From assembly GCA_002189035.1 (NCBI GenBank), contig NEEC01000002.1, forward strand, positions 5,332,001 to 5,396,000: a stretch of DNA of 64,000 nt, in the 5' to 3' direction. The translations under genes and the position numbers were made by a program. Shown here piece by piece: positions 1 to 64,000 of this stretch (its first letter is position 1; each line of letters starts with the position of its first letter). The stretch comes from Utricularia gibba. Its lineage: Eukaryota; Plantae; Magnoliophyta. Under the pieces are notes generated by a model. The model ran no database searches and was not told the origin of the DNA. It saw only the letters and a list, made by a program, of their open reading frames with translations.

Positions 1-985
1 AATGACGTGTCATTTCATCAAATTTCTCCTTTCTTATTAGTATTGATGACCAATATGCTACACCTTCATAGATTTTTTCTATTTCTCTCCCAATAGTAGT
101 CATGTAATCTTGAACAATGAGATTTAAAATATAAGATACACATCACATATGGACATAATCACCATCTAACAACAATATACCACTACTAAATCGATTCACT
201 ACTAATTCAATCATCCCAGTGTTCACTGAACAATTATCTAAAGTAATAACGCAAATATTTCTATCAACATTGCAATCTATCAGAGATTGAAATAAATATT
301 ATTATTTAACTTCTTTAGCATGAGGGTCAGCACACAACAAAATCTATAACATGAAAAGATGAAATATAATGACAATATGTTAATAAAAATTAGAATATAA
401 TAAAGTAGTGTACCTTAAAACTTTATTTTGTAGTATCGAATTATCATCAATGTAGTGTACTATTATTGTCATATATTTTTTGGCTTGATGATTTACTGTT
501 CACATATCCATAATAATGGAAATTTTACCTTCACATGCTTCTAAAATATTCATAATATCAACTCTTGTCCTCTTGTACATGTTCTGAATATCTTTACAAG
601 GTGTTCTCCTACTTGGCATTTTAAATAAAGACCGTAAACTTGCTACAAAATTTCTGAACCTTTTATAGTCAACCATAAAAAATTGAATACTCATGTAAGA
701 TAATCGTCTTAACTAACTCTTTTTTAGAAATTTACTGATCAAACATAGAAGAAGTCACCCTTGTTTTATCATCTGTTTTTCTTTGTTTTACCCTAAGCTT
801 GACGAATATCTGATTGATTCCCAAGCTTTTTACACTTTTGAGAATGTTGCCTCAAGTGTAAAATTCCACTCTTTGGTTCTGAAGTAGGTGATGATAAGCA
901 ATAATTGCAAATTGTCTTCCACTTTTCATCAATTTGTATCTTTTTGAAATGCTGTCAAACCTAACGTGTCAATTTAGAATGATCA
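1..985 (-). pseudogene. hAT (Ac/RICESLEEPER-like) transposase pseudogene with BED zinc finger
   Basis: Manual minus-strand translation gives SKLTR*V*QHFKKIQIDEKWKTICNYC...SGILHLRQHSQKC (BED finger, ~845-985) and FRNFVASLRSLFKMPSR...GKISIIMDM (ORF 500-694). It continues KKYMTIIVHYIDD...LQNKVLRY and ITLDNCSVNTGMI...LLLDGDYVHM*CVSYILNLIVQD (~100-300). Several stops fall at expected Trp codons. Confidence 0.9.
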
Positions 986-1816
986 TACTCATCATTCTGC
1001 TCTATCTCTTGATTTTTTGTTAAATGAGTACCAAATTTTGCTATATTTTTAGAGTATTGAATATCCGGTCAAATTATAGAATTTTCTTCATTTAAAGCGA
1101 TACCATTGAAATTGAAAGTAGAAACAACAAAGTGAGCACGAGAAGATATTGAGAAAAGAAATCTCACTTTCTTTGATTTGAAAAATAAATTATTAAATTA
1201 ATACAAAAATATAAAGAACTGTAAAGCTAAAAAAAGAAACTCATTCCATATTCCAATGATTATAAATTTGGGTCTTTTAATGGATGAATTTAATGATCTA
1301 ACCCACTAAAGAGCAAAAAAGAATAATTATTATCGTTGCCTTTGAAACCTTATTCACAAGCAAGAAGAGGTGGGAAATTAAAAAAGGAAGATATAAATAC
1401 AATGAAAATTGTTTGTGATAGCTTAGTTATCCAGTCTTTATAATTTTCAACCTACCAATTTGCATCACAACCTACCTCTAAGTTAGCTTCTATTGTAGAA
1501 CATTGTCCTCATTTTTAGAGAAAAGAAAATTGAAAACTAATATGGAAGGGAAATACGGTAATAGAAAAAATATGAATTTTTAATAGAGTTGCTCAAACCC
1601 TATGTCATGTACTTTTCAATCCACATAAAATTTATTACAATTATTTTTTTTTTTAAAAAAACATGTTTGTGAATTGGGCATGCAGGGCATCCCCACCCCA
1701 CACCAACATGGTTTAAGATTTTAAAATTCATATTTGCTCCTTATTCATGAAAAATCTGACCCTTACTGGTTGGGTGGGGGCAGGTATCCAAAGGTTGGAT
1801 TTTTTGCCCATTCCTA
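1..1816 (-). mobile_element. Ac-like hAT DNA transposon remnant (5' end at 1816, runs off the left window edge)
   Basis: Reverse complement at 1816 reads TAGGAATGGGCAAAA, resembling the Ac-type TIR (TAGGGATG...). GC-rich subterminal motifs lie at 1675-1800 and a decayed transposase follows on the same strand. The other end and TSD are not visible. Confidence 0.6.
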
Positions 1817-1980
1817 GCCAAAGAATTGATAATTTGTGTTGTGTTAACTAGTAATACAATTACAAACAAATCTGTATGGTGAATTTTCCAGCAAAAATAT
1901 TCTACAATGTATTTTCAAGGATGTGTTTGTCATAATTACATCTTCTCAAGGATATTTTTGACGTCTCCAAAGCCCAACGT

Positions 1981-2850
1981 GGGAGACCAGTTTCTAATTA
2001 TATTGAAGGTTATCCTTTCTCATACTTGAATTTACTCAAAGTTGCAAAGAGGTTGTTTCCTTCTTTTCACATCATCAACAAATCAAAGCTAAATTAGTTA
2101 AAGATCAAGTTTCTAGAAAGGTTTTGGGATTACTTCAAGCAACACCTACTCATTGGGAAAGCTTGAAAGCTTGCTTGATTAGCTTGTTGTAGAGTAAATC
2201 TATAATTCATAATATTGTTACTGAGAGGTTTTTAATCACAAACAACAATAGATTGAAATCTAATGTTCAAAGAATATATGAAATTGTTACAAACTTCTAT
2301 TTTGTATCTCACATTAAAAAGTCTATTGCAATCCTAAAACCAATTGACAAGGCCGTTGTCCACTTAGAAGTTGACTTTGTTTCAGTATGATAAATTTATT
2401 ATCTCCTCGTGTTTGATCTCAAGAAACAATATGAGTTCATGGAGTGTCTTGAGAATTTGGAAAAAGCGTATATGATTAAACTTATTCAAACTAAAATGAA
2501 TTTTCTTTATGGCAATGTGATAGGGATTGCTTATTTGCTCGACCTTCATTATTTAGGAGAGGCTTTATTAATGGAGTACACACATTTTATGATTAATGCT
2601 AGTCAAGACATAGATGCTAATTAAACAAGCCAAGATCATTTTTTCATATTGGTTGATTGAAGGAAAGCATTATCCCTTACTTTAAGAGATTGCATTGAAA
2701 GTCTTTGTAATGGTAACATCAAGTGCAGCTTCATAGAGAAATTTTTCTACTACTAGCTTTATCCATTCAAAGTTTCAAAGTTATTTAAGTGAACAAAGCG
2801 TCAAGAAGCTCATCTATGTTAAAATGAATGCACAACAATTTGGAAAAATG
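1981..2850 (+). pseudogene. hAT-superfamily transposase pseudogene (C-terminal half with hAT dimerisation domain), different clade from the Ac-like neighbour
   Basis: Translation: GYPFSY(fs)EFTQSCKEVVSFFSHHQQIKAKL...TPTHW...SIAILKPIDK...NFLYGNVIGIAYLLDLHYLGE...YWLIEGKHYPLL*EIALKVFVMVTSSAAS*RNFSTTSFIHSK...VKKLIYVKMN. The last block is a recognisable hAT dimerisation motif. Several stops and frameshifts. Confidence 0.8.
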
Positions 2851-3890
2851 ATTTCAAGTTCAAGTTTTTATCATGATTGTGCCTCAGGCTTTGAAGAAGA
2901 CAAAGATGATCTTGATTTGTGTGTATATGTTATGGAATACTAGTAAATGAGTTATTCTTTGCATTTTACCTTACCTTTATGATTTTTTAATACATTAATG
3001 TTATGAATAATAATATATGGTTGATTTAGATTTATTTAGTGGTTCACTTCTAGGATTCAACATTTTGTCTTTATAATTTAGGAATAGTATAATATTAGGT
3101 TTTCGGGATTTATGGTTAAGCTTTATGGTACAGTAATTTAGTATTTAGTGTTAATTTTTGGGGGTTTAAGATTTAAGTTTAGAGTTTAACATTTAGGGTG
3201 TATTTGGTTTATGAGATTATATGTGTTTAAAGTAACATTACAAATTATAAGATATTTAGTTGATATATTTAAATAAATCTAGGATTATATATATATTTTA
3301 ATCCCATGTGCATGGCTCTATTTAAAATTATACCTCTCTCTTACCTTATAAAACCATTTAATCTCATTTCTAATCTCAATAACTAAATATTACTTAAAAA
3401 ATTAATTCAAATATATCAATTTTATTTAAACCCAAAAAAGCTAAACCCATTTTATTACATTCCCATTAACCAAACATTAACTTAAGGGTTTAAGATTTCG
3501 TATTTAAGTTTTGTATTAGAAATTGGTAGTTTAGAAGTTAAGGTTTAGGCTATGGAATTTCAAATTTCGGATTTACGTTATAATTTAAAGTTTAGAGATC
3601 AAGCTTTTAGTATTTCTATTTTGTTATAAGTTATTTTAAAAATTAAATTTTAACATAGGGTATATTGTAAATGATAACTAAATATAATAATATATTACAA
3701 ACGGAATTTGAAAGTGGAGTATTTAATAAAAAAATAATATTCTACATTGGCGCCACCTGGCCGAATCATGTCTAGGGTCGCATTACCAAAATACATATTT
3801 AAAAAATATTTATTGGTAAAATATCTAATGTAATATAATATTTAGTAAAATACATGTATTCAATATGTGTCAGTGTTGCAGTGGAGTGAC

Positions 3891-4440
3891 GAGTCATTTT
3901 GAAAACTACCCTCTGTAAAAATACCTTTTTAGAAACTACCCATTGTGTGAACTGTGTGCATCTGAATTTAGAAAACTATCCATCTTACTGTTTATATGTA
4001 TATACATATTATAAATGTAATAATTTGTATTTTGTTAATATGCAATATCCATTTTCAATAAACGGAATCTACATACTTTTTATTATAATATTTACAGAAT
4101 TTTTTTTGTTTTATTAAACCTGTATCCATAATATCAAAATTATTAACTAAAAAATATTCATTATAAAAAAAAGAATTGGTTATTATTATATACAAATAAT
4201 GATATATTACTTATTTAAAATAGAAGTTTGAAAAACTTTTTATTAAATTTTTAAGAACAATCTAACTTTTTTTAAATAAAAATTTTAAAAATTTTTGAAA
4301 AAAAATTATTCTGGTTTTTCAAAATCATAAATCTCTATTCTTTCAAATCAATTCTAAAAATTTAAAAGAATTAATTCATTTTTCAAAAATTTTATTATTA
4401 AACATTTTATTATTAAAGTTTCCAAAATTCATATTTCTAG
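3891..4440 (+). repeat. MULE left terminal inverted repeat
   Basis: GAGTCATTTTGAAAACTACC...TCTGAATTTAGAAAA...AAATCATAAATCTCTATTC...TTTTTCAAAAATTTTATTATTAAAC matches the right TIR in inverted orientation. There is one insertion around 4125-4200. Confidence 0.88.
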
Positions 4441-5236
4441 ATTAAAAAAATATCTCCAATTAAACAAAAATGACCCCCCATCAAAAAAATGTTCTCCGTT
4501 ATAAGATACATGACAATTTAATCTCTATTATTAAGTAAACAAAAAGTTACCAAAATAAAACAAAAAAATTCGAGTAATTGGGTACTCACCGCAATCGAGT
4601 AATTGTGGTGACCTACCTATTTTTAAATATTACCTACCTATGTAAATAGTCAAATAAATCATTATAATTATTTGATTCTATGTATGATATTTTAGATTTA
4701 TTTTAAATATCATTAAATTTAAAACAAATACTTGAAAAAATATTTTTTAAATAGTGTAAATAAATTATTTAATACTTTAATTTATAAAAACTATAAGGCA
4801 CATTAATAAACTATAAAAAAATTAATTATAATTAATTTATTATTGAAATTTATTATTTAAATTTATGTGATTGAACCTTTTTATTGAAATAATGAATAGA
4901 TAATATATTTTATTAACTTGAATTTGATCGATAATTAATTAGAAAATAAATTTAGATGATCAAATTAACTATTGAAAAATTATGTGTATTTTACTTAAAT
5001 AGAAATAATATAATATCCAAAAGTATATAATTTATAAAATATTATGATTTTGATTTCATTTAATATCATAAATAAATTATGATCAAATAAATTAAAATGC
5101 TTTATGTTAATTACGATAGTATTATATTAACTTGGATTTTACTATATATAAATAACGTTGAATCCATTTAATTAATTAGATAAAAAGACACAAATTGAAA
5201 TAAGATACATTTAGTAGGGATAAATAGATATTTTCT

Positions 5237-8149
5237 TTACTTGAATGGACTACTAATTCGATCCCATGCTCTCCGTGCTATATTTTTTTTCTTTTTGCGA
5301 CCTTGGCTGGAAGTGGAAGGTATGTTTTCAAAGTCCAAATGAAGGCTGGATGGATGTTCTTGAACAGAGGCACGCGGCGGATGATGGAAATGATCATATA
5401 GTTCCTCTCTTGGAATGTCGACGGATGCTCTATGCATTCGTGGTGGCATAGATGAGGTTGATTCAAATTCTGTTGACATGGTATCCCTTGTAAACTTGTC
5501 TCATCCATGGTCCTCATCCACTGAACCTCTATGCATAGTTGGGGGTGATTCAGCATCAGGTTGATTAGTATATCTCGTTGATTTACCTCGAGTGCCGTGC
5601 CAATGACCCCTATCCATCGACATTTGAAATCGTTTACTACGATACCGGCCTTTACTAATAGCTCTCCGATGTGTTGGATCATGCTTCAGAGTGAATGGCC
5701 CCGGCGCCCAATGAATCTCAGCTCGAAGTGGACGAAATTGTAAGCGAAATGTAGTGATGAGTTGTTGAACCAAAAGCGATGGGTTAACACACATTATCGG
5801 GTCGACATTCAACAATTTACAAGCCTGCGCAACATAGAAATATATTTGTGAATGTTATGTATGATATTAATAGAGGGAGATATTTTCTTCGATAAATACC
5901 TGTTGAGCATGTGAGCATGGTACTCCGTAGTTTTGTCACTTCCCACAACTACAAGTGCCATTTTTCAACCGTACGATACACACATTGTCGTCCGTTGGGT
6001 TACTTTGATGCCTACGGGTTTGTACATGGACGATCATTTCTATGTGATCGTAAACCTCCACTCGCATATGTGGGATAGGCTTATCCCAGTGATCAAATAA
6101 TTTACGCGCTTGTTTGGCCAATGTTTCATTGTTTGATTGAGCTTTCATTGCTTCTTCCAGTCCTTCACAAATGTATTTTTTACATCTTGCAAAAGTGGCC
6201 TGCAAATTTGTAATCATATTAAGTTGATGCTTATAAAAAAATATAAATATAAATGATTGAGATGAAATACTTGCGCAAGTGCAGTAATAGGAAGATGCCG
6301 AGCTCAACGAAGTACTGTATTCATCCCCTCGACTTGATTGGTCGTCATGATGCCAAACCTTCAACATCCATCGAACGATATTGTCCATGTTTCGGGTTTC
6401 ATCTTGGACAAATATGCAAATGCACTTCTATTCTTCTCTTCAATTCTCTTCATATAAGCAGTGAATTTCTCTTTATATCCTGTCAAAGCCGCTTTAATAA
6501 ATAGACTTCTCAAATCTTCAGACTTATAATGATCAAAAAAATTAGAACGAAGGTGACGAAAACAATAACGGTGGCATCCACTCTATTCCTCCATGAAAGC
6601 AGGCACTTGTTTTGCAGCATTTTTTTGACTCATGCCTATCTGAAATAAGGCATGTGGGTTTATCAAGGGCGATGTGAGTTCCTACTTTATCCAAAAACCA
6701 TAACCAAGAATCATTGGTCTCTTCATCAACAACGGTAAAAACTAATGGAAGAAGCTTGCCACTAGGTGATAGAGTTACTGCGATTAGCAACTTGTGTCTA
6801 TAAGTGTTGTATAGATGAGTTGCATCAACTGATATAACCGGTCTTAAATGCTGGTATGCACAAATACATGGACCAAAAGACCAAAACACATAGTGCATAG
6901 TAACACCATCACCTTTGTATTTCCAATCAATCAGTGTTTCAGGATTTTGAATAGCCACCTCATTCAAAAAACTCGAAAGTTTTTGCAAAGATACCTCCCA
7001 AGTACCATAAATGAGTTCGAAAGCTTTATGTAGCCCATACCATGAACGATGATACGGGATTTTGTAACCAGTAGCAGTTTCAACAGCAGTAATTATTGTC
7101 ATCACCTTTGTAACTGTATCTGCTTCCACAAACGGTTTTGCTATCTTCGCAATGTATGTTGAATCCACATTTTTGTGTCAGAAAAAACCCACTCCGAGCC
7201 GTCTACACGTGTGAGGGTCAGTGTGCTTAGTAATTTTCCACTCTCTAATCCTTTTATGATAAGCAGCACGGATTCTCCATTTGCAGTTGGTTTCTTTGTG
7301 ATGTTTACATATCATAGCAAGCACCCCTGGTTCACTATCAACGATTGTGTACTCTTTTCCAATTTTTATTGAAAAGTCTTGGACTGCTCTACGAAAATCT
7401 TCTTTTGTAGAAAACCATTGCCCCTCCGAGAAAATATTAACATAGGCCGGTGAAAGTGGTTCATCTAAAGGGTCTCCCCCTTCTGCCAAAGCAGCCATTG
7501 GTACCCATTATGTATCCCCTAAATCTTCTTCTTGATCTTCATATTCTACCTCAAAATCTAAGTTTTCAGGATCTCCTTCAGGTGGAATATCTGCACCAGG
7601 AACTTCATAATCATTGTTGTAATTTATCATTGAATCACCATCAATATTTGGAGCTGTGCTCACTAGCCATTGGTACCCATTCTACATAATTGTCTTCATT
7701 CTCTTGTAAGAAATCATAGGAGTTGTGCTCACTAACCACCTCATTCAAATATGGTATTTGATAATAACCAAGCGGCTGAGATGAATGTTCTGAAATATAA
7801 ACTCCACTAGAGCTTGCACTGAATCGATGACTATCAAGTATGATAAATAAATCTACCGAAATAGTGGTATGACTAGGGTTGTGCAAAAAGAGTAAATCCA
7901 TTTGAGATGATAGTTGCATATAGCACATTTCGCTGCTTTCATAGTTGAATATTGTACTGAGAGCTGCATATTATATAGAGAGGTTGAAACTTGAATTACC
8001 TCATATAACTCACATTGTAGATCATCCAATGTAGCATCAATGTGAAATTGCATGATTCGTATTGGTGGTTTGTCATAAGAAATGTAACTTCCGTAGTTGA
8101 GTATATTGCCTCCAAAAAATACTCTATATGTAACAAACTCAGAAGCCAT
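5237..8149 (-). pseudogene. MuDRA-like MULE transposase pseudogene (MuDR, MULE DDE and SWIM domains)
   Basis: ORF fragments: FSEGQWFSTKEDFRRAVQDFSIK...CKWRIRA...HTC (MuDR, 7178-7498); YVFWSFGPC...RPVISVDATHL...DEETNDSWLWFL (MULE, 6542-7168); RFGIMTTNQVEGMN...LPITAL; VRLKNGTCSCGK (SWIM, ~5940). It is split over several frames by frameshifts and stops, with a probable intron at ~5826-5900. Confidence 0.92.
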
Positions 8150-9143
8150 GGCGTTGGAAAAGAAAAAGCTTGCAAATTTCTTTGCGGAGCAGAAGAACAG
8201 TGAATTGTAGACACACCCGTTGTGTCATGATTTCTTTAAGGATCCCCCGACAATATAATATGAATAAATTAACAAAATATTATATTAAGTCTTTAAATAT
8301 AGTGGATATAGGTGTACTCCACATTATGTCAATTATTCATTTGAGAAAATGACAAGTTTGTAATTTGGTAATGTAATTACAGTAAGTCTTATTATTTTAA
8401 TTAAATGTAATTCTGTGAAAAATTATACAATATGCAAAAGCTAAATTAAATATATACGATAATTGTAAACATAGTATATTGACGTCGCAATTATTAAAAA
8501 AAACTTTAAACCAACTGTTTTTTTGGATATCCGTAATATTTAGAAGAATACACTTCAATTTAAGTAATTGTTATTATATATTTAATAATATATAAAAAAT
8601 ACATTTGAATTGAATAATTTTTAACATAACAAAATATTAAATGAATTCTTTTAATGTGTGGAATACAACTGTACTCCATCTTGCGTTAATAATGCATCAT
8701 ACAAAACGACAAGATTGTGATTTGAGAATGGAATTACGGTGAGTCTTACTACATGAATAAAATGTAGTTATGTGAAAAAAATAATTACATGGTGCAAAAA
8801 CTAAATCAAAAGCATGCAATGATTGAAAACATGATAAATTATATTTAGGTAGTACTCATTAAGAAAAATTTTCAAAAATTTACATTTTTGAGGCTCTTTT
8901 TACATTTAATAACACATACTATAATATTTCATTTAGAAATTGATATGTTATTATCTTAGATTTGAATTGTAATGATTTATATTTTTTTGAAAACTAGTTT
9001 TTCCATGTTTTTAGATTGATTTTGAGTAAAATACTTATTATCTACACTTTTTATATATAAAATTTCATCATTTCATTGAATAATTACTAAATTAGGTTGA
9101 TCTGCATAGGGTTTTGGGGGTTTAGGGTTTTTTAGGGGTTCGT

Positions 9144-9175
9144 TAGTCACTGTAATTGCTTAATTACAGTGACTA
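9144..9175. promoter_or_regulatory. Spaced palindrome TAGTCACTGTAATT-gctt-AATTACAGTGACTA upstream of the MULE accessory gene
   Basis: Perfect 14-bp arms read directly. Related copies lie at 4586-4611 and 12636-12810. The regulatory role is inferred. Confidence 0.5.
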
Positions 9176-9432
9176 TACAATTTCCTCCGTTCCTGCCCAT
9201 AGAATTCCCACGTAGAAAATTTCACTGCAATTTCCTTCACTAATTTTTTTATTCTTTTTCAGATTTAGCATTCCAAGGCTCATGGGGAATCTAAATTTTC
9301 AGATTTGACTAACATGCACACCATTCCAACATTGACTTCACGAAATTCAATAAATTTTCAAAATCTTTACCTCTATATATGAGAGCATTACACTGACCTT
9401 TAGCTCATTTTGAGCATTCCTTTGTTTCACTT

Positions 9433-11362
9433 ATGGCCCCTAGAATGGATACTTCCCTCAAGCTCAAGGTGCGGTTTGGTGTTCCGTATGAATATCAAAT
9501 GTTCGACAAAATGGGCAATGAGAAGATTACCGATCCATTACTGGAACAGGTCGGTACTAATGGTATCGCTATTTCTACCGAACATTTTCGTTGCGGATTA
9601 TGCTTACCAATCTTGCCATTTATTTTATCAATGCTTCATTGTATTGATGTTCCCCTAGCCCAATTGACCCCAAAATCAATAGGGTATGTTTTAGCCTTCT
9701 TTGAAATTTGCAATGAACTAAATATACCTCTTTATCTTGGCATTTTTTTTGCTATTATCGTATGTGCTTATACCAAAAAAACCAATGGTTATACACTTCG
9801 AGGAAGACCTGGTATTAAGTTGATTAGGGGTTTACGGAGCGGATATGATGATTGGAGAACATCTTTCATATGGGTTGCACTACCATATAATCATCGATTA
9901 GATTTTCCACTAATGTTAATTGGCGGAGATGGCGTTGGTAAGCCAAAAGTTAACAATTTTCTATCAAAAATCTTTTAATTTTGTTATAAATGATTTTAGA
10001 ATTTAAATTTAGTTTGAATTTTTTTTATGAATTGTATGATAATTTATTATAAATTTTATTTTTTGTACCCTTCTTGTTTTGCTAGGTATTTTATGTTTTT
10101 TTAATTAATTTAAATTTTATTAAATTCTTTTTATTTATCATTTGTACTCATATTTATTTTATTCTATGTAGGTATTACTCTATTAGATGTAGAGCAAAAA
10201 AATCACTACTTGAATTTATTTGATGGCAAGACAGTTTCATTTCGAGACATTGAGCCTCGATTTCTAGAAGTTCCTGGAACAAAGAAATTTTTGTGTGATA
10301 CGGTGAGACGTAATTTGCTAAGGAATGATGATGATGTTGTTGAAGATGAAGAACCAGAGCTAAAAACCGTCAATTTACAACATGGAGAAACATCATCATT
10401 TCATGAATCAGTGGTACCAGTTGAAGTAATTTATAATGATCGCCCAATTGCAAGGAAATTGTTTATTGTCGACGTAAATGAGATCTTTTGTGACCTACTA
10501 TCATATAGAACTACTTCAAGAGATAGTCATGTTCGCATCCCGGACATGAAAATATATCATCAAGAAGGTAAAATTATTTATTATTTGATTTCATGGATAT
10601 TCAATTATTTTTTTATTACATTAGTTAACTTTGATTTTTTATTTTAAATTAGCTATCAAAATTAGTTCCCTTACATATTTTTTTGAATATGCAGTGTATT
10701 TGAGACCTTTTGCTAGAGAATTCATGTATTGGTGCCTTTAACACTTTGATGTTGCAATTTGTTCATCACGTGGAGGGTATTATATAATGTTTAGACTATC
10801 ATTATTTTAAAAACTAACACTATTTTTATTAATTATGTTTTCAGGGTTCAATTGTCAGGAATACTTCAATGGATTTTTGGATTTGGTAGACGAAGCCAGT
10901 GGATATTTCAGTGGGATGCATCTTATGTTACTCCAACCGACGTAAAGGTTATTGATAAGGCATTCAAGAAGGTGGTCTTAAAAGAGTTAGCAAAATTTGA
11001 TATGAATATAGTAGTGTTTACAATATTAATAACACATTATTGATAGATGATTCACCTTACAAGTGCATTAAAAATCCGGTAATATATCATTTTTTACATT
11101 TTAAATTTTACAATCTACCTTCTTTTATAACATTTTTGAGTTTAACTTATATTTACAGATGCATACTTGTATTCATCCGGAGTCGTACACTTATGACAAA
11201 CTTGAAGATAATGCACTTGGTGAAGGTGGTGAAATACGTAATTATCTTGAGGGGTTACAGTTGGCACAAGATGTTGAAAATTACTATCGTAGGCATTTTT
11301 TTGGACAAATGCTTATAGATCAGTGTCATCCTTTATTTCCATATTATCGTCAACTATTTTGA
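9433..11362 (+). pseudogene. Chimeric 5-exon gene inside the MULE: Transposase_28 (putative gypsy-type) domain fused to an FCP1/NIF HAD phosphatase-like domain
   Basis: Exons 9433-9937, 10172-10567, 10695-10776, 10845-11078 and 11159-11362, all GT-AG and in phase. Exon 1 has FRCGLCLPILPF...PLAQLTPKS...DDWRTSFIWV. Later exons have KLFIVDVNEIFCD, VYLRPFAREF...FDVAICSS, IFQWD...KKVVLKEL, NTLLIDDSPYKCIKNP and LGEGGEIRNYLEGL...FGQ. There is one in-frame TAA (10739-10741) and one -1 frameshift (~11000); about 473 aa if repaired. Confidence 0.8.
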
Positions 11363-12991
11363 AATGTTTCTATTTGTTTAAGTAAGATCTTTTTTATTTT
11401 AAAATGTATTTTGAGAATTCCAAAAGAATCGTAGGTTTTTGGATGAAAAAAAAATAGGTATTTTTTTAAAAAACTTATTTATTTAAGTTTTATTTGAAAT
11501 AGTTGACATCAATGCTTATCTATATATTTATTTTTAAAAAAATATTTGGATTTTTTCACGTATTATTATTTTTTTTTCATTTTTTCTTTTCTTTTCTATA
11601 ATTATGAATGATAAAATTTTTATATTTTAGTAAAATTGTTTTAATCTATCTTTTTTTATTAATATTTAACTATGCATAATGTGTTAAAAATGTATAATTT
11701 TTATTTGAAGAACCTTATGTACTTAATATTACCTAAATAATTCTATTCATTATTCATAAAAACATTAAAAAATGGTACGAACATGTATAAACAAATTACG
11801 AACAACATTTACGAATATATAAGTCTATTAGATTTATATGATTTATAAAAATAAATAACTATAAACATGTAGTAAAATTCAAATTTCAATGAATTTTGAA
11901 ATAAAATAGCAAAACCATATCTATATATATTTGAAATTTATTTCTTATTGTATATATTTTAAATTAAAAAATATTTTTTATTTCATTCATTACATTTGAG
12001 AAAAAAATCTTTAATATTATTTGAAAGAAAATAACAAAACACGAATTTAAAATATAAAAATAAACAAGATGTCCAAATAACATTTAATGATTAGATGATA
12101 TATAATACAAATTTAAGATAAATAAAAAAGTCAAACCTTCGGAATAATACTTTGACATTTAAAATAAAAATATACACTCAATCTAAACAATACTATAGTG
12201 GATGATGCATAGCAAATATAAAATAAAAAAATAGTAAGTTGATCCAAATAACACTTTAAACTTAAGTAATACATAATACAAATTTCAAAGAAAATAAAAG
12301 ACACTTGATTCAAATAAGAAATAAAGATTAAATGATATATGATATAAATTTAAAATAAAAACATAGGTATTCTAAAAAGAATTTGATGCAAATAACATCC
12401 AATGTTCAAATGATTTATATAAGAAAATATATCACATATTCATTATTTCAATAAAATGGTTTAAAGAATTAAATAATAAATATAATATTTTAAAGTAAAT
12501 TTATAATTTTTTAAGTGTTTATAAATTAAAATACTAAATAATTTATTTATCATGCTTTAAAAATATTTATTCGACTATTTTCTTAATTTAACAATATTTA
12601 GAGTAAATGTAAAATATTATCTACGAAATTGAACAATTGCGGTGACTTATGTTTTTTAAAATATTGTTTTTATAGTTACCGCAATCAAGTAATTACATGG
12701 ATTTTCCTATTTTTAAATATTATTTACGTAGTCACCGTAATCGGCTAATTACAGTAACTTAACCATTTGAAAATATTATTTACATAGTCACCGCAATCGA
12801 TTATACTACAATTAGAGCTGGTACGGGTGGGACTGGTACGAGTACGAGTCCGACCTGCCAGATCAAAAATTAAGTGGCTGAGTCGGCGGGTCAAACTTGT
12901 GCGGGTAAAGTGCTTGACCCGACTCGTACCCGGGTCATGCTGAGTTGGTGAGGACACACAGACGTGGGTTACATATCCCACGCCCCACGTC

Positions 12992-13095
12992 CGTGTGTGA
13001 TGCTGAGGACTACGCCCGTGTGAGTTGCCGTTGGACGTGGGTTCGTGTGTGATGCTGAGGACTATGCCCGTGTGAGTTGCCGATGGACGTGGGTA
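12992..13095. repeat. Two tandem copies of a 52-bp GC-rich unit
   Basis: CGTGTGTGATGCTGAGGACTAYGCCCGTGTGAGTTGCCGWTGGACGTGGGTW at 12992-13043 and 13044-13095, with 3 mismatches. Confidence 0.9.
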
Positions 13096-13249
13096 ACACA
13101 TGAAATTGTGTTTACTTATAATTTTTATGTAAATCAATTAATATAATTTAAATAATTTAAACATCATTAATTCATTTTTGTATATTTAATTCATAAGAAT
13201 TTACAATTATATTGTTCATTTTATTATAGACATTTTGAATTTAGAAATA

Positions 13250-13743
13250 TTTGGAAATATGAAATTTTGAATCTTTAATAATAAAGTGTTTAATAATAAA
13301 ATTTTTGAAAAATGAATTAATATTTTTAAATTTTTAGAATTGATTTGAAGGAATAGAGATTTATGATTCTGAAAAACTAGAATAATTGTTTTTCAAAACC
13401 TTTATAGAAATTTATTTTTTAAAAAAAATTTAGATTGTACTGACAATTTAATAAAAAGTTTTTGAAACTTATATTTTAAATAAATAATATATTATTATTT
13501 TTGTGTCAGGTTTTATAAAATAAAAATATTTCATGTAAATATTATGATAAAAAATATGTAAATTCTATTTTTTTGAAAATAGATATTTTATATTAATAAA
13601 ATACAAATTATTATATTTATAATACGCATATATACATATAAACATTAAGATGAATAATTTTCTAAATTCAGATACACACAATTAACACGGTGGTTAGTTT
13701 TCTAAAGAGGTATTTTTATATTGAATAGTTTTAAAAATGACAC
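13250..13743 (-). repeat. MULE right terminal inverted repeat
   Basis: Reverse complement begins GTGTCATTTTTAAAACTATTC...TCTGAATTTAGAAAATT and is collinear with 3891-4440. The inner boundary is approximate. Confidence 0.88.
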
Positions 13744-14381
13744 ATAGAGAGACGGGGGAAGAGAGAGGAGGGGGCGAGGGGTGAATGGAAGTTAAAAAAG
13801 CTGCAAGAAAAAACAATCGAAGGTTGACTCTACTGTCTGGTTTGAAATATTGATTTAAAATGGGAAAGATGATCGACGGATGAAGATGCACCAGTGTGTG
13901 ATTGTAATGGATTGATGAATGAGAATGAAGCAACTATAGACTGTGTTTGCGTTGAACTCCATTGACAATTATGTAAAACCTTACATGTATTTTACAAAGA
14001 CTTCAAAAATCATGGGTATTTTGTCAATTATTTTTTTAAATCGTGTATTTTACTAATTTTATCCATGTGCGATAGTAACTACACGTGGGAATTGTTTGAG
14101 AATGATTGCTTGGAGAACAATCCCTTCTGGGAATTGCTGCTCCAGTAAATTAGATCATGAGTCAAGCAACGGTTATGGCGTGTTGGTCTCCATCTCTAAC
14201 AACAGCCACCACCTTTAGACATTCGCATTAAATAGTAGGTCTGCTGCTTTTAACCACTCGACGGCCGGCCGTTGACATCTCCGTTCCACCTGCACATCAT
14301 CTGGAGATGCTTTTGTGTCCAAAAGGGTGTTGCAAAGGAAAGCTTTGTGCTCTTTTTGGTGGGTTTTGATTTGGCTTCATA

Positions 14382-15551
14382 ATGGGCTGTTCTGCTTCTC
14401 GTTCTGCTGATTTTGTTGCTCATTGTCAAAAGCCTGAGTCGAATGCTTCTTCTTTGCACTGGAAAACTCTGTTACAGTCACCCTGCAACTCGTTTTCTGA
14501 CTTGAATTCGACTCCGGCTTCGCGGACTCGTTCTCTTCTGACCCCTGTAGTGCACCACCCGCCTGTGAGAAAAGGGGATTCGAATCACTTTGTTGCTCTC
14601 ACGTCCACTACCTATGGCTCGCTTTTCCTCCTCAATCCACCTAACTCGAGTCCGAATATCGAGACCCAAGGAGATAAGATGTCACAAGAGGAACAAATTG
14701 GGGGCTCTGCGAAATGTGTGTCCCCTGTTTCTGTTGTCAACACATGGGAGCTCATGGAGGGCCTTGATGACAACGAATGCACCTTCAAAAGAGTTGATTG
14801 CCACAAGGGGAATCCTGAAAGTGAGATGAATGCAGCTGACATGGCGAAATCTCTTGAGTTTGTGGAGCATCCGGTTCCCAGGCCCTTGTGGGAACACTTA
14901 CATGAAGAATCACTCTTTCCTAGAATCGATGGGCATGTGGGTTACAGAAAGGCATCATCAATGAGGAGAAAAGTTGGATGTGGGAGGCCAATGGAAATTC
15001 CAAATCATAGAAAGAATGATGAGCCTCTCCCTTCACATAATGCCATGGAATCCAATGGTAGTGATGAATTCTGTTGTTTGTGGGGCGGTGCAGAGGATAG
15101 AATAGTGCTTTACTACACAACTTTGAGGGGCATTCGAAAAACATATGAAGATTGTTGTGCTGTTCGAAATATTCTGAGGGGATTCAGAGTACCTGTGGAT
15201 GAAAGAGATATCTCCATGGACAGAGCTTACAGAGCCGAGCTGCAGCAGGCTCTAAACTCAGAAGCTGTGAGCTTGCCGCAAGTGTTCGTAAGAGGGAAAT
15301 GCATCGGTGGAGCTGAGGACATTAAGCAGCTCAACGAGGCCGGAGATTTAGCCAAACTACTAGAAGGCTTTCCATTCAGCGACTCAGGATTTTCTTGCGA
15401 GTTCTGTGGCGATGCTCGATTTGTTCCATGTCCCAATTGTAATGGAAGTCGAAAGGTTTACGAGGAGGAAGATGGGTCGCTGAGGAGATGCCCTGACTGC
15501 AATGAGAATGGATTGGTTCGATGCGCCTCTTGCCGCCTTTCATCAGACTAG
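14382..15551 (+). CDS. Glutaredoxin-domain protein with C-terminal Cys-rich region (plant GRX-like, At5g39865-type), 389 aa, single exon
   Basis: Intact ORF starting MGCSAS. It has the GRX-like block RIVLYYTTLRGIRKTYEDC...VDERDISMD...LPQVFVRGKCIGG followed by CEFCGDARFVPCPNCNGSRK...RCPDCNENGLVRCASC. Confidence 0.93.
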   Translation: MGCSASRSADFVAHCQKPESNASSLHWKTLLQSPCNSFSDLNSTPASRTRSLLTPVVHHPPVRKGDSNHFVALTSTTYGSLFLLNPPNSSPNIETQGDKMSQEEQIGGSAKCVSPVSVVNTWELMEGLDDNECTFKRVDCHKGNPESEMNAADMAKSLEFVEHPVPRPLWEHLHEESLFPRIDGHVGYRKASSMRRKVGCGRPMEIPNHRKNDEPLPSHNAMESNGSDEFCCLWGGAEDRIVLYYTTLRGIRKTYEDCCAVRNILRGFRVPVDERDISMDRAYRAELQQALNSEAVSLPQVFVRGKCIGGAEDIKQLNEAGDLAKLLEGFPFSDSGFSCEFCGDARFVPCPNCNGSRKVYEEEDGSLRRCPDCNENGLVRCASCRLSSD

Positions 15552-17373
15552 CCATGGTTCTCTCTACAGACACCGGAACGGGAAAATTAGCAAAATACTT
15601 AATATTTTCAATAGGTTTGGCAAAATAATTGAGTTTTTAAATTTATTGGCCATATATCTATATTTATAGATATAAAAAATAAATTATGATAATTGAATAA
15701 AATATATTTGATTAATTTTACTTTTTAATGAATTGATTTCTAAGGAAAACTAAGTGTTAGTTTGAAAAACCGGCATATGGTCAATTTGTTCCCTAATTGT
15801 TTAAACCATTAATTTTAAATTTTTAATATATGTTTATAAAACATCAATTTTCGAAAAATATGAATTATTTAAATTATAATTTCAAAGTTTAATAATGAAA
15901 TACATCTTTTGTACTGTTAGTATAAAAATAATTAAAAAAAATTAATATTAATATGTTTATTAAAATATTAATTGAAATTGATGTGTAATTATTTTCAAAC
16001 TTAAGTTAATTTTTAAATGCACAAAGCTAAGTTCAGTTAAATAATAAATCAATTTCAAAACTTATTTATTTTTTTTAATGCGACTGTTCCGACATAGGCA
16101 AATCACCAAGGGAGCCGCACGTTTGAGTTTATGGGTCAGGGTTTCTTACACGAAAATAAATATTTAAATAATCAGAAATTATTCTAATTCTACAATTTCT
16201 AATATTTGCTAATAGAAAAAATTGCATTTTTCGTAATATAATAATTTTTAATTGGCGATTTTTTTTTGTATTAATTTTTTGGAGTATTAAAAAATCAAAT
16301 ACGATCTTGAAGTCTGTTTATAAAAGAAGTCAACTTGTACGAAATTAAGCATTAATTAATTATTTTTTATTCTAAAATTTAGAATTGAAGAGCTTTTTAC
16401 TTTAAATGTCCTTTAAATTCATTTAAATCTGTATTAAAAAATGGAAAAGATAATTTTTTGCTGGCTTTGTCTTGTCTCCGGAGCATGAAGGGGCTTGTCC
16501 TAACGGAGATGGATTCTTGAAGTCAGTGAGTACCTGATTAAAATTAGGGGCTTCCATCTGGAACCCACCACGCGTTTTGTCTCTCCGTGATCGAAAAGTT
16601 ATTCTCCTGATCTTTTGTGATTGCTGTTGAAAGAAAGCCATATCTGGTTACTGAACTAGGAGCTATATTTTCTGGTATGAGTTTTTTCTGGGTTTTCGGC
16701 ATGAGGATTATCTGCAGCAGGGTTCGAGGAAACCCATGTCCAATATTGTCTCTGAGAAATTTTCATTTGTATTCGTAAATTGTTTTGATTCTTCTATGAT
16801 AAACCAGTAAAGGGGATTTATGCTAGTTCTATGAAATCTATCAAAGAAAGTATCCCACGGGCTTGCAATTTTTTTTTCCAGCTCACTCTGTCTGCTGACT
16901 GCTTCTATCTTTCTAGGTGCCATATTTGCCAATATTATGACCTTTTTTGTTGATGCTTCTCTTGAGGCTGGAATGAAATGTTCGGAATTTGAATGATCAT
17001 TTGTTATTTGTTCTCTTATATTTGATCCGGGTTACAAATCGAATCCTATACAGTCTTTTATGTATCATTTTTTTATCCACAATGGTTGCTTAAATTATTT
17101 AATGCTATTAATGTGACGTAATGAAGGCGATATGGGTGATGCACGCATGAATTTGAAAGTGTGTAAAGTTGTTCTGTGGTCTAATTTAGGTAACTTGGTT
17201 GCTGTCAAAAATTGTCTCTAGCTTCTATCTTTCTCAGTTTTTGATGTGCTAACCCTTTGCATTTTGAATGAGTCTCTTCAGGTTGGATTGAACAATTTGC
17301 ATGCAATACATGGCTGAGATATAGCCCTTGACATGCTCGAATCGTAGTTATTCTTGTTACCAAGCGTGATAAA

Positions 17374-18968
17374 ATGTCTAATGGGGAAGTAAGAAAAGTT
17401 TCTCTACAAGATATACAGTTGGTAAGTCTCATGAATAGAGTTGTTTGATTTACTTCTCTTATCCTATGCATATGTAGACGTGGGGTCTTGAATTTGAAGT
17501 TGCAATGTCCAATGCTCTAAGTCAATACTTAAAGCAAACAACAAATGTATTGCTTTGCCTTATTTGTCTTTTTATCTCATGATATCAGGTTCAAAATCTG
17601 ATAGAAAGGTGCCTTCAGCTTTACATGAGCCAGAGAGAAGTTGTCAAGACCCTCTTGCACCAGGCCAAGATTGAACCTAGTTTCACTGAGCTTGGTAATA
17701 TGTGGATTCCACATTTGTTGTTTTCTTGCCCCTCCTGGTACCGCATCAAGGGTTGATATGGCACATGGAGTGCTAAGTTGTTTAACGAGTGGAAAAGCCG
17801 TTTCATGGGGAACATTTGATCCTATTTCTCTTCATGGATTTTACTCAATTTTTGTCACTTGTCATATCTGAAATTACTAAAGCAACTGTCTTGGCAACTT
17901 TCAGTGTGGCAAAAGCTAGAAGCTGAAAATCAAGACTTTTTCAGAGCATATCACATGAGGCTAGTAGTGAAAGACCAGATTTCCAGATTCAATCAGCTGC
18001 TTGAGAAACAGGCTGAGCTAATGGATCAAATGAGTAAGGCCAAAGTGGCCCCATCCATTGCTTCAGAGGCACATCCAAGTAAGGCTTCTTTTCACGGCCA
18101 CGCCTCCAGTGCTTGTCTATACTCTTTTTTCGTGCTCGAATGAACCACCCCCATTCAACTCCATAGCTTCAGACAATATGTACAGTAGCTGCACACTGAG
18201 GCTAATATTGCAATTCCAGCTTACTCTACACCACTCTATGGACCATCTACTAATGAAGAGAAAATGCTTCCAAAACTTGCAGCAGCACCTCATGTTCGCA
18301 CTGTTGGTATGGCGTCACTACAACCATGTGCTCAAGTTGGAGATTATCTGGCAGCTGGTCATGGTGGAAGGTTTGATGGTGCTGGAAGTGTTCTGTTAGT
18401 ACAGGGGCTAAATGCTGGAGCGAGGCATGGTGCAAATGGTGCAATTATCAAAGCCGAGGATGGGTATCCTGGAAAATCTGCAGTGTTTGGAATAGACAGC
18501 AATCTTGTCGATCATCAGAATGTTATTGGAGAAGTGTCCATATCGCCCTTCAGCGGAGGAGAATCTCATGCCGAGCCAGTTGCTGATTCCTTCTTGGACC
18601 TAGAGATGAACTCGTTTGGGTTCTTAGGACAAATACCCCGGAACTTCAGTTTATCTGACTTGACAGCAGACTTTTCGAATAGTGCGGGTGAGTCCCTCCA
18701 AATTTTCTCCCTCTGTAGACTAAGGGAATAACTAGACTTGCAACTGCAGACATACTTGGGAGCTATTCAAGATCTCCCTTCCTGGCAACGGAGACGAACT
18801 ACATGGATTCCCATGCCCATGGAGAACAAGGTAAGCTCATTTTGTCCTCATTTTCAGTTACAGAAAGGTACCATGAAGCCTATGCGTTTGTGGTTACTTC
18901 TACCAGACATCAAGAAGCTGGATACTATATCAGAGGGGTTTGCTTGTGAAGATTTCGGAAGTGAATGA
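17374..18968 (+). CDS. A_thal_3526 / TIGR01589 (PF09713) family protein, tandem copy 1, 312 aa
   Basis: Exons 17374-17421, 17589-17694, 17905-18078, 18220-18687, 18750-18830 and 18907-18968 (939 nt, GT-AG, open frame). Signature: VQNLIERCLQLYMSQREVVKTLLHQAKIEPSFTELVWQKLEAENQDFFRAYHMRL. Confidence 0.88.
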
Positions 18969-21900
18969 TGCAAACACCAGGAAGCTGGATCCTGCGTTGG
19001 TTAGCTTCACTATGAAATCCCCTCAAAGCGATACATGTAGCCTGTTGCAGAATAGCATTTTCCAAGAACGAGCCCATTTGTAAAATGCTGTGCCTGATAC
19101 ATTGCTTCCATGTGGCTACAGGCAGAGCTGGGTGATCATCATTATCTGGAATTTGGCAAGCTGTTAAAATCAATAACCTGCTGTGTCTCGTTGACTCTTG
19201 TCGTAGATAGAGTTTCTTGCATCATTCTGGGCACACGTCAATAGGGCAGCATGCACTACATGGAACGCGAAGGTGCAGCTGCCAATGAAACCTCGCATCT
19301 TCAGACAAATATCTTGTCCGTTCATGCTCTTCAACTAAATAAATAATCAGAGCGAGGCCTCCCAAATTGCTCCTCCGTAGCGTGGCGTAACCCTATGGAT
19401 CAAACAAACTTACATGCAAAGCCGGGCATGCGTCCGACTCCATGGGTTACGGATAAACCGCCGAGTTAGGAAAAAAATTCTGTGACTCGATACGTATGCA
19501 TTGACAGGTTGAGCACCTTGACCCGTTTCCGGTCAACTAGTATATATACATCAAAGAGTTAGTCTGATATTGTTAAGCACCGCAAACATTAAACTGTGAT
19601 GTGTATTTCAGGCACCACAAATATTGAATTGCAATGTGCTATAAGATTTTTTCTCCAATTGAAATCACATAATTTATTCATTCGATCATAATGCACCAAA
19701 AATATCTAATGTTATAATATTTATTCCATAATTTTAAAACGTATTATTTAATACATTTTAGCTATACGATGCGTAAGGATCGAGTACTATAGCTGTTTTA
19801 TCCTATTTATCATTATACAATCGATCCATTCACATCGGTTGTGTCGAACAAGAACACACTTGGGGCAAAATTGGTACCCTAATCGTGACGTCAGTGCTGT
19901 ACCAATCTACTAGAGTTGGGCACTGCAAATGTTGATCAGACATGCATGGGCATCAAAGAGTCAGTCTGCCTATCCTAGGCACATCAAACGTGAATGTGAA
20001 CGTGAACTCTATGAATTCAGCTTCAATTATGGTTCAAAAATCTTGGGTAAATCGAAATTATTCTCTAGAATGCGCAATAAACAGTTAGTAGGACGTTCGG
20101 CTCAAACTCATTCACAAGCCAGAAAATTCAAACTTATTCACAGTTCATTTAATTATACTTAATTGGGTTGGATTTCAATTTAGTTGTATTAAACCCAATA
20201 ATTAGGCTGTTAAAAGTTTTTTTAATAAAAAACAATCTTTTTTTGTTAGATTGTATTATAGGTTCAATATCAAACTACGGACTCGTCCGGTACCCATTTT
20301 TTATGAATATGGATAATGGGTCCGATTTATCATAGTTCGATAAAACATATATATGAGGCGACTCGTATTCATGTTCAGTTCTACTCCCATATCCATATCA
20401 GCATATTGTTGCAAACTTGCACACAGCCCAAAAACTATAAAACGTAGCTGAAATTAGCGTGTTCTTCCCCTGCAATCAACGAAGACACTACCCCATCTTC
20501 CGTTGCAACGGAAGATGGAGATGACGCCTTGTTTCACGACTAGATGCACGCTGGCGCCATTGTTCACTCCTGCTCGTTTAGCAGATGACTTTTTTATGTG
20601 TAATAAAAATGATTATCTTTAGAATCTATTAAATAAAAGGTTTAAGATGAAATTTATTAATAAATAGTTTACCTAAATCGTATTTTATAACCCTTTTTTT
20701 TTTACCATTAAAGCCTTTTTGATTCAATATTATTTAAATCTTCATCCTTTCTCTTTTCTATTTAAAGTATTTTTTATTTAAAAAATTAGACAGCGTAATT
20801 ATCATTTCAAATATCTATATGATTAATGTACAATTTATCAATATTTTTAAAACTATCCAATAAACTACATCTTTAATTAATCTATCCAATAACCTTCTTT
20901 TGCTTAATAATTCTTTAATCATATCTACCATTACTCAACTATATTATTATTTATTTAAAAAGGAAATTAAAAATAATCAATTTTCCAAATTACCATGCTT
21001 TAGCTCCACCACTCCAAACATTAATAAGGTAGAGGATAAAGGTATTATGTAAATCACTATGATGTACAAGTGCGGGATCGCGAATCTATGGATACACGCA
21101 TAGAGTATTCAGGAAACTTAAATATATCAGTATTTATAATAAAAATTATTTATTAAAAATACATATTTTTTTTAAAACATTAGTTATATAATAATAAATA
21201 ATTAAAAATTGATAGATAAATTTTAAATTTAATTATTATAAAAAAGTAATAAATCAATATGTAAATATTTAAATACCATATTAACCAATATTTAAAAGAG
21301 AAATCTAATATAAAAAATATTAAGATTAATATTAATGAATAGCATAATTTTAATCTCAATAAAAAAAGATAATCCATACAACCACTGGTAAAATAAACAA
21401 AATAATGATTATAGAATTGAATAAAGTTATTGAATAATAATATTATATAGATATATATATATCTATTTCTTGTTTTTAGTTTTTATTTATAATAAAAAAT
21501 TATTGAATACATGTACATGAATTCATATGTGTATCCATGAATTAGTGTATTGAGTATGTGAATTTGCATAAAATAGGAAAATCTGTGTATCATATTTATA
21601 TTAACAATTAAAACATCCCATTATTTTCTTATTGATTTTTCAAGTTTTATACTAAAATAAAAAATACATTTTTCGAATTTTTAAAATGTTTTTAATTTGA
21701 TTTAAAAAGAAATGGAAAATTATGAATATGACATGCAGTCCAATATTGAGATAATTATATAATGTAAATATTGATGTTTTATTTTCCTTTTAGGGCCATT
21801 CCCATCAGCAAAAAGGTAATTATATTATGTTGCTCACTTTGGCTCCATAAACGGTTTATTTAAGTTTTAGGTCGCTGGTTCAAAAGTTGCCTGAAAGATT

Positions 21901-22446
21901 AGGGCGTCCATCTGGAACCCACCTCACCTTTTATCTGCCCCGTGAGCCAAAAGTTGGCCTCCTGATCTTTCGTGGGGAAGGCCCATATCGTCCCGCTGAA
22001 CCAGTAGCCTGTGTTCTTCGGGTGTCAGCTCTGGCTTCAGTTCAGTTTCCCTGGTGATTGCTTTTTCTGGGTTTTCAATACGAGAGAGTATCCGGAGTAG
22101 GGTTCCAAGGAAAGCCGGGTTACATAACTGAATCCCTGCCAAGTTTCTCATTTTATTGATGAATGGTTGTGATTTGTGTGTAGTACGGCATTGAAGGGGA
22201 TTTGCACTGTGCTGTCTGTGGAGAAAGTATCCATTGGCTCATTCTGTGTCTGCTACTTTCTTTCTTGGTATAGTTTGCTCAGTTAATTTTCCCGTTCTAA
22301 TGATTCTCTTCAGGCAGGAATGAATTTTCTGGCTTATTTGAGCTATGAGCCTAAAGAAAATCCAGGATTTGACGTGTGATGAAATCTTGCCTGAAAAGCT
22401 CAATTCGTAGTTGTTCTCGTTGGCAATCTTGAAAAAAAAAAAACAA

Positions 22447-24280
22447 ATGTCTACTGGTGAAGCAAGAAAATATTCTCTGCAAGAAATGCAGATGGTAAGT
22501 TTCTTACATCTGTCGAATATCCAAGATATGCCAGTATTTATGCGTCATGTATTTGTGATTGATATTCTATGTCGTGGACGAATGTGAAACTGTAGTTGGG
22601 ATGATTCACAATAGTATATATGCAAGTTTACCCAACTCATCATTCGGGTCATCTTATTTTTTTTTTTATGTGTCTAGCACATTGTGTATAAATTGTGGTT
22701 ATGGTCTTCATCTTGTCATAGAATCATGTTGATACAGTTGAAGTTTGTTTCATACTCGTGGTTATGAACTGTTTCTTTAATTAACTGGATTGACTCAGGG
22801 CGAGGTTTCTTTTTTTTTTTTTTTTTTTTGAATTTTATCAGGTTCAGAGTTTAATAGAAAGGTGTCTTCAATTTTACATGAGCCAGACAGAAGTAGTTGA
22901 TACCCTGCTGCAGCACGCCAAGATTGAACCTAGCTTCACTGAGTTCGGTAATTATATTGCTCTTTTCGTTTTTTCATGTCATCAATTTATCATTGTTGCT
23001 TCGATTGTTTCAAGGGTCTCACTACCTCACATTGGAGTTTATTTACAAGTTGAAATTTCTGATTTTCGTCTTGGCCCTTAAGCGTATATATACTAAAAAC
23101 AGTGCGGAAGCAAGTCATTTTCTTAATTTTGGAATATTTAAAATCACTGCAGCTCTAATGCAACTCACATAAACTTTCAGTGTGGCAGAAGCTAGAAGCT
23201 GAAAATCAGGACTTTTTCAGAGCATATAATATGAGGCTAATTGTGAAAGACCAGATTTTTAAATTCAATCAGTTACTTGAGAAACAGGTAGAGCTAATGG
23301 ATCAAATGAGTAAGGGCAAAATTGTTCCTGTTCCTCCACCGAATGGGTCCGAGGTGCACCCAAGTAAGCTCCTCTTTTTTTTTGGGTGGGGGGGGGGGGG
23401 GGGTGATGTTACTACTCCGCAAATTTTACTTTTTTGAACATGATTTCTCCTTGCTTCTTCTTGATATCTGATAATATGTTACATTTCCATTATATTTTGG
23501 TAGAGCATGAAATCCCAGCCTACCATACTCCACAACTAGCAGGGCTATCTATAAATGAAGAGAACTTGCTCTCAAAAACTTCTGCAACGCCTGATGTTTG
23601 CATTGGCATGACGTCACTGCAACCATGTGTTCAAGTTGGACCCCATCTGGCTGCTGGTCACGTTGGAAGGTTTGATGGTGCTGGAAATGTTATGCTGGCT
23701 CAGGGCCTGAACGCCGGAGTGAGACATAGTATGAATGCTACGATAATCAAAGCCGAAGATGGTTATTCTGGAAATCCAGCGGTATTTGGAATAGACAACA
23801 ATCTTGTAGAACATCAGAATGTTATCGGAGAGGCATCAATTTCACCCTTCAGTGGAGGGGAATCCCATGGCCAGGCAGTGACTGATTCTTTCTTGGATCT
23901 TGGGATGAACTCATTTGGGTTTTTGGGTCAGATAGGTCGCAACTTCAATTTACCCTACCTGAACTCCGATTATCCTAATGGTGCCGGTGAGAATCCAAAT
24001 TCCCATTCACCCTCTTCCACAAAAGGAACTCCCCTAAACTAAAGTGACTGCTGTTGACTGAATTTATGATCAGACCTACTTGGGGGCTATTCGAGATCTC
24101 CATTCCTGGCACCAGAGACAAACTTTTTGGATATACAGGGGGAACAAGGTAACTAAGTGAATGCTATTCATTTATTCTCTGATCCACGGAATGTCTTAGT
24201 TTTGCAACTTCTGGCCAGACCTCAAGAAGCTAGACAATATTTCGGAGGGGTTTGGTTGTGAAGATTTTGGAAACAATTGA
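22447..24280 (+). CDS. A_thal_3526 / TIGR01589 (PF09713) family protein, tandem copy 2, 313 aa
   Basis: Exons 22447-22494, 22842-22947, 23181-23363, 23519-23986, 24074-24148 and 24219-24280 (942 nt). Intron positions and phases match copy 1. Signature: VQSLIERCLQFYMSQTEVVDTLLQHAKIEPSFTEFVWQKLEAENQDFF. Confidence 0.88.
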
Positions 24281-24852
24281 ATGTTACTCTAGCAGGTATG
24301 AGGTATATCCTTTTTTTTCTGATCATGTCATAGGTTGCTACGATGACAGTTTCTTATTATTTTCTTGCATCTGAACTGATAAGGTTTTGTTACAGGGATG
24401 ATTGGGTGATGGACTTGATCCATTTCCGGCTATTTGTTTCGTCCCCCCAGCCACCAACCAACTCACAAGCGAAGTAAAATGAACATGGTCTGTGTTTCTG
24501 TACTCCGATTTGCTTCTACTTTCTTACCGATGTAAAAAGGTGATTTCCCCGATTACTGTATGTTGTTACTTAGGCTGTACAGGCACTCCGGTATGGGTTC
24601 TGTGGTACAGCGTGTGTTTGAAAAAACCCTTTTGCTTTTGGACATTCAAGAATGCCATTCTCTTACAAGAAGATCCCAACTTTTGTTTGTGTACGTGCAT
24701 GGTGAGATGCCTTGTTTCAGGTACTCCAGGGTGGCAATGGGTGTTCTTTAGGCTTTGATTTATTGATTTATGAGTATTTTGTTTAAAAAACATGAATAAA
24801 TATTCGAATCCAAAAGATTGATACTTGGCCGAAGAATTTCATGGCATCATCT

Positions 24853-26964
24853 TCAGCAGAGACTGTTCCTGCGCAATGCTTCGATCACCATATGAATTTC
24901 AGCTGTCTGACAATGCAATCTGTCCCAAGAGACGAACATGTGGAAACTATCGCCACACTCCAAGCAGCTCCAGCCAGGAGGCTTCATCAAGTTCATGTCT
25001 TTAACTGCATTTCTGATTCGTTGCACTTCGTTCCATTTCTCACTCCTGGCTTGCAAATTGCTGTATATTGTGTAGTAATCGACGCTGCCGGGATCTTCCA
25101 GCTGCAGAATCTTGGCTACACAATACTCTGCTGTTTTCCTGTCTTCATGTATACCAGCGGCAGCCAGAAGTGCACCCCAGATTTGTCTGTCAGGAACAGC
25201 CACAAGCTTTATGATGATCCATAATGCCTCCCGGATCTTACCGCACCGGCCAAGCAAATCGACAATACAGGTGTAGTGATCCAAGCTGGGTTCAATGCGA
25301 AATTCCTGTTTCATTGAGTTCAAAGCAGAGCAGCCCTCATGGAGGAGAGCAGAGTGGCTGCAAGCAGATAAGAAACTCAGGAAGGTGACTGAGTTTGGTT
25401 CCATTCCTTCATTTCTCATTTGATTCAGAAGCTCAAGTGCTTCAAAGCCAAACCCGTGTTTTCCCAATCCTTCGACCATCAATGACCATGACACAATATC
25501 TTTCACATGCATATTACCAAAGAAGTTCCTAGCAGAATCGATGTCTCCACATCGCATGTACATGTTCAGAATACATGTCTCTAATGATCCTGTCAGTTCA
25601 TCAGATTTCAAAGTGATATTCCTTGAAATGCATCCATGAACAGCCCTACCAAGCCGTAAGGCTGAGAGCTTTGTACATAAAACAATAAGGCTTCTAAAAT
25701 TCTCCATCTCAGGTTGAAAGACAATGGGCAGCATTTGCCGAAAGAATCTGATAGCTTCATTTGGACAGCCGTTATCAATCCATCCCGATACATAGGCATC
25801 CCATATAATGGAGTTTACATGGGATACTTCGTCAAACAACCTAGCTGAATCCTCCATGCACCCAAGTTTTGCATAGAACCTCAAAAATACAGTAACAAGT
25901 ATATCATCAAAACAACCACTCTTAATGGCAAGAGCATGCACTTCCCTTCCTTCAACGGAGTTCTGATTCTCCTCTAGCGCGGAAATAAGTTGAGTAAAGG
26001 TTTCCACACTTGGTTTCACTAGAGACCTCATTCTCCTGAAGCAGTCCATCATCTTCTTTATCGTTCCCTCTGAGCAGTAAGCAGATATCATGATGTTCCA
26101 AGAAGCAATATCCTTGAAACCACTTTCTTCAAACAAGATTTCTGAATCATGTATGCCACCATAAGCAGCGTACATTTTCAACATTGAATTACGCAAAGAA
26201 TGATCGACCAAGGACCCAAATTTAATGACATGGCCATGAAGTTGCTGCACTTGCGGGATACTAGAGCACGCTTGTAAGATCACAATCATGGAAACCTCAT
26301 TGGGGTTCAGTTCCCTACGCATTTCGTTAAACAAAAGAAAAGCTTCATCGGATTTTCCAGCATACACATAGCATGAAATCATCGATGTCCAAGAAACCAA
26401 ATCTTTAAACAGCATTTCATCGAACAGCTTCAACGCATTCTCCAGACAACCAGTTCTTTCATAGGAACTCATAATAATATTACAAAAATGAGCATCAATT
26501 CCAAACCCCATTTGCATTCCCAGGGAATGAATCATCTCAACGAAACTTGCGCCACATTCAAGCAGCATAACCAGCTTACTCAGTATTGGAAATGTATAAC
26601 CATCACACGGCACACCCTTAAATCTCATTCTTTGAAAAACAGAAAGCGCTGGCACAACAAATCCTGAATTCACATACCCCTTAAGAACCAAATTCCAACG
26701 CCATGTATTCCGTTCTTCCACTGACTCAAGGATTGCTACTTGACTGCCAAAATCATCGGAATGGGTATATAAAGCTCCCAACTTTAAATTATCCACCGAC
26801 ACCGGTGCTTCCCCGTTGGAGACTCCAAAGGAAGTATCAGTTTGGCCAGGTACAAGGGTTGGGCACGAATCCAATGCTGAGAGGAAATAAGAAGAAGATG
26901 GATATCTTGAACTTCGACATTCCGGGAGTTTTGAGAGATGGGACCTGAAAAACCGCCGTTGCAA
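24853..26964 (-). CDS. PLS-class pentatricopeptide repeat protein, E subgroup (no DYW), 703 aa; probable organellar RNA-editing factor
   Basis: Intronless intact ORF with repeated PPR motifs (DLVSWTSMISCY, DIVSWSLMVEGL, HYTCIVDLLGRCG) and an E-type end (PPGWSCLECGDSFHMFVSWD). The Arg/Ser-rich N-terminus is suggestive of a targeting peptide. Confidence 0.93.
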   Translation of the reverse strand: MQRRFFRSHLSKLPECRSSRYPSSSYFLSALDSCPTLVPGQTDTSFGVSNGEAPVSVDNLKLGALYTHSDDFGSQVAILESVEERNTWRWNLVLKGYVNSGFVVPALSVFQRMRFKGVPCDGYTFPILSKLVMLLECGASFVEMIHSLGMQMGFGIDAHFCNIIMSSYERTGCLENALKLFDEMLFKDLVSWTSMISCYVYAGKSDEAFLLFNEMRRELNPNEVSMIVILQACSSIPQVQQLHGHVIKFGSLVDHSLRNSMLKMYAAYGGIHDSEILFEESGFKDIASWNIMISAYCSEGTIKKMMDCFRRMRSLVKPSVETFTQLISALEENQNSVEGREVHALAIKSGCFDDILVTVFLRFYAKLGCMEDSARLFDEVSHVNSIIWDAYVSGWIDNGCPNEAIRFFRQMLPIVFQPEMENFRSLIVLCTKLSALRLGRAVHGCISRNITLKSDELTGSLETCILNMYMRCGDIDSARNFFGNMHVKDIVSWSLMVEGLGKHGFGFEALELLNQMRNEGMEPNSVTFLSFLSACSHSALLHEGCSALNSMKQEFRIEPSLDHYTCIVDLLGRCGKIREALWIIIKLVAVPDRQIWGALLAAAGIHEDRKTAEYCVAKILQLEDPGSVDYYTIYSNLQARSEKWNEVQRIRNAVKDMNLMKPPGWSCLECGDSFHMFVSWDRLHCQTAEIHMVIEALRRNSLC

Positions 26965-27916
26965 ATTCAGGGTCGATGGACGCAGAAGACAGCAGTAGTG
27001 CGAGAACCCAAACCCGTTGAAGAAGAAGAAGAAGAAGAGGGACGTAATTGTGAAAATGCAACGACGCTCTTCCTCACGAATTGGCGACTGGCGGCTGCCT
27101 TTTGTAGAGCACGAATCTGGGTAGGAGTCGTAATATTCCTATTTTAGGCCATGCTTTTTAATTTATTTTCATTTTTGAATTAAAGAAGCGGGTTTGCCCC
27201 GATCCAACCTACACTGAATCCGACCCGTTTTTGAGCCATCTTCCCATTTGAGTTTGGACTTTGGAGTAATAATATCACAAAAAAACATGGAGAAACATCG
27301 GCCATCTCTTGTTAAAGAAAGCTAGCCAAACATCAACCATAATTTGAGTTTGATTCACTACTAATTTAATCTTTACATTCCATTTATTCAGTCATTTCTT
27401 TTAATATAAATTTCTTATTTAGTATCTATCGTGATTTTCAAGTTTCACATACTATATATATCTTCTTCACTTGATATCAATCACAAATATCTTGAGAATT
27501 CACTAAAGACCATTCATTCCATTTGATTCTAAAAGCTTATTAGATCAAAGAGAAGTGGAAACTTTAGAATATGAAAAAACTATTACGAAAAAAATCATAT
27601 TGTATACTTCTCATTCGCATAACAAATAAAATCGAGGTTCCATATTTTTTTAATTTACCAAAACCTTACAAAAATTAAAACATATTTGACAAAAGATACT
27701 AAATAAATAGATGTCGTTTTAGTCCATGTAACATTATCTTCCAATCTAAAAGAAAGATATATCTGGACTTGAATATTGTACACAAAAAATTAAAATCATC
27801 ATCTCAGACATCAGAGTTAAATATATTTCCAAAATGAACTTTTTTACAATGTTTATAAGCTATGTCTGATCCCATGCACTATTCTCAAGTATTGTACACG
27901 CCCCACCAGCAAAAGC

Positions 27917-30666
27917 TTAAGTTGAGGGTCGCCCATCCGTGACGTGCTGCTCACATACATGATCGCCGCCGCCATTGTCTGTGGGAAGGTTTTGTGTGAA
28001 ACCATCTTCATCTTCTCCGGCGTGATCGCCACCTTCCGAATCCGTCGTCACCTTTTCGAGGCAGTCGTCGAGCTGAACGCATTCTTCAACCAACTCCTGA
28101 GATGAGGTGCAGCTGGGGTGCTCGGTTTCAAGGTGGTTTTGAGGAGGGCCAACCTCATCCTTCCTCACAACATTGAACAATATGCCGTTCTGAATCCTTT
28201 CTGCCTGCAGAAGGTCACCCTCAGCCACCATGATGGAAGAGGAACTGTTACTGGCATTATTTGCTCTGCTGTTGCTGCTGCTGCTGTCTCGATGATCGAA
28301 TTCACTGTCCGATGTTCGTTCTGGTGTTGTCATTCGCGATTCTCTCGACTGCCGAGGGATTCCCCTGTTGATCCTCGTGTCCAACATCTGGACAAAGTCG
28401 ACGAACTTGTCCGCAGAGGTTGTCCTCATCAGTGGCCCTCCTGTTCTTGTCCAAGAATTGAGATCCACGCTCTCTGTCTCACTGTCGCTACCGTCGTGCA
28501 TCATTTCCCTGTGCGGATGCACGTTTTTCCCCATATGGGCGCCAACTCCACTGTGCTGCAAGGAAGAAGCAACGGTGGCAAGGGCATCCTCGTCGAGCGA
28601 ACCCGTTGAGTTTTCTCGTGCGATCACATTCCATGAAGGGATCCTCTTTGAAGCACTGATCCGAGCTGCGGTTGGTGGGTGAACTTGGGAAGAAGCAGCA
28701 GCAGCTGCCGCTGCTGCTCTCTGAGCACTTCTCTTCAACCTCCTCATGTGGTTTAGAACTGCACCACATTCATCAAGAGCGAGCTCGATTCCACAGTTGG
28801 CTTTTATCGCAGACAGCTTCTCCCAAGTGCATCGTCTACCCTGGTTTGCAGCCTTCTGAAGCTCAACATATGTCGGGTTCTGTATTATCTTCGAAATCTG
28901 GGAAATCACAAACCTATCAACAAATGCAATCAGAGGATGAGTCCATCACGTATTGTGTACCTGAGCCAATGTCGCAGGCATCACAATGGTGACATCGCCC
29001 TCCCAATCTTGCGCGAAGAGCTTTGCAAGGCCTCCTAGTCGAAAACCAAGCTCCAAAACCTGATTGCATCTGTGTTTCACCTCCATTTCCACTAAATGAG
29101 CCAGCTGCAAATTTTATTCAGATGTAACTGATTAGATTGGAAGAGGGTTTCGTGCAAACGCATTACGAATTCCCAGCAGAGTTAAAAGGAGACAAAGATG
29201 CTAAGTTGTAACAGGTTGAGTAAACCCAAGCTAAGAAGTACCTTTGCAGCAAAGTGACCTCCATAAGCCCTGATAATTTCTTTCACCCTGAGGAGCGGTG
29301 CAATGTGAGGATTCGCTTGGCTGACAACGAAATGGTTCACATTAAAGAGTTCCTTCAATTGCAGCATGGGCAAATCAACCTCCAAGCTACCATCCCTCCA
29401 ACGGCGGGACAAAGCAGAAATGCCGGAAGACTCATCAGGTGCCAATTGAAATGGAGGATGGTAAGGTACAATATTCCCACTCCTATCCTTGGCCATCAGC
29501 TCTTGAGCTTCAAAAAGACCAGGAAAGGCACACGAGGCTGTCACGGCGCTCCATATCACCACATGAGGCGATGTCAAGTAGTTAAGACACCTAGGTGGTT
29601 CGTGTTTTCTAGGGGAACAAACTGTGATACCGAGTATTCTTCCAGTCATATCATAAGCTTCTTGAAAAGTAAGGTTATTGGTAAGATGTCTAAGCATCAT
29701 TTGCAATTGTCTTATATCGTGAAGAGCACCTTGTGTCATTACCCTCTTGAACACCGTGAAAATTCCTCCTATCTGGTCAAAAAACTGAATAGAATGCCAA
29801 GAATCCTCGAAGAAACTCTGGAGTTCTGGCCATGATCTAGTGGCAACAATAGCACACATTATCGAACCAACACTAGACCCTGCAATAATCCGTGGCAAAA
29901 GCTTATGCTCCACCAACGTTTTCACAACTCCAACATGAAAAGCACCCAAAGAGGCACCACCACTCAGAAGTAAAGCTGTTCTACCGAAAGCATGTCTTGT
30001 TTCATTCATAAAAGCAAGCTTCTCCTCCAAAAGAAGGTCTTCCGAATCAGAATCACACACCATTCTCAGCTGTGTTGTTACTTCGTCGATGTACTCCTTT
30101 ATCAATCTTGGGACCTGAAGCCTACCCTTGTGAAGCTCTGGATTGCACATATTTCCTAGATTACGTACAAGGTCAGCTCTCATACAAAATATGATGTCTC
30201 GCAGAGAACCCTCTTGACGTCGAACCCGGATCTCTTGAAGCTTATTTCTCACAAGCTCCTCATCATAAAGATCAGATTCATTCAGTCTAGGAGTCTCCTT
30301 ATCCAACATCTTAGCAGCATGAGCCCACTCCTCATATGTTAAGGCAGATCTCATCATATTCCTCCAAAATTTCCTTCTATATGCCATCTCTGCCCTGATC
30401 TTCACATTTGTGTACCGTTTCAACAAGAAGGCAATAACAGATACCATGACAAGTATCCCTTGTGGATTCCGCGGATGAAACCATGAAATCAGGGGTGATA
30501 AGTAGAACCTCAACTTCTTGAAGTAAACTACCAGCATCCTTAAAAGCTGGTGTCTAAGTTGGGACATAGAGTTACAGAACAATACTCTGAATGCAACAGT
30601 GCGGCCAAAAAACGTAGATGGGCCAATCGAGAATGAATCAACAATTGCTTCGTTACTGATATCCAT
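27917..30666 (-). CDS. SDP1: Patatin-like triacylglycerol lipase SDP1 / SDP1-like, 849 aa
   Basis: Exons 30666-29242, 29104-28961 and 28897-27917 (GT-AG, phase 0). Starts MDISNEA; motifs [25 protein letters not shown] (GxSxG) and [15 protein letters not shown]1 versus SDP1-LIKE cannot be resolved from sequence alone. Confidence 0.93.
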
Positions 30667-32842
30667 GTTCAAAAACAAACAGAAACTCTTTATTCTCTAA
30701 AATCACAATCTTGAAAACTATTGTCCACAGAATCACCCAGAAGGACGTAAACTACCCCAAAATATTCAACAGAGAAACATAAGAACAATCAAGTACTCCT
30801 GAAAAGTCCCATACCGTGGAATCCACCGGCGCCTTCAGCAAGATCCCCAGAAACAAAAAGGGCTAAAAGACGCAGATATCAACCCCAGAAGACGCTGCTT
30901 ACATACCCTTAAAAGAGGGCCGAACATGGCGACATCCTCATCTCGTCTCCCCATTAATTATATCAACAATTAGTCGTGTCGACCATGATGAGGGTCAGCA
31001 AATTGCATCACGCTTTGTGGGAATTCGGGAAGGCTACCTGGGAATAGGATCAGGTTGGATAGCGATCACGTTACGCCGTCTTAAAGAAAACAATGACGTG
31101 GGATTCAGATTAGGATTTATCAGCAACCTGAACATAAAACGAAATCCCGTGTCAGTTTGTGAAGAAATACAAACACGGAATCGCTTCCGGTTGCCAGGGG
31201 ACGATGACAACCGCTAGTCACTGCAATATCCACTCCTCTCGAAGGTTCATCGCCTGATCATTTTCCCGAGATGGGTTTGAAAAAATGACAACTTTTCCTG
31301 GAACAGGACTTGAAAAAGAGCATATCAGAACAAGATTTTTCAGCGGACAAGCACACGAAAACAACGTTTCGAAGGCCCCGGAGGGATTCCTCAAAATCAA
31401 AAACAGAGAGCTTTTAATTAATCAAAATCAAACTCATCCAAACCTTGAAAATTGATTTTGACAATTATTTTTGCTCTCGGTTTGAAAATTGAAAACACGT
31501 CATTTTTATATTAGATGTTTGTTTTTAATTTCATAAATGTCGATGCATAATATTTTAAATAAAAGTGCATAATATTAAGAAATATTAGTCTAATTAATTA
31601 AAAAACTTAAATTCAAATCCAAATTATTTTGTTTCGGAATAGATCGAAATTGTGCCAAAAACACAATTTCGATGAAATTTACAACCTACAACCTTGATGA
31701 ACTCGTTTATTAGTCAAGATTAACATGCTTATATTCAATTAATGAATTTTTAATTTGAATTCCCTTATTTAAATTATTCAATTAAGATGTTATCCATTTT
31801 ATAGAAAATATATGCTTTTCACATTAGGCTTAAAATGTATTTGTATAACTAAGGGCTTGTATTGGTAGATAAGATAGTAAAAAGTGATATTGTAGTATAA
31901 AATTATGCAAATTATATTAGAGTTCTAATATAAGATTATGACGTGTTTTTTTTAATTTTATATAAGAACTTCACTTGTTTGGCATGTTTAACATTATTTG
32001 GAAAAGGAAACTTAAAGGATGTTTTACACGTTTTTTTAAGTTACTTCTTCTTCTATAATCATAAAAAATGCTACTATCATCAGAATAATAAATATTTATA
32101 CTTTTGGTTTTTTTAAAAAAAATTTCTTTCTTCTTCATCCATTTTCTTTCCTTTGGAATGGGATTGATACCAGACTTTTGTCTTCTCATTTTGATTTATT
32201 CTTAAAAATAGTAGATGAATTTATCTTTTTGTCCACAATTTTCTCAATTTATTAAAGAACATCAAAACCCTATCACAAAAAATTCATATCCTGATCCTTA
32301 AGTCATGTCCTTAGTGCTCTTGCGATTTTGGGTCTTCTAAGACTGATGCTATTATTTGTTCTATTATTACTTTGCTTTGGTCAAGAGGAAGAAGATGACA
32401 TAGTAGATCGTATTTATTGTAAGTTGTTCCAAAATTGTTTATTTTCTCATACTAATTTCATATATATTTTTCTGATTTTTGTGTTATTCCAAATATTCAA
32501 TGAATGTCAAGGTTTTTGTTTTCTACATTTAGTAATCTATTTTATGCATCAAAATTATTATAATAAATTGATTTCAAAATTTTCTACTTGCTGATGAATT
32601 CGATTTCTCCATAGTCACTTTGGATTTTATATTGATACAATTGCACAGTAAATTAACTTATATTTTTGAAAAAGATATTGTGAACAAAAATTTCATTTAT
32701 ACTATTATTAAATTTGTATTCTCCTTTTATTATTAATATAATTTATTCCTTTTATTTAACTTCTAGAAATCATTTTCAATATTATGAAAACATTTAACAA
32801 TTCAAACACACATACTAAAGTATTTAATATTCTAAATAAACT

Positions 32843-33087
32843 TCAATTTGAACCACATTGAGTCCAAATGTGCTCAATTAAACCAGCTTTGAGAAGTCGA
32901 TGTTCCCTAGTTTCCCTAGAGTTGATAGCCCCATCAAGATAATCTTCGAATGCTTTAGGATTTTTCCTGAAGAGGTTAGAGGTTTCTTCAACTATATTCA
33001 AATGATCATAGTTTTCTGGATTTGGTTGTGTCTCATGGCTTTCATCTTCAATAATCATATTGAACAAGATTATATAGGTATGCATTA
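32843..33087 (-). pseudogene. PIF/Harbinger transposase, C-terminal fragment
   Basis: IMHTYIILFNMIIEDE...HRLLKAGLIEHIW matches the typical C-terminus (ACIILHNMIVEDE...DLIEHIW). The N-terminal part lies at 48718-49638. Confidence 0.8.
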
Positions 33088-33627
33088 TCTTGTGGGCAAA
33101 AATCGGTTCTGTTGGACTTGATCAGTTTTCGGGTTGTGAATTGGGTTTGATAGAGTACTATTTGGAATATGCTGATTTTTGGGTTAGTGTTAGGGGCGAA
33201 AGAAATAAAAAGACACAAAGATTTTTACGTGAAAACTACCAGAAGACGGAAAAACCATGGAGCTATGGAGCTCGTCGAAATGAAGGATACAAGTTCAAAT
33301 ATAGAGAATTTAACCTTTTCGTTTTCAAACTTCTTTATATTTATAAGGAGAGTCGATCTGACTAAATTTTGCAAAGGTTGATTACTTTCTACACTTGGTA
33401 GATGTATTGCAGTCCTATTGAAAAATAACCACCGAATACTGTGATGTAATTCGGCTACTTTTAAGACTGTCAAAATAATCCCTACGACGTAATTTTGATA
33501 CTTATTGGTCCTCCCACTTGTCACAGGTGGCTAGAGCATATCCGATATCTCCTTCTAGCAAATTTCAGCCAATATGACTGATTTGATTATCCCTGGTTCA
33601 CCAATTTATAAATGTCTCTTTTACTCA
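33088..33627 (-). repeat. Tat-type LTR (3' LTR candidate)
   Basis: Collinear with 48157-48717 (e.g. TGTTAGGGGCGAAAGAAATAAAAAGACACAA shared; ends ...CTCTTTTACTCA). Confidence 0.8.
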
Positions 33628-34033
33628 TCTCCATGTGGCATTTACCGATTTCAGGCTCCATCATTCAACCCCTTTGATTTGTTGATATCGACACTTATGA
33701 TAAATTGGCGGATCAAAATCACCAAATCATCAATTATCATATATCGATATCCCATTCCCATTCCTCCATGATTTAGATGGTCTTCTACCACGTGTTGCAC
33801 CTAGGACTCACCACGTTTTCCCACCCAATTTTCGACAACCCAATCGTCATGCCGTTTTGACTTTTGAGTCATTTCCTATAAATGCAGCCTTATTAAGTGT
33901 CATTTTTTCATTATCTATTATATTGTTTTTATATCTAAATATAATTAAAGTTATTTAGTTAAAAGTTTATAATATAAGATTTAAAATTTATCTAAATTAA
34001 GGTAATTATCCTAAATCTTATATTTTATCTAAT

Positions 34034-35131
34034 TGATAAATGAAAAATATTGCAACGTCGTTAAATTACAAATTTTCCTATCAAATAAAATTTATAATCT
34101 AATTCACAACCAATCATATGAAAAATATGAGTATAGTGGACTATGGTCGAATACAAGAAGTTAGGTGCTTGCTATATGAAAATCCATGCATTTAGATTTT
34201 TGTCATGGTTAAGAGATTTAGTCTAAACTAAGATTAAAGCTGTTCGACGATAATATGTAGAAAGATAATAAATGGATAGAAACATATGTTTATGTAAAAT
34301 ATAAGAAGGTGATGCCTTGGTATACTCAAGAATAGCATGCTAATCACTACAACTATTCCACCCAAACCTAAAATTATTCATCTAACAAGCAAAGGCTCAA
34401 GTCTAACCAAACTCTTGTTTTTCCCTAATTTTTGGTCTATCTCTAATTAGGATTGTTTATGATGAAAACCACTACCTCCCTCTCCTGGATCTATCCTGGT
34501 TTGTTAAGGAAGTAGCGTGATTAAGTGATAGTGTGGTCTAGTGAACAATAAGCATGCTCATCCTTTTTGTCCCAAGGCACCCTTAAATGCCTAGCCACTC
34601 ATATTAAAGAAAATGAAAACACTTTCATGACATTTTATAAACATCATCTTGGTTCTAAAATTCAACAACATAAAACACATAACATAAATATAAACAGAAG
34701 AAAGTTTCAAAAGATGGCTTGAATTATGGTTTCTTCTTGTTCTTCATCCATGGTTCTATTAACACTTCCTACTAGATCCACTTCTCAGAATTGTGTGGGG
34801 CATCTTCTTCAATGCGGGACAGTCTTCTCTTTCTTCATTATTTCAGAAATATACTTTTTTTCTGCACATTGGGATTTGGTGTACTTCTTTCAGCTTATGT
34901 CCCCTTTTCATGATACCTCCACTATTTCACTTTTCAGCAATGTGCATTGCTCAAGAAAGAGATCAAGAAACATGCTGCAACTATTAAAATGTGCTGCATT
35001 CCAATTAGGAATAAAAGATGCATACTATGCCAATAATCACAAAAATGCAGAAACATACAATATAATCCAAGATTTATAATAAAATATTAATCATTTTCCT
35101 ACCTTAGAACACTCAAAAATCTGTATTATCA
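34034..35131 (-). mobile_element. Solo LTR (Athila-type family X) with 5-bp TSD CTAAT
   Basis: TG...CA termini, flanked by CTAAT at 34029-34033 and 35132-35136. Homologous to 49666-50844 (inverted) and 61443-~61980. Confidence 0.9.
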
Positions 35132-38100
35132 CTAATATTTTTGTTAGTTTTGTTTAAGTTCTAATAGGCATGAACATGTGGCAGGAGGTGTGAGAAAGGA
35201 AGCAGTAGATGGTGACAAAATAGATCTTCCCGAATTGACATTTCCTTGATTTTCGGAAGACTGTAGACATCTAATGATGAGCCTTCACATGCAGTAGACA
35301 GAAATCTCTGACAGATGAAATTATTAGTGTACCAGTGTCAGAGCAGGAACATTCTTACAAGTCACTCCAGTCCAACAGAATTAGAGAAACATGGAAACTT
35401 AGACAAAGTAGTTAAGTTTAGTTCATTAAGATGTGAATTCAAGTTTTTAGTTTAAACTTTGTTCATCTCTCTAGATCTTTGCTTTCGTTTTCCTTAGTTT
35501 GTATGGCCATGTGTGATTAGAAACTTTCATTTCTAGGTTGGGAGACTCCCAGTTCAACTTTTCGTTAATTAATCTCGATTTCTTCTTTGAATACGATTGG
35601 GTTTCATATGCCTTTGTGTAATTATATTATAGTCTTTCTATAACAATTCCCTTATTCAAGATTCATGATGACTACCTACGAGTTTTGAAAATGAGTAAGA
35701 TGAAAAGCTATAACTCATGCTCTTTTCGTAGGAGAGATACAACGTTTGTCTATAGTTGTACTTCAGAATCAATGGACAGATAGTGACCTTGTATTTGGAC
35801 TCATTGGGTCATTGGCAACACTCGGACACATGCACGCAATTCGATCATAAGAGTATGATGGCAGGACCTCTTATCTTCATGTTTGTCTAAGGAGGAGCAA
35901 CATCAAGCTATTCTCGTACCTTCTTGCAAGAGAGTGTAAGGGAGGGTAGACAATTCCTTACTCCTATAACCAAGTACTCAAAAAGATCATAGAAAAGTGG
36001 AGATGCGAAGACGTAGCTGAGCAAGATTCCAATCCCATGAACATTCTCTTATTTAAGGTTCATTAAGTTTACTTTCGTTGTTTGTTTACAACCCCCTTGC
36101 TTCCTTACTCAAGCTTCATCACTTACGTTTTTTTGCATATTTTACTTTACAAAACCATTTACAAATCGTGACAATTGTATTTTGTTGTCACTTCACCTTT
36201 TATTGAAAAATAGCTCCCTATGTTCAACACTTGTACTACGCATTTTTTACGAGTTTTAAAAATATTTAAAATTTTTTGTGTAAATGAAAAGCATCAAATT
36301 TTTAGCGTTGTTTTCAGGGAGTTGAAGTTTTTTTGTGAGTTTCTTTTTTTTCTTTTTTTTAGTTTTCTTTTCTTTTTTTTCTTTTCTTTTTCTTTCTTCT
36401 TTTTCTTTCTTTTCCTTGTTTCTTTTCTTGTTTCCATTTTGCTCGGCTTTTCTTTTTTTTAAGTTGCCAACTCCACCGAGGGTTTGTCCAAGTCTGAGAT
36501 CTTACCGAAAAGTTCTATATCATTTAGACCAAGAGGTCGAATGAATCTTTCTTTCTAAAAAGAGGGAGCAAACATCTTGTTCAACCACTAGAAATACCAT
36601 GGTAGCACATGTATCCGTTGGAGTACCAGTAGTGCCTGAGACCCAGGGAGAATTGCCCCCGAAAACTTCCCAATACTGTCTCCCACTAACCGTGAACCAG
36701 CATTACGGACCATCAAGGAAGAAATCATTGCGAATCATTCATACCATCCCTAATGCATCTGGAGAAGAAGACTATGAGCTACGTCCCTACTTATTCCAAA
36801 CACTTCCGAAGTTTGCTAGAAGGGAAAATGATGATCCTAATCGTCACCTACGTGAGTTTCACAAGGCTTGTGCATCCATGTGTCTCAAGGGAGCTACGGA
36901 AAATCAGGTCAAGCTTAGGGTGTTTCCCTTCAATCTTTAGAGTGGCTTTATGGACTTCCCCCATCTTCTATCGCCACATGGGAGCAAATGGTTCAAATAT
37001 TTTTGGATCGATATGCACCACTAGAAAGAGTTTCAACCGAAAGGAGAGCCTTGACAACCATTATGCAAAGTAAGAGAGAAAACTTGCAAGAGTATTATGA
37101 TAGTTTCAACCAAATTTGCAACTCCTACTCTCAACATGGACTCACTGAAGGCCAAATCCTACAGCACTTTTGTGAAGGATTGACTCCTATGATCCATGGA
37201 TGGATGGATGCTGCTTGTAATGGATCATTATTAGAGAACCGTCACAATACTGATGCCCAGAGAATCATTGAACAAGTAGCTGCTAATTTCTATTCTACTA
37301 CCAATCGTTATGATAACTTCTATAGACCACCTGGAGGAAATGTTGGAACAATAAAAGCAATCTATGGAGTAGACAACTCAGAAGTATTGGCTCAACTTGC
37401 AGCAATGAGTGACACGTTAAAGTTTGGTCTTCATGCCTTACTTCAACAAAAGGAAGGATATCAAAGAGCTTCAAGCTCAACGCCATCTCACATTGACTCA
37501 GGACCAAGACTTCATGAAATGCCAATGGAAGAAGTCAATGCCTTTTATTAGAACCAAGGAGGGACGTATAACTATGGAAATTATCAAATACCGTGAAAAG
37601 ACCATCCTTGTTTTCACTGGAGACAGCCAACACCTCTTAGTCAAGCACCATCATTAGGGAACCCACGTGGCATACTTCAAAAGACTATCACTGAACCAAT
37701 TCAACCACTGTAGATAACTTGACCTCTAGAGCAACACATGGTTGCGTATCAACCGAATCATAGTTTGGAGGCCATGGTGAAATCTCTTGTTGAAAGCACC
37801 TCCAAGATGCATGTGGAGCAGAGGGACATGAAGGACCAAATCACAAATAATCAAGGCCAGATTACTCGGCTCGTGCAAGCAATGAATCGTTTAGAAACGA
37901 AGGGAGGATTGCCATCACAGCTGGTGCCGAATCTAGAGCACATCAATGTCATTTCGCTGAGAAGTGGAATGGACCTACCAGACCCTTATCCATGATTCAT
38001 AGATAGTGATTTTGAGGTCGACAAAGAGATCATTTGTGAGAATTCTGATGACTCACCAGTCCACAGCACTATTGTCCCAAAGTCAATTGAAAATGTTAAG

Positions 38101-38999
38101 GAGAAGGAGGCAAGTGAAGTTCTTCATACCAAGCCATTGGTCATACCGCCACCCTTTCAGATGAGACTTCGAAGAAGGAACAAGGATAAGAAAAGATTGA
38201 AAATTTTTATAGAGATGATGAAGAAAGTAAATATTTCTATTCCTTTTCTTGATATGATTGAACATGTCCCCAAAGATGCCAAGTTACTGAACCCAAAAAA
38301 GAAAGTAAAGGTTGAACAAAAAGTAATCCCTGTGACTGAAAACATTTCAGCCATCATTCAAAGATGAATACTACATAAATGTAAGGATTCTGATATGTTC
38401 TCAATTCCCATTAACATTGGAAATACAAAGATTTCAGTAGTTATGTGTGATCTTGGTGCCTCAATCAATGTTATGCCTAGATCTCTATATTTGACTCTTG
38501 CATCTAAGTTAGGAAAACTGGAATCGACTAATGTTGTACGCCAATTAGCAGACAAATCAAAAGTTACACCATATGGTACGATTGGGGATATTTTTATTCA
38601 TGTTAAGGATTTAGTTTTTCAAACTGACTTTTTGGTTATTCATATGGAAAGTGACAACACTAAGGTTTTGGACTCCATCATTTTGGGACGACCATTCATG
38701 GCTACTACGGGTACAAAGATTGATGTTCAAGTAGGCACCATCAGTTTTCTATTCAATGGACTTCAGTCTTGACAATGCCATGAAGCATCTTGATGAGATC
38801 AGTGTGATACACGCAATTTCCATATGCGAAATTGATACTGATCACTACATGACGATCCATGAGCAAGAGCCCAAATCTGAATCAAACATTGAAATTTCTC
38901 AATCTAAAGATTTTTTTCTTGCTGATCTTAAAGTGTTCCATCATTCAAACGATCCGCTTGATGAACTTGATGTTTAAGATATTTCTTTTCTTAGTCTCA

Positions 39000-41900
39000 A
39001 AACACCTAGCAATCCACTAATGCCTTCCGTTATTTGAGCACCATCGTTAGAAGGTTATCAACGGAGTGCTTCACGTGTGGATACCAAAGTGGTCGTCTAT
39101 TATTGGCGGTTGGTGAACAACGGAGTCCTCTAAAAGGTATTTTCAGCATCCCTTTATCTGATGTATACCGTATTCCAAGATATGTGTTGGGGGTTTCTCA
39201 AAAAATTTTAAATTCCGTTGCTTTTCTGACATGCGATGTCTACGAGAAACCCAACATCTACACCATTTAGGGGAAGCATCAAACTAGCAGTTAATATCAG
39301 CAAGCAGATTTAAATGTACCAAAGTAGACATATATAATTTAAAATAAAAAAAAATTCTGCACAAGGTTAAGAGACTAAACAAAAGTTGGGCATTTTTATC
39401 TGAAAATCTTTGGGTAACCACATATGTGGGCGCCCAGTCATGGTGAGCAAGAAAATTGGAGAATCGTAGACGACAACAGGAGGAATTGAGGTGTGGGTTA
39501 CAACATGAAGTGGGGTAATGGTCGGCTTTGAAAAAGTAAAGAGGAGGTGGAGTGTAAAATAGTTAAAATAGGAAGTGGGTGCGTAGGGTAGGTGAAAGTA
39601 AAGTTACCTGGAGTAGTGTCAGTTACGAAATTAAAGTCATGGGTTGCCTCCCATAGAGTACCAATTTATAGTCTTTGGCCAACTGTAGTACATTTTAATG
39701 GGCCTTGACTAGCAGTAAGATGCACACACTGTGCAACTTAAATTTCTCATGAAATGGCTTCAATTGATGCTCATTGACCTTAATGCTTTTGCCTATCTCA
39801 AATGAACGAATAACAACAGCACCAAAAGGAAAAATATTAACAACTTCATAAGATCCAAATCACTTAGAACGCAATTTTCCTAGAAAGAGTTTTAAAGTTG
39901 TATCAAACAAGAGAATTTTTTGACCAACTAAAAATTGCTTCTCATGCAACTTGTTGTCATGGAAGCGTTTTACCTTTTCCTTGTACAAGAGCTGGTTAGT
40001 GTAGGCATTGAGGCGAATTTCCTCCAGCTCATTCAAGTACAAAAGTCTGTTCTTTCCAACTTGGTCGCTAGTCAGGTTGCATGACTTGACGACCTAGTAT
40101 GCCCTATAATGTAATTCAAAAGGAAGATCTTATCATAGATCATTCGGTATGGAGACATTCCTATGGGATTCTCGTAAGTTGTACACTATACCCATAGTGC
40201 ATCATTGAGTCTTGAGCTCCAATGTCACCTATTTGGGTTCATGGTATGCTCCAAGATCCTTTTCACCTCTCTATTTGACACAAACAAAAACAACCTTAGA
40301 TTGACCTTCAAGGGCCACAAGTATTTGATGGAAACCGGAATATCCATCTAAGCAGCAGTAGTGGCTCCTTCCAACTAGTCTTTCCAACATCTGGTCGATG
40401 AATGGAAGTGGGAAGTGGTCCTTGGTGGCTATGTTCAGTTTTCGATAATCTACACTGAAAACTACCATGACGGTGATACTTGTTTTCTTCGGGACAACCT
40501 GCAGGCTAACCATCTCAGAATCTCCTTCTTAACTACTTCAATCATTGGAGGGTTCAATCTCCTCTGGGGTTGGCGAATTGGCTTTGTTCCCTCCTTCAAA
40601 TAAATATGATGAGTACATACGAAGGGGCTTAATCCTTTAATATCTACCAATGTCCATCCAATTGCCTGTTTGTGTTCCTGGAGCACATTCTTGAGTTTTT
40701 TCCTCCTATTCCAAGGTTAGCGTACTAGAGATAATAATAGGTAAAGTCTCATTTTCGTCAAGAAATAAATACTTCAAATGCTCAGGAAGAGTTTTTAACA
40801 CTAGTAATGGGGTATGAATAACAGAAGAAATCAGCTATATCTCAGGCATTTCCAAACTCAGAAAAGCAACATCGACATTGGAAAATTCAGATTTTTCAAG
40901 AAAATAATCAAGATAATGTAAAAGTTCAGAATCAAAGTTTTCAGTGAGGCATGAGAGCAAGGGATCTTGCTCATGCAACATCGCTAAGTGTTCTACATCT
41001 TCGTTGATTTGGTCCGGGTACTACATGTCTTTGTCCAGGCTGAAGTCCAGCACCTATCCATCGAGCTGTAGGGAAATTGTGGTGGCTTGGACATCAATTT
41101 TGATGCCTGCAGTAGCCATAAACGGTAGTCCCAAAATGGACTCCGAAATCATGGGATTTTCACTCTCCATGGGAATAACTAAAAATTCTGCACGAAAAAT
41201 CAAATCTTTAACATGTACGAGCACATCATCAACTCTACCATCAGGCTTCACATGTGATCTATCAGCTAATTGACAAACAACACTAGTAGGCTCAAGTTTA
41301 CTTAGCTTAGATGCAAAAGAAAGATAAAAGGACCCAAGCATAACATTAACCGATACTTCTAAATCACACATGGCAACTGAAGTTTTTGCTTCACCAATAG
41401 TAACATGTATGGAAAACATACCTAGATCCTTACACTTTTTTGGAATTCGCCTTTGAATAATTGCTGAAATATTTTTAGTCAAAGTTATTACCTCTTCCAC
41501 TTTCACGTCAGCCTTCTTCATCACCTCCATAAAAGATTTCAGTCCACGTTTGTCCTTACTCTTCCTTCGAAGTCTCATAGGAAAAGGAGGTGGAATGACT
41601 AAAGACATGGGTTGATCAATTTCTTGCATCTCCTTCTTCTTCACTTCTTTAGGTGGCATCAACACAGCAATGTTATGGACTGGAGAGCCATCAGGATTCT
41701 CTAAAATAATCTCTTCATCTACGTCATCATCGATATCCAAGACTTCTAGTTCTTTTTTGTTAGATCTTTCCACCTTATTCATGAACCCTGGGTAAGGGTT
41801 CGGAAGATCCTTCCCACTTAATGATATCGTGTTGATGTGCTCTGGGTTGTTCACTAGCTAGGATGGCAGTGCTTCTTGCGTCTCCAGTCGGTTCATGGCT

Positions 41901-44670
41901 TGCACCAGCTGGGTGATTTAAGTTTGCATGTTTGTAATTCGTCCATCTATGTCTTTTTGCACAGCATGCATTTTGGTGGTGCTCTTGGCAAGGGACTTCA
42001 ACATGGACTCTAGATTATGATTTGGCTGATAAGGAACAAGAGATTGATCTGGAACTCCAGTAATCTACAAAGGCTGAGGCAGAGTAGTGAGAGTTTTCGG
42101 AGGAACAGTAGAAGAGTTCCCCAGTGATGGGGCTTGATTAGGAGGCATTGGTTGTCTCCAGCGAAAACCAGGGTGATCTCTTCTCGACATCTGGTAGTTG
42201 CATTCACCTCTTCTACTAACATCTCATGTATCATAGGTCCTAGATCATAATGATGAGAGGTTGAAGATCTTTGATATCTTTCTTGTTGGAGAAGTGATTG
42301 TAAGCCAAGTTTCAATGTATCACTCATAGTAGCAAGTTGAGCTAAAACTTCAGAATTGTCCACTTCATGCATTGATTTTACAAGTTTCAATGGTCGGTAT
42401 GAGTGATCATATCGGCTGGAAGTAGAATAAGAATTAGCAGCTATTTATTCTATCAATCTTCGTTCGTTAGTAATGACCCATTACAAGTGGCATCCATTTG
42501 TCCTCTGATCATGGGGGTCAGTCCTTCATAAAAATACTACAAAATTTGACCTTCAGTAAGTCCATGCTGTAGATAAGAATTACAAATCCGATTGAATTTG
42601 TCATAATATTCCTATAAATACTCTCCTTCACTTTGTAGCATGTTGGCTAAAGCTCTTCTTCACACGGAGTCTCTCCCTAGGGGTGCATATTGATTAAGAA
42701 ACTTTTGAACCATTTGCTCCTAAATAGCAATAGACGATGATGGTAGTCCATATAGCCACTCCAAGGCTCACTCAATGAGACTAAAAGGGAAGACCCGCAG
42801 CTTGACTTGATTCTCCATTGCACCTTTTGGATGCATGGATGCACAAGTTGTGTGCAACTCTCTAAGATGATGATTTGGGACGTCATTCTCTCTCCCAGCG
42901 AACTTAGGAAGTGTCTGGAACAGATATGGGCGTAGCTCAGAGTCCTCTTCCACGTCAAAGATGATAAAAGTGGTCGGTCAGCATGGTTGGCAGTGATTTC
43001 TTCTTTTATGATACATAGTGCTGGGCTATGATTAGCAATCGGTAGAACTGGAAAAATTTGAGGATGTTGTTGCTCCTATTCTCCGTGAACAATGGGAACT
43101 TCAGTGGGTGGTTGAGCAACCATTTCTTCGTCAGCAGATGAACTAGAATTAATTCTCACTTTTTCACCAGAAATGTGTGCTCAATCTCCGAATCTAAGGA
43201 ACACAAGATTCTTTGGAATGATCTCAAGCTTCAGTGACCCTTTTGCGGAGTTGAGTGTATAAAAATAGAGAAAAATAGTAGTAAAACAGAAACAAAAGAA
43301 AAACAAGAAAAGAGAAGGAAAAAGAAAAGAAAAAGAAAAATTATATACAACACTAAACACAAAATTACAAAACTCCCCGAAAACAGTGCCAAAAATTTGT
43401 TGTATGTTGTTTACTCAACAAATTTTAATTTAGAAAAACATAGAACACGAAAGAGTGTAGTATGAGTGTCAATCTCAGAGAGTTGAGTTTTGCAAAAAGT
43501 GTTTTGTAAGAAACTTTTAAAAATTGTTACGGGTTTGTAAAAGGGGGTTTTTTGAAGTACAGAAATAAAAGTTACAATGCAAGTAATGCACTTTGACTAC
43601 GAGACAGAATTCATGGGAGATGGACTATGTTTCCTCCTTTTGTCTATCCTTGCCTTGGATTTCACTGATTTCTTCTAAATAGCTGGTTATAGGAGTAAGG
43701 AATAGTCTACTCTCCCTTACACTCTGATTGACAAGAAGGCACGGGAATAGCCTCATGTAGTGCTCCCTTGGACGATTGAGAAGACAAGAGGATTGCCATC
43801 GATTGCCTTCAAAACCAAATTCTGCGCATGTGCCTAGCTAATGCCATTGACCAGTGGTGAGTAAGAGGTCACTACTCGTCCACTGTCGTGGTACCTCGAT
43901 CACGAACAATTCGCTACTTCCCTCGAACCAGTAGGGTTGGAGTTGGTGCTTTTCACCTTGATCTTCATCAAAATCTACAAGAAGTGGCTTGCCACTCATG
44001 AACTATGATTAGGAGTCGTTACAAAAAGACTGCAATAAGATACAATGAAGTATGCAAAATCCGGAATGAATTCAGCAAAGAATCGAGTTTAATGCTCAAG
44101 ACTTGTAAGGAAACTAAAGAGTTTAGCCACGAATGGCCATAAAAACAAAAAACGAAATTGGAAAGCTAAAGTGTTCTTTCTCCCTTGGAAGACATGAAGA
44201 ACCCAAAAGTTCTAAATCTAAGAACAAAGTACGAAAAAAGTTTGAAAGAGATTGTTCCAAGTTGGTTTTATCTCACTCCCCACATACATTAACTATTTTC
44301 TGTCTTGCGTGCACCACCAGTTTTTCCATGCATGCAAGTAAGTGTTCAATCATTGCAACAAACTCTATAATGTCGTAAGTCAGGGACCTTGATTAGTGTC
44401 AGTCTTCCACCCACAATTGTTCCAAGTCACATGCAAGACACAAAAAGTCGGAGTCTCGTCTCTAGGAAATCTCTTGCAACAGTCCACACTACCTCTTGCT
44501 GCATTTCGGTCAAAGTGATGAAAAAGAAAATGAAAATATATACAAAATAGAAAATTAAGATTTTTCTAAGAAAATAGAATACTTATCAATATAAATCCTA
44601 AATTGGGCAATTTAATACTAAATTAACACATAATAATTCATAATAATTAACTAGAAAATGACACTTTACA
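39000..44670 (-). mobile_element. Athila-like Gypsy element 2 (5' LTR 43398-44670, PBS, gag, protease, deleted RT, integrase C-half; 3' LTR missing)
   Basis: LTR TGTAAAGTGTCATTTTCT...ACAACA, then PBS TTTTTGGCACTGTTTCGGGGA (~43376-43396). gag 42000-42960; protease AMCDLEVSVNVM (41054-41854); RT pieces IGWTLVDIKGLSP and VDYRKLN...DHFPLPFIDQMLERL...LDGYSGF; integrase end LNELEEIRLNAY...GKLRSK. The left boundary is approximate. Confidence 0.85.
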
Positions 44671-47236
44671 ATTTTCGGTTAGCTTTTGATACTTTGAAGG
44701 AAAAACTTGTTTCAGCTCCTACCATTCAGGCACCTAACTAGAATTTGCCTTTTGAGCTAATTTATGATACTAGTGATGTAGCATTAGGAGCGATCTTTGG
44801 AAAAAAGTTATAGATGACATCACATGTGATCCACTACACCTCAAATTGCCTGGATGATGCACAGAGGAATTACATGACAATAGAGAAGGAGCTTTTGAGC
44901 ATCATGTTTGTGTTGGAAAAATTCAGACCCTACTTGCTTGAAGCCAAGATCATTGTTTACTCTGATCATGTAGCATTGAAGTACCTCCTCAACAAAAAGG
45001 ATTCAAAATCTCATCTTATCCAATGGATTTTATTGCTCCTGGAGTTCGACATAGAAATCCAAGATAAGAAGGGATGTGAGAATTTAGTTGCAAATCACCT
45101 TAGCTGCATCACCTCTGGAGAAGCATCCAACCCCATTATATTCATAATGGAAGTCCTTGGTACGTAGACATTGTGAATTTTCTTGTAATAGGATATTTCT
45201 CGGATGACTTACAGCATCATCAGAAGGAGAAGTTGCGGAGTGATAGCTTGCACTAAATTTGAGACGACCCATACTTGCGGAAGATTGAGCCTAACCAAAT
45301 CCTTCATTGATCCATCCACTCAAGGTGAAGTGAACTTTATTTTTACTCATTGTCATGTATTTCCTTATGGGGGTCATTTTGGTCCAAAGGTCACAGCTAA
45401 CAAAGTCTTAGAGGCTGGCTTCTATTGACCCACTCTTCTTCGAAATGCATACCTTCATTGCAAGGCATGCCCTAATTGTCAAAGAGGTGCAGACATAGGT
45501 TTCTGGGACTAAATGCCACTTCAACCTATTGTGATGTGCAAGATTTTCGATGCATGGTGTATGGACTTCATGGGACCTTTCCCTTCATCAACGAGAAAGA
45601 TCTATATCCTTCTTGCTGTTGAATATGTTTCTAAGTGGGTTGAAGTCATGGCATGTGAGAAAGATGACGTTAGGAGTGTGAGTTATTTCTAGTCACTCAT
45701 AAGGACTATGCTTACAAAATTTGGAGTTCATCATTATCTTTCTACAACTAGGCATCCTCAGACCAATGGGCAGGCCGAGAACTCGAATCGAGAGATCAAA
45801 TGCATTCTAGAATGCACAGTGAATCCAAATAGAAGAGGCTAGAGTCTTAGATTAAATGATGCGTTGTGGGCCTACCGTACAACTTATAAAAATCCTATTG
45901 AAATGCCTTCTTTTTGCATGATCTTTGTAGTCTTGCCATCTCCTAGTGGAGATTCATCACAAATTGTACTAGACCATCAAAGCATGCAACATGATTAGTC
46001 ATCAACCTAGAGAAAAGAGATTGTTAGATTTGAATGAACTAAAAGAAATCCACTTGAATGTCTACTCCAATCACTTAATCTACAAAGAGAAGGTAAAATA
46101 CTTCCATGACAGCAGCATGAGAAGACATTTCGAGTTGGTCATAAAGTTCTTTTATAGGACATACTTTGAAATTTTTTTCTGGAAAATTGAGATCCAAATG
46201 GCAAGGCCCTTATGAAATTTCATATGTTTGCCCTTTTAGTGCTGTCATTATATGTTCTTATGAGATAGAGAAATGTTTCAAGGTCAATGGCCATAGGTTG
46301 AAACCACATTATGAGAACTTTCAGCTACAAATAGTCTGTTGTTTGCTCTTATTCAAGGATCATTAGTAGCGTACCAAGTCGGTCAACAACTTTAAATTGA
46401 TGCTGCATGGGAGGCAACTTGTGGCTTAGTTCTCTCTTTCTTCCTTTACTTTTTTTTTTATGTTGTAGGTTTTCCAAGATTCGTTTGGGATTACACGCTA
46501 TCATGCACATCATTCTTGAAAGATATTGATTATTTTTCCTTTCCCTCCATGATTTCTTCCTTTTCCGAGGCAGCTTTTTCGGGCCGATATCCAATCTCAT
46601 AGACTTCCCCTTTTCTTGCTTCATCAAGATACCTCTTCCTTGCCTTTCCGGACTCGTCGATTTTGATGCCTCCCGACACCACATGGATTATGATGCCTTG
46701 CGGGGAACTTTGGATACCGATTTACGTCATTACCCAAATGATCATTGTGGTCTCTCTTGCCTATCGGACCTATCTACTAGATTCCAAACCGCCCTGATTG
46801 TTATTCCACTCGCATGATATTGCTCGATCATTCTTTTCATAACTCGATAGTCTACAGTGTCGTATCTTGCTGTTTTGTGTATCTTGTAATAGGTGCTCGC
46901 TATCGGTGGTTCAACTTGATACACCTCACAGCACTTGTTCGATCAAATGACCTGACTAGGTTGTTCCTCCCACTGCAAGGTTGGCTGAATGTCCACACGA
47001 CTCTTCATTTCGACCCTAAGGTCATCATTAACCTGAATATACTTCATGATTTTTCTCAAGAGTTCTCCTAGATTTTTTGGTGGTGACTTTGATAAAATCT
47101 ACCCCAATTTTGAGGTCCCTAGGGCTCGTTTCGTTATCTCTCCTCGTTCCTTTAAATCTAGTTGTACGTCTTGTGCTAGGGAGTTGAAGCGGTCGATAAA
47201 CTTTCTTAGACTTTCCTTGCAATGGTCATACCAAAT

Positions 47237-47785
47237 TTAGTATAAGGGTGCCTTAGATGGTGGGGCCTCAATGCTAACACCATATCGGGTTGTAGAGAGT
47301 AACACCCACTCTTGGTAAGATTTCACGTTGCAAGGCTCCAATTGTTTGAAGCAAGTCTTTGCTTCTCTTTGAAGTGAGTAAGCAAAAAGTTTACATTTCA
47401 TGGCCTCAGTGTGCCGAACCATCACCATTCTCATGTCGAAATCGGTCAAGTGAGATAAGAGATCCCCTTTTCCATCATACGTTGATAGCCCGTCAGGGAT
47501 CCTGAATCCCCTTTCTAGTTCTTCCCCAATCAGTTCGTGTGAGAAGGAGTCAAAGCACAGTGATAGGGTTCTTGATAATCCTTCAACTCTACTTTTCAAG
47601 GCCAAGTTGATATCAGTCAAAACATCCCCTCTCCCTATGCGCACATTTTGCTCAAAAGCATCTTTGAACCTATATGCCTCTCGGGGTGCTTTGGTAGTAG
47701 GGCAGCCAATTTCTCTCTTCCTCAATTGAAGTTCTTCTAGCTCTCTCTTCAACTCATCCTCTCTCTTCTCCAAGATATCCTTCAT
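47237..47785 (-). pseudogene. Tat-type gag fragment
   Basis: GFRIPDGLSTYDGKGDLLSHLTDF...AMKCKLFAYSLQREAKTCFKQLEPCNVKSY is a Retrotrans_gag pattern of the Tat/Ogre type. Confidence 0.8.
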
Positions 47786-48156
47786 TCTCCCCTTCCGGTC
47801 TAAACTTCACCTCTTCCTCCACCTCTGGTCTACTTCAGTTTCTGACTCCATCTTTATCTCTTGGAGATATTCTTGTTCCACCGGCTCTTTACTGAGCCAA
47901 CGTGCCATTTCTGGGCTTTCTTCCTGTGCATTCGAATTTAGCCACAAGGATGACTTGTCTGAGAAGATCTCTATCATCAGGGTCTTCATTTGTTCCTGGT
48001 TTATAACCATTAGATTGAGGTCTTGCACGTCGGTGCTTCATACATTGCTGGAGTTGAAAGTGGTGTTGTTATCTGCCATGGTGAAGGTTTAATAGGTAGT
48101 TTTTTGCGAATTTCTCGAGCGGGAGGATAGGTCTTGCCCCACGGTGGGTGCCAAAA

Positions 48157-48717
48157 TGTTGTGGGAAAAAATTGGTTTTGTTGGACTTGACCAATTTTTG
48201 GGTTGCAAATTGGGATTGATAAAGTTCGATTTGGAATACACCGATTTTTGGGTCAATGTTAGGGGCGAAAGAAATAAAAAGACACAAGGATTTTTATGTG
48301 AAAATTGTCAAGAGATGAAAAAACTATGGAGCTGTCGGGGCTCGCCGAAAAAGTGGGTTTTACTAATGGTAGAGGAGTGAATGATACAAGTTCAAAATGT
48401 AGAGAATTCAATCTTTTATTCTTCAAACTTCCTTATATTTATAGGAAGAACTGATCCAATCGAATTCTATAGGTGTCGACTACTTTCTATGCATGGTACC
48501 CGTACTGTGGTTCTGCTAACAGATAACTGCCGATTGCTCTGACACTCCTGTAATTTGGCTACTTTTTAGACTGCCAAAACGGCCATCGCGATGCAATTAT
48601 GACACTTATCGTACAGGCGGCCAGAGCATATCTGAGATCTCCTTCCAGCCGATTTCGGCGAGTATGACCGATTTGATTATCCCCGATTCATTAATTTATA
48701 AATCTCTCTTCTACACA
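48157..48717 (-). repeat. Tat-type LTR (5' LTR, next to PBS)
   Basis: TG...CA termini (TGTTGTGGG...CTACACA on the plus strand). The PBS is immediately inside, and the outer edge abuts Harbinger transposase codons GIL. Confidence 0.85.
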
Positions 48718-49638
48718 TAAGATCCCAATTGCTCTTTCAACATCCTTTCTTGCACACGCTTGATGAGCATCAAATAAACATGCTTTCGAATTTTGAGGAA
48801 GTACAATTGTTTTCATAAAGACGAGGCCATTCAACATAGATCTCATTTGCTAAATAATAACCCATCTTGTAAACTTTTCCATTCACTAAAAATTCAATTG
48901 GAGGGGCAATACCTACGATAGAACATTAAGATCATTATTTGAACCTGAAACTTCAAAGAATGAATGTTATGTCGATGTATACTTAGAGACAACTACTTGT
49001 AAAACAATTATAGAAGAACCATGACTACGAATATATTATCCTTTTTAAGCTATTGAACAATTTTTCCATTCTTTGGATATCACTTTGATTGGGTCTTCTC
49101 AAGTATTCAGTTTCAAACACCTTGCGAACTCCTCTAACAAAGGATCTCAAGCATTTGAGTGCAATAGAAGCTCCAATTCCTAGATATTCATCACAGTTGT
49201 TGGTATCATAACCGTAAGTGAGCATCCTGATTCCAGCTGTGCACTTTTGTATTGTGCTAAGAGACACCCTGCCAATAGCACCAGAATTCTCTTGAAGATA
49301 AGGGCGTGCTTGACATACGTTTTCCATGGCATGCTCCAATAATGAGCAGCGCATCCTAAAATGGCGATGGGACATTTGGTTAGTGTAGGTAGCATTGATT
49401 GAAAAGTAATCAGCTAAGAGACATGTATTTCCATTCTCTCGATCTCTATCAATGTATTCATGCTTTCCTCTTCGTCGATGAGGTGCTTCTTCGTATAGTT
49501 CATCTTCATTATGTATTCTACAACGACGTTGTAGACATCTAAGAATACTCGAGCATAATGAATGTCAAAATTTTACAAAGCATATCTTGATATAGGTTGA
49601 TAAGAAGAGAAGGAGCCATCACCAGAGAAAGAATTCAT
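48718..49638 (-). pseudogene. PIF/Harbinger transposase, N-terminal and central part
   Basis: HEYIDRDRENGNTCLLADYFS...HFRMR...IQKCTAGIRMLTYG...DEYLGIG...YLRRP; GSNNDLNVL; NGKVYKMGYYLANEIY; ARKDVERAIGIL, then an abrupt LTR junction. Frameshifts and stops are present. Confidence 0.9.
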
Positions 49639-49665
49639 TGTGAGAAAGATGACGAGTTAGTGCAA

Positions 49666-50844
49666 TGATAACATATATTTTTGAGTGATTGAATACAGGG
49701 AAATAACTCATATTGTGCTACAAAAATTAAGTTTTACTGTCTAGTTCTATATTTTTGCACATAGTATCGTAATTGTGTTATTTTATTCTTAGTTTTAGAT
49801 TTAGTCCCAACCTTACTTCTAATAATTTCCTTTGAGCAATGCAGCACATGTCGGCAACACAAATCCCAAGGAGCCAGATATGAACAGTGTAGTGGTAGAG
49901 GATGGGACAAAAGTCTAAAAAGAAGTACACACAAAATCCAAGGAAGTGAAAAATGAGGATTTTGGACAAAAATGGGGACAAGATGGAGAGAGAAAAGAGC
50001 TCCCCCATTGGAGCACACAACATAGCTTTCTGGAGACAGTTTTTTAGGGGGAAAGTCGCAGAAGAACCATGGAGGACGAAGAAGAAGATTTTAGCTACAC
50101 TTGAACTTTTCATTTATCAGGAATACTATTCCGAATTAGGAATAGATTTAGCTTTCAGTGTGGACTGTTTATCATCTTTTGTCTTTGTTTATGTTTCTTT
50201 CTTGTTGTTGCACAACGACATGAACATGTTCTAGTTTCTAGGTTATGAAAATGTTTTCCTTTCCCTTGTTATGAGTGGCTAAGTATTTAGGGGTGCCTTG
50301 GGTGTGAAAAGGAGGGATTTGTGTTAATCAATATTTAAACCTAATCAACTATAAGTCACGTCACTTCTTTAACAAATCAGGATAGATTCATGAGAAGGAA
50401 GTAGTGAAACACAGCTTAACAATCCTAATTAGAGATAGACCAAATATTAGGAGGAAAACAAGAGTTCGAGTAGACCTAAACTTTATGTGTTAGTTGTTTG
50501 ATTTGTGATTTGTGTAAGGTTGTTTAGTGATAAGCACACATCTCCTAGGAGTCCCAAGGCATCACCCATTTCATTCCAGGAACAACCGAATTCATAAGCT
50601 TGTTACTTTTCTTTATTTTATTTTATCACAACTTTGTCTTAGTCCTAGTTAAGACCAAATTTATCAACGTGACACTAACTATATACATTGACTTTCACAT
50701 AGCAAATACCTAGCTTCTTGTATTTGACTCTAGTCCACTATACTCATATTTTTCATATGATTTGATGTAAATTAGGTTTATAAATTTTATTTGATAGGAG
50801 AAATTTGCAATTTTAACGACATTGCATAAATTTTTCATTTATCA
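49666..50844 (+). mobile_element. Solo LTR (Athila-type family X) with 5-bp TSD TGCAA
   Basis: Begins TGATAAC at 49666 and ends ...TTTATCA at 50844. TGCAA lies at 49661-49665 and 50845-50849. Homologous to 34034-35131. Confidence 0.9.
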
Positions 50845-51198
50845 TGCAATAATGTGCAGATTTTATACAATGGAGAAGATGGTTGTAGATCTACTTCTAT
50901 CATAAATACTAGTTAAAAGCATTAAGCCTAATTAGATAATATCATTAAATTTTATTAATGGACTCATGTGAGTGCATTGAATCCTTCTATCATTGATGTT
51001 CCCTATACATTATTATAAAGTGAAATAATATGTATCAAGTTAAATCATCATGAAAGACAAAAACAAGTACATACTGATCATCATAAATGAAAATAGTTTG
51101 TTGAAAATCCATTAAGAAAAATGATTTACAATAAAGTTAGAACTTATATATCAAGATTATCATCTAGATCAATAGGTTCATATAACCTTTTTGGACTT

Positions 51199-52060
51199 TC
51201 AAGTGGAGGCTGACTTGTATGAGGATATTGTGATCGAATTAGGAGTCGAATACCCTAATAGTGCACGGTTGCAAACCTCATTGTACAAGTGTTTCTGAAA
51301 ATTACTCATCTTAGAAACATCCATGCCAAGTAATTTCCTCAATTGATGAATAGAGTTAATTACATTATATTGTTGGAACAATTGATTTTGGTACTCTTAG
51401 CTCGAGTGTACTGAATCATTCTTTCTCCTACCCTAGCAAGAGCTTTTTTCTTTTCTTGTGACCATTTTGATTTTGAAATAACTTAGCAGCCTTTTGACCC
51501 ATTAGACTTTCACCATGAGTTGGTGACTCTGCTACTGTTTTTGCAAGCTCAATTAGTATAGTGGACTAAACCAATGATACAGTCCACTATGATTAGTATT
51601 GGTGACTCTTCTTAAGATTTTGCTTCTTAAGAGAATACAAGTAATCTATATTGAAATAAAATCTATAGCTAGTTTTGTTGTCTTTTATTTAGGTTGATCA
51701 CGTAGCATTTTCTAAGCTTCTAGATATAGAAATGGTTTTTCCCCTTTGAAAAAATTCATTGCCATGTCAATTAAATCGTAATTTTTATGACCACTCAGAT
51801 GTTCATGAGGTTACCTATCAAATCTTCTCGAAAAAGCTTGCACCTCGGCACTAAGACGGCTCCATTTTTTTCATCAAACAAGTAGCAACACATGATTGCA
51901 TATTTGATCCATTACTTTGGATTGTCTCGAGATAGTAGGCTTCTACACTTCTACAAAATGAATCATTTCTCTGAAAATTTCCTACTACTGAGTCAATCGA
52001 TGTATTCAACCAAGCTGAAACTTAGAGTAAAACTTCTTTGTCATTCCGTCATTGCAAGGG
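51199..52060 (-). pseudogene. PIF/Harbinger Myb/SANT-like (NAM-associated) second gene, decayed
   Basis: VLL*VSAWLNTSIDSVVGNFQRNDSF...KKWSRLSAEVQAFS...SGHKNYDLIDMAM...FLYLEA*KMLRDQPK*, with C-terminal LRKLLGMDVSKMSNFQKHLY. Confidence 0.8.
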
Positions 52061-53882
52061 AGCGATATCAGCTACAAAAGAAAATATTAATTAAAAATAC
52101 AACAAAAAAAAAACTTTTTAATATAATAGCAACCAAAATTCTAAGATCAATAACACACTCATTCTCACAATTTAATGCTCACATTAGGTGGAAACTTCAA
52201 TAAACGAAAATCAAGAAAATTTTTTTCCAAAAACTAAAGAACACAAGGTATTTTAATCTAGAGAAGAATATATTGATAAATAAATGTTAATGCTTTCTCA
52301 TTTGGAGAAGAACCTGTATTTCATAGTTTTTCAACTAATAAGCTACTGAAACAAAGATGACTCATGAAAAAAAACTTAAACACAAAAGTAAGTGTATTTC
52401 CTCATTCACATAACTATGTAGCGTACCTTTTTGGTTTCCAATTATTCTAGAAAATTGATATCACTAGCACTAAAATAGAATACAAAGAGGAGTTTCTTGG
52501 TAGAAGAAACAAAAGAGCAAAAAATACTGTTGAATAGCGGATCAAGCCTTCAATAAGAGGATCCAATCTTATCTAATAAGAAAAAATAAAACCAATGATG
52601 CAAGAATATCAAGAGCAAATGAATAATTAGAAAAATGTACCCAACTTTATCTGTCAATAAAAGGGAAAAAACTTAAAAGAAGGTGACTTATTGATAGAGA
52701 ATGTGCCGAGAAGATTATGAATAGTCGAAAGAAAGGAGTCACAAATGTGCTAGCAAGATGCTTGATTAGCACGGAAGACACTCAGATTTGTGCCCTAACA
52801 ATGAGAATGAATAATGAATTAACTAATTATTATTTTTTTATTTTGGGTGCGGACAACCCCAAAACACTTTTCTACATTCATGTCCAAAGCCAATGCATAT
52901 GGTATTACAAATAAAAAGATCGGAAACATTTCTGGAGTTACATTTCAATATTTATATTTAAAACAAAAAGGTTAAATTCATGATTTTTTGTAGATTGAAG
53001 GACATAAATGATATTTTTATATAAAATTGTAATAGTTTACTTTTACAAAACATACATTAATTTTAATCAAATATCTTAAAAACATATCTACTAAACATAC
53101 ACTAATTTTAATCACATATCTTAAAAACATATCCACTAAACACACTTTAATTTATAACATTTTCACAAAGGTTTATATAAACAATAATTATTCAAACATT
53201 AGAATAGTAATTTATCCTACCAAACATGTCCATCAAAAAGAAGGCACAAGTAAAAAAAAACTTGAGTTTTTGCTCTTAATAAAATAGATGTGAATTATCA
53301 ATTTTAAATATATTTTTTTATAATCTTGCAATATTTAGTTCCAGTGAAGATAAAACTAACATTATTTTTGTATGCTCCTGTTAATATTTAAATTCTTTAA
53401 AATGTTATGTTTTTTCTATCTAAAAAATAATGCATCAACTAAATCAAAGAAGTAAAAAATATTATTTTTCTTTACACCTCAATTTTTAATAATATATTTA
53501 TCAAACATGTGAGTAGATATAATAATTTTTTATTTAATATCTATTTCTTATTTAATCTGTCTTATATTCATTTTAAAAAATTAAATAAATAACCTTGTCA
53601 ATTTTTTTGTAAAATTTAATTCACAGTTTCTGTACAAAAACATGATATATAAAGCACCGGTAGGTTCCATTTTAAAATTATTTTCTCATAAAATGTTTTA
53701 AAAAAAATATTGGAACTTGGTGGGCGGAAAGAATCTCGGAAGTCGGACAGAAGGCAGCCCGCCGTAAACCCGCTGCTGCTCCTTTCCAACGGGCGAATGG
53801 TGCTTTAAGAGATCTTGTTCCGAAATTCCTGTTCCAATTGAAACGCCCACACTCTGTTGGTCAGTGAAGCCGTAGCTTCGGA

Positions 53883-56800
53883 ATGACTCCCGCTGCTTCC
53901 GACGGGCAGCCTGTTTTTCAAAATCAGGCACCGGATATTTCTTCAGCAAGCAATACCTATTTCTCCCAAAGTTTTGATTCTTTCTCAGGTGGCGTTAGTG
54001 ATTCGAAACCCCGCCATGGAAACTCGGGTCTTCCTAGAGGGTCCCGGCCAAGGCCATCGAGGGTAGGAAGGAAGCAGACGTTGTCTTCTCTTGGTGGAAA
54101 TTTTGTGAATAATCGTGCGGGATCAAATGTAGATGTCTCTGTGAGTTACAATGCTAGTTGTGTTTGGAGTGGTGGAGGTGAAAAGAATGAGGAATCAGAT
54201 GGGACTGCGCATAAGTTATCTTCTGACAGTGATGGCCGCGTTGGAATTAGCTACCCATTATTTGGTTGTAGGATGAATTGCCCAGATGGTTTGAATCTCA
54301 GAGAACTGAATGAAGATGGTTCTTGCTGTGCTTCAAACTCTCACCCTCATTTGGTCACAGGTGACTGTGAAGTTAATACTGCTGGTTTTACATTTGGGGT
54401 AACTAGCAATTCGAAAACTACTAGCGATCATGCCTGCACAAACGATGCTGGTAATGGAAGAAATTTTGTAGATTTTGCGTTCGTTAATAACAGTGAACTC
54501 ATGTCCCATAAGGAAAATGCCTCCTCTAGAAAAACATGTGATGCGAATGCTTGTTTTAATGACGTTGAGAAAAGTGCAGGTACCGGCAAAGAGTTCCAGA
54601 GTGTTTCTCAAAATATTGATGATTCTTCATGGTGTAATAATTGTACTTCAGATATTGATTCCAAATTTCAAGCTGCTGATGCTTCTGATTCTACTTGTGA
54701 GAAAGGCCCTTTATTTAGTGCAACAGTCCAGTTGAGGGGACTAGTTATTGATGATTCTTATCTACATTCTAATAGGACAGGAGACTTTCATGGAAACCCC
54801 TCAATGACTTCCTTTGATGCTTTCATGTTTGGAAGCAGGGGAAAGAATATTAATGATTGTAGTGCACATTCAAATGGGAATGAAAAAGTTAAAGGCAGTT
54901 CTTCATTGCTTGCAGATGAAGTTTTTGTGTTTGGGAGCAGCAAGAAAAATAGTGATAATTCTAGTGTATATCCTAATAGAGTTGAACATTGTCAAGGCAA
55001 TTCTTCATTGAACTCCACAAAAGTTTTCGTATTTGGAAGAAGCAAGAAAAGTAGTGATTATTCAAATAGGATGGGGAAATTTCATGGAAATTCTTCAGTG
55101 AACACCAGTGATGCTTTCGTGTTCGGAAATTGGGAAAAAAGTCTTAATGATTCTTTTGTATACTCTAATGGGACTGAAAATAATGAAGGGAATTCTTCTG
55201 TGAACACTGATGAAGCTCTTGTATTTGGGGCAGCAAAAGCAATATTGATGATTCTAGTGTGCAATATAAAAGGAATGAAGATTTTCCAGCCAATTCCTCA
55301 ATGAAAACCAGTATGGTTCCCAACAATGATAGAATCGTTGATGATTCTAGTGTATATTTTAGTGAAGCTAAGAATTTTGAAGCCAATTCTTCAATGAAAA
55401 CCAGTGAAGTTTTTGTGTTTGGAAGTAGTGGAAAAAATATTGATGTTTCTAGTTCACATATAGGAATTTTTCAAGGAAATTCGTCAGTGAAGACAACCGA
55501 TGTGCTTGTGTTTGGTACTAGCACTAAAAAGACTGATGACGATAGTGCAAATTCTAATGAGACTGAAAACATCAAAAGTAATCCTCCATTGAACACTGGC
55601 AAAGCTTTTGTTTTTGAGAGGCTTGAGGAAAAATCCAGTGTTTGGAAACAAAGTCCTCCAAAAGCAATGAGTATGAAGACTCCAGCTGCATGCAATTTGC
55701 CGCACCAGTCCTTTTTTCAGCTTGTTGATAATGGAAGTCTAGTAAATAGTGCTTTTTCTGAGACGCCATCATCAGTCGACAAAGGTAAAAAGGACCACAG
55801 CAATGCTGCTAGTCAGTGGACTACTCTGGACTCTTCAGTTTCAGGGATTACCACACAAAAAATGAATTATGATCCTCCATTCAATTTTTCTTTTGTCGTT
55901 TCAGGGAGAACTCGAATAACGAAAGTATCAGTAAATCAGTGGGTGTCCAGAAAAGCGTGAAGAAGAGAAGAGAAAAGCTTAGAACAAGAAGAGCATCCCT
56001 GTTGCTGCAAAATAAAGTGTCTTTGAAAGTTGGTCCTACAATCATTGATAGCCCCGCATGCTCTAGTTCACCCATGGATATTTCTCCATGTCAAGATACT
56101 TATACTAGCACTTCACAGAATAGTGAACCCACTTGTACAGGAAAAGAGGAAATTCCTTCATACAGAAATGAAAAATTGGGGCAGGATGAAGCATCCAAGG
56201 ATATCCGCAACAATTACATTTCTTCAGCTTCACTGTGTTCTCATAATGGCATATCAGCATTGAGGCGGCACAAAAAATATAAAGCTAAAGTTACGACAAA
56301 TAATAATGACAAAAAAAATGCTGAGGAGCTCCCGTTGAAGGATGTTGAAGCTTGTGATCAATGGCGGATAAGGTATGTGTAGCGTGTGATGAAAACCTTG
56401 TGACATGGATCTGATTAGGGTTTTCCTCATGTTTTTCTAGGGGAAACCAGGCCTATCATGCTGGTCAACTTTCCAAAGCAGAGGAATTTTACACAATGGG
56501 CATAAACTCTGTCTCACATGATGACGTTCAAGGATGTTCCTTGGAATCAGTTTTACTCTGCTACAGCAACCGTGCTGCTTCTCGAATGTCACTTGGAGGA
56601 TTAGGGAAGCGATTGAAGATTGTAAAAGTGCAGAAGAACTCGATCCAAGATTTTTAAAAGCTACATTAAGAGCCGGGAAGTAAGTCCTTTCTCCTGACTT
56701 TTGGCTCTTGGGTTACCTTGATTTTCTATGGATTTAGTGAAAGCTGCTTGACTTCTTTTTTATATTGTTTATAAGTAGTAGAAAAATAAAAATAAAATAA

Positions 56801-59128
56801 AATTAACCATTCTTAAGAAATGTTGTGCAGCTGTTATCTGGTGTTGGGAGAAGTTGAAGCTGCAATCCTACATTATGATAAATGCCTGAGTTCAGGAAAC
56901 GGTGTGTGCCTAGACAGGAGAATTACCATTGAGGCAGCTGATGGGCTGCAAAGGTCAAGGGTGGGCATTTAAATATGCGGAATGTACAACCATGCTTTTC
57001 TTTGTTGAATTCATTAATTCTCCTAAAAGCTGTGTTGCTATTTTTAGCCTGTGTTTTTTGTGATTTTGGACATATTAGTGATAAAACAAGAAGATTAGCG
57101 TGATTTGTACTAGCAATTTATGCTGCCATACTTCCTTGGTGACTGTATCTCATTGAACTTCTGTGTTTCATAGAAAGTGGCTGAGCTGAGTCATCAGTCT
57201 GCCAAGTTGTTGGAAGAAAGAACAAGAACTGCTGCCAGCAATGCACTTATTAGCATAGAGATGGCCTTGTCAATAAGCTGTTATTCCGAGCGACTACTTG
57301 AGATGAAGGGGAGGCGTTAAGCATTGTTTGTCACATTTAGATTCACACCTTTGTCTGTTAGACACAAGAAAAGTTCCTCGGAAATTGATCTATTTTTGTT
57401 CTTGTAGTTGTGGCGGCATGATGAAGTCATTCGGTTGTGTGAGCAAACCTTGACACTGCAAAAATGAACTGCAATTATTCTGGTCAGCTAGCTGATCATG
57501 ATAGTAAATGTTCCCGTGTGGAATATTGGAGATGGAAAATGCAGATCAAGGCCTATTATCAACTGGGGAGATTCAGCCTGGCTCTTGACTTGATTGAAAA
57601 AAGTCCTGCCAAAACATCCAAGTAAGTTTCACCAGAACTGGTCGTTGGCCATTATTAAATTCCCTATTCACTCTTTATCTCACCTGCAATCCTGTAGGCA
57701 GGAAACTGATGCTCAAGGATCGGTTGCTGCGTTGGCTGCCACCATTCATGAACTGTTATGCTTAAAAGTATGCCAAGTCGTTTTTTGCCTTAAGTTGAAG
57801 ATCTAATGTGATCCATGAGTTCTCTTTTTTTTTTTTTGTTTCAGTGCTCTTCGAAATTTCAACTTCATATTACTTTTTATCTGGTTTTTCAGAGGTCAGG
57901 AAATGAGGCATTTAAAGACGGAAGGTATACTGAAGCCATCGAGCATTACTCTTGTGCTATTTCAAAAAGTTTTGAATCACCACCTTTCATGGCTATCTGC
58001 TTCTGCAACCGAGCTGCTGCATACCAGTCACTCAATCAGTTTGCTGATGGCATATTAGATTGCAGTCTTGCTATTGCTCTTGATGAAAACTACCAAAAGG
58101 TGTGCTGAAATGCCTACCACTAATGTTTCTCTGCTTACCAGCGTTGTTTCAAACAACTGTGTGTTTGCTGATTCATCCATAAGTTTTTCACTGGTCTGGA
58201 TTTCCTTCAACTATAGGCAATATCCCGGCGTGCTACTTTACACGAACTAATCCGAGATTACAAGCAAGCAGCATCTGACCTTCAAAGATTGCTATCTTTA
58301 CTTGAAACGCAGTCACATGCCTCAAAGGATGGCTGTAACAGGGATCAAATCAAGGTCCATGATCGCCTCTCCTATGTCCAAGAGATGACCAAAAAGGAAA
58401 TCCCTCTAGATTTTTACCGCATATTGTAAGTCCTATCTTTTGAAATTCTGACTGGTTCATTCGATCTAACTGGCTAGTTGTCCAAATTTCAACTGCAAGA
58501 CATGAATAACATTTGTATTGCTACTAGGGGGTTCAACGTTCTGATTCAGAGCCTGAGATAAAGAAGGCATACCGAAGGGCAGCCCTGAAGCATCATCCTG
58601 ACAAGGTCTCCCTCCTTTCGCATTGCGTTTCCCCATTGTTTTTTGAATCCTTTTCATTCTGACGCATGTTACATATACTGGCATAGGCAAGACAAGTCCT
58701 GATGCGAAACGACAATGGAGATGATGAAAAGCTATGGGGACTTTGCTTTGATCGAATTCACAGTGAAGCAGACAGGCTATTCAAGATGATTGGAGAAGCG
58801 TATGCCGTACTCTCAGATCCTCAAAAGGTAAACAAAGCACCACATCACATATTGTTCAACTGCCAGCTTTAGATATGTATGTATGTATGTATGCATGTAT
58901 TCACGACCATGAAATTATCTTTTCCAGAAACTGCAATACAACGAAGAAGAGACGCAGAAACTTCGGAAGAATAGCTACCGGACTAATGGCACGTATTCGC
59001 GATCGTCGACATCGCACGGTTCTTCGCCTGGACGGGGGAGTTGGTCTGGGGCACAAGCTGGTTGGAATGCTTCTTCAGCTTCAAGAAGCAGTAGGAATCG
59101 AAGATACTGGAACGATGCATGGGAATAA
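53883..59128 (+). CDS. TPR-repeat + DnaJ (J-domain) co-chaperone, plant TPR15/TPR16-like; reading frame broken by about five -1 frameshifts in this sequence
   Basis: Exons 53883-56372, 56441-56679, 56831-56960, 57174-57325, 57408-57621, 57698-57767, 57893-58099, 58217-58425, 58528-58605, 58687-58827 and 58928-59128. TPR motifs (GNQAYHAG...YSNRAA; GNEAFKDGRYTEAIEHYS...CNRAAAYQ) and a J-domain (IKKAYRRAALKHHPDK; FKMIGEAYAVLSDP). Pseudogene versus assembly error is unresolved. Confidence 0.85.
54785..55625 (+). repeat. Coding tandem repeat, about 8 units of ~100 bp, each with NSSxxT..FVFG
   Basis: Successive motifs DAFMFG, EVFVFG, KVFVFG, DAFVFG, EALVFG, EVFVFG, DVLVFG and KAFVFE, read in the ORFs 53883-55304 and 55259-55960. 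Confidence 0.85.
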
Positions 59129-59663
59129 AAGGACTCAACCACATAAAGGGGACCAAAATTATTGGGATTGTATTGTATTACCAATGCCTGCCATTTACTA
59201 CTTATCTATGCTTCTTGCGCTCCGAGCCAATCATGTTCACCACGTTTTATCTTATGTTTTTTCTTTCACAACAATTTTTATTACTTGTTTTACCTCAAAA
59301 ATAAAGGTTTATTCTGTTTTTTAAATTTTTGATTCAGATTGTTTAGAATATAATTAGTTTTGAGATTATATGAATATAATCAATTTGAAATAGTAAAACT
59401 GTTTAGAGAAATAATGTAATGTTAGTCTGGGCTTTGTTGAATGATTAGGCTGGACAACGCTGATTGAAAATACTGGGCCTTATCGCCAGTTCAGATGGGC
59501 CACTAATTTCTTGGTCGGGCTCTGGACTCACTGACCTGGTCAATTGTGTCAAAGTGGGCAGGGCTAAGTGACTAAAAGACTTGGCCTTGGTGATGGTTGC
59601 GCTGGGCCTTATTCACTGAAAGGGCTAGGGCAAGCAGAGGGTTGGGCGGGGCTTTGTTAACCG

Positions 59664-59810
59664 CCTGGGCTGGACCCGATGAGTTGGACGGGCCAAGATC
59701 GAACCTGCACTGGTCTTTCGACTGATTGGGCTGGGCCATAACGACTACCTGGGCTGCACCACAAGAGTTGGACGGGCCTAGATCGCACATGGGTGGGCTT
59801 TCGACTGATT
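59664..59810. repeat. Two ~63-bp GC-rich direct repeats (84-bp period) within a TGGGCY-rich tract
   Basis: CCTGGGCTG...GAGTTGGACGGGCC.AGATCG...CTTTCGACTGATT at 59664-59727 and 59748-59810. Confidence 0.8.
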
Positions 59811-60779
59811 AAAAATAAAAATTTCCCTAGTATTATATGATTAAAAATAAAAATTTCTTTGATACACATATCCCTTAAGGTATTTGCATGTCTGACAAGT
59901 TTATTAAACATCACAAAGTTTATATTCCATATTATTTTTTTTATTGAAAATAAATATAGTATTAAATAATACACATCAACATTTCATCAATTCATATTCT
60001 TCTCTAGACAATTTCTTTTATATTATTTATATTTATAAAAATTACAAAAAAAAATACTTCAAATTTTAATTACTATAAAGAATATATTCCCCAAGTTTCA
60101 AAATTACCAAAAAGACGTCTTGTACGTCACATGTACGTCTTACATGTGTGCCACGTGTCGCAAACAAAATAAGGATGAAATGTATAAAAGAATATATATG
60201 ATGGAATTTAAGGTTATTTCACTCATTCTTAAGTTTTCCAAAAGAAAGGAGGAGAGATTAGAAGTAAAGGTTACAGTACCTTAGGTGAATGAAGGTTTAA
60301 AGATTGTTTAGAGTATAAGATGTCAAAGTAAGTGACATGATTGCTTTGAAGTTTTATTGGTTTTTGAAACTGTTTTTTACAAACTTATGTGTCTATTTGA
60401 ATTCTCTTACTTTGGATGTGATTTTGAATGTTTTCTTTATAAAAGTTCTTACATTGCACAAAAATACTAATGGGGGAGTAGGTTATGATGAAAACCCTTA
60501 CAATTTCATTTTATTTCAGAAAATTATTTTTGAGTTCCAAAAGTATGATTCTTTTTACAAAGGATAGTAATCCCCTATTACCTTTAAGATGATATGTGCA
60601 ATAAATAAGTTATGAAAGAATAGAGTAGATATGGACATATATCTTCAGCAACGTGATTGTACCATGGACACTATAACTAATATGTTAGGCATGTGTGACA
60701 CATCTTGTATAAATGGAAGGTCAAAAAGTATAAAAGTTATGCAAGATAAGCTGTTTACAAAAAAAAAAAAAAGAAATTC

Positions 60780-62143
60780 GGGGGTTCATGCTGTGGGTAG
60801 GATCCTAGCAGCTGATTAAAACGCTCTCAATATTCATGCAAAGATTCACATTTGACTGCTCAATGTCACTGATTTCCTTCCTTATTACTTCAGCTTTTGA
60901 AGCAGGGAAATATTTACTCAAGAATATCTTCTTCATACCACTCCAATTTGTGATGCTCCTAGACTTCAAAGAGTTGAACCATGTTTTTGCACTTCACTCC
61001 AATGTAAATTGGAATGCCCTCAAACAGATGGCATCTTCAGTTATCCCAGCACTCTTTAAAGAGGTGCAAACAACAGTGACATTATCAAGATGCTCATGTG
61101 GGTTTTCACCCACTTTCCCATAATACTTGGGCAGAAAATAATCATTGCTGGCTTTAATTCGTTGGTTGTGTCATCAGAAAACCTATTACATAGCCCTCTG
61201 TACATATGGTCAGCTGCATCAAGTTCATTCAGGGTCTTCTCCTATTCTACCATGATAAAATTAGCTTGAGTTACCACATATAGTCTACTCAACCTTGCTA
61301 CTTCTCTCACTCTTATGCGGTTCTTGCTGATAGCTTTCTCGATTTCTGGGCAGAAAAAAAGATCACCTGTACCAAAAGAACGCAAATGCATCAACCGAAT
61401 CACAAAACAATTAAACACTGCTCCCCGGCAATGGTGCCAATTTGATAAATGAAAAATTTGTGCAAAGTCATTAATTACAATTTTTCCTATCAAATAAATT
61501 TATAACCTAGCATACATTCAAGCATAATACAATTATAAGCATAGTGATTAGGGTCAAACATGAATAGCAGGTACTTGTCATGTGAAAGTCATTGCATTAA
61601 ACCAGTGTCACATTGGTAAATTTGGTCTTAAGTAGGACTAAGGATGGAATGCAGTAAAGAAAAGTAACAAGCTTGGGGCTCGGTGGTTTCTAATATGAAA
61701 TGGATGATGTCTTAGGACTCTTTGAGGATGTATGCTTATCACTAAACAAGCTCACACAAACCATAAATCATACAACTAACTCACAAGGTCTAGGTCTACC
61801 CGGACTCTTGTTTTCTCCCTAATCTTTGGTCTACCTCTAATTAGGGTTGTTAAGCTAGGTTTCATTATTTCCTCCTCTTGAATCTATCCTGGTTTGTTAA
61901 GGAAGTGGCGTGACTTATGGCTGACAAGGTCTAAAAATTGATTAGCACGTTTTTTCCCCTTTCACCCCAAAGCACCTCTAAGTCAAAATGTACTAAAACA
62001 ATAAAAAAATATGTACAAATAACAAAAATAAAATTTATATAATAAAATAAAATACTTATCAATATAAATTTTAATTTGAACGATTTAATCTTAAATTAAC
62101 ACATGATATTATATAATAAATAAGTAGAAAATGACACTTAACA
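60780..62143 (-). mobile_element. Truncated Athila-like element: 5' LTR (61443-62143), PBS, gag fragment
   Basis: LTR TGTTAAGTGTCATTTTCT...TTTATCA, then PBS TTGGCACCATTGCCGGGGA (~61422-61442). gag FCPEIEKA...PKYYGKVGENPHEHL...LRAFQFTL...SITNWSGMKKIFLSKYFPASK...ERFNQLL. Confidence 0.85.
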
Positions 62144-62149
62144 CCCTAA

Positions 62150-62904
62150 CTTGTAGACAGCTACTGTAGTCATTATCGTTTCTTTTATGCTGCACATCTT
62201 CTAAGTAACCCCTTGCATGAAATCCTTGTCTTCTCTTCTGATTTTTGGAACTTAATGCTGGACTCAAAAAGGATTAATAACATGGAATGTGCTAAATCAA
62301 AGGATTTAGCCCATTTGTACACATAATTCATATATTTCCTAAATTTTGAAGAAATATTTAAAATTATAAAATAAAAAACTAAAATATACTTATAGTTATA
62401 ATTTTAATATCATGAAATTAGAAAAATTCGTGTGTTATCAGCAATTCAAAGATATTCATCGTAAGCATCTGTGCGATACTTATATGCCATCATTTGCATT
62501 ATGGCAATACATTTTTGCATTATTGTTAAGGAAACATGACAAATTGCATCTGGTTTCTATTATAGATGTGGAATTGATTTGACAAGACTAGACATAATAT
62601 GCTTGAAAAAACTACGACACATTCTGAAACGTCGACAGAATATCTGATCATTGCATATGGCATTGATTGAGAAATAGTCGGTCACTAGGCAAGTGTTTCC
62701 AAACTTACGACTGAGATCAATGTATTCACATTTTCCTCTATTTCTTTGGGGTTGATTTGGCTCATCTTCAAATATATATTCAACGATAGCTTCAATTGCA
62801 TTAATAACTACACCACTATTATGATGCATAATAATTGCAAAATTCCATGGATTAAAATGCGCATTTTGAAAAGAAACATGCTCTTGATTATTGTGATAAT
62901 CCAT
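62150..62904 (-). pseudogene. Second PIF/Harbinger transposase remnant (internally deleted)
   Basis: RGKCEYIDLSRKFGNTCLVTDYFSINA...FCRRFRMCR...MQKCIAIMQMMAY...DAYDEYL, homologous to 48718-49638. Confidence 0.82.
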
Positions 62905-63279
62905 TGAATTGACAAACGAATTCTTTATATGATTGAGATGCGCTTAATGTAATAGATTGGTAGTTGTGAGATATGATTGTTAAGTTACCATGTTAGTTGT
63001 GAGATATTGTTACCGTAATAGATTGATGGTTGTGAAATATAATTAGTATGGTAAACTGATAGTTATACATTATGGTTGGTATGGAAGATTGGCAGTTGTG
63101 AAATGTGGTTATTGAGGTAGATTTAATAAATTAAATAATTTATTTAATGTGATATAATAAGCTAACCAACTTAAATTATCATATTAAACAAAATTAAAGT
63201 TATATAGTTCATAAAAGTTCAAACATTTCAAAATAAACAATACGAAAGATCAACAATTATTATTCAAATCCCTATGTGC

Positions 63280-64000
63280 TTTTTGAAAATTGGCTGAGGA
63301 AGTGAATTTGATTGAATATTCATACCAAATAATGCACAATTGCATGTCTCACTATATAGCATTTTTTGAAAGTCATTCATCTTCGACAAATTCTTTTCGA
63401 TCAGCAACTTCAACTCATTTGTAGAGTTCATTGCAATTTATATATTCTTTAGTATAATATGTTGATGGTATAGTGCACTGTTTTATACTTTCTATCCTAT
63501 ACTTATTTAATTTATCAGTTGTTATTTTACAACATCTTTTTTTCTCTTGAGAAATCCCAATAGAAGTACTACCTTGAAGTCATAGTTCCTTAGTATTCTT
63601 CTGTTCAATAAGACGTTGTATAGTTGGAATCTCTAAATTCACTTGTTTCATCACATTTTGAGCTATAATAGGTTGGATAAATGATGACTCATATGTGGTG
63701 CTAACTTTTTTTTTCTTCTTACTTCCATTGTCAACATCCTATTTTCATACAAAATAGTGAGTTAGTAAAAAAATACAATAACATGTAAATAGTAATAGAT
63801 TTTATTATCATCTATTTTGACTGATCTGACAATATTTTCCAAACTTCAAAGTATGTAAAATGTTTACAAAGTTCTTCCTTACATAACTTTAATATCATAT
63901 CAATCAAGTCGTAGTTATTGTAAACTTGGGATCATGTCATGAAATCTTATTATACATTCTAGAAAAAATTTGCATATTAGTACTTAAACCATTTCTTCCT
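63280..64000 (-). pseudogene. Second PIF/Harbinger Myb-like/NAM-associated gene remnant (runs off the right edge)
   Basis: NYDLIDMILKLCKEELCKHFTYFEVWKILSDQSK* and ELKLLIEKNLSKMNDFQKMLYSETCNCALFG, collinear with 51199-52060. Confidence 0.72.

Follow-up and report, generated by a model that had tools for sequence, protein, structure and literature searches.

Several plant DNA transposons possess accessory genes. Maize MuDR carries mudrB, Arabidopsis VANDAL21 carries VANB and VANC, the latter an anti-silencing factor, and PIF/Harbinger elements carry a Myb-like ORF1. To our knowledge, a role has been established for very few accessory proteins of plant DNA transposons, among them VANC of VANDAL21. 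Within the FCP1/SCP/NIF family, UBLCP1 is a nuclear proteasome phosphatase and TIM50 is a non-catalytic member.

The domain Transposase_28 (TRP28; Pfam PF04195) is documented from antisense ORFs in Retand/Tat Ty3-gypsy elements (PMC11963269; PMC6317226) and is present in 23% of Retand elements (PMC6317226). DNA binding was predicted for TRP28 in a paper from 2025 (PMC11963269). Its function is unknown, and the partner domains that have been named are topoisomerase 2, Mis12, SMC, and others, with no NIF among them (PMC11963269; PMC6317226).

The locus analyzed here lies in a 64-kb stretch of Utricularia gibba DNA (referred to as the window), which is AT-rich plant DNA. Its gene couples an N-terminal TRP28 domain to a C-terminal phosphatase-like domain of the NIF type and is situated within a MULE. 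An initial reading of the locus, made from the sequence only, knew of no description of this architecture; a search of the literature likewise found no description linking PF04195 or MULEs with NIF/FCP1 domains. As laid out below, the gene is probably a dead copy of an accessory gene that belongs to a multi-copy family of MuDR-type MULEs and combines TRP28 with a host-derived NIF-type HAD domain.

Results

Gene model and coding signal

The accessory gene consists of five exons on the forward strand (9433–11362; Table 1). Its four introns, all bounded by GT and AG, join the exons in frame, as the sequence-only reading had it. G+C content was 0.15–0.17 in the introns versus 0.34–0.38 in the exons. 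The joined coding frame contained one stop in 472 codons, whereas the other two frames contained 26 (23 + 3) and 50 (34 + 16), respectively; 500 shuffles of the same letters yielded a mean of 34 stops and a minimum of 19. With a placeholder at each of the two breaks, the repaired product comprises 473 residues, which agrees with the size of ~473 residues given earlier. A TATA-like CTATATAT located ~53 nt upstream of the ATG of the accessory gene is a putative promoter.

Intron 1, which constitutes the fusion junction, is predicted from its canonical sites, the open frame, its low G+C content, and the Met-less start of exon 2. Because exon 2 contains no Met ahead of the first HAD motif, the phosphatase-like part is not translatable alone. 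Splice sites 2, 3, and 4, together with the NIF domain itself, are supported by the fact that the profile score climbs with each addition of spliced exons (see below) and that the alignment is collinear over the junctions.

Table 1. Coordinates of the accessory gene, its lesions, and the enclosing MULE within the window.
Feature	Coordinates	Strand	Description
Left terminal inverted repeat of the MULE	3893-4442	.	~550 bp; several collinear repeat pairs, 75-88% complementary to 13249-13741
MuDR-type transposase remains	5278-8149	-	PF03108 and PF10551 matches
Inter-gene region	8150-9432	.	Separates the divergent transposase and accessory gene
Exon 1	9433-9937	+	Start codon and TRP28 (PF04195) domain
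Intron 1	9938-10171	+	GT..AG, G+C 0.15; predicted link of the TRP28 exon to the remainder
Exon 2	10172-10567	+	Linker (residues 169-257), then start of NIF with motif I D-V-N-E-I
Intron 2	10568-10694	+	Phase 1, directly 5' of V-Y-x-R-P-F; L068 intron at same position and phase
Exon 3	10695-10776	+	82 nt, contains premature stop; homologous exon of L068 also 82 nt
Lesion 1	10739-10741	+	In-frame TAA
Intron 3	10777-10844	+	Phase 2, second codon past S-S-R; L068 intron at same position and phase
Exon 4	10845-11078	+	HAD motif III (Lys) and motif IV (D-D of L-I-D-D-S-P); holds the frameshift
Lesion 2	10991-11000	+	-1 frameshift at A run; frame switch between 10998 and 11001
Intron 4	11079-11158	+	Phase 0, N-P / M-H boundary; L068 intron at same position and phase
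Exon 5	11159-11362	+	End of NIF, family-specific C-terminal tail, stop TGA 11360-11362
Right terminal inverted repeat of the MULE	13249-13741	.	Pairs with 3893-4442

The surrounding MULE

The inverted repeats at 3893–4442 and 13249–13741 enclose both the accessory gene and a MuDR-type transposase, which bears out the claim that the fusion gene resides inside a DNA transposon. Long terminal inverted repeats around a MuDR-type transposase are expected of a MULE of the autonomous type. A Pack-MULE would contain host gene fragments and no transposase; here, remains of the transposase are present and the captured domain is complete. On the minus strand, PF03108 (DBD_Tnp_Mut) was matched at 7178–7498 and PF10551 (MULE) at 6542–7168. 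The main frame of the transposase is interrupted by 24 stops, some of which may be intronic; they include the one at 7178–7180, between the two domains, and one in the SWIM CxC...CxH near 5936. Both frame-breaking lesions of the accessory gene, a nonsense codon and a −1 frameshift, were located where they had been placed before, and they are the only ones, the transposase being far more damaged.

Neither a target-site duplication of the MULE (8–11 bp) nor repeats bracketing the accessory gene inside the MULE, as would result from a nested insertion, were found. For the former, the nine bases outside the two ends differ, which could be due to age or to slightly misplaced ends; for the latter, the best pair was 37 nt long at 70%. 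No other copies of the gene were found within the 64-kb window. A perfect palindrome of 26 nt occupies 9147–9172, and another palindrome lies at 12732–12757 (two matches in a palindrome search versus zero expected); diverged copies of the former are present near 12673–12768. Regarding these palindromes as candidate binding sites is speculation.

The TRP28 exon and the linker

Exon 1 matched PF04195 over residues 48–107 with 30.9 bits (E 3.3e-7), which is above the Pfam gathering cut-off of 26.2 bits, so the N-terminal domain expected from the initial reading was recovered by the HMM check. In agreement, the neighbors of exon 1 in the protein Atlas (a protein language model) were streptophyte PF04195 clusters (0.96–0.97). 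The single-sequence fold of the TRP28 exon was unusable (pLDDT 40). A metagenome scan with exon 1 revealed no relative, and a word search with its frame gave no match among proteins of 0.55–1.75 times the query length, a range outside which fused proteins of ~470 residues fall. A retrotransposon origin of the TRP28 exon is an inference that we draw only from the published occurrences of PF04195 (PMC11963269, PMC6317226).

An exhaustive protein search with exon 2 left the linker (residues 169–257) without detectable relatives. Two bacterial repeat proteins that matched exon 2 were dismissed as spurious, their score having been summed over repeats.

The phosphatase-like domain

The C-terminal part was compared with PF03031 (gathering cut-off of 21.8 bits; profile length 160) using exons joined with X at the breaks, in queries of at most 145 residues. 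None of the single exons reached the cut-off. For exon 3 alone, with X at the stop, NIF was the sole Pfam match (15 bits; profile positions 37–61). When the C-terminus of exon 2 was combined with exon 3, the score was 19.7 bits (positions 4–61), and when exons 3–5 were joined, it was 37.3 bits (E 2.9e-9; positions 37–159 of 160). The read-through of exons 3–5 is, thus, well above the cut-off, and the C-terminal PF03031 domain that the initial reading had anticipated is present. When a profile was built from 20 homologues of other organisms, the X-joined read-through scored 129.8 bits against it, whereas not one of 200 shuffles came up at E 10 or better; the homologue loci had been fetched by a nine-residue pattern from the window gene, so this one motif is shared by construction and the other columns are independent. 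Single exons gave either no or chance matches against the PDB, a word search with the second frame of exon 4 gave none among proteins of 0.55–1.75 times the query length, and the Atlas was uninformative with exon 5 as well as with the C-terminus of exon 2. The window proteins were absent from the protein collection in an exact look-up.

Motif I of the window gene reads D-V-N-E-I, i.e., the nucleophilic Asp is kept and the second Asp is replaced by Asn, which departs from D-x-D-x-(T/V). The Ser of motif II (S-S after a hydrophobic strand), the Lys of motif III (K-x-x-x-L-K-E-L), and the D-D of motif IV (L-I-D-D-S-P) are all present and fall in invariant or near-invariant columns of the 20 homologues. 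A D-x-N motif I is common to five homologues (P0003, L068, L070, L047, and L016), where it takes the form D-x-N-G. The replacement, therefore, characterizes the subfamily as such and did not arise by decay of the window copy, and the view that the non-canonical first motif had been inherited from a plant subfamily was upheld. Judged from this motif, the proteins may have low or no catalytic activity.

Among solved structures, UBLCP1 was the only one matched by the family profile at E below 0.01 (E 2e-7). The model of the homologue L070 (pLDDT 88.6) had CTDNEP1, SCP1-3, TIM50, UBLCP1, and Fcp1 as its top fold matches, about equal to each other, with TM values of 0.61–0.68 toward FCP1/SCP-family structures when normalized to the model; it is the homologue that was folded, not the window protein. 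This modeling suggests that the HAD part has the FCP1/NIF fold. The link to Pol II CTD phosphatases drawn in the sequence-only reading did not prove specific, as sequence finds UBLCP1 only, and the fold fails to separate CTD phosphatases from CTDNEP1, TIM50, and UBLCP1.

Host-gene origin of the NIF part

P0003, a PF03031 protein of 176 residues with 36% identity, was retrieved by a word search with exons 3–5 joined by X. It is encoded on densely packed, intron-free metagenome contigs; as a PHO4 phosphate transporter is encoded on a related contig, we read them as viral and possibly prasinovirus-like. Scanning JGI metagenomes for a sequence pattern yielded 120 loci, and homologues were contained in 85 of the 124 loci fetched in all. 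One of them, L068, is an intron-bearing NIF gene on a 167-kb metagenome contig (G+C 0.36). Because its gene neighbor encodes the plant domains VARLMGL and DUF4378, and because neither a transposase nor TRP28 was found on this contig, L068 was taken as an ordinary land-plant gene.

The spliced product of L068 aligned with residues 258–472 of the window protein at 36% identity (140 bits). The alignable part of the window protein starts at residue 258 or 263 (versus P0003 and L068), and its C-terminal tail is 41% identical to that encoded by the last exon of L068. All three introns of the NIF part of the window gene (introns 2, 3, and 4) are shared with L068 in both position and phase. The NIF domain, thus, entered the transposon lineage as genomic DNA and not as a retrocopy. 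Comparison of intron positions with a host FCP1-like gene, which had been suggested as a check, turned out in favor of a host source for the phosphatase-like part, namely, a land-plant gene family. Compared with the window gene, L068 has two additional introns, and its N-terminus is unrelated. A maximum-likelihood tree grouped the domain from the transposable element with L068 and the relatives of L068 (support 99/98) and separated it from the clades of marine algae and virus-like contigs; the placement is less sure because the branch of this domain is long (1.98). No TRP28-like sequence was found in the 124 fetched loci, and the NIF family without TRP28 is widespread, with members in green algae, in contigs resembling algal viruses, and in samples associated with moss.

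Other copies and decay of the window copy

Contigs from three DNA runs of the same species and from one "plant metagenome" were matched to the gene at a likeness of at least 80% over 2.2 kb. The three DNA runs of the species contributed 250, 506, and 42 matching contig pieces, respectively. Identities extended from more than 99% to less than 90% (80–99% range), and up to 13 distinct contigs covered one place. Exons 1 and 2 lie side by side on a contig of 726 nt that is 12–17% diverged, which means that their fusion predates the window copy; the fusion is a family-level gene and no one-off chimera. Depth was continuous over 9300–11500.

Neither lesion is shared by the whole family. Contigs of other copies contain one extra base behind 10991 (two contigs in run X5 and one in run X1), and those joining at 10740 have a sense codon where the window copy reads TAA. 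The 26 best-supported exonic differences between the window copy and other contigs comprise 19 that change the amino acid and 7 that are silent, a ratio of private changes that is about the neutral expectation. Residues invariant in the family, such as the Trp of W-S-S, are gone from the window copy and kept in other copies. The window copy, thus, has the marks of a gene that was once open and has since died; it is a fossil, and what makes it of interest is its family. The one RNA-labeled run (X11) contained no matching contig, and sampled words were found in no RNA run, which is no proof of silence.

Discussion

The observations are probably best explained by a MULE family that would have gained a second gene, the ~473-residue product of which would consist of an N-terminal TRP28 domain, a unique linker, and a complete HAD domain of the FCP1/NIF type. 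The HAD part would have been taken up at the level of genomic DNA, together with its introns, from a host gene family of land plants that is characterized by D-x-N and is nearest to UBLCP1 by sequence. The family version of the gene would be open and spliced, and the window copy would have decayed after insertion together with its transposase, acquiring a nonsense codon, a frameshift, and private substitutions that mostly change amino acids. The protein may act as a nuclear helper of the element: TRP28 could be the targeting part, bringing the protein to element DNA or chromatin, where the HAD domain might take phosphate off a host protein governing expression or mobility of the element, or might just bind that phosphate.

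MULEs are well known for picking up pieces of host genes (e.g., PMC4858842 and PMC6446971), so the gene might be neutral cargo: a host gene captured in Pack-MULE style behind a TRP28 exon, copied passively, and never serving the element. The private changes of the window copy, which look neutral (19 non-synonymous to 7 synonymous), and the lack of expression in the one RNA-labeled run would fit. Still, a complete domain was captured with all its introns in the correct phases and with an open frame (1 stop versus 23–34 in the other frames), the gene is still held by copies that are 10–18% apart, and each lesion is absent from some of these copies. Moreover, family-invariant residues lost here are kept elsewhere in the family, and the element retains its own transposase, unlike Pack-MULEs. 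Passive copying is, hence, considered unlikely. That the gene is foreign to the MULE, be it an independent small mobile unit, a host gene nested by chance, or a cassette moving between superfamilies, is very unlikely in view of the missing terminal or direct repeats around it, the compact two-gene layout with the gene between transposase and right end, and the uninterrupted depth over the region.

The shared introns show common descent at the DNA level but not which way it ran; in principle, plant genes of the L068 type could be a domesticated transposon gene. This would have to be reconciled with the wide distribution of the TRP28-less family described above, with the two further introns and unrelated N-terminus of L068, and with the fact that 0 of the 124 fetched loci contained a TRP28-like sequence, and we consider it extremely unlikely. 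An accessory gene formed by capture of a host NIF domain, thus, remains the preferred reading of the locus.

Any specific role of the TRP28-NIF protein is proposed with far less confidence than the existence of the accessory gene at the level of the family. A wider proposal, tentative and in our estimation rather unlikely, is that TRP28-NIF proteins form an undescribed class of helpers in several DNA-transposon superfamilies of this plant lineage. In such proteins, TRP28 would recognize element DNA (e.g., the palindromes), and a nuclear host factor would be dephosphorylated or sequestered by the UBLCP1-like HAD domain (the polymerase CTD, the proteasome, or a silencing component), leading to escape from silencing or to transcription. 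New here are the intron-faithful match to a host gene, D-x-N as a trait of the family, and UBLCP1 as the nearest solved relative by sequence. TRP28 is a widespread, transposon-linked domain of unknown function, and its NIF partner provides it with an activity that can be tested. The locus also represents a host capture, faithful in its exons and introns, that was turned into a gene of the element and was not simply left to decay as cargo. Intact copies, if expressed, would offer a direct route to the target of TRP28 and to a host phosphoprotein touched by a transposon.

Compared with the TRP28 ORFs of Retand/Tat Ty3-gypsy elements, the window gene encodes the same Pfam domain, above the cut-off, and is likewise an extra gene of a transposable element; unlike them, its domain resides in a DNA transposon (a MULE), is encoded by a gene with spliced exons, and has a phosphatase-like domain as its fusion partner. 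With the FCP1/SCP/NIF phosphatases (SCP1-3, CTDNEP1, FCP1, and UBLCP1; TIM50), it has in common PF03031, the Asp of motif I, and motifs II–IV; a close homologue was modeled with a fold like theirs. It differs from them in that its whole subfamily carries Asn in place of the second Asp of motif I, and in that it possesses no BRCT, ubiquitin-like, or membrane part. Like Pack-MULEs, the element contains host genomic DNA with introns inside a MULE, whereas it has a transposase and so belongs to the autonomous type, and its complete captured domain is fused in frame and retained over diverged copies. The palindromes at 9147 and 12732, which are non-coding and specific to the element, are reminiscent of the target motifs of VANC. 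The window gene may be comparable with mudrB, VANB, VANC, and ORF1, in that it is a second gene beside the transposase and specific to its element family; its content, TRP28 plus NIF, sets it apart from all of them.

NIF-like relatives of the accessory gene

A tree placed intron-free NIF-like paralogues, arranged in tandem pairs on low-G+C metagenome contigs (L070, L013, and L065), as the closest intron-free relatives of both the transposon domain and the NIF-like gene of the land-plant contig L068. These paralogues matched PF03031 with 70 bits, and their contigs are, judged by accession series, probably moss-associated. Short NIF-like genes, likewise devoid of introns, were also present on densely packed metagenome contigs (L001–L004), one of which additionally carried a PHO4 phosphate transporter. 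The encoded proteins contain the D-x-N and L-L-I-D-D-S-P-Y-K motifs, as in the accessory-gene family; the contigs look like algal-virus (prasinovirus-type) genomes with a member of the host NIF-like family.

The plant NIF-like gene of L068 begins with a long N-terminal exon comprising approximately four repeats of a ∼50-residue unit. This exon is related neither to TRP28 nor to the linker of the accessory gene, and a Pfam search with it gave no match.

Non-coding parts and surroundings of the MULE

The palindrome search yielded two matches, compared with none expected by chance, and the palindromes (see the table) may be protein-binding sites of the element. The AT-rich right part of the MULE also contains two G+C-rich tandem units of 52 nt (94% alike), which overlap an ORF of 130 aa for which a Pfam search gave no match. 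The glutaredoxin-domain gene beside the element is an intact, single-exon host gene; the exact sequence of its product was absent from the protein collection.

Positions of features in the window and on contigs L068 and L070
Feature	Position	Strand	Location or remark
SWIM zinc-finger motif	5936-5990	-	MULE transposase
Perfect 26-nt palindrome	9147-9172		upstream of accessory gene; palindrome search
Diverged palindrome copy 1	12673-12712		right sub-terminal region of MULE
Diverged palindrome copy 2	12729-12768		right sub-terminal region of MULE
ORF, 130 aa	12745-13137	-	
Tandem 52-nt units	12989-13092		right part of MULE
Glutaredoxin-domain protein gene	14382-15551		just outside MULE; PF00462 + GRXCR1/2 C-terminal domain
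N-terminal repeat exon	L068 2002-2979		plant NIF-like gene
NIF-like tandem paralogues	L070 6047-7489		

Base changes and transposase damage

Contigs of one DNA run (X4), when compared with window positions 9300-11500, differed almost exclusively by C>T (125) and G>A (122), each other type of change occurring 3-15 times. This pattern looks like that of either a bisulfite-converted library or methylated copies with extreme deamination.

The SWIM motif of the transposase is interrupted by an in-frame stop codon between its C-x-C and C-x-H pairs, a position at which a tryptophan is known from other MuDR-type transposases.
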